The position numbers were made by a program, and so were the translations under genes. This document shows positions 1-32,000 of a DNA stretch of 32,000 nucleotides, in pieces; position 1 is the stretch's first letter, and each line of letters starts with the position of its first letter. The notes under the pieces were generated by a model. It did not search any database, was not told where the DNA came from, and worked only from the letters and a program-made list of their open reading frames with translations. This stretch comes from Brasilonema angustatum HA4187-MV1 (GTDB lineage: Bacteria > Cyanobacteriota > Cyanobacteriia > Cyanobacteriales > Nostocaceae): assembly GCA_019359695.1 (NCBI GenBank), contig JAHHGV010000002.1:334534-366533 (forward strand), given 5' to 3'.

Positions 1-429
1 ATTCGTGGCGTGGGACTGGTTGAACCACGACAAGTAAGAACCGTTTGCGGTAGTGGTGATTTGTTTGGCTTTGGTGACGTTGATGGACAAGGTTTCGATG
101 TCAGGTTACAGCACTGCTTAGGAGTAGAATACGCCGAGAATCAGTTATGGGTAGCTGATACTTACAACCACAAAATTAAACTCGTTAACCCCCACACTGG
201 CGATTGTCAAACAATTTTGGGTGATGGTTCCGTTGGTTTAGAAGACGGAGAAGGTAAAAATACCCGCTTTTCTGAACCTTCCGGACTGAGTGTGATGGGT
301 TCTGATTTGTTTATTGCTGATACGAATAACCATGCTATCCGTCGCGTAGATTTGGATACCTTAACAGTGACAACATTAAAATTTCCTAATTTGTGCGCCC
401 CAGATGTATGTGTTCCACATGAGTCATAA
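1..429 (+). CDS. NHL-repeat beta-propeller protein, C-terminal part (5' end outside window)
   Basis: Frame 1 is open from base 1 (IRGVGLVEP...) to TAA at 427-429. Repeated blades 'ADTYNHKIKLVNP' and 'ADTNNHAIRRVDL' are typical of NHL repeats. Confidence 0.7.
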   Translation: MRGVGLVEPRQVRTVCGSGDLFGFGDVDGQGFDVRLQHCLGVEYAENQLWVADTYNHKIKLVNPHTGDCQTILGDGSVGLEDGEGKNTRFSEPSGLSVMGSDLFIADTNNHAIRRVDLDTLTVTTLKFPNLCAPDVCVPHES

Positions 430-436
430 GTTGGTG

Positions 437-456
437 GTGAGGACTTTAGTCCTTAC
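437..456 (+). terminator. possible terminator hairpin after the NHL gene
   Basis: GTGAGGAC-TTTA-GTCCTTAC (8 bp with one G.U) starts 8 nt after the stop. It is followed by A/T-rich sequence but no clean U-run. Confidence 0.3.
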
Positions 457-565
457 TACAAATAAGTTTTTACAAGTAATTTTAATAACATGATATCAGT
501 CATTTTTTGAATAAAAAAACCACATAAACACACAGATATACACAGAGAAATTAAAAGCAAGGACT

Positions 566-696
566 AATATCACGTCCGGATGAAAACTTATAAAACCAAG
601 AACCTCACCCCCGTCCCCTCTCCTTACTAAGGAGAGGGGTGCCCGAAGGGCGGGGTGAGGTTTTTTTATTGTAAGTAATTAACCCAACTTGATATA
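566..696. mobile_element. MITE-like element, copy 1
   Basis: The termini AATATCACGTCCGGATGA ... TTAACCCAACTTGATATA match those of 25222-25351. The core 601-662 is a branched palindrome. Its outer stem is AACCTCACCCC/GGGGTGAGGTT, its inner stem is CCCCTCTCC/GGAGAGGGG, and a side hairpin is GCCC-GAA-GGGC. Confidence 0.4.
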
Positions 697-796
697 AAGT
701 TTTTTTTGAGGTCATGAAATTGGCAGAATCTACTATGAAGTCAGGTTAACTTATGAGGTGAAATGACTGACTTGACGACTGAAACTTGCGTTAATT

Positions 797-1219
797 ATGA
801 TTGAAAATTTTACACCAGTAGAATGTGAGGACGATGTTATACTTATAGGAAAAGATTCTTTTAAAGTCTGTAGATTAAAAGAGGTGATTGAGGAAGAAAT
901 CAGAAATAAGTTACAGCAGCATATTTATGAATACACAAGTTTATATCCTGGTGTCTCAATGGTGGAATTTTTTAGGAAACTATCTATTGGACAAAAGAAG
1001 ATAAATTTAATGGAAATTCAACATAACTATGTTACAGATTGTCAGATTCTTAGAGTAGGTGGATATGGCTGGCAAAAAGGACAACTGAAAATGAAGATAT
1101 GTATATCAGTTATCAACCATAGTCAAAATGAATTAAGTTTAGAATTCTGCCCTGATGAACCGACTGAGCAAGAATCTTTAATGGATGAAATTTGTAAAAT
1201 CATACAATCGGAAACATAA
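797..1219 (+). CDS. small hypothetical protein, possibly cyanobacterial KGK-domain family
   Basis: ATG-initiated 140-aa ORF in AT-rich sequence. The 'GYGWQKGQLKMKI' segment resembles the KGK-domain core as I remember it. No search was possible. Confidence 0.5.
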   Translation: MIENFTPVECEDDVILIGKDSFKVCRLKEVIEEEIRNKLQQHIYEYTSLYPGVSMVEFFRKLSIGQKKINLMEIQHNYVTDCQILRVGGYGWQKGQLKMKICISVINHSQNELSLEFCPDEPTEQESLMDEICKIIQSET

Positions 1220-1385
1220 TTAGTAGGGGTAGATAATGACCACTGTATAAATGTGCTTTAAGAGGATGTCTCTTGAAGTAAGAAAGCCCACGTAACAGTA
1301 TCCTGTCGTTAAAACAAATACTTAAGTAGCGACAGCATTACGAGAACCATGATTCCTATGTCCCTTCGAGACACGCGCTCGTCGC

Positions 1386-1410
1386 AAAGCGTCCCGTTGA
1401 GGGACGCTTT
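1386..1410. other. perfect 10-bp hairpin AAAGCGTCCC-GTTGA-GGGACGCTTT
   Basis: Seen directly in the sequence. It lies in the spacer between the 797-1219 gene and the DUF952 gene. It could be a terminator or a dispersed palindrome. Confidence 0.4.
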
Positions 1411-1477
1411 AAAGTTAAAGGAGTATTGTATGAAAAATGTGATTTAATACCAAGTTGCAATCAAAAGTATCACCTGT

Positions 1478-1511
1478 GATTGCGAGTGAAACGAAGTGGA
1501 ACGAAGCAATC
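1478..1511. repeat. dispersed repeat related to the core hairpin arm of the 25222-25351 element
   Basis: GATTGCGAGTGAAACGAAG[TGGAACGAAG]CAATC matches the reverse complement of GATTGCTTCGTTTCACTCGCAATGAC at 25295-25320, with a 10-nt internal duplication. Confidence 0.55.
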
Positions 1512-1563
1512 TCCCCTAAAGCGCTACTACAACAGAACGCAACTTGGTATAAGCAAGAAACTT

Positions 1564-1899
1564 ATGACTACTATCCTACACATTACTCAACGAAAACAAT
1601 GGGAGCAAGGCAAACTCCTCGGAACATACGAAGGTGATACCCTCGACTCTGAAGGCTTTATCCACTGTTCAACGCCAACACAAATTATAAAAGTCGCAAA
1701 TACATTTTTTCCCAATCAAAAAGGATTGGTACTCCTTTTGATCAACTCTGATAAAGTTCACGCTGCAATTCGCTATGAAGGTGTAGAAGGAGAACTATTT
1801 CCTCATATCTACGGTGCTTTGAATGTTGATGCTGTCTTCAAGGTGATCGATTTTGAACCTGGTGAAAATGGCTTGTTTATATTGCCAAAAAATATTTGA
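1564..1899 (+). CDS. DUF952 family protein
   Basis: 'EGFIHCSTPTQ...LVLLLINSDKV...ELFPHIYGALNVDAV' matches the DUF952 pattern. I prefer the ATG at 1564, because the longer 1480 start runs through the repeat at 1478-1511. Confidence 0.8.
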   Translation: MTTILHITQRKQWEQGKLLGTYEGDTLDSEGFIHCSTPTQIIKVANTFFPNQKGLVLLLINSDKVHAAIRYEGVEGELFPHIYGALNVDAVFKVIDFEPGENGLFILPKNI

Positions 1900-1942
1900 A
1901 TGGAATAAACCGCCAAGGACGCCAAGGAAGAGAGGAGGAGAG

Positions 1943-2131
1943 ATGAAAGGTAAGGAGTTGAATGTAGGCGAGTATGTGGATTTGATGGCTTTGTTGTTGG
2001 ATTTGGAATTGAGGGATGAATATCGAGATGGGGTGATGGCGAATTTTGAGAGAATTATGGCGATCGCTCAAGTTGTAAATGAGTTTCCCTTACCTGAGAC
2101 AATTGAAGCTGCGCCTGTTTTTGAACCATGA
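1943..2131 (+). CDS. AtzG-like small protein (DUF4089; GatC-like partner of the AtzE-type amidase)
   Basis: The 62-aa product 'MKGKELNVGEYVDLMALLLDLELRDEYRDGV..FPLPETIEAAPVFEP' follows GGAGGAG 3 nt upstream of ATG 1943. Its TGA overlaps the amidase ATG (ATGA at 2128-2131). Confidence 0.6.
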   Translation: MKGKELNVGEYVDLMALLLDLELRDEYRDGVMANFERIMAIAQVVNEFPLPETIEAAPVFEP

Positions 2132-3546
2132 ATTTAGAACAAGCTGATGCTGTTGCAGTAGCGGCTGCTGTGCGAGAAGGTAAAGTGAGTGCAGTGGAAG
2201 TTACCAAAGCTGCTTTACAAAGAATTGCCGGGCGGGATAATGAACTCAATTGTTTTACAACTGTCACTGCTGAGACTGCTTTGACAGATGCAGAACGAAT
2301 TGATAGAGAAATTGCCCAAGGTAAAAATCCTGGTTGTTTGGCTGGTGTCCCTTTCGCTGTCAAAAATCTTTTTGATATCGCTGGCTTAACCACTCTGGCT
2401 GGTGCAAAAATCAACGGGGAAAATCCTCCAGCAACTCAGGATGCAACAGCAGTTACAAGGTTGAAGCAAGCGGGTGCTGTTCTTGTAGGCGCTTTAAATA
2501 TGGATGAGTACGCCTATGGATTTGTGACGGAAAATTTCCATTATGGTATTACACATAATCCGCATGATTTAAAGCGCATAGCTGGTGGTTCATCGGGTGG
2601 ATCGGCGGCGGCGATCGCAGCTAACTTGGTTCCACTGACGCTAGGTTCTGATACGAATGGTTCCATTCGCGTTCCTGCTGCTTTGTGTGGTGTTTTTGGT
2701 TTGAAGCCGACTTATGGACGGTTGTCACGTGCTGGAGTAGCATTATTTTCCAGCAGTTTAGACCACATTGGACCATTTGCCCGTTCGGTACGGGATATTG
2801 CTACGGCGTTTGATGTGCTTCAGGGGGAAGATGAGAGAGATCCAGTTTGTACAAAACGTCCTCCCCAACCATGTTTACCACTGCTGAATCAAGATATTAC
2901 TGATTTACGAATTGCCATTGTAGGTGATTATTTTACAAAAGGTGCAAGTCCTGAAGCATTAGAAGCTGTACAAAAAGTTGCTGATGCTTTGGGTGTTACC
3001 CAGTATGTCACAATTCCTGAAGCACATCGCGCCCGTGCAGCAGCGTTTGTGATCACAGCTTGTGAGGGGGCAAATTTGCATTTGGAAAAATTGCGATCGC
3101 GTCCCCAAGATTTTGATCCAGCGATGCGCGATCGCTTTCTTGCTGGTGCTTTGATACCTAATAGCTGGTACATTCAAGCACAACGCTTTCGGAGATGGTA
3201 TAGAGATCAAGTCCGAGAAATCTTTCAAAAGGTAGATGTTATTCTTGCTCCAACTACACCAATTTCTGCACCACTTATTGGTCAACAAACCATGTTTTTA
3301 GATGGAGAAGAAATTCTTGTCCGTCCTCATCTTGGGCTATTTACGCTACCACTATCTTTCATCGGCTTACCCGTTTTATCAGTCCCAATTCAACGTATAA
3401 GCAATCTACCATTGGGCGTACAGTTAATAGCTGCACCTTATAACGAAACCCTAATTCTGAGTGTTGCAGCGGTGCTAGAAGCAAAGGATGTCATATCGGC
3501 ACTAACCGTTGAGCTGCCTGAGTGTGGCACTGTAAGCACAATTTAG
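2128..3546 (+). CDS. amidase-signature enzyme, AtzE-like (GatA-related) amidohydrolase
   Basis: 472 aa carrying the amidase signature 'GGSSGGSAAAIA' and 'GSDTNGSIRVPAA'. It is translationally coupled to the upstream AtzG-like ORF. Confidence 0.85.
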   Translation: MNLEQADAVAVAAAVREGKVSAVEVTKAALQRIAGRDNELNCFTTVTAETALTDAERIDREIAQGKNPGCLAGVPFAVKNLFDIAGLTTLAGAKINGENPPATQDATAVTRLKQAGAVLVGALNMDEYAYGFVTENFHYGITHNPHDLKRIAGGSSGGSAAAIAANLVPLTLGSDTNGSIRVPAALCGVFGLKPTYGRLSRAGVALFSSSLDHIGPFARSVRDIATAFDVLQGEDERDPVCTKRPPQPCLPLLNQDITDLRIAIVGDYFTKGASPEALEAVQKVADALGVTQYVTIPEAHRARAAAFVITACEGANLHLEKLRSRPQDFDPAMRDRFLAGALIPNSWYIQAQRFRRWYRDQVREIFQKVDVILAPTTPISAPLIGQQTMFLDGEEILVRPHLGLFTLPLSFIGLPVLSVPIQRISNLPLGVQLIAAPYNETLILSVAAVLEAKDVISALTVELPECGTVSTI

Positions 3547-3573
3547 CAGTACTTCATCAATAACGCCTGTTTT

Positions 3574-5076
3574 CTATTGGCAAGTAGACTCACGATTGTT
3601 GTGTACCTTCCTTTGCTCTAACCACCAGATAACAGTCACTAGAATTATCGAGGCGATCGCAATCAGTGCTGTGACGCGAAAAGTAGTATCAAAGCCAAAA
3701 ACTAGACCTTCAACAGGTGCATTTGTCACATCGGTGTTAGGTGCAAGATCAGCGCTAGCTATAGTCAAAGTAGAAAACAGAACGCCCATTAAAGACACTC
3801 CTGTCGTCAGCCCTAATGACCGCGACAAGGACAACAATCCCGAAGCGATACCTAACCGTTCTCTGGGTACGGCTCCCATCACGGCGCTATTGTTGGAGGA
3901 AAAAAACATTTCTAGCCCTAACCTCAGGGGTAGAACGCGTACAACAAAGCCCAACGCCAGCGAAGATGTGTCCAAGGTGCTAATAGTCCAGCACCCAAAT
4001 ACCATCAACAATAGCCCAATCAAGCTGATGATACGTTCGCCGAAGCGGTCAGACAGAGTGCCTGCCAGGGGTGCCATGAGCGCTGATGACATAGGCAACA
4101 CCGTCAGCAAGAACCCCGCTAGCTGTGGGGGATAGTGCTTAATCAAGTCGAGAAAGAAAGGTAAAAGCAATTGTAGAGCGCCGATGATGATAAACACCAT
4201 CCAACCCAACAATAAGCTCAGGCTAAACTCCAGGGAGCGAAACATCTCCAAGTCGAGTATCGGCTCTGATACGCGGGACTCTACCACTAAAAAGCACCCT
4301 AAACCGACAGCAGCCACTACCAGTACTATCAGTTCTGTCAATGAGTCAAAGCTGGAATTTTGTAACTGAGTTACAGCGATTGTCAAGCAGGTTAGTGTTA
4401 CTGTCATCAGCACTGCTCCAATGACATCAAACTTGGAAACGTTAGATGCAACCTCTTTGCTATCAGAAGATGGTACAGCGAAAGCAACTATCAAGCAGGC
4501 AATCAGACCAATTGGTACATTCATCCAGAAGATGAAACGCCAGCCCACAAAACCAATCAGCAGTCCTCCGATCCCAGGTCCAAGGGCAATTCCTAGTGTG
4601 AATATCCCGTTGAGAATGCCTAGCGCACGTCCGCGTTCCTCTTTTGGAAACACCTCCGTAATAATCGCCGTTCCCAATGCTGACATAAAGACAGCACCGA
4701 GTCCTTGCAGCGTCCGAAAGACGAGCAAAAAGTTTACTGTTGGTGCGAATCCACACAGCAGTGAGCTGATGGTGAACAGGATAAGTCCACCCAGGTACAG
4801 CCACTTCTTGTTGTACATATCGCCCAATCGCGCTGCACCCAGTACAAAAACAGTAAGCGTTAGCACATAACTTATAGCAATCCATTGAATCATGGCAAAG
4901 TTGGTATTGAACAATTCAACCAACATCGGAAGGGCAAGATTGACAATGTAGATCTCCAAGCCAAATAGGAACATACCAATTCCAACACCGAGCAGCGTCC
5001 ACCATTTTCCAGAATCTCTAGGCTCATTAGTTGGCTCATTCGGTTGTTCTTCCTGGATTTTTGCTGTTGCTACCAT
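3574..5076 (-). CDS. MFS transporter, DHA2 (EmrB/QacA-like, about 14 TMS) drug:H+ antiporter family
   Basis: 500 aa, hydrophobic throughout. MFS motif 'LGDMYNKKWLYLGG' follows TM2. It is convergent with the amidase, with stops 27 bp apart. Confidence 0.85.
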   Translation of the reverse strand: MVATAKIQEEQPNEPTNEPRDSGKWWTLLGVGIGMFLFGLEIYIVNLALPMLVELFNTNFAMIQWIAISYVLTLTVFVLGAARLGDMYNKKWLYLGGLILFTISSLLCGFAPTVNFLLVFRTLQGLGAVFMSALGTAIITEVFPKEERGRALGILNGIFTLGIALGPGIGGLLIGFVGWRFIFWMNVPIGLIACLIVAFAVPSSDSKEVASNVSKFDVIGAVLMTVTLTCLTIAVTQLQNSSFDSLTELIVLVVAAVGLGCFLVVESRVSEPILDLEMFRSLEFSLSLLLGWMVFIIIGALQLLLPFFLDLIKHYPPQLAGFLLTVLPMSSALMAPLAGTLSDRFGERIISLIGLLLMVFGCWTISTLDTSSLALGFVVRVLPLRLGLEMFFSSNNSAVMGAVPRERLGIASGLLSLSRSLGLTTGVSLMGVLFSTLTIASADLAPNTDVTNAPVEGLVFGFDTTFRVTALIAIASIILVTVIWWLEQRKVHNNRESTCQ

Positions 5077-5168
5077 AGCTTTTACTCTGAGCGTTGACCG
5101 AATTTTTCAGATATTATTATATGGAAGAATGAAATTTTTTTTGAATAGTAAAAATTATACACGGTTGA

Positions 5169-5499
5169 GCGTAATCAGCTACTCCACCAAACCGTGCTTA
5201 ATTGCAAATCGCACTAATTCTGCTCGGTTACTAGTTAAAGTTTTCTTAGTAAACTGCTCACGTACTTTTCCACAGTTCTTGGACTTAGATGCAAGTGCTG
5301 GTCCATTTCAGCATTAGAAACACCATGAGTCAATAGTTCCAGAACTTGTTGCTTTCTGGGAGTTAACTCAGAGAACATCTCGGGTTTTTGAATACCAGTC
5401 ATATCAGAGTTATTCGTGTCAGGCGATTTTGTGGGAGTATGAGTGACTAAATTTTCTTGATGAGGAAATCCTTACTCTGATTGAATAATTTGCGATCGC
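5169..5499 (-). pseudogene. duplicated 3' fragment (linker + LuxR HTH) of the response-regulator gene at 7066-7749
   Basis: About 331 bp align with 7056-7387 at roughly 94% identity by eye. There is one 1-nt deletion (T4 versus T5 after AAAG at about 5241), so the frame is broken. The copy ends exactly at GCGATCGC (5492-5499). Confidence 0.85.
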
Positions 5500-5522
5500 C
5501 GAAGGCGGCTCCTGCTGGAGCA

Positions 5523-6045
5523 TCGCGTCCCCAAGATTTTGATCCAGCAACACGCGATCGCTTTCTTGCTGGTGCTTTGATACCTGGTAGCTGTCCAGAC
5601 TTTTAGAAGCGGTTGTTCACTCAACCATTATCTTTCAAGAAACACATTTTGAAACCCTTATCTAGCAATGGTTTTAGAGATTTAAGGAAAATGTGTTTCT
5701 TTCAGATTTCACTTGCGGTATGCCGCTAGTCGGAGGATCACATCTTGCACCAAGAAAAGTTGATTGAATTTTTACACTCAGTACGAAGCCTCAAGCCCTT
5801 ATTCTTACGAAAAAAAATAAGAAAAACCGTGTCACTTTCTTGCGCTGCTTTTAACGAAATCCGGGCTTATACGGTTAGGTGCAAGATCTGAGTTATCTTT
5901 TATCGGCTTACCTGTTTTATCAGTTCCAATTGTGCGCCCAAATGGTTTACCTCTGGGTGTACAATTGATAGCTGCACCCTACAATGAAGCGTTCATATTA
6001 CGAGTAGCATCCGTATTGGAAGCAAAGGGTCTACTATGTGTGTGA
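5523..6045 (+). pseudogene. remnant of the 3' end of an amidase gene (paralogous to 3097-3546)
   Basis: 5523-5594 matches 3097-3168 (about 66/72). 5893-6045 matches about 3352-3504 and still reads LSFIGLPVLSVPIVRPNGLPLGVQLIAAPYNEAFILRVASVLEAKGLLCV*. The middle is deleted and also carries an insertion. Confidence 0.8.
5637..5892. mobile_element. about 256-bp non-coding insertion inside the amidase remnant, flanked by TTATCTTT direct repeats
   Basis: TTATCTTTC (5628-5636) and TTATCTTTT (5893-5901) flank it, where the intact gene has one copy (CTATCTTTC at 3352-3360). It contains two inverted-repeat units: AAGAAACACATTTT/AAAATGTGTTTCTT (5637-5702) and TCACATCTTGCACC/GGTGCAAGATCTGA (about 5748-5890). 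Confidence 0.4.
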
Positions 6046-6702
6046 TTCAATGGCATGATCAAAAGAGTTATTGTCTTCTGACTCTGCCTGTTCCCTTTTT
6101 ATGAGATGCTCTCTACCTTGCTCTGTAATTTGTAAATAATCTTTCAAGTTACCATTTTCTGGCATTGAGGAAATCGTTTTATTCGGTAAATTTTCAATAA
6201 AACCTAATGCACGTAAATGCCGCAATTCCTGTACAAAAGGACGCTGCTTTTTGTAAGAAAATGGTTCATCACTTGCTAACTTACGGAGATGCTTTAATTC
6301 ATAGCTACCAAGCAGACTACTAACAATGAGTTGATTTTGATTTTTACTCTTAGCCATTTCCTGTTCTACGAAAGTCAGACGTTGGACGATATTTGTAGTT
6401 GCTTCAATATTTGCTTTATTGGTTTCAATCTTAACTTGTTGGCTGTCTTGTTCAGCTTTGATTTTGTCAAGATCAAATGTTATTCCATCTTTACTGATAA
6501 CTAACTTGACTAATCTTTCCAAAAGTTCTGAATTAACTAATAAGATAATGGCAAAAATTATCACATCTGCCGTCTCTAATTTTTGCTTGACCCACCCAAG
6601 TGGAATCGCTATAAAATAAAGTAAACTAAGAAAACTAATAATTTTTAAAAACCAAAAATTAAGTTTAGTTTCATTGTTAGCTTTCTGGTTTGTCCCATTC
6701 AT
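6034..6702 (-). CDS. hypothetical membrane protein (two N-terminal TM helices, coiled coil, basic C-terminal domain)
   Basis: ATG-initiated 222-aa ORF in AT-rich sequence. TM segments are 'FWFLKIISFLSLLYFIAIPLGW' and 'VIIFAIILLV', followed by a Q/E/K-rich helix. I recognise no family. Confidence 0.6.
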   Translation of the reverse strand: MNGTNQKANNETKLNFWFLKIISFLSLLYFIAIPLGWVKQKLETADVIIFAIILLVNSELLERLVKLVISKDGITFDLDKIKAEQDSQQVKIETNKANIEATTNIVQRLTFVEQEMAKSKNQNQLIVSSLLGSYELKHLRKLASDEPFSYKKQRPFVQELRHLRALGFIENLPNKTISSMPENGNLKDYLQITEQGREHLIKREQAESEDNNSFDHAIESHT

Positions 6703-7065
6703 AAACTGCTCACCTTAAATACTGTTCTCGCCAATGTTACTTTTTAATACAAAGCTTGAACCAGAGATTCCAGAATCAAATGACTCATTGCTCATACCAT
6801 AACTTTCCCAACAGATAAAAGTATTTAAGGTGGGCAATACAATATTTACTATTTCTGTACGCCTTCTGCGCCTAAAGCGGTTTGATGGGTGGACAATACC
6901 CACTCTACAACTCATATAAATCTTTCAACTTATAGTTTCTGTTACTATTTGGGTGACAAGCTTAAACCTCCACGCAAATCACTGGAAGCTAGCAAACCGA
7001 CAAGCTAAGATAGTTCAGGTTATCAAGAAAAAATCGCGGAATGATAGAAACTCAAGCGCGATTAG

Positions 7066-7749
7066 CTACTCCACCAAACCATGCTTAATCGCAAAACGCA
7101 CTAATTCTGCTCGGTTACTAGTTAAAGTTTTTCTTAATAAACTGCTCACGTACTTTTCCACAGTTCTTGAACTCAGATGCAATTGCTGGCCCATTTCAGC
7201 ATTAGAAAGACCATGAGTCAATAGTTCCAGAACTTGTTGCTCTCTGGGAGTTAACTCAGAGAACATCTCGGGTTTTTGAATACCAGTCACATCAGAGTTA
7301 TTGGTGTCAGGCGATTTTGTGGGAGTATGAGTGACTAAATTTTCTTGATGATAAAATCCGTACTCTGATTGAATAATTTGCGATCGCTCTAAAAGATTGC
7401 GAATTGCTGCAGCCAACTCTTCTAGTTCAAAAGGTTTGGGCAAGTACAAATCGCATCCCGATTGATAGCCTAGAATTCTTTCCTGAGTCTTGGTTCTCGC
7501 TGTTAGTAATATTACAGGTAACAATCGGAACCCTGGTTGTTGACGCACTCGCCTCACTAAGTCATATCCATTCATTCGTGGCATGATGATGTCAGTGACA
7601 ATCAAGTCAGGATGATGCTCCTCCACGATTGTCAAAGCCTCTTGACCATCATCCGCTGTCATTACTGAGTAGCCAGACAGTTCAAGATAATCGCTGATAG
7701 ATAGACGAGTGCCCAGGTCGTCATCTACTATGAGGATCGTCAAGGGCAT
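7066..7749 (-). CDS. NarL/LuxR-family two-component response regulator (Rre1/Ycf29-like)
   Basis: The receiver domain is 'MPLTILIVDDDLGTRLSISDYLE...IVTDIIMPRMNGY...LPKPFE'. The LuxR HTH is 'LTPREQQVLELLTHGLSNAEMGQQLHLSSRTVEKYVSSL'. I prefer the ATG at 7749 over the longer 7800 start. Confidence 0.9.
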   Translation of the reverse strand: MPLTILIVDDDLGTRLSISDYLELSGYSVMTADDGQEALTIVEEHHPDLIVTDIIMPRMNGYDLVRRVRQQPGFRLLPVILLTARTKTQERILGYQSGCDLYLPKPFELEELAAAIRNLLERSQIIQSEYGFYHQENLVTHTPTKSPDTNNSDVTGIQKPEMFSELTPREQQVLELLTHGLSNAEMGQQLHLSSRTVEKYVSSLLRKTLTSNRAELVRFAIKHGLVE

Positions 7750-7869
7750 GGACAGTAGACCCCTAAGATTTTTTTGTCTTGAGTTTGTTTTTATAAGCAC
7801 TATAAGTAAACACAGGTAATAATAGTACTCTTATTTTTCATACTATGACAGGATTACCAATAGATAACT

Positions 7870-7939
7870 ACCATTAAGTTAATTTCTAAAGTTAATATTA
7901 AATCCCTCTTAAGGTTAATAAGTTAAAGTCACCATTAAC
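7870..7939. promoter_or_regulatory. cluster of GTTAAT-type hexamers in the divergent RR/ybaB intergenic region
   Basis: GTTAAT occurs at 7878, 7891 and 7913, GTTAAA at 7922 and ATTAAC at 7934. ACCATTAA occurs twice (7870, 7931). The background is AT-rich, so this could be chance. Confidence 0.2.
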
Positions 7940-8239
7940 TGCTTACTTTAAATATTATATACTGCTGTATTATTTGTTACATCTTTGCAAAAAAATCGGA
8001 TTGAATAGAATCTGAGTTGAAAAATTTAGACATGGTAAGGTTAATCAACGATTGAACCCAACAGAAACGATAAAAATCTATTTCTAAGTGCTTTGAATGT
8101 TGTAGATAAGAGGAAGTTCCATTTTGTGATTTCTTCCTTGCGTGTAAACAAAGCTATGACCAATATCTCTCTACAATTTACTCACGACATCTATAATTGA
8201 ATTTGATTTGTCATTCAAAGCACACTTGGACAAGAGATT

Positions 8240-8587
8240 ATGACAGGAAAAGGACAGGGATTTGGCTTTGGCTTGGGAAAAATGAGAGAACTGGCTGATG
8301 CCTTTAAAAAAGCGCAGCAAGTTCAAGAAGGCGCAAAGCGACTCCAAGAAGAATTGGAACAAATGGAAATTCAAGGAGAAGCTGGCGGTGGTTTAGTCAA
8401 GGTTGTTGTTAGCGGTAACCAAGAACCGAAGCGAGTGGAAATCTCTCCAAACGCAGTACAGGAAGGAGCAGAAGTCCTTTCCGATCTCGTAACAGCAGCA
8501 ATGAAAGACGCTTACAACAAATCTACTGCAACAATGCGCGAACGCATGGAAGAATTAACTAGTGGGCTAGAACTTCCAGGATTGTAG
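8240..8587 (+). CDS. ybaB: YbaB/EbfC family nucleoid-associated protein
   Basis: 115 aa: '[56 protein letters not shown]...[13 protein letters not shown]' is the canonical YbaB pattern. Confidence 0.9.
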
Positions 8588-8687
8588 TCATCAGTGAGCA
8601 TAAGCTTTGCTGAGGACTTCCTAACAGAGGCGACTAACCCCAGAGCGCAGCCTCTTGTGGAGGAGATACCCCAAGGGTCATGAGTTA

Positions 8688-8716
8688 TTTGTCATTAGCA
8701 TAACACTAATGACAAA
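8688..8716. other. 11-bp perfect hairpin TTTGTCATTAG-CATAACA-CTAATGACAAA
   Basis: Seen directly, between ybaB and the phosphatase gene. It is followed by an A-run, not a U-run, on the + strand. Confidence 0.4.
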
Positions 8717-8737
8717 AACAAAGAACAGTGAATATTT

Positions 8738-9223
8738 ATGCCCTACAAGCTGCTGTTTGTCTGTTTAGGAAACATCTGCCGCTCGCCAGCGGCAGAAAAT
8801 ATAATGAACCATCTGATTTCGCAGGCTGGGTTGAGTGAACGCATTGTTTGTGACTCTGCTGGGACATCAAGCTATCACACCGGTAGTCCACCTGATCCAC
8901 GCATGAGTTTTGCTGCACAACAAAAGCTGCAAATTAAACTGCTCGGAAAAGCACGCCAATTTCAAAAGTCTGATTTTGAAAACTTTGATTTGATTTTGGC
9001 GATGGATCAAGATAACTATGAGGACATCCTTTCTCTTGACCCAGCTAGAAAGTACCGCCACAAAGTACACTTAATATGTGACTTTTGCTCTAGGCATAAC
9101 CTTAAGGAAGTTCCAGATCCATACTACGGTGGTTCAGAGGGATTTAATCGGGTGATTGACTTACTTGTCGATGCTTGTGAAGGTCTACTCAAGCACGTTT
9201 CTAGTCAAGATTCTGGCTTGTAA
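8738..9223 (+). CDS. low-molecular-weight protein-tyrosine phosphatase
   Basis: N-terminal P-loop 'LFVCLGNICRSPAAE' (CX5R) and C-terminal 'DPYYG' Asp loop. Confidence 0.9.
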   Translation: MPYKLLFVCLGNICRSPAAENIMNHLISQAGLSERIVCDSAGTSSYHTGSPPDPRMSFAAQQKLQIKLLGKARQFQKSDFENFDLILAMDQDNYEDILSLDPARKYRHKVHLICDFCSRHNLKEVPDPYYGGSEGFNRVIDLLVDACEGLLKHVSSQDSGL

Positions 9224-9254
9224 TACAAATGTAGTTAAGGAAAGAAGTCAATCA

Positions 9255-9655
9255 ATTTTGGATTTAGGATTTTAGATTTTGGATTAACTCCACCCTAAAA
9301 GTGCTCTGCTTGGAGCGGAGCGAAACGAAGCCTAGATTTTGAAATTTACGATTTTGGATTAATTCCGTCCTAGAAGGCTTGCCGAAAATCAACGCCAAGT
9401 ACCTCTGTCGGGAAACAAGGACTATGGCACAAAGTGCCACGCTACGCGCTTGCTGTATTGGCTCCCCAATTTAAAATCTAAAATTTAAAATCTAAAATTG
9501 TTTCGGTCAGAATTCTGAATGGGCTAACGCCCTTGCACTCTACAGAATTCTGAATCTATCTCGTTGGGGTTTGAATCCAAGAGTCGTAAGTGATTCTGAC
9601 TGGAGGCGGAGCTATCCAGCGCTCCGCTCTTGGATTCTGACTCCTAGATTCTTTT
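9255..9655. repeat. dense cluster of short dispersed and tandem repeats
   Basis: GATTTTGGATT-type units lie at 9258-9290 and 9335-9360. AAAATCT/AAATTTA tandems lie at 9468-9498. GAATTCTGAAT occurs twice (9510, 9545). GATTCTGACT occurs twice, flanking the hairpin GCGGAGC-N8-GCTCCGC (9606-9627). Confidence 0.6.
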
Positions 9656-9991
9656 TCAATGACCCACTTATTCTCCAATACATACACGGAGGTAGGTGGG
9701 CTTACTAATTATTGTTAAAGAATTTTAATTATTTGCGTTTGTAGCGTTAATTTTAGTACCTCTGGTCTAGCAAGGTAACTAGAAAGGATATATTATACAG
9801 GCATGAACACGCAACTACCACTGAAAAGTTATGATTTCATGATATCAACATACACTTACAAATGTTTAGTAGAAATATCTTTTTAGAAAAAAACTTATGT
9901 TTTAAAAACTAAGCAGAGTCATTGTAAATACTTTTGCTGTTCATATAATCTGTATAGTCATAGCAATAAAGAAAAATGAAGGAAAAATGCT

Positions 9992-11368
9992 ATGGAAATT
10001 TACTGTACTCGTCCACACTGTTCAAAATCGATCAATTCTTTTCCCGATTTAAATGAACCTCTAGATCTGAAAAACGTTCGACAAAAATATTGCATAACTT
10101 GCGGAATGCCACTATTTTTAGATGGTCGGTATGTGCCCTTGAAGGAGTTAAGAAAGGGTGGGTTTGGAGCGGCATTTCTGGCATACGATCGCCGAACCCC
10201 AGCCATGCGAAAATGCGTCGTAAAACAGTTGCAACCATCTCCTAGCCTTAATGAAGAACAGATACAAAAGACGACACAGCTATTTCATCGTGAGGCAGAA
10301 GTTTTAGAAACATTAGGCACACATCCGCAAATTCCCGAGCTTTTTGCGTTTATTAATTTACGAGTTCCAAATTGGGAAGGGCAAAAAAATCAGGAGTTGT
10401 TTTACTTAGTGCAGCAATATATCGATGGTGAGGATCTAGAGCAGGAACTCAACCGCAAGGGTATGTTTTCAGAAGCAGAAGTTTTAGAAGTTTTACAAAA
10501 AATCCTCCCGGTTTTAGAGTTTGTCCATACTCATCACTCTATCCACCGCGATATTAAGCCTTCTAACATTATGCGTGCTCGTAATGGATCGTTATATCTT
10601 ATAGATTTCGGTGCAGTTAAGCAGGTAGTCAAAGCAACTCCTGAACAGCAAGGAGCAAACTCGAACGGTATACATTCTGGCATGTTAACAGGTATTTATA
10701 CACCAGGCTTCGCGCCATCAGAACAGACGGCTTGTCTTGCTGTGTATCCTTCAACAGATTTATATGCTCTAGCAGCTACCTGTGTGTGTTTGCTAACTGG
10801 TAAAAAGCAGATCAAACATTTTATTGACCCTAACACGAAAGCTTGGTTCTGGCGCTCACCCAAAGTTAAAGTTAGCGATCGCCTTGCCAATGTTTTAGAG
10901 CGAATGCTCAAAGATAAGCCAAAAGAGCGGTATCAATCAGCAACGGAAGTTCTTCATGCTTTGCAGCCAACCTCGAATTTGACTTCAACATTTATAAACA
11001 ATTTGGAGTGGTTGGTAGAACCCTTTTTGATTGGGTTTGAAATTGCACTACTTGCAATAGCTTTTAATAAACTCCCAACATCAATTAATGGGGCATTAGT
11101 AAGTATAACTTTGGCTAGCTTTATCTATGCTCAACATCGCCGAATTCTAACTAGACATCATTTATCCATTCTTACTGGAAGTACACTCGTTGTTGTGCTT
11201 TTATTACTATCGGACTTGCCTGCTCGATTAGAAATTCCTTTTCTGAATTTAGTCTTGCAAAATAATCCTATATACGTCATATTATTTGCTATATTGTCTG
11301 GTATTTTTGCTATCACTTTATTAGGTTTATCTCAACTCATTTACCAGCTACTTGCCCGCATAGTATAA
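9992..11368 (+). CDS. Ser/Thr protein kinase with N-terminal 4-Cys zinc-ribbon and C-terminal multi-TM domain
   Basis: Cysteines: CTRPHC...CITC. Kinase motifs: 'CVVKQL', 'HRDIKPSNIM', 'IDFGAVK', 'YTPGFAPSEQ'. The last 120 aa or so form about 4 hydrophobic helices. Confidence 0.9.
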   Translation: MEIYCTRPHCSKSINSFPDLNEPLDLKNVRQKYCITCGMPLFLDGRYVPLKELRKGGFGAAFLAYDRRTPAMRKCVVKQLQPSPSLNEEQIQKTTQLFHREAEVLETLGTHPQIPELFAFINLRVPNWEGQKNQELFYLVQQYIDGEDLEQELNRKGMFSEAEVLEVLQKILPVLEFVHTHHSIHRDIKPSNIMRARNGSLYLIDFGAVKQVVKATPEQQGANSNGIHSGMLTGIYTPGFAPSEQTACLAVYPSTDLYALAATCVCLLTGKKQIKHFIDPNTKAWFWRSPKVKVSDRLANVLERMLKDKPKERYQSATEVLHALQPTSNLTSTFINNLEWLVEPFLIGFEIALLAIAFNKLPTSINGALVSITLASFIYAQHRRILTRHHLSILTGSTLVVVLLLLSDLPARLEIPFLNLVLQNNPIYVILFAILSGIFAITLLGLSQLIYQLLARIV

Positions 11369-11407
11369 AGATTTCAAGCCTTATCGTTTTTTATAGAGTG
11401 TGTATTC

Positions 11408-12934
11408 ATGTTGGAAAGAAAAGATTCTCTGCGCCGCTTTGTTGCAGTCATTATTGCTTTAGGTATTTTAGGAGTTGTTGTGTGGGCATTAAAAAATTTT
11501 ATTCAACCCAATGAAGAGAAGACAGTAAATGTTAATGGAACTTCAAACTCTTTTTCCGATTCTTTAGATGAGCAGATGAGTTTTGGAGAAAAGAATTTAG
11601 TAGATAGAGAGCTAACTTTGAACATTCCTGCTTTCCAAGAAGCCAAAAAGCAGGGAATGGAAGGAATGGCTCAAAAGCAGTATCAAAAAGCTGTTGAAAA
11701 TTTTAAAAACGCACTGGCAATAGCACCAAATGCACCTCTAACTAGGATTTACTTGAGTAACGCTGAAATTGGTAACGCGGAAGCTTACACAATTGCTGTT
11801 CCAGTACCAATACAAGCAAAAGAAAAATATGATCCAATTGAAGCCTTGGAAATGTTACGTGGATTTGCTCAAGCACAATATGAAATTAATCAAAAAGGGG
11901 GCATTCGTGGTAAGCGAATAAAGTTACAGGTTATTGATGACGATGATAATCCAGAAATCGCCAAAAAAATTGCCGAAAAATTGGTTCAAGATAAGAAAGT
12001 AATAGGTGTAATGGGGCATGCTTCGAGTGAAGTCAGCCTAGCAGTTGCTCCAATATATGCCAATGGTAAGCTTGTATTCATTACCCCAGTCAGCACATCC
12101 AATAACTTAAATAACCCAGACAACGCTCTTAATAATGGTAAGCGCTACGTATTTCGCACAAATATTGATACTCAAATCGCAGCGCAAAATCTAGTCAGGT
12201 ATATGCATGATACTTTTGATGTACATAAGGTAGCAGTTTTTTACGATAACGAAAAAGATTCCCAGTATAACCGAGAGTTGAGAGAAGAGTTTACAAAAAT
12301 ATTAGTTAATTCCTACAAAGGCAAAATTGTTTATAAAGATGATTTATCAAAAGGTGGTAGCAATTACCCTGCTAAAGAAAAATATAAACAAGCTATTGAG
12401 AAAGGAACACAAGCTTTTTTGTTACTACCAAGTTCTAAAACAGTAACTCATGCATTGGATGTTATTTCAGCAATACCTAAAAATACAAGTGAATCTCAAG
12501 GCATAAAAGTGTTAGGAGATATTAGTAATTTATACGGAAGTAATACCTTGAATCGTGGTAAAGATACACAAGGTATGGTGTTAGCAGTTCCTTTATATCT
12601 TAATAGTGAAGACCAGTTTTCTCGGCAAGCTAAAGAACTTTGGAAAGACAAAATAGACTCTGCTTGGAAAACAGCAACATCCTATGATGCAGCACAGGTT
12701 TTTATAGAAGCGCTTAAACGTAATCCGGCTTCAGAAGCGCTTCCAGAAGAAATATGCAAAGAAGGCTTTCAAGCAAAAGGAACTTCTGGCGACTCTCTTC
12801 GATTTGACTGTTTAGACAGCAGTAGTCCTCAACAAAAAGTGAAATTGGTTCAAGTTAGTCCGCCTGATTCATCTAATAAACAGTATCATTTTAAGCTTAT
12901 AGAGCATCAGCCAAAAAATCACAAAGATGATTAA
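11408..12934 (+). CDS. membrane-anchored periplasmic binding protein (type 1 PBP, LivK/ANF-receptor-like)
   Basis: N-terminal anchor 'FVAVIIALGILGVVVWAL'. 'KRIKLQVIDDDDNPEIAKKIAEKLVQDKKVIGVMGHASSEVSLAVAPIYANGKLVFITPVSTS' matches the Leu/Ile/Val-binding fold pattern. It starts 39 bp after the kinase stop. Confidence 0.75.
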   Translation: MLERKDSLRRFVAVIIALGILGVVVWALKNFIQPNEEKTVNVNGTSNSFSDSLDEQMSFGEKNLVDRELTLNIPAFQEAKKQGMEGMAQKQYQKAVENFKNALAIAPNAPLTRIYLSNAEIGNAEAYTIAVPVPIQAKEKYDPIEALEMLRGFAQAQYEINQKGGIRGKRIKLQVIDDDDNPEIAKKIAEKLVQDKKVIGVMGHASSEVSLAVAPIYANGKLVFITPVSTSNNLNNPDNALNNGKRYVFRTNIDTQIAAQNLVRYMHDTFDVHKVAVFYDNEKDSQYNRELREEFTKILVNSYKGKIVYKDDLSKGGSNYPAKEKYKQAIEKGTQAFLLLPSSKTVTHALDVISAIPKNTSESQGIKVLGDISNLYGSNTLNRGKDTQGMVLAVPLYLNSEDQFSRQAKELWKDKIDSAWKTATSYDAAQVFIEALKRNPASEALPEEICKEGFQAKGTSGDSLRFDCLDSSSPQQKVKLVQVSPPDSSNKQYHFKLIEHQPKNHKDD

Positions 12935-13057
12935 TTAGGGGTGTATTGACTACATAAGCTAAAATACATCAAGACTCTATTTTAGATTTGAAATTTTGAT
13001 TTAGTGAAAGGGGAATTGGCATCTACTTTCTTAATATAAATTAACAGAGTGGATGCA

Positions 13058-13939
13058 ATGAAAAAGTGGAATAATCAATTCTTGTTATCCTTAACAGGAG
13101 CTTGTTTGGCAGTTGGATATTCTAGTTTATTAGCTACAGGAAATTCTCAGCAGAGTCAATTAATCTTGAAAAATCAATTTTTAGCACAATCAGAAATAAA
13201 TCCAAATGTCAATGAGTATCTTGAAAAGAATAAACTGGAAAGTTATAAGACTCTTAAAAAGAAGCTAGATGAAGCTATTCAGGATGCAAAAAGACCAACC
13301 CAGGATAAAGTTGTAAACAATCTTTGGAGATTGTCAATTAGCAATTCTAAAATCAAGATGAGGATAAAGAACGGTAAAACAGAATTTTTAATGGTGAGTT
13401 GGAAATATATAAAAAACCCAAACGAGGATTGGAAGCCTGGTTTGAAACAAATAGAAAACCAGACTTGGTTAACAGCTTCTACTCAAGTCAAAGATTTTTG
13501 TCATACCTGTAAAGGTTTAGGTATGAATATTTCTGGTGATATTATGCTTTCGCTAAGATTGCAGCAATATTTGGGTTTAATTTTGAATAGAAACTCCAAT
13601 AAGACGCATTTTGTAGAAATGTGGGTGAAAGCTGAAGATTTAAGTAGACCATGTCTTAATTCAAAAATTAATAATTCTAGTTGTCAAGTTTTTGCTGTAC
13701 CTCCTATTCATAATCCTGTGTTGCAAAAAATATACAAAAATTCCTTTGAAGGTGAAGAACATTATCCTTGGACAGGTTTGGGTTACACATATGATTGGGG
13801 AAATCCTCAAAAACCTCATGTTGGGGCAAGCGAGTTTATCATTAATGCAACTGTTACCAGCCCCATAACAGTAGAAGTTGTTTCTGTAACAGCTACAAAA
13901 GAGTATTGTAAGAATAAATATTTAACTTCTTCGCCGTAA
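13058..13939 (+). CDS. hypothetical secreted protein
   Basis: ATG at 13058 gives 'MKKWNNQFLLSLTGACLAVGYSSLLATG', which looks like a signal peptide. The sequence is AT-rich and several Cys are present. I recognise no family. Confidence 0.6.
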   Translation: MKKWNNQFLLSLTGACLAVGYSSLLATGNSQQSQLILKNQFLAQSEINPNVNEYLEKNKLESYKTLKKKLDEAIQDAKRPTQDKVVNNLWRLSISNSKIKMRIKNGKTEFLMVSWKYIKNPNEDWKPGLKQIENQTWLTASTQVKDFCHTCKGLGMNISGDIMLSLRLQQYLGLILNRNSNKTHFVEMWVKAEDLSRPCLNSKINNSSCQVFAVPPIHNPVLQKIYKNSFEGEEHYPWTGLGYTYDWGNPQKPHVGASEFIINATVTSPITVEVVSVTATKEYCKNKYLTSSP

Positions 13940-13940
13940 G

Positions 13941-14545
13941 TCCCCCGCTATAGTGGTACTCCACACTTCGACAAGCTAAGTGCAGCGCTTAGCGTGGGGA
14001 TATAAGGCGGGCAGCGACAATTGCATCTTGGCTTTATTTTTGCCAAAGGCAAAAGAAAGAAAAGATGTATGCGCAGTTGCCAATCTTCCAAGGCACGTTT
14101 TGGGGGGAAGATTCCCCCCAAAAGCTGCCGCCGGAATGGGTGTACAGCATGTTGTATGATAATATTGGTCGATGACCGTCAGGCAGTATGGAACAGACAG
14201 GTTAATACGAAGTAGCAGTAAGATGCTTACCGCAGCAACATCTACCCTGAAAAAGAACATGACCGCTGGTTAGTAAGGTTACGTCCTGCTAAAAAAACAA
14301 TCCAAGCCATGTTGTACGTTCAAAAATCAAACAACCTGCGGAAGGCGGGTTGCTGCCCGGATACATACAAATGTATGGGAGTAAGGGACGAGTTCCAAAC
14401 CTCCGGACGCCGTGTAAGACCATTATCGGATTTAGTTCCGAACTCCTAGCAATAGGACTACCCAACGTGGCAACGACGGATGAAACGGGAAGCCCCAACC
14501 ATAAACGGTACTCCGTTTTGGTGGTGGGTACTTCACCTACATCTG
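13941..14545. ncRNA. candidate structured non-coding region of unknown class
   Basis: No credible ORF on either strand. My hand count gives about 48% GC, against visibly AT-rich neighbouring spacers. At least 9 local hairpins are present, for example 14098-14123, 14038-14054, 14332-14352 and 14503-14518, plus a long-range pairing of 14007-14016 with 14124-14132. Strand is undetermined. Confidence 0.3.
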
Positions 14546-14615
14546 ATTAGGATAAAAAAGAGATTTTTAAAACCCTTTGTAATACCACGAATCTATTTTT
14601 GTAAGAGGTAGACAA

Positions 14616-14655
14616 ATGCACACAGATGAATTACGTCTTTTTGTCTGTGTGCATC
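14616..14655 (-). terminator. probable acs terminator
   Basis: An 11-bp stem ATGCACACAGA/TCTGTGTGCAT lies 49 nt downstream of the acs stop. On the minus strand it is followed by TTTGTC. Confidence 0.5.
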
Positions 14656-14703
14656 TGCAGTTCCAAATATCCTGAAATCAGACTTTTGCAAGAAAACTAC
14701 TGC

Positions 14704-16674
14704 TTAAGCACCTTGGCGCAGTTTATCCAAAACCCCCCGATCTTCTAAAGTAGACGTATCACCCGAAACTTCTTGCCCAGCAGCCAGATTCCGCAACAAG
14801 CGCCGCATAATCTTACCAGAACGAGTTTTGGGCAAAGCATCGGTAAAGCGAATTTCTCCAGGGCGGGCGATCGCCCCAATTTCTTTGACAACGTGTTGCT
14901 TGAGTTCTTTACTCAGTTCTTCACTAGGATTGCGATCGCCTTCTAAAGTCACAAAAGCTACTATGTCTTCTCCTTTTAGGTCATCTGGCTTACCGACCAC
15001 AGCGGCTTCAGCTACTGCTGGATGAGACACAAGGGCTGATTCCACTTCCATTGTACCAAGACGGTGACCTGATATATTAATAACATCATCAACACGCCCC
15101 ATAACCCAAAAATAACCGTCTTGATCGCGTCTTGCCCCATCTCCAGCAAAGTAGACATATTGCCCATCTTTCGGGGGGATGTGTTCCCAGTAGGTACGAC
15201 GGAAGCGCTCAGGATCACCGTATACTGTTCGCATCATACCAGGCCAAGGATGGCGCACTATCAAATAACCGCCTTCATTGTCACCTACAGAATTACCTTC
15301 TAAATCCGCCACATCGGCTAGGATTCCAGGGAAAGGACGAGTTGCGGAACCAGGTTTAGTGGAAATTGCCCCCGGTAACGGTGTAATCATGATACCGCCA
15401 GTTTCCGTTTGCCACCAAGTATCAACAATCGGACAGCGTTCACCACCAATTACTTTGTGATACCACATCCAAGCTTCTGGGTTAATTGGTTCGCCCACGG
15501 TTCCTAGCAAACGTAAAGAAGACAGATTTCGCGCTTTTGGCAGATGTTCGCCCATCTTGATAAAGGCACGAATCGCAGTTGGTGCGGTATAAAAAATATT
15601 TACGCCGTATTTCTCAATAATGTCCCAGGTACAGCCAGGGTTAGAAGCGCGAGCCGCACCTTCGTACATCACCGTTGTTGCACCATTGGAAAGAGGACCA
15701 TAAACAATGTAGCTATGTCCCGTAATCCAACCTACGTCAGCAGTACACCAATATACATCTGTGTCTTGTAGGTCAAAAATCCATTTGGTTGTCATGTGAG
15801 CGTATAAGTTATAACCAGCCGTTGTGTGTACAACACCTTTCGGTTTGCCAGTGCTGCCGGAAGTGTAGAGAATGAACAGCATATCTTCACTGTCCATTGG
15901 TTCGGCGGGACAATCTGCGGAAACATTCTTTTGCAAATCATGCCACCATTGATCACGTCCTGGTTGCATGTGAGTTTCTTGACGGGTACGCTGCACTACC
16001 ACAACGTTTTCGACACTGGGAACAGCGTTATCAGCCAAGGCTTTGTCTACTTGTTCCTTGAGAGGAACGATCGCATCCTTACGCCAACCACCATCAGCAG
16101 TAACGACGAGTTTTGCTTGAGCATCTATAAGTCTGTCGCGCAAAGCTTCTGCACTAAAACCACCAAAAACAACACTGTGAGGTGCACCGATTCTGGCACA
16201 GGCTAACATGGCGATCGCCGCTTCCGGAATCATCGGCATATAAATGCCAACCCGATCTCCTTTTTTCACACCTAGTTGCTTCAGTACATTCGCAAACTGA
16301 CAAACTTCCCGGTGCAATTGGGCGTAGGTGATGGTGCGCGAGTCGCCTGGTTCTCCTTCCCAAATAATCGCAGCTTTATTTTTACGCCATGTGGTGATAT
16401 GTCTGTCAAGACAGTTGTAAGAAATATTAATCTTGCCATTGACAAACCACTTAGCAAACGGCGGTTGCCAGTCTAGAATTGTGTCCCACTTTTGGAACCA
16501 GTGCAACTCTTGTTCTGCTAACTCCGCCCAGAATTTTTGCGGATCAGCTTTCGCTTTGTCGTAAAGGCGCTGGTATTCTTCCAAGCTTTTGATATGAGCG
16601 TTTTGGGAGAATTCAGGGCTGGGATGGAATAGACGCTTTTCTTGAAGGATTGATTCTATCGTTACTTGGGACAT
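14704..16674 (-). CDS. acs: acetyl-CoA synthetase (acetate--CoA ligase)
   Basis: 656 aa with the AMP-binding motif '[12 protein letters not shown]', 'WWQTETGG', and the C-terminal '[12 protein letters not shown]'. It is collinear with Acs along the full length. Confidence 0.97.
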
Positions 16675-16810
16675 GATTGTTTTTGTAATTGGTGATGTGA
16701 CTGAATACTACTGAAAACTATTGTGTACGCAGATTTACGAGAAAGTGTTTTGATTTTCGTTAAGATATGGGGCAATTGCAAAATAACTTTATTAAGACTT
16801 AGGCAGAAGA

Positions 16811-16879
16811 GATCCCCCAACCCCCTTAAAAAGGGGGCTTTTAAGATTCCCCCCTTTTTAAGGGGGGCTAGGGGGGATC
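16811..16879. repeat. nested G/C-run palindromic element
   Basis: GATCCCCC...GGGGGATC encloses two hairpins, CCCCCTTAAAAAGGGGG (16821-16837) and CCCCCCTTTTTAAGGGGGG (16849-16867). Confidence 0.7.
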
Positions 16880-17104
16880 CCAGATTTTGGGTTTTCAGTG
16901 CGTAATACCAATTTGAAAAAAGAATGCGACAGATACACATTCCCAAACCCAAGTTTCGTCTCGGCTTTCTTCCAGATTGAATTTTGAATTTTGAATTGGT
17001 ATAAGTCCCCTTTATACATAGCCACAAGAAGTAGCCGTTGAGAACCTATTTCTAATTTTCATATTGCAAGATGATAGGTAGTACTCACAATACTTGCTTG
17101 CGCC

Positions 17105-17764
17105 ATGCCAATTACTGTAGAACCCAGCAGCTTATCTCTCAATGACGTTCATCGCCTGCTGAAATTGCAAAAGCAGTCAAATGGTTTATTTACAGACTTT
17201 TTAACTTTAGAACCTCTCACGGATTTTGAACAGCAAGATTTATCGCGAATTAGGAGCGACTTTGAACGTTACTTTAACGCAGGTAAAATTTCAGAAGGAT
17301 TAGTTAAATTTTTGACGCTAGCACCTTTGATGCGATTGGCAGGATTCTACGATACTCCAATTCGCCTGACGATGGAAGATGTAATAGCGATCGCCATCGA
17401 AGATGAAGATATAAGCATTAGAGGACGGATGGATATTTTAGCAGTCAACAACGCTCAAGCAACTACCGTGCCACCTTTTTGGATTTTAGTGATTGAGACG
17501 AAAAATAGTTTAGTTGAGGTATTTGAGGGTTTACCGCAATTACTGAGTTATGCTTTTAAGAGTTTAGAGCAGCAAACATCAGTTTGGGGACTGGCGACAA
17601 ACGGACTGCGTTATCAGTTCGTACATTTAAAACAGGGAACTCCCCCAAGTTATCAGTTAATGCCCTCACTCAGCCTGAATGAGTCTGAGGCTTCAATTCG
17701 GTTGTTGCAGGTTATGAAAGCAATTTGCCAGTTAGAGAATTTTCAGGTGAAAGCGCCAGCCTGA
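17105..17764 (+). CDS. PD-(D/E)xK fold protein, type I restriction enzyme R-subunit N-terminal-like (HSDR_N)
   Basis: 'GRMDILAV...FWILVIETKNS...QLLSY' fits the D...E-x-K nuclease core of stand-alone HSDR_N proteins, which are common in cyanobacteria. Confidence 0.65.
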   Translation: MPITVEPSSLSLNDVHRLLKLQKQSNGLFTDFLTLEPLTDFEQQDLSRIRSDFERYFNAGKISEGLVKFLTLAPLMRLAGFYDTPIRLTMEDVIAIAIEDEDISIRGRMDILAVNNAQATTVPPFWILVIETKNSLVEVFEGLPQLLSYAFKSLEQQTSVWGLATNGLRYQFVHLKQGTPPSYQLMPSLSLNESEASIRLLQVMKAICQLENFQVKAPA

Positions 17765-17849
17765 AAAGCAAACTAGTCAATAAATCTTTCTGGAATTCAA
17801 GCTGTTAAGCTGGAAGTTATTAGTATGATGCCACTTGACAAAAAAGCTT

Positions 17850-18281
17850 ATGGAACCATTAACCGCAGGTGCGATCGCAACTCTCGCTTTTACAAAAGCC
17901 TTTGAAAAGACTATTGAAAAATTCACCGAAGCAGCACTCGTCAAGATGGATAAGCTGCGGAAAAAGATTTGGGACAAGTTAAGAGGAAACATCAAAGCAG
18001 AAACTGCGCTTGCTGCTGCTGAAAAAGGTTCCAAAGCTGATTTAGATACGGTAACCGCTTATTTGCGGGTAGAAATGGATAAAGATGAGCGATTTGCTCA
18101 AGATGTGCAAACTCTTGCCAGAGAAATCCATCAAGAAATCAACATTGGTAAGATTTCAGGGCAAAATGTTCAAAATGTCTATGGTGGCGAAGCTTATCAA
18201 AATAATGATAGTAAAGCGCCTATCTTTCAAGGCGTAGATAATAGCCCAATTACTATCCATTACAATACTCCCCCTACTTGA
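17850..18281 (+). CDS. N-terminal module of a split NLR-like protein (helical domain + Q/N/G-rich tail)
   Basis: ATG at 17850 (the track uses TTG at 17835). It reads 'MEPLTAGAIATLAFTKAFEKTIEKFTEAALVKMDKLRKKIW...' and then 'INIGKISGQNVQNVYGGEAYQNN'. It ends at TGA 18279-18281, in the same frame as the NB-ARC ORF. Confidence 0.55.
   Translation: MEPLTAGAIATLAFTKAFEKTIEKFTEAALVKMDKLRKKIWDKLRGNIKAETALAAAEKGSKADLDTVTAYLRVEMDKDERFAQDVQTLAREIHQEINIGKISGQNVQNVYGGEAYQNNDSKAPIFQGVDNSPITIHYNTPPT
18279..18281 (+). other. single in-frame TGA separating the N-module from the NB-ARC/TPR ORF
   Basis: 17835, 17850 and 18396 share one frame. The 38 codons at 18282-18395 are open and encode LQSSERERTKLNPPKSIPYRGVANFVGRQQELAALHEK, and they contain no ATG, GTG or TTG. 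Confidence 0.9.
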
Positions 18282-18395
18282 CTACAGTCGTCCGAACGGG
18301 AACGGACAAAGTTAAATCCCCCTAAATCTATTCCTTACCGAGGCGTCGCCAACTTTGTCGGACGACAACAGGAACTTGCTGCACTGCATGAAAAA

Positions 18396-20708
18396 TTGCA
18401 GAAACCTGGTACTGTGGCAATTTCTGCGATTGCTGGTATGGGGGGTGTGGGTAAAACTGAACTGGCGACACAATATGCACACCAGCATGAAGCACATTAC
18501 TCTGGTGGAATTTGCTGGTTAAATGCCAAAGAAGCGAATCTAGCGGCGAAGATTGTACAGTTTGCCCAATTCTACATGAATCCGGAAGTACGGCAGCGAA
18601 GTCTCCTAGAACAGGTAGAATGGTGCTGGCAAAACTGGCAACCTGCAGAAGGATTGGTGTTGGTTGTCTTGGATGACATCACCGATTTAAAAGATTGGAA
18701 GAATTGTCAACAGCTACTACCAACAGATAACCGCTTCCGCGTTTTAATCACAACGCGACTGCGAAACCTCGACGCCGATATTCAGGAATTACCTCTGGAT
18801 GTGCTGTTACCAGATAAGGCTTTGCAATTATTGACTGATTTGGTGGGTGAAAAGCGGGTATCTCGTAATGTGGAGACGCAAAATTTTGCGTCTTCATTAT
18901 GTGAATGGTTGGGATATCTCCCTTTAGGTTTGCAACTGGTGGGGCGATATTTACGAGAAGATCCAGATTTGTCTTTAGCCGAGATGTTACAGCGGCTGCA
19001 AATGCAGCAACTGGAAGATAAAGCGATCAACCCCACAACACGCGGAGTAAAAGCCGCATTTGAATTAAGCTGGCGAGAACTTGACTCAATGACACAGCGT
19101 GTGGGTGAGTTGTTAAGCTTGTTTGCCCAAGATGTGATTCCTTGGAAACTGGTAGAATCTGCTGCTGAGTTGCTGAGTTGGGCAAAGGCTGATGTTAACG
19201 AAGTGAAAAAGCAACTTTACAAACGCCACTTGATTCAACGGGTGGAAGAAGAAGAAGGCTGCTACAAAATTCACCCCTTAATTCGGCAGTTTTTGCAAGC
19301 CAAGCGAGAAACCTCACAACAACCCGACGAACTCAAACAAGCTTTTGCCTCTACCCTTATATCAATTGCCCAAGAAATACCCGGTTCTGTTACCCGTGAA
19401 TTTATTGAGTCAGTGCAAAATGCTATCCCTCATCTGACAGAAGTGGCACAAAATCTGATTGATGCGGTAGGGGATGAAGATTTAATTTGGGTTTTTAGAG
19501 GTTTAGGCGCATTTTATCAAGGACAGGGTTTGTATGCGCTAGCAGAACCTTGGTGTGAGCAGTGTTTAAAAGTAGTGCAGGCACGCTTGGGAGAGGAACA
19601 TTTCGATGTCGCCACTAGCTTGAATAAGCTGGCATTACTTTACGTGTATCAAGGACGCTACAGCGAAGCCGAACCACTTTTTGTGCAAGCTTTGGCACTC
19701 TACAAGCGCCTGCTCAGAGAAGAACATCCTGATGTCGCTATTAGTCTAGGGAAGCTCGCGTATCTCTATAAGTTACAAGGACGTTACAGTGAAGCTGAAC
19801 CGCTGTTTGTACAAGCTTTAGCACTACAAAAACGCCTACTTGGAGAAGAACATTTAGATATCACTGAAAGTCTTAATGATCTGACAGATTTCTACCGTTC
19901 TCAAGGACGTTACGCGGAAGCCGAACCACTTTGTCTGCAAGCCTTGGAACTCTGTAAGCGTCTGCTGGGAGAAAACCATCCAAAAATTGCTCTAATCTTG
20001 AACAACCTGGCATTACTCTACCAAGTTCAAGGACGTTACGCGGAAGCCGAACCACTTTATTTGGAAGCTTTGGCACTAAGCAAACGTTTGTTGGGAGAAA
20101 ACCATCCAAATGTCGCTTTCATCTTGAACAATCTGGGATTACTCTACTACTATCAAGGGCGCTACACTGAAGCTGAACCGTTATCCCTACAAGCAATAGA
20201 AATAGATAAACTATTTTTAGGAGAAGAGAATCCTGATTTTGCTACAGACCTTCACAATTTAGCATTGATATACCGCGCTCAAGGGCGATACAGCGAAGCA
20301 GAAACGTTGTTTGTGCAAACCTTGAAACTACGGCAGCGTTTATTACCAAAAGATCATCCGCTTGTAGCAGATAACATCTACGCTTTAGGTAAGCTCTACA
20401 GACAACAGGGGCGTTATAGCCAAGCTGAACCTTTTTGTATAAAAGCATTGGAACTTGATAAACGCCTACTGGGAGAAAATCATCCCAATGTTGCTGAAAG
20501 TCTCAATAACCTGGCAGAACTCTACTGTTCTCAAGGGCGTTACGTGGAAGCAGAACCTTTGTATGAGGAAGCTTTAGAGATTTATGAGCAGGTTTTTGGG
20601 CAGAACCATTCAAAGACAGTTAGTGTCAGTGAAAATTTAGAAAATCTCCGGGCTAAAGTGAATGCTAGTAATTCTTGGTGGGGCAAACTTCTAAAGTTTT
20701 GGCGATAA
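18396..20708 (+). CDS. STAND NTPase: NB-ARC domain + 9 kinesin-light-chain-type TPR repeats
   Basis: Walker A 'GMGGVGKTELA', Walker B 'LVLVVLDDI', then 9 x 42-aa 'GRYSEAEPL..QAL.L.KRLLGE.HP.VA.SLNNLA.LY..Q'. The TTG at 18396 is only a track start, because conserved coding sequence continues upstream to 18282. Confidence 0.85.
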   Translation: MQKPGTVAISAIAGMGGVGKTELATQYAHQHEAHYSGGICWLNAKEANLAAKIVQFAQFYMNPEVRQRSLLEQVEWCWQNWQPAEGLVLVVLDDITDLKDWKNCQQLLPTDNRFRVLITTRLRNLDADIQELPLDVLLPDKALQLLTDLVGEKRVSRNVETQNFASSLCEWLGYLPLGLQLVGRYLREDPDLSLAEMLQRLQMQQLEDKAINPTTRGVKAAFELSWRELDSMTQRVGELLSLFAQDVIPWKLVESAAELLSWAKADVNEVKKQLYKRHLIQRVEEEEGCYKIHPLIRQFLQAKRETSQQPDELKQAFASTLISIAQEIPGSVTREFIESVQNAIPHLTEVAQNLIDAVGDEDLIWVFRGLGAFYQGQGLYALAEPWCEQCLKVVQARLGEEHFDVATSLNKLALLYVYQGRYSEAEPLFVQALALYKRLLREEHPDVAISLGKLAYLYKLQGRYSEAEPLFVQALALQKRLLGEEHLDITESLNDLTDFYRSQGRYAEAEPLCLQALELCKRLLGENHPKIALILNNLALLYQVQGRYAEAEPLYLEALALSKRLLGENHPNVAFILNNLGLLYYYQGRYTEAEPLSLQAIEIDKLFLGEENPDFATDLHNLALIYRAQGRYSEAETLFVQTLKLRQRLLPKDHPLVADNIYALGKLYRQQGRYSQAEPFCIKALELDKRLLGENHPNVAESLNNLAELYCSQGRYVEAEPLYEEALEIYEQVFGQNHSKTVSVSENLENLRAKVNASNSWWGKLLKFWR
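19527..20650 (+). repeat. 126-bp coding tandem repeats (TPR units)
   Basis: Nine units. Units 4 and 5 share an identical 31-mer, CAAGGACGTTACGCGGAAGCCGAACCACTTT, at 19902-19932 and 20028-20058, exactly 126 bp apart. Confidence 0.85.
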
Positions 20709-20745
20709 ATCTAAGAGCAAGTTGCTGTCAAAAATGTCATTTCCG

Positions 20746-20762
20746 CTACACCCTTACACCCC
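20746..20762. repeat. inverted copy of the GGGGTGTAAGGGTGTAG repeat
   Basis: CTACACCCTTACACCCC is the exact reverse complement of 30206-30222. Confidence 0.8.
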
Positions 20763-20765
20763 TAG

Positions 20766-22148
20766 TTACTGACACTTTTGCGCTGATGAGAGAGTTTTCA
20801 ACCCCACCTTTGCCGTTCCATACAGCCGACTAAACTCTTGCTCGTAATGCGCCGCTACGATGGGATTTTGTATAGCTATTAAAGTTTCATCATTCAAATA
20901 GTTCCCGGCATTAGACCAGTTATGGCTACCAGTAATCACCAATGTGTCATCTAAGATTGCCATTTTACTATGAACTGCGCGATCGCCCATTAAGCCTGTA
21001 GGAAAACCCACAGTAGTAATTGGATGCTTCCAAGGTTTCACTGTTATGAAGCTACGTTTCTTACCTACACGAGGACAAACACCCATTGCATCGTATGCTT
21101 TGGAGTAACTTTCTCTAAAAAAATCCGGATCTATTAGAACTTTTATGTCTTCAACACCTTGATCATGCACACTACCAAGAGTGTCACTAATCTTTTGATC
21201 CGAAAAAACAAACACCGCAATATGTACACTCTTTTTAGCTTGCTCTAAATAAGAGGCAATCATTCCATTACTAGTTCTTGTTATATCATCTTTTTTGCTT
21301 CTAGCTGGCGAAAAATTGACGGTGATAGTTCCTACTCCAACTGGAATTGTTACAGGAGATCTTTGTGGCTTATAAGATTTGAATACTCCCTGCCACATAT
21401 AATTAAATTCATCAGTAAAAGTTTTGGCAAGTTGAGGGTTATTAGGAACAACAACCATATTGTTGGGATTACCACGGCTGTCAAGATTTCCAAAATCTCC
21501 ATGCATATCAGATGTTGTCAGGTTAGCGCTAGAGATGATAGTTGTCTTTCCATCTACAATCACAAATTTATGATGCATAAGTCCACTGCCTTTTTTGGCA
21601 TTGTTAGATTTATCATCTTTGATTTCAATTCCAGATGAGTGCAACATAGCTAAAGCATCGGCTGGATAACGTTTTAATTCTTCATACGCTTGCTTATCAT
21701 GCCGATTCATCCGGGGAATTTCTGCTTGTGTATATTTATCTAAAGTTTTATTGTACTTATTATCTATTAATACTCTCACTTTCACTCCGCGTTTGCGAGC
21801 AACTGTTAGCGCTTCAGCAACTTTGGGAAGCCTAAACTCCATGACTGCTAAATCCACAGTTGAGTTTGCTTGGTTTATAGCGTCGATAATTTGCTGTTCT
21901 AAATTGTCTCCCTTACGGATAAAGTGACGGTATGGATCTTCATAGGAAGACGCTAAATTTTGATTGAAATAGACTTTAACAGCAGAGTCTTGAGGTAAAG
22001 GTTCAACAAGTTTTGTTTTTGGTGAAAATTTGAGGACGTTAACTAAAACAATCCCGCCAATAATAAAGATTGGTAAAAGAAAAATTGTCCTTCTAACAAC
22101 TTTAAAATGCTGTTTATCAGAAGTGATCAAATCTAATAGAAGTTTCAT
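20766..22148 (-). CDS. membrane-anchored phospholipase D-family protein (two HKD motifs)
   Basis: N-terminal anchor 'IFLLPIFIIGGIVLVNVL'. HKD motifs: 'HHKFVIVDGKTTIISSANLT' and 'HSKMAILDDTLVITGSHNWS'. Confidence 0.85.
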   Translation of the reverse strand: MKLLLDLITSDKQHFKVVRRTIFLLPIFIIGGIVLVNVLKFSPKTKLVEPLPQDSAVKVYFNQNLASSYEDPYRHFIRKGDNLEQQIIDAINQANSTVDLAVMEFRLPKVAEALTVARKRGVKVRVLIDNKYNKTLDKYTQAEIPRMNRHDKQAYEELKRYPADALAMLHSSGIEIKDDKSNNAKKGSGLMHHKFVIVDGKTTIISSANLTTSDMHGDFGNLDSRGNPNNMVVVPNNPQLAKTFTDEFNYMWQGVFKSYKPQRSPVTIPVGVGTITVNFSPARSKKDDITRTSNGMIASYLEQAKKSVHIAVFVFSDQKISDTLGSVHDQGVEDIKVLIDPDFFRESYSKAYDAMGVCPRVGKKRSFITVKPWKHPITTVGFPTGLMGDRAVHSKMAILDDTLVITGSHNWSNAGNYLNDETLIAIQNPIVAAHYEQEFSRLYGTAKVGLKTLSSAQKCQ

Positions 22149-22766
22149 TAAATAATAAGGAAGTGTAGCGCGTCGTTTTTACTCAGTTTGAAGACTGAGT
22201 TATATCTTTTACCAGTATTCTTTTAAAAAAAAGCCATAACAATACGGCTCTTACGGAAGTTAATTTGTTTTTATGACAAAACTTTTCAGTAATTGCACGA
22301 TATGTGAAGTAAACTAAGTACTGCTTTTCATAAATTCGTATCGCAATAAGGGCTTGTGGTTGCAAGCCCCACGTGTATTCGCATCTCCCTTGCTCCCAAC
22401 TTCATCTTGACCTTTTTGAGTAAAAATACTCTAATCAGACTTTAGTTAGGTTACCTGAGCATATATACTCATTTAATATGGAATGAAAAAAGTAAAGAAA
22501 AGTCAAAAATAAAAAAACCTTATGTTTGCGCCTGTCGTTGTCACAAGCAGAGGCTCTGTACGTCGAGCCGAGTTTAACTTTGTCGAGGGAAAAGCAACTA
22601 TCATCCACTATTTGCCGCTAAAAAAGTTCTGCCATCAGCTTGGTATTAATCGCCCCAAATGTCATAACTTAATCTGTTGAATCGGTTAGAAGGGTAAAAA
22701 ATCAAGTTTTTTGCCTGACTGGTAAGAGCAAGTCATCCGAGAATTTTTGAGCTAATTGTAGGAGAC

Positions 22767-23276
22767 ATGAACACTTTTGAATTGGTAAAACGTTATATCG
22801 CAGGGCAGAGGGATTTTAGTCAGGTTTTTCTTAAAGGAGCAAATCTAAGTGAGGTTTGTTTAACTCAAGCAAATTTAAGGGAATGCAATCTTACAGGTGC
22901 TGATTTGAGTTGGGCAATTCTGTATCGAACAGACTTAACCTGTGCTGACTTCACAGAAGCCAATCTTAACGCGGCAAACCTGATTGCAGCACTACTATCA
23001 ATGGCTGTGTTAATAAGAGCCGACTTGAGTAGAGCCAATCTTAGTAGGGGAATCTTATATCAAACTAATCTTCAAGACGTAAACTTAACTAGAGCTAATC
23101 TGAGTTGGGCTAGCTTGGTTGAAGCAGATTTAACCAGAGCTGTTCTCCTAAAGACAGATTTGAGTGGTGCTAATTTAACCAGAGCTAACCTGAAAGAAGC
23201 GCTCATGGTCAAAGTCAATTTAACAGGAGCAACCCTAACCGGGGCAATCATGCCCGACGGGACTATTCACGACTAG
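22767..23276 (+). CDS. pentapeptide-repeat protein
   Basis: 169 aa made almost entirely of A(D/N)LxX pentads ('ANLSEVCLTQANLRECNLTGADLSWAIL...'). AGGAGA lies 5 nt upstream of the ATG. Confidence 0.9.
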   Translation: MNTFELVKRYIAGQRDFSQVFLKGANLSEVCLTQANLRECNLTGADLSWAILYRTDLTCADFTEANLNAANLIAALLSMAVLIRADLSRANLSRGILYQTNLQDVNLTRANLSWASLVEADLTRAVLLKTDLSGANLTRANLKEALMVKVNLTGATLTGAIMPDGTIHD

Positions 23277-23438
23277 ACTTGGAGATGGAAATTCACACAA
23301 GGCAAATGCTAAGTGCGATTTTCAGGTGTCGGATTAACTGCCAATCCTTGCGCTTTCTGAAATAATAAACTTACAGGCTGCCCAGAGAATGGACAACCTA
23401 TCTTCCAATGGTGTGAACGGTAAACAACAACAAGGAAA

Positions 23439-23669
23439 TTACAACTGGTTTATGCCATCCTCGCTTCCATTAGGAGCAGCCTGAGGCAGTATGGAACGGT
23501 CATCATCTGGAATTCGTGTAGGTACACCTAAATGCTTACGAGCATGTTCCTCTGCTAAGTTCCGGTCTTGTTCGTTGTGAAACTGTTCCTCATCCAGGAG
23601 ATATTGACTACGTGCCGCTTGATCGCGACTTGGCATAGAGCCATTTTTCCATTTGTACTTAAAGTTCAT
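23439..23669 (-). CDS. hypothetical small hydrophilic protein
   Basis: ATG at 23669 gives the 76-aa 'MNFKYKWKNGSMPSRDQAARSQYLLDEEQFHNEQ...'. The track's 23687 start is a TTG. I recognise no family. Confidence 0.45.
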   Translation of the reverse strand: MNFKYKWKNGSMPSRDQAARSQYLLDEEQFHNEQDRNLAEEHARKHLGVPTRIPDDDRSILPQAAPNGSEDGINQL

Positions 23670-23989
23670 GAGCAACCAATCCCTCAACGCTCATTTGCAT
23701 TTAATCTGATCACTAAACCGAACGACTCTAGCGCCGGGTAGAGTTGAAAAACACAATATCATCCTAAAGACAGAGGAGATATATACATCAAATAGTAAAG
23801 TATTGTGTAGAAAGTTAATATTTTCTTAATATTTACAGGATTTTTTTAATGAATAGTTCCCAACGTTTCCTGGACTATAAACTAGGAACTACAGACTTAA
23901 TTGAAGCTAAGTTCGTTTCACTTTTCCCTTGCAACCGGAAAAGCGAGCTGCAACAATGTTTGTCGAAAGATGAAAAAGTGTCTAAGTAC

Positions 23990-24460
23990 ATGGATGAGCT
24001 GCAATTCCTAAACGGTTTGCAAGTCCTAGTAGTAGATGACGATGTTGATAATCTCGATTTGATCAAGTTCATTCTTGAAGAATACAAGACAGAAGTGATT
24101 GTGGCAACATCAGTTACTGAAGGGCTTCAAGTAATGACGTGGTTCAACCCAGATATTTTGATCAGCGATATTGCTATGCCAAACTGTGACGGTTATTCGC
24201 TGATTCGTTCTGTTAGAAACCTCAGTGAACACGTAAAACATATTCCTGCCATAGCTTTGACAGGACAAGCTTCAGATGAAGCACGTACGCTGGCTCTGCA
24301 AGCAGGTTTTTCTACACACCTCAAAAAGCCATTTGATCCAGATGAGTTAATTGTCCTTGTTTCAAAGCTTGTTGAGATGGCTTCCCTCAAGAACAGTTGC
24401 GGTAATAATAAAGTTGAGCCAGAAAATGATGGAACAAAATTTAGTTTAAATGTTGCCTAG
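23990..24460 (+). CDS. single-domain CheY-like response regulator
   Basis: 'LQVLVVDDDVDNLDLIKFILE...ILISDIAMPNCDGYSLI...IPAIALTG...HLKKPFDPDEL'. The ATG at 23990 gives a normal receiver length. The ORF is open back to ATG 23849, so a 47-aa extension is possible. Confidence 0.8.
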   Translation: MDELQFLNGLQVLVVDDDVDNLDLIKFILEEYKTEVIVATSVTEGLQVMTWFNPDILISDIAMPNCDGYSLIRSVRNLSEHVKHIPAIALTGQASDEARTLALQAGFSTHLKKPFDPDELIVLVSKLVEMASLKNSCGNNKVEPENDGTKFSLNVA

Positions 24461-24636
24461 CAGCAGTTTCTGGCTTTGTTCTACCACTTAAAGCTGTAAC
24501 CTTTGTCTGTCAAACCTGAGGCTGTATAGTTGCACTAACATAGTCCTGACAGATGAGTATAAATGCTTAAGAGTTTTGGAAAATTTATTGTTATGCTAAA
24601 ATATAAAGAAATTATTAAAAATAATAGGTATTGAAC

Positions 24637-24876
24637 ATGGATAATATAAAAGGCAAGGGCATTAATGTCTCAACCTTACGTCAGGTATGGTCTGTGATTG
24701 AACAGACTCACACCAATGTTTTGCTGAGATTAAATGATGCGGATTTGGTTAAGCAACTCTTGGGGGAACTTGATAGCTTGAGAATGCTCAGCGGTGAGGA
24801 AACTAACACCGTAAGCGCCTACCTTTACTCCAGAACTACGTTAATACGTGATTTAGCTCAAGCACGTTTAGCATAG
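24637..24876 (+). CDS. hypothetical small protein
   Basis: ATG at 24637, 79 aa, 'MDNIKGKGINVSTLRQVWSVIEQTHTNVLLRLNDADLVKQLLGELD...'. Helical composition. I recognise no family. Confidence 0.45.
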   Translation: MDNIKGKGINVSTLRQVWSVIEQTHTNVLLRLNDADLVKQLLGELDSLRMLSGEETNTVSAYLYSRTTLIRDLAQARLA

Positions 24877-24978
24877 TAGATGGCTTCTGTTATGGGAAAT
24901 AAAAGCCTGTATTTAGAAGTAGAGCATTTAAGATTTGCTTAATGCTCCAGTGGTACTCAATGCTTAAGGAGATGAAGT

Positions 24979-25051
24979 CCTGTGGGGACACGCTACGCGT
25001 ATGCCTTGCCTGACGCTGCGGCTAGTGCCGTTAGCGCAGTGTCTCCACAGG
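24979..25051. repeat. long-stem palindromic element
   Basis: CCTGTGGGGACAC (24979-24991) pairs with GTGTCTCCACAGG (25039-25051). There is one G.U if read on the + strand. The 47-nt interior is GC-rich. Confidence 0.5.
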
Positions 25052-25086
25052 AGATACGGCACGCTTTGCGCTTACCTGAACAAGAA

Positions 25087-25119
25087 GATTCCCGACAACT
25101 TTAAAAGGAGTCGGGAATC
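25087..25119. other. 10-bp perfect hairpin GATTCCCGAC-N13-GTCGGGAATC
   Basis: Seen directly in the spacer upstream of the cysteine desulfurase gene. Confidence 0.4.
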
Positions 25120-25221
25120 TAAACCTTTCTATTTTTACAAATCAAATAGGATAACTATATCTTTATGTAAGAATTTGGCAGATTAACTATATAGTCTGAA
25201 AAATAGTTTGAAAATAGAAAT

Positions 25222-25351
25222 AATATCATGTCCGGATGATGAGTTGTCATTGCGAACGCAGCGATAGCGGAGTGAAGCAATCTCAAACCATGGCGATTGC
25301 TTCGTTTCACTCGCAATGACAAATAATAAGTTATTAACCGGACTTGATATA
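25222..25351. mobile_element. MITE-like element, copy 2
   Basis: The termini AATATCATGTCCGGATGA ... TTAACCGGACTTGATATA form an imperfect TIR (ATATCATGTCCGG versus CCGGACTTGATAT) and match copy 1 at 566-696. The core is a different long hairpin, GTCATTGCGA...GTGAAGCAATC / GATTGCTTCGTTTCACTCGCAATGAC. Confidence 0.45.
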
Positions 25352-25388
25352 ACCCGTTGCAAGAGCGTGTTTTCTCACCTTATAGGTT

Positions 25389-26558
25389 ATGCAAATTTAT
25401 TTAGATTACAGCGCAACTACTCCCACTCGCCCAGAAGCAATAGCCGCAATGCAAGCAGTCTTAACTCAAGATTGGGGTAACCCCTCTAGCTTGCATGAGT
25501 GGGGACAACGGGCAGCAACGGTTGTGGAACAAGCAAGAATGCAGGTGGCTGGTTTAATAAACGCACCTGATCCTGAATCTATTATCTTTACTTCTGGTGG
25601 TACTGAAGCAGACAATCTGGCGATTATGGGAGTTGCGCATTTGTATGCCAAGCCCCAACACATGATTATTTCCAATGTTGAACATTCTGCTGTCGCCGAA
25701 CCAGTACGGTTGTTGGAGTTGTGGGGTTGGCAAGTGACTCGCTTAAGCGTGGATGCGAAAGGAAGAGTAAACCCCCTAGATTTAAAAGCAGCGTTACAAG
25801 ATAATACCGTGTTGGTCTCGGTTATTTACGGTCAAAGTGAAGTTGGGACATTACAACCTATTGAAGAATTAGGAAATATAGCTCGTAGTGCAGGTGTTTT
25901 GTTCCATACAGATGCTGTACAAGTGGCAGGGCGCTTAACTATAAATGTGAAAAATCTACCCGTAGATTTACTCAGCATTTCTAGTCACAAAATTTATGGG
26001 CCACAAGGTGTTGGGGCGTTGTATGTGCATCCTGGTGTAGAGTTGGTTCCTTTAGTGGGTGGTGGAGGACAAGAAAGACGACTACGTTCTGGAACGCAAG
26101 CAGTACCCATTATCGCGGGGTTTGGGGTTGCAGCCGAATTGGCAGATCAAGAATTGCCAACAGAAACACCCAGGTTAATCAAGTTACGCGATCGCTTGTT
26201 TGCCCAATTAACTGATATTCCTGGTTTGCTTCCCACTGGCGATTGCACGCACCGCCTACCTCACCATGTCAGTTTTTGCTTAGAACACGCTGATGGACAA
26301 AAACTTAGTGGCAAAACTTTAGTACGACAAATGAATTTAGCTGGCATTGGTATCAGTGCTGGTGCTGCTTGTCATAGTGGTAAGCTCAGCCCTAGTCCCA
26401 TATTATTAGCAATGGGCTATCCAGAAAACGTGGCTTTGGGAGCTATCCGCATGACACTAGGGCGCGAAACAACAGAAGCTGATGTCGATTGGGTAGCAAT
26501 GGTGTTAAGGCAAGTTTTGCAGCGACTATCACCTGTAGAATTGATTGTTAGTCGTTAG
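25389..26558 (+). CDS. cysteine desulfurase (NifS/IscS-like class V aminotransferase)
   Basis: 'SGGTEADNLAI', the PLP-lysine motif 'SSHKIYGPQGVGALY', and the catalytic-Cys loop 'SAGAACHSG'. Confidence 0.9.
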   Translation: MQIYLDYSATTPTRPEAIAAMQAVLTQDWGNPSSLHEWGQRAATVVEQARMQVAGLINAPDPESIIFTSGGTEADNLAIMGVAHLYAKPQHMIISNVEHSAVAEPVRLLELWGWQVTRLSVDAKGRVNPLDLKAALQDNTVLVSVIYGQSEVGTLQPIEELGNIARSAGVLFHTDAVQVAGRLTINVKNLPVDLLSISSHKIYGPQGVGALYVHPGVELVPLVGGGGQERRLRSGTQAVPIIAGFGVAAELADQELPTETPRLIKLRDRLFAQLTDIPGLLPTGDCTHRLPHHVSFCLEHADGQKLSGKTLVRQMNLAGIGISAGAACHSGKLSPSPILLAMGYPENVALGAIRMTLGRETTEADVDWVAMVLRQVLQRLSPVELIVSR

Positions 26559-26568
26559 TTAAATCAGT

Positions 26569-26644
26569 GAACAGTGAACAGGGAACAGGGAACAGGCAAT
26601 AGGGAAATTGATAACTGATAACTGATAACTGATAACTGATAACT
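26569..26644. repeat. STRR-type tandem heptamers
   Basis: GAACAGT and GAACAGG, 4 copies together (26569-26596), then GATAACT x5 (26610-26644). Confidence 0.9.
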
Positions 26645-26766
26645 GGTTGAAATTGCAACTGCACTCTCAGCGCGTATGCACACGAATATGACAGAGAATT
26701 ATCTGTGTTTATCTGCGTGGAGGGTGCGCTTAAAATCTAAAAATTCAAAATCAAAAATTTTTTAGT

Positions 26767-27501
26767 ATGACTCAACTTCCAAACTCTCTTGAAGATGCAA
26801 TTGTTCAAGCCGGTGAAGCAACCAAAGCAGCACTTGCAGATGGATATAAGCGCTTACAAGTTGAAATACTGATTCCAGAACTCAAACCTATGTTTGTGGC
26901 AGAGCAATTTATGCCACTTTTTGAAGAATACGGTTCTGGCTTGAAAGTTTTCTTTCCAGATGCTGGTGGTGCTGCGCTTGCGAAGCGTGATTGGGCTGAT
27001 GTGTCGTTTAAGATTTTTGATATTGGTACAGGAAAATTATCTATGGAGGACAAAATTGAACCAGAGGATGAAATTTTCTTTCTTATTGGTCCAACTGTGG
27101 TAGAAGTTTTAGAGGTGGAAAAGATCGCTCAATTGGCGGGCGATCGCCCAATAGTCATATTAAATCCTCGTTTAGAAGATTTAGGGGTAGTCGGCATTGG
27201 TTATGCTGCGCGTCAAATACGTGAACGTTTCGTCAAAACAATAGAATCTTGCTATTATCTCCGTCCCATAGATGACGAGACTGCTGTATTTCGCTCTTAC
27301 CCTGGGATATGGGAAGTTTGGCTGCAAAAGAGCGATGAGTATCAAAAGATTTCCGAATCTCCGCAAAAGCCATCTGGTGACGAGTTGGATGCAATTTTAG
27401 CTAAGGCACAGTTTAAGTCAGCTACCGTAGATGCTTCATCTGCGAAAAAGCCCAATTTGTTTAAAGGTTTGCAACGTTTCTTACGGGCGTTGAGGAATTG
27501 A
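26767..27501 (+). CDS. DUF1995 family protein
   Basis: 244 aa. 'LPNSLEDAIVQAGEATKAALADGYKRLQVEILIPELK' matches the N-terminal pattern of the cyanobacterial/plastid DUF1995 family as I remember it. Confidence 0.65.
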   Translation: MTQLPNSLEDAIVQAGEATKAALADGYKRLQVEILIPELKPMFVAEQFMPLFEEYGSGLKVFFPDAGGAALAKRDWADVSFKIFDIGTGKLSMEDKIEPEDEIFFLIGPTVVEVLEVEKIAQLAGDRPIVILNPRLEDLGVVGIGYAARQIRERFVKTIESCYYLRPIDDETAVFRSYPGIWEVWLQKSDEYQKISESPQKPSGDELDAILAKAQFKSATVDASSAKKPNLFKGLQRFLRALRN

Positions 27502-27530
27502 TTTGTTCCTTAAGAAGAACACAGAATACC

Positions 27531-27572
27531 AGGGAATAGGGAACGCTTAACAGGGAACAAGGAACAGGGAAG
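27531..27572. repeat. degenerate STRR heptamers (AGGGAAC family)
   Basis: AGGGAAT AGGGAAC GCTTAAC AGGGAAC AAGGAAC AGGGAAG. This is the same family, in a different register, as 26569-26596. Confidence 0.75.
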
Positions 27573-27710
27573 AAGTGTTTCTTATATTGGTAGTGGGTGG
27601 TACGCCTAAAAATGGGGCTGTTCCTAATAACCCTGAAAGGCATACTTTCAAGCAGGGTGAAAGCGAGTAAGGCTTCCATCCTTTTTTGTTGTTGGCTTAT
27701 GAGGTATTGG

Positions 27711-27753
27711 GCGATCGCCCAAAGGGCGGCGAGAAAGCTGGAGCATCGCGTCC
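27711..27753. repeat. HIP1-headed dispersed repeat
   Basis: GCGATCGCCCAAAGGGCGGCGAGAAAGCTGGAGCATCGCGTCC aligns with 5492-5530. The 17-mer GCTGGAGCATCGCGTCC is identical at 5514-5530 and 27737-27753. Confidence 0.7.
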
Positions 27754-27911
27754 TTTTAGTGCGCCCCTCCGGGGCTAGCGCTGCTGGCAAAGGTCGCAAT
27801 AACCGAAGGTTTTTTTGTCCTACGCAAACAGTGAATTGAAAATCAATAATTCGAAAATGAATAATAATTATTATTCTCATTATAGATGATTTTGCTCAAA
27901 TATTTTCTAAA

Positions 27912-27953
27912 TTTAAACTAAATTTAACCTTTTCTTTGACTATTGTTTAAGTC
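27912..27953. promoter_or_regulatory. candidate Pho box (PhoB/SphR-type direct repeats)
   Basis: TTTAAACT (27912) and TTTAACCT (27923) lie 11 bp apart and fit PyTTAAPyPy(T/A) with 1 and 0 mismatches. A weaker TTTAAGTC lies at 27946. The site is about 290-330 bp upstream of a phosphatase-superfamily gene. Confidence 0.25.
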
Positions 27954-28241
27954 TGAAAGGATGAATCTATATTAGGCTTAATTTGTATTGATTTATATGT
28001 TTGAATGACATTCAAACAGGTAATGGAATGAGCAACTAGTTAATATAAATTCTCCTGTCAATAAATTAAAAAGTATTAATTATCCTGTGAAATATCAGGA
28101 CTGATTTTAATTAATTAGTTCAACAACTTGCAGACTGAATCAACAAATTTATAACAAGAAGCTCTGGCAACAAAAACTCTAAATTTGTCAGATAAATTTC
28201 TCATATATCGTCTTATTTACTTTAGTACCGGAGTCATTTAC

Positions 28242-30188
28242 ATGGCAGATAATACTTTGGATGGGATCTCGACAGCAGGTAGCGGTTCCCAAGGTAGGAA
28301 CGTGATCATTTACGTCACAGATGGTCTACGCCCGAGTTCAGTGAATCCAGAAGATGCACCGACACTGTACGAACTGAGTCAGAAAGGGGTCAAGTTTGTT
28401 AACAGCCATTCATTGTTTCCTACCTTCACCACACCCAATGCATCGGCGATCGCAACTGGGCATTACCTAGGAGATACAGGAGACTTCAGCAACACGATCT
28501 ACACAGGCTATCCAGTGTTTGCTGGAGGACTAACTGGAACGCCAACGCCGTTTATTGAAAATGACGCGATTCTCAGTGACATCGACGAACATTTTGGCGG
28601 TAACTATCTAGATGAAGAAACACTGCTAGCCTATGCCCGTGAACACGGATACAACACCGCTGCAGTTGGAAAATTAGGACCAACGCTGATTCAGGATGTC
28701 ACACAGGGTAATGTTGGAGCAGATGGGAAAATACCAACACCGAAGACGATCATTATTGATGACTCGACAGGAAAGACAGGTGGTGTTCCCCTCAGTCCAG
28801 AAATCACCAAACTATTAGTGAATGCAGGGGTAGGTGCTACAACCCCCGACCGTACTAATGGTGTAGCCAGCACTGACCAGTTGAGCAACGGCTTTTCTGG
28901 GAACAATACCACTCCCGGAACACTTGCTGCTAACACCGTTCAGCAGCAGTACTTTACCAATGCGATCACTAAGGCAATCTTGCCTTACTTCAATGAACAA
29001 GAAAATGACCAAAGTAAGCCTTTTGCTTTAGTCTATTGGTCGCGTGACCCTGATGGTACGCAGCATAACCAAGGAGACAGCCTTAACAGCCTGACTCCAG
29101 GAATTAACGGTCCAACCTCGAAAGCAGGTGTGAAAAATGCTGATAACAACCTCAAGGAAATTCTGAACTATATCAACAGCGATCCACAGCTAGCAGCCAA
29201 CACCGACATTTTCATCACCGCAGACCACGGCTTTTCTACCATTAGCAAGCAGTTCACAGATGCCCAAGGAGGAAAAGTCAGCGACTATGCCTCATCCCTA
29301 ACTTATCCAGGAGTCAATCCTGGCTACTTACCTTCTGGATTTGTGGCGATTGACATTGCCCACGAATTGGCGCTACCCCTGTATGATGCTGACACAGCAA
29401 CTGCTGATGGCAAAAACTATGCTTTGGTAGACCCTACTCAAGGACAACGTCCTAGAAATGGCGACGGATTGATTGGTGGTAGTGGAGTGATTCAGGACAA
29501 GCCTGATGCCAAAGTGGTGGTTGCAGCTAATGGTGGATCAGACCTGATTTACATTCCAGACCATAACCCCGAAACCGTTAACAAAGTGGTGGATTTCTTG
29601 AGCAAACAGGATTACACCAGTGGACTGTTTGTCAGTGATGAGTACGGTTCAGTTCCTGGTGCACTACCTTTATCGTCAATTAACTTAAAGGGTTCGACTG
29701 AATTACCAACTCCTGATATTGTTTTGAACTTCCGGACATTCGCCACAGACTCAAACAATCCCTCTGGCTCACAGGTAGAAATTGCCGACACAGCCTTGCA
29801 GCAAGGTCAAGGGATGCACGGTAGCTTTGGTCGGGGCGATACTTACAACAACATGATTGCCTTCGGTCCGGACTTTAAGCAGGGCTACGTTGATAATGCA
29901 CCAGTGAGCAATGCTGACGTTGCCACCACATTGGCAAATGTTCTGGGATTTGATATTCCCAGTAATGGCGACTTGACAGGACGAGTGATCACAGAAGCAC
30001 TCTTAGGAGGTCCCGATAGTATTCCTTACACTACGGGTATCTTGAAGTCTGCTCCGACTGCTGATGGTATTAGCACTTATCTGAACTACCAACAAGTAGG
30101 TGACACTAGCTACTTTGATGCTGCTGGCTTTGGCGATCGCACTGTCGGCTTAACGACTTTTCCAGAGTCAGTCACTTCAGTGATTTAG
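28242..30188 (+). CDS. alkaline-phosphatase-superfamily protein (nucleotide pyrophosphatase/phosphodiesterase-like)
   Basis: 'VIIYVTDGLRP', 'FPTFTTPNASAIATGHY', 'FITADHGFS' and 'GMHGS' are NPP/AlkP core metal- and nucleophile-site motifs. I prefer the ATG at 28242 over the TTG at 28185. No obvious signal peptide. Confidence 0.8.
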   Translation: MADNTLDGISTAGSGSQGRNVIIYVTDGLRPSSVNPEDAPTLYELSQKGVKFVNSHSLFPTFTTPNASAIATGHYLGDTGDFSNTIYTGYPVFAGGLTGTPTPFIENDAILSDIDEHFGGNYLDEETLLAYAREHGYNTAAVGKLGPTLIQDVTQGNVGADGKIPTPKTIIIDDSTGKTGGVPLSPEITKLLVNAGVGATTPDRTNGVASTDQLSNGFSGNNTTPGTLAANTVQQQYFTNAITKAILPYFNEQENDQSKPFALVYWSRDPDGTQHNQGDSLNSLTPGINGPTSKAGVKNADNNLKEILNYINSDPQLAANTDIFITADHGFSTISKQFTDAQGGKVSDYASSLTYPGVNPGYLPSGFVAIDIAHELALPLYDADTATADGKNYALVDPTQGQRPRNGDGLIGGSGVIQDKPDAKVVVAANGGSDLIYIPDHNPETVNKVVDFLSKQDYTSGLFVSDEYGSVPGALPLSSINLKGSTELPTPDIVLNFRTFATDSNNPSGSQVEIADTALQQGQGMHGSFGRGDTYNNMIAFGPDFKQGYVDNAPVSNADVATTLANVLGFDIPSNGDLTGRVITEALLGGPDSIPYTTGILKSAPTADGISTYLNYQQVGDTSYFDAAGFGDRTVGLTTFPESVTSVI

Positions 30189-30205
30189 TATTTTGACCAA
30201 CACTC

Positions 30206-30242
30206 GGGGTGTAAGGGTGTAGGGGTGTAGGGGTGTAGGGGG
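30206..30242. repeat. tandem GGGGTGTA(A/G) units
   Basis: Four 7-9-nt units directly after the stop codon. The first 17 nt recur inverted at 20746-20762. Confidence 0.85.
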
Positions 30243-30281
30243 AAAGAAAAATCCTATTTGCTGTGTACCCAATAAAGTAGC

Positions 30282-30309
30282 GTAGGGTGGGCACTCGTGC
30301 CCACCCTAC
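30282..30309. repeat. perfect palindrome GTAGGGTGGGCAC-TC-GTGCCCACCCTAC
   Basis: 13-nt arms seen directly. It lies between the two phosphatase-family genes and may double as a terminator. Confidence 0.7.
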
Positions 30310-30371
30310 AATTTGAGGCTTTCAGCAATTCGCGCTCCAAAATCAAAGATGCTGAAAACAGGGAGGCATAA

Positions 30372-32000
30372 GTGAGAAATTTGGCGAGAACTTCTTGGAC
30401 GAAGAAATATTTTTGGCAATTGTTCGCTGCATCGTTTTTTGTCATCCTGCTAGTATGGGGAAACTGGAACCAACATGGTACTCAAGGTCAGACTGCGAGC
30501 AAACCTCAAGTTCCCAAAGTTATTTTGATTTCCCTAGATGGTGCAACACCACAACTGATTAACCAATACCTTGCTGACGGAATACTTAGCTCAAGCCAGG
30601 GTTTAGGATTACTGCAAAGCCAGGGAATAGTCGCTCAGCAGAATATCACTATTACCCCATCTCTGACTGCCCCTGGACATATTGCGATCGCAACGGGTTC
30701 TTCTGCAGCAAAGAACGATATTGACGCCAACACATTTCATCTAGTTGCTAGTCCTTTCAAAGAAAATATCAGTGGTTTTAATGCTCCCATCGGCGGCTAC
30801 TCAACTGGTATTGATGGACCGGCCCAAAGCACAGACTTGACAGCAAAGCCACTTTGGCTATCCTTACGAGAAAACGGTAAAAAGGTTGTTGCTGCCACAT
30901 TTCCGGGAGCAGATGGGGTAGATATCACGGTACCAGGATTGCCAAATAGCCCGATTGTGCAACCAGCGAATAAGAGAACCGTAGACTATACAGTACCTTT
31001 TGGAACTTTTGCTGGAGTTGGGGCGCAAGGTTTTAACCTGACAGCAACAGACTTTTCTCCCGCTCCCAAGTCAGTGATAAACCAACTCAAAGCGGCTGGG
31101 AAAGTGTCCTATAGCCGAATTTTAAAGACAAATAAATCCTTTGATAAGTTCACAGTTAATGGCGTCACTTACGACATCCAAGTCGTTGCGATCGACACAA
31201 CTAAGGATCGCAAAGTTAATTACGACACGTTAGTCTTCTTTGATGCTAACCAAGGTATTCAGCCGGGTCCCTTCAATTTACCTTCCACTGGACCTGCTTA
31301 TGTGCGAGCGAGTGGGCAAAAGTCTAGCCCATTCTACTTGGAAGGTAGCTCCAGCAAAGCAGGTACCGCTTTTTACGTAAGTACCCTGGCTCCTGACTTA
31401 TCCACTGTACGCTTTGCTCGTTACTCTGCCAATTACATTCCGCGCAACGCAGCAGTGCTAGCAAATGTGGATGATATCAACAATAATGTTGGTTTCTGGG
31501 GAAATCAGGCAGATTACCGCCTTACTGAGCGACTCAGCCCCGGATTTGAAAATTTTTCTGATGAAGAATTAGAAACTATCTACCAAGACCAGGTTCAGAA
31601 TTTTGTTGATTACCAAACCAATGTTGGTTTACGGGCAATTACTCAGAATCCCAATGCTGACCTGGCAATGATCTACATTGAGCAACCTGATGGATCAGAA
31701 CACCAGTTCCTGCTTACCGACTCACGTCAAGCAACTAACCCTCGCGACCCCAACTCTATTGCAGCAAATCAGGATCAACAGAAGATTGCCCGTTACGACG
31801 CTTATGTAAAAGCAGCTTACCAAGCTGCCGATCGCGCAATTCAACGTGTTATTGATACCGTTGGTACTGATAGCCAAGGCAGACCTAATAGCAACATCAT
31901 CGTCGTTTCAGACCACGGGTTTGCTGCTTTCCATACATCGGTCGATATCAATAACTTTCTTAAAAACAATAACTTCGATTCTAACAAGGTGAGAGCCGTA
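30372..32000 (+). CDS. second alkaline-phosphatase-superfamily protein, N-terminal 543 codons (3' end outside window)
   Basis: Not in the ORF track because there is no stop in the window. I translated it by hand and it is open from GTG 30372 to 32000. TAA lies in frame immediately upstream and GGGAGG lies 5 nt upstream. N-terminal TM 'FWQLFAASFFVILLVW'. Motifs 'ILISLDGATP', 'PSLTAPGHIAIATGS', 'IYIEQPDGSEHQF', 'VVSDHGF'. Confidence 0.8.
   Translation, partial: MRNLARTSWTKKYFWQLFAASFFVILLVWGNWNQHGTQGQTASKPQVPKVILISLDGATPQLINQYLADGILSSSQGLGLLQSQGIVAQQNITITPSLTAPGHIAIATGSSAAKNDIDANTFHLVASPFKENISGFNAPIGGYSTGIDGPAQSTDLTAKPLWLSLRENGKKVVAATFPGADGVDITVPGLPNSPIVQPANKRTVDYTVPFGTFAGVGAQGFNLTATDFSPAPKSVINQLKAAGKVSYSRILKTNKSFDKFTVNGVTYDIQVVAIDTTKDRKVNYDTLVFFDANQGIQPGPFNLPSTGPAYVRASGQKSSPFYLEGSSSKAGTAFYVSTLAPDLSTVRFARYSANYIPRNAAVLANVDDINNNVGFWGNQADYRLTERLSPGFENFSDEELETIYQDQVQNFVDYQTNVGLRAITQNPNADLAMIYIEQPDGSEHQFLLTDSRQATNPRDPNSIAANQDQQKIARYDAYVKAAYQAADRAIQRVIDTVGTDSQGRPNSNIIVVSDHGFAAFHTSVDINNFLKNNNFDSNKVRAV

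Follow-up and report, generated by a model that had tools for sequence, protein, structure and literature searches.

An in-frame UGA-C and downstream RNA hairpin conserved between Bell-like modules and NLR-like sensors of filamentous cyanobacteria: a proposed stop-codon read-through element

RESULTS

One reading frame with a single internal TGA

The window analyzed here is a 32,000-nt stretch of the Brasilonema angustatum HA4187-MV1 genome (contig JAHHGV010000002.1). On its plus strand, an open reading frame (ORF) of 143 codons, the N-module, runs from ATG 17850 to TGA 18279-18281, after which the same frame is open for 808 codons, encoding an NB-ARC/TPR protein, to TAA 20706-20708 (Table 1). 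The two ORFs constitute one frame with only the TGA between them, and no promoter-like or terminator-like site was found between them on this strand. The 38 codons 3' of the TGA (LQSSERERTKLNPPKSIPYRGVANFVGRQQELAALHEK) include no ATG, GTG or TTG; the earliest in-frame canonical start is TTG 18396, and the P-loop glycine (18435) follows 13 codons further on. The first-pass annotation of this DNA had described the shared frame, the lone TGA and the start-less 38 codons, and coordinates and translation confirm all three. It had also begun the N-module at ATG 17850, a choice borne out here: we take this ATG as the start, rather than the TTG at 17835 chosen by the ORF lister, because homologues begin MEP. 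A product crossing the TGA would have 951 residues, including the residue inserted there.

Taken by itself, the junction pattern at the window locus is not remarkable. The one-locus chance of a shared frame combined with a start-less gap is ~0.05 (1/3 x about 0.16, the latter for 38 codons devoid of starts), assuming uniform codon use. In the comparative data the pattern is far beyond chance, because it recurs in 116 loci.

Table 1. Features of the split reading frame and its junction in the window
Feature	Position	Strand	Basis or remark
N-module ORF, 143 codons + TGA	17850..18281	+	Predicted short product
Bell-like helical domain, residues 1-101	17850..18152	+	AlphaFold2 model, Bell description
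Disordered Q/N/G-rich tail, residues 102-143 (...GQNVQNVYGGEAYQNNDSKAPIFQGVDNSPITIHYNTPPT)	18153..18278	+	pLDDT <50
In-frame TGA, proposed recoding site	18279..18281	+	Conserved in relatives
8-nt spacer CTACAGTC, invariant C first	18282..18289	+	Within constrained context CTR NAG YCG
Start-less linker, 28 codons from TGA to Pfam NB-ARC start	18282..18365	+	Frame, pN/pS
RNA hairpin, stem GTCCG (18290-18294) / CGGAC (18303-18307)	18290..18307	+	Covariation, RNAalifold
Hairpin loop AACGGGAA, conserved GGGAA inside	18295-18302	+	Alignment
Conserved 3' flank AAAGTTAAATCCC	18308..18320	+	Alignment conservation
NB-ARC NTPase domain	18366..19070	+	Pfam PF00931, E = 3.9e-21, residues 29-263 post-stop
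TTG, first in-frame canonical start	18396..18398	+	About 10 codons inside NB-ARC match
P-loop GMGGVGKT	18435-18458	+	Walker A
TPR repeat array, sensor part (approximate boundaries)	19599..20651	+	TPR_10 E = 1.4e-102; TPR_12 E = 9.6e-96
Terminal stop TAA of long product	20706..20708	+	Frame reading

A Bell-like module followed by an NB-ARC/TPR sensor

The N-module has more than 300 homologues, nearly all of 139-147 aa, and a profile search returned 514 cluster representatives, mostly of 130-155 aa. AlphaFold2 predicts five helices (residues 6-18, 27-44, 48-58, 62-78 and 80-105; pLDDT 74-93), the first of which is hydrophobic and begins MEPLTAGAIATLAF; M1, E2, T5 and A6 vary scarcely or not at all across the family. 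Pfam and NCBIfam have no family for the N-module, and neither holds a Bell model; a Foldseek comparison against the PDB gave no significant match. We call the module Bell-like by its fit to the published description alone. That description comprises a ~100-aa five-helix bundle within a protein of ~120-140 aa, as in the AlphaFold2 model of this 143-aa product; an N-terminal helix that is hydrophobic and has an acidic residue second or third in the chain (the "MEPIS" type), here E2; and occurrence at the N-terminal end of NLR-type proteins as a domain, as we found in the homologues P0246, P0266 and L059. The Q/N/G-rich composition and predicted disorder of the tail make it a candidate amyloid signaling motif. 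In the BASS arrangement such a motif is carried at both the effector C-terminus and the NLR N-terminus; the window has one copy, and none in its NLR part.

The protein encoded downstream combines a Walker A-containing NB-ARC domain, the match to which opens at post-stop residue 29 (GRQQEL), with a C-terminal repeat array, and is assigned as an NB-ARC/TPR STAND NTPase, i.e., a bacterial NLR-like sensor.

The junction is a modular cassette

The same junction was found in 116 loci of filamentous cyanobacteria, across many genera and assemblies. Its core is a cassette of ~45 nt that joins unrelated modules on either side: upstream lie other Bell-like modules and, in L098, an alpha/beta-hydrolase module that has no Q/G-rich tail; downstream lie NB-ARC sensors, NACHT sensors, and sensors with no recognized domain. 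The sensor ORFs, of 400-1300 codons, are open and under purifying selection. All cassettes are homologous, so the frame shared by TGA and sensor counts as one inherited property rather than as many independent coincidences. NLR genes of cassette-bearing genomes are currently annotated as fragments or with arbitrary internal starts. The first-pass annotation mentioned neither the RNA hairpin described below, nor the Bell-like and amyloid-motif character of the N-module, nor the use of the cassette with other modules.

Two other arrangements occur among relatives. A distant relative, Leptothoe (L063), has two separate genes, an NLR with its own start, and no cassette. There the neighboring NLR carries a second copy of the Bell protein's tail at its N-terminus (37 aa at 65% identity), a duplication that is the hallmark of amyloid signaling; with the same Leptothoe Bell tail, the tail in the window shares 45% identity. 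Genuine all-in-one fusions, lacking both stop and cassette, are represented by P0246 and P0266, which are Bell-NB-ARC-TPR proteins, and by L059, in which the tail motif is also missing. The proposal that the locus is, or recently was, one gene of about 950 codons is supported by the comparative data; separate genes with their own starts, which would speak against common ancestry as a single gene, were seen only in Leptothoe.

The TGA, its context and the hairpin are conserved

Of 64 related genomic loci, 58 close the N-module with TGA, and L057 has TAG instead, with the hairpin retained behind it. Aligning orthologues, which the first-pass annotation had suggested as a way of asking whether the position is elsewhere a sense codon, revealed a conserved TGA and no homologue with a sense codon, Cys included. 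(An apparent Trp in P0048 is a gene-calling artifact; the DNA has TGA.) Judged by this conservation, the TGA is real and not a defect. The base 3' of the stop is C in all 53 loci examined. TGA-C is the rarest stop context in cassette genomes: 159 flanking ORFs end in TAA (79), TAG (43) or TGA (37), and just 2 of them in TGA-C. There is good documentation that termination in bacteria is weak where C follows UGA (PMC5289835). The constrained context reaches 18290, one base past the spacer, and limits the codons after the stop to CTA/CTG, NAG and TCG/CCG, synonymous choices that are otherwise in the minority in these genes; TCG, for example, accounts for 7% of Ser codons elsewhere in cassette genes versus 39/39 at the cassette.

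The 8-nt spacer is followed by a hairpin of 5 bp. Across the alignment, 98.5% of stem cells are paired, versus 12-40% after sliding of the partner columns, and 31 stem cells are altered on both sides. At one stem pair, 22 sequences have CG and 16 have UA; another pair shows four types. All five pairs are intact in 91 of 94 junctions, which comprise 18 stem variants, and RNAalifold independently predicts the identical helix. Because the changes are compensatory, they indicate selection on the stem as structure rather than mere sequence homogenization, and by this comparative evidence the hairpin is real. From the window sequence alone, its stability is no greater than that of shuffled controls (z = 0.05), and Rfam contains no match for it. 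The conserved 3' flank may pair with TGACT as an outer helix, the columns of which are 85% paired and show zero covariation.

The start-less linker evolves as coding sequence

In post-stop codons 1-14, pN/pS is near 1 and pS is depressed (0.17-0.24, versus 0.42-0.64 further downstream), a pattern that we attribute to RNA constraint. Codons 15-33 are under purifying selection, with pN/pS of 0.41-0.47, and from codon 15 on the entropy of third positions is roughly double that of first and second positions. In the 18 sequences that reach codon 34 without any canonical start, pN/pS is 0.47. Such purifying selection in the absence of a preceding start codon indicates, at the level of sequence evolution, that codons 15-33 are translated.

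DISCUSSION

Relation to known systems

Pairs of Bell/BASS and NLR genes engaged in amyloid signaling have been described in filamentous bacteria as the counterpart of fungal HET-S/NWD2 (Dyrka et al. 2020, bioRxiv 10.1101/2020.01.06.895854), and Bab/Agp is a related amyloid-signaling system in E. coli (bioRxiv 10.1101/2024.11.07.622273). The window resembles those pairs in its helical, ~140-aa N-module with hydrophobic N-terminal helix and acidic residue 2, in the Q/N/G-rich tail of ~40 aa, and in an NB-ARC/TPR gene directly downstream in a filamentous cyanobacterium, with the canonical paired motif present in Leptothoe. It differs in having one motif copy, in an NLR that is start-less and continues the frame after a conserved UGA-C and hairpin, and in a sensor to which the entire effector would be joined N-terminally. 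In its Bell-NB-ARC-TPR order the predicted long product resembles the all-in-one fusions, although these have neither stop codon nor cassette. The 2020 screen needed a matching motif on the annotated NLR N-terminus and is therefore expected to miss cassette loci; stop codons or read-through are nowhere mentioned in that report. We found no published description of the cassette in the literature.

Viral read-through signals combine UGA-CUA with an 8-nt spacer, as at the cassette (PMC13517186). The type II (Beier-Grimm) signals, UGA-CUA or UGA-CGG, of MuLV gag-pol, alphavirus nsP3/nsP4 and Colorado tick fever virus share with it a leaky UGA-C(UA), a spacer of ~8 nt and then RNA structure, and they yield from one frame a major short and a minor extended product in fixed ratio, the output predicted for the cassette. 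In contrast to the viral signals, the cassette resides in bacteria and so would act on RF2 and the 70S ribosome, has a single 5-bp hairpin instead of a pseudoknot or long stem, and occurs in many copies in cellular genes, its activity being a prediction. Phage Q-beta coat/A1 and prfB also feature weak UGA termination, and the prfB site is exactly UGA-C; however, the Q-beta context is UGA-A, prfB undergoes +1 frameshifting dependent on a Shine-Dalgarno sequence, and neither has a conserved downstream hairpin. To our knowledge, programmed stop read-through is not established for bacterial genes other than in the cases of selenocysteine and phage coat protein, and we know of no demonstration that a hairpin stimulates read-through on bacterial ribosomes without the Sec machinery.

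Read-through and its alternatives

Several features together argue for read-through: diverged homologues keep the in-frame stop, the frame stays open beyond it, the start-less extension is under coding selection, and the TGA-C context is combined with a covarying hairpin. The lack of promoter-like or terminator-like sites between the ORFs, the modularity of the cassette, and its absence from both the two-gene Leptothoe locus and the all-in-one fusions also speak for it. We consider it probable that the locus is a single recoded gene that yields a short effector and a read-through effector-sensor fusion. A more specific proposal, to which we would give an even chance, is that the cassette is a Sec-independent read-through element (UGA-C, 8-nt spacer, hairpin), portable between cell-death effectors and STAND/NLR sensors, by which one gene makes an abundant amyloid-competent effector and a rare seeding fusion. 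Of the explanations offered in the first-pass annotation, TGA read-through that sets how much free N-module there is relative to full-length sensor is the best supported. Reinitiation, which had been put forward together with it, fares poorly. It belongs to an unlikely reading in which the UGA is an ordinary stop between two cistrons and the NLR is made by reinitiation or from a non-canonical start in or near the cassette, with the hairpin and its Shine-Dalgarno-like loop GGGAA as an initiation or coupling element. The loop is indeed purine-rich, classical Bell/NLR pairs are often tightly coupled or overlapping, and a GTG or TTG occurs within the linker of many loci. Those codons, however, are ordinary Leu or Val codons at varying places: the earliest start ranges from codon 4 to codon 71, cassette codons 1-14 lack ATG, GTG and TTG in nearly all loci, and in four loci (L009, L037, L042, L044) no start precedes the Met within the P-loop. 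Selection on codons 15-33 in sequences without an earlier start also runs counter to this reading. TTG 18396 of the window probably serves as a plain Leu codon; the NB-ARC match begins ~10 codons upstream, so a start here would truncate the domain, at the cost of the first 10 residues of the match. The invariant TGA-C would be left unexplained as well.

It is quite improbable that the stop is absolute and the sensor normally silent, the cassette being a module-swapping recombination junction or a switch opened by mutation or an induced suppressor. One ~45-nt sequence linking unrelated modules on both sides would suit such a junction, and gene conversion would also be expected to give the very low cassette pS. 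Yet compensatory stem changes reveal selection on structure, no locus was found with a sense codon at the site, and sensor ORFs that are open and under purifying selection must be expressed regularly. We regard selenocysteine insertion, with the hairpin as a bacterial SECIS element and the linker UGA as a Sec codon, as very unlikely. The cassette does have the general bacterial SECIS layout of a UGA with a small hairpin within about 10-30 nt and G residues in the apical loop, but the Sec-decoding trait is undetected in Cyanobacteria (PMC1794560; PMC9312934; PMC1273633). Moreover, the site belongs to a disordered linker between domains, not to a redox motif, no homologue has Cys there, the hairpin stands behind a TAG in L057, and the invariant C and constrained spacer point to an effect of termination context; a tRNA gene is absent from the window. 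Viewed singly, this locus would suggest a sequencing error or a pseudogene freshly made by nonsense mutation, both entertained in the first-pass annotation; with the TGA in 116 junctions of many genera and assemblies, its context and hairpin kept in more than 100 loci, and the downstream ORFs intact, neither is credible.

A model for effector and sensor production from one frame

From these sequence patterns we infer read-through at UGA 18279-81 and that its efficiency would set the output, and, by analogy with the systems above, amyloid templating by the N-module tail as well as membrane killing and a defense role for the N-module; the alpha/beta-hydrolase module of L098, which lacks such a tail, counts against the amyloid step. 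In the proposed read-through scheme, ribosomes would initiate at ATG 17850 and translate the Bell-like domain and its tail, and the majority would terminate at the UGA, releasing the 143-aa effector. UGA-C is the weakest termination signal in bacteria, and the hairpin, 8 nt past the stop, would sit at the mRNA entry channel when the UGA occupies the A site. A few ribosomes would insert an amino acid and cross the start-less linker into the NB-ARC-TPR region to make the 951-residue fusion, so that the efficiency of read-through would fix the sensor:effector ratio. The rare long form would sense a trigger and oligomerize, and its clustered tails could then take up an amyloid fold and template the abundant short form, whose hydrophobic first helix, now free, would attack the membrane and cause cell death. 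This would equal the two-gene Bell/BASS-NLR scheme of the HET-S/NWD2 type, encoded in one frame.

If this is true, bacterial cellular genes would have their first described read-through signal with RNA structure, and amyloid-based immune signaling would gain a new kind of genetic architecture. The cassette, which is short, abundant and highly conserved, would be a useful tool for producing proteins in fixed ratios. It would also explain how numerous Bell proteins of cyanobacteria, with tails of amyloid-like type, are coupled to NLR sensors that lack a matching motif, and it suggests a simple route by which a dangerous sensor-effector fusion may be kept rare while a pool of effector stands ready.

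The in-frame stop is conserved

The sequence agrees with the first-pass annotation in its coordinates, shared frame and missing starts. An ORF of 143 codons, the N-module, ends at a TGA, and the same frame then stays open for 808 codons through the NB-ARC/TPR sensor (NLR). The first 38 of these codons, which include the linker to the NB-ARC domain, contain no ATG, GTG or TTG. The first possible start is a TTG located 13 codons before the P-loop, and the Pfam NB-ARC match begins about 10 codons upstream of that TTG. Taken alone, the window locus could be explained by chance: under uniform codon use, we estimate a probability of roughly 1/3 for a shared frame, multiplied by 0.16 for a run this long free of starts.

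Features of the window and of two comparison loci
Feature	Sequence	Position	Strand	Remarks
219-aa ORF	window	17105-17764	+	weak PD-(D/E)xK and HSDR_N nuclease-like matches
N-module ORF	window	ATG 17850 to TGA 18279-18281		143 codons
Covariance model match	window	18279-18311		only match in the window
Hairpin stem	window	18290-18294 with 18303-18307	+	loop AACGGGAA
Possible outer helix	window	UUGACU 18278-18283 with AGUUAA 18310-18315		would enclose the hairpin
First possible start	window	18396		TTG
P-loop GMGGVGKT	window	18435-18458
End of sensor frame	window	20706-20708		TAA
Convergent 460-aa ORF	window	20766-22148	-	two matches to PLD-type DrmC (DISARM) nuclease models, best E = 5.6e-16
Two-gene pair, Leptothoe sp. 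PORK10	L063	3983-7139		Bell protein ends in TAA; NLR has its own ATG; no cassette
Cassette	L098	1610-1642		preceded by a ~300-aa alpha/beta-hydrolase-type module (Abhydrolase_6, DUF676)

The N-module has more than 300 homologues, nearly all of 139 to 147 aa, and a profile search returned 514 cluster representatives, mostly of 130 to 155 aa. The window itself matches Brasilonema angustatum HA4187-MV1 at 100% identity (P0001). We compared 64 genomic loci from Scytonema, Nostoc, Tolypothrix, Calothrix, Rivularia, Fischerella, Brasilonema, Anabaena, Floridaenema, Thainema, Tumidithrix and others. TGA terminates the N-module in 58 of the 64, so that orthologues carry a conserved stop at this site. 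In 53 loci frame 0 reaches a GMGG-type P-loop without meeting a second stop, and in 4 more it runs on into other NTPases or a P-loop variant. The first canonical in-frame start in L009, L037, L042 and L044 is a Met within the P-loop itself. These genomes also use TGA as a normal stop: among flanking ORFs of 250 aa or more, 79 end in TAA, 43 in TAG and 37 in TGA. TGA-C is their rarest stop signal (2/159), and C follows the TGA at all 53 of 53 junctions. The conserved TGA, the open frame and the invariant TGA-C therefore exclude both a fresh nonsense pseudogene and a sequencing error, two readings that the first-pass annotation had entertained. Since all of the cassettes (TGA, C, an 8-nt spacer and a downstream hairpin) are homologous, their shared frame is one inherited property rather than many coincidences, and counting frames as independent events across loci was dropped.

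The database protein P0048 was first taken for a natural fusion that carries Trp in place of the stop and so would reveal the inserted residue. The DNA of its contig (L065) has the TGA and the hairpin, and the protein is a gene-calling artefact in which the TGA (917-919) was translated as Trp; other database "fusions" of this kind may conceal further recoded junctions. Three loci look degenerate and could be pseudogenes or assembly errors: L058 (from 4454) has a second in-frame stop 19 codons past the TGA, L055 (from 4415) has a frameshift ahead of the P-loop, and L049 has a frameshifted N-module ORF with an intact cassette downstream. In the Nostoc-type loci L025 and L026, a 7-codon insertion (MSTTGYA) directly precedes the P-loop strand and keeps the frame.

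A covarying hairpin follows the stop

Immediately past the TGA, the first three codons are exclusively CTA/CTG, NAG and TCG/CCG. In the rest of the same genes these are minority synonyms: CTA and CTG together account for 27% of Leu codons, CAG for 29% of Gln codons, TCG for 7% of Ser codons and CCG for 11% of Pro codons. Beyond them lies a five-pair stem. Across 40 aligned junctions, pairing holds in 98.5% of cells, versus 12 to 40% with the partner columns slid, and in 31 cells both partners have changed. At one pair, 22 sequences have CG and 16 have UA; another occurs as four pair types. RNAalifold independently gives the identical helix, and all five pairs are intact in 91 of 94 junctions of the common geometry, which carry 18 distinct stem sequences. 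The compensatory changes alter the protein, with Ser/Pro at codon 4 (numbered from the first codon after the TGA) covarying with Thr/Ala/Val at codon 9, and therefore point to selection on the RNA. In agreement, synonymous divergence (pS) over codons 1 to 14 is depressed to 0.17 to 0.24, and the ratio of nonsynonymous to synonymous divergence (pN/pS) is near 1.

Searched with a covariance model built from the junction alignment, each locus yields a single element, which lies at the junction in every case; Rfam has no matching family. On single-sequence folding, the window junction is as stable as shuffled sequences (z = 0.05); the support for the predicted hairpin is its covariation. The stop and its flanks could also pair with a conserved segment further on. 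This outer helix (UGACU/AGUUA) is 85% paired across loci, with both sides invariant and no covariation. Such a helix, if genuine, would keep the stop codon sequestered in free mRNA.

The start-less linker is under coding selection

From codon 15 onward, third positions vary about twice as much as first and second positions, and pN/pS there is 0.41 to 0.47 with high pS in a set that includes 18 sequences with no canonical start before codon 34. This pattern indicates that the linker is translated, as judged from sequence evolution. No promoter-like or terminator-like site was found on the + strand between the two ORFs. Coding selection, the missing start and the missing promoter- or terminator-like site together argue that ribosomes reach the linker through the cassette.

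The N-module is Bell-like and the cassette is modular

The N-module belongs to no Pfam, NCBIfam or PADLOC family, and a precomputed PF20701 label on two homologues was not reproduced. AlphaFold2 predicts a five-helix domain (residues 6 to 105, pLDDT 74 to 93) and a disordered tail (102 to 143). Its size, hydrophobic first helix starting MEP and Q/N/G-rich tail match the published description of Bell, the effector domain of NLR pairs with amyloid signalling motifs (BASS), including the "MEPIS" motif. A Foldseek search of the model against the PDB found nothing significant, so the module is assigned to Bell by description only. In P0125 and P0183, a Bell-like module and tail appear by eye to be fused to TIR-like domains or CHAT-like regions (DVFFSYSHKDE, IIHFSGHG).

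The family has three architectures. The single frame with a TGA cassette is the common form in Nostocales, consistent with the single ancestral gene put forward in the first-pass annotation. Separate genes with their own starts also exist, in Leptothoe. There, the NLR opens with a copy of the Bell tail in its first 44 residues (65% identity over 37 aa), an arrangement that defines amyloid signalling pairs. Between this Bell tail and the window tail, identity is 45%. The third form comprises true fusions with no cassette (P0246, P0266 and L059, the last also lacking the tail motif).

Scanning metagenome contigs for the exact pattern produced 58 matches, about 2 of them apparently chance. Upstream of the cassette are other Bell-like modules, with tails ending ...KNVFQGNTFNGTNIF or ...TIDQRNSTFNI, and in one case (L098) the hydrolase-type module. 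Downstream are NB-ARC sensors, NACHT sensors and sensors with no recognised domain. The L098 module has no Q/G-rich tail, and therefore an amyloid model does not suit some cassette-linked modules. No viral contig carried the cassette, and a phage origin was rejected. The upstream 219-aa gene was likewise rejected as part of the system, its synteny being confined to the closest loci (L001-L003, L007); homologues with 34% identity adjoin the cassette loci L099 and L115 in divergent orientation. Together with the convergent DrmC-like ORF, this nuclease-like ORF suggests a defence-island neighbourhood.

Proposed programmed read-through and its alternatives

Programmed UGA read-through is the best explanation of the junction, and a probable one. 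This option of the first-pass annotation gains support from the invariant TGA-C, the covarying hairpin and selection on the linker. In bacteria, termination at UGA-C is classically weak (PMC5289835). The cassette also shares with characterised viral read-through sites the layout of UGA-CUA followed about 8 nt later by a structure; in the viral case, the structure is considered to lie at the mRNA entry channel while the stop codon occupies the A site (PMC13517186).

Separate initiation of the sensor, or the reinitiation also considered in the first-pass annotation, would provide a sensor without passage through the stop; it is disfavored by the lack of a conserved start and by selection on the start-less codons, and we regard it as unlikely. 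Still less probable is a silent sensor, with the cassette serving as a recombination junction, given that the stem covaries and the sensor ORFs are intact and constrained. Insertion of selenocysteine at the UGA is very improbable: the Sec-decoding trait is reportedly absent from Cyanobacteria (PMC1794560, PMC9312934, PMC1273633), locus L057 keeps the hairpin behind a TAG, and the site falls within a disordered linker. Other recoding routes were rejected: hopping would need matching take-off and landing codons, which are absent, the frame stays 0, which speaks against frameshifting, and TGA terminates normal ORFs here, which speaks against reassignment.

We found no description of such a system in the literature combining read-through with NLR, NACHT, NB-ARC or cyanobacteria, and the main comparative papers on bacterial NLRs, Bell/BASS and conflict systems do not mention the stop, read-through or hairpin. 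To be counted in the published BASS screen, an annotated NLR N-terminus had to carry a matching motif, and the screen would therefore be expected to skip these loci. Each component belongs to a known kind, be it leaky UGA-C, a 3' stimulatory structure or Bell-NLR signalling; in bacterial cellular genes they appear not to have been described together.

We infer read-through itself and how often it occurs, as well as the residue inserted and the amyloid step. The gene would then yield two products, a 143-aa Bell-tail protein in abundance and, rarely, a Bell-tail-NB-ARC-TPR protein of 951 residues. By analogy with HET-S/NWD2 and the Bell/BASS-NLR pairs, on which tail templating is modeled, the activated long form may nucleate the tail fold and so convert the pool of short form to a membrane-damaging state.
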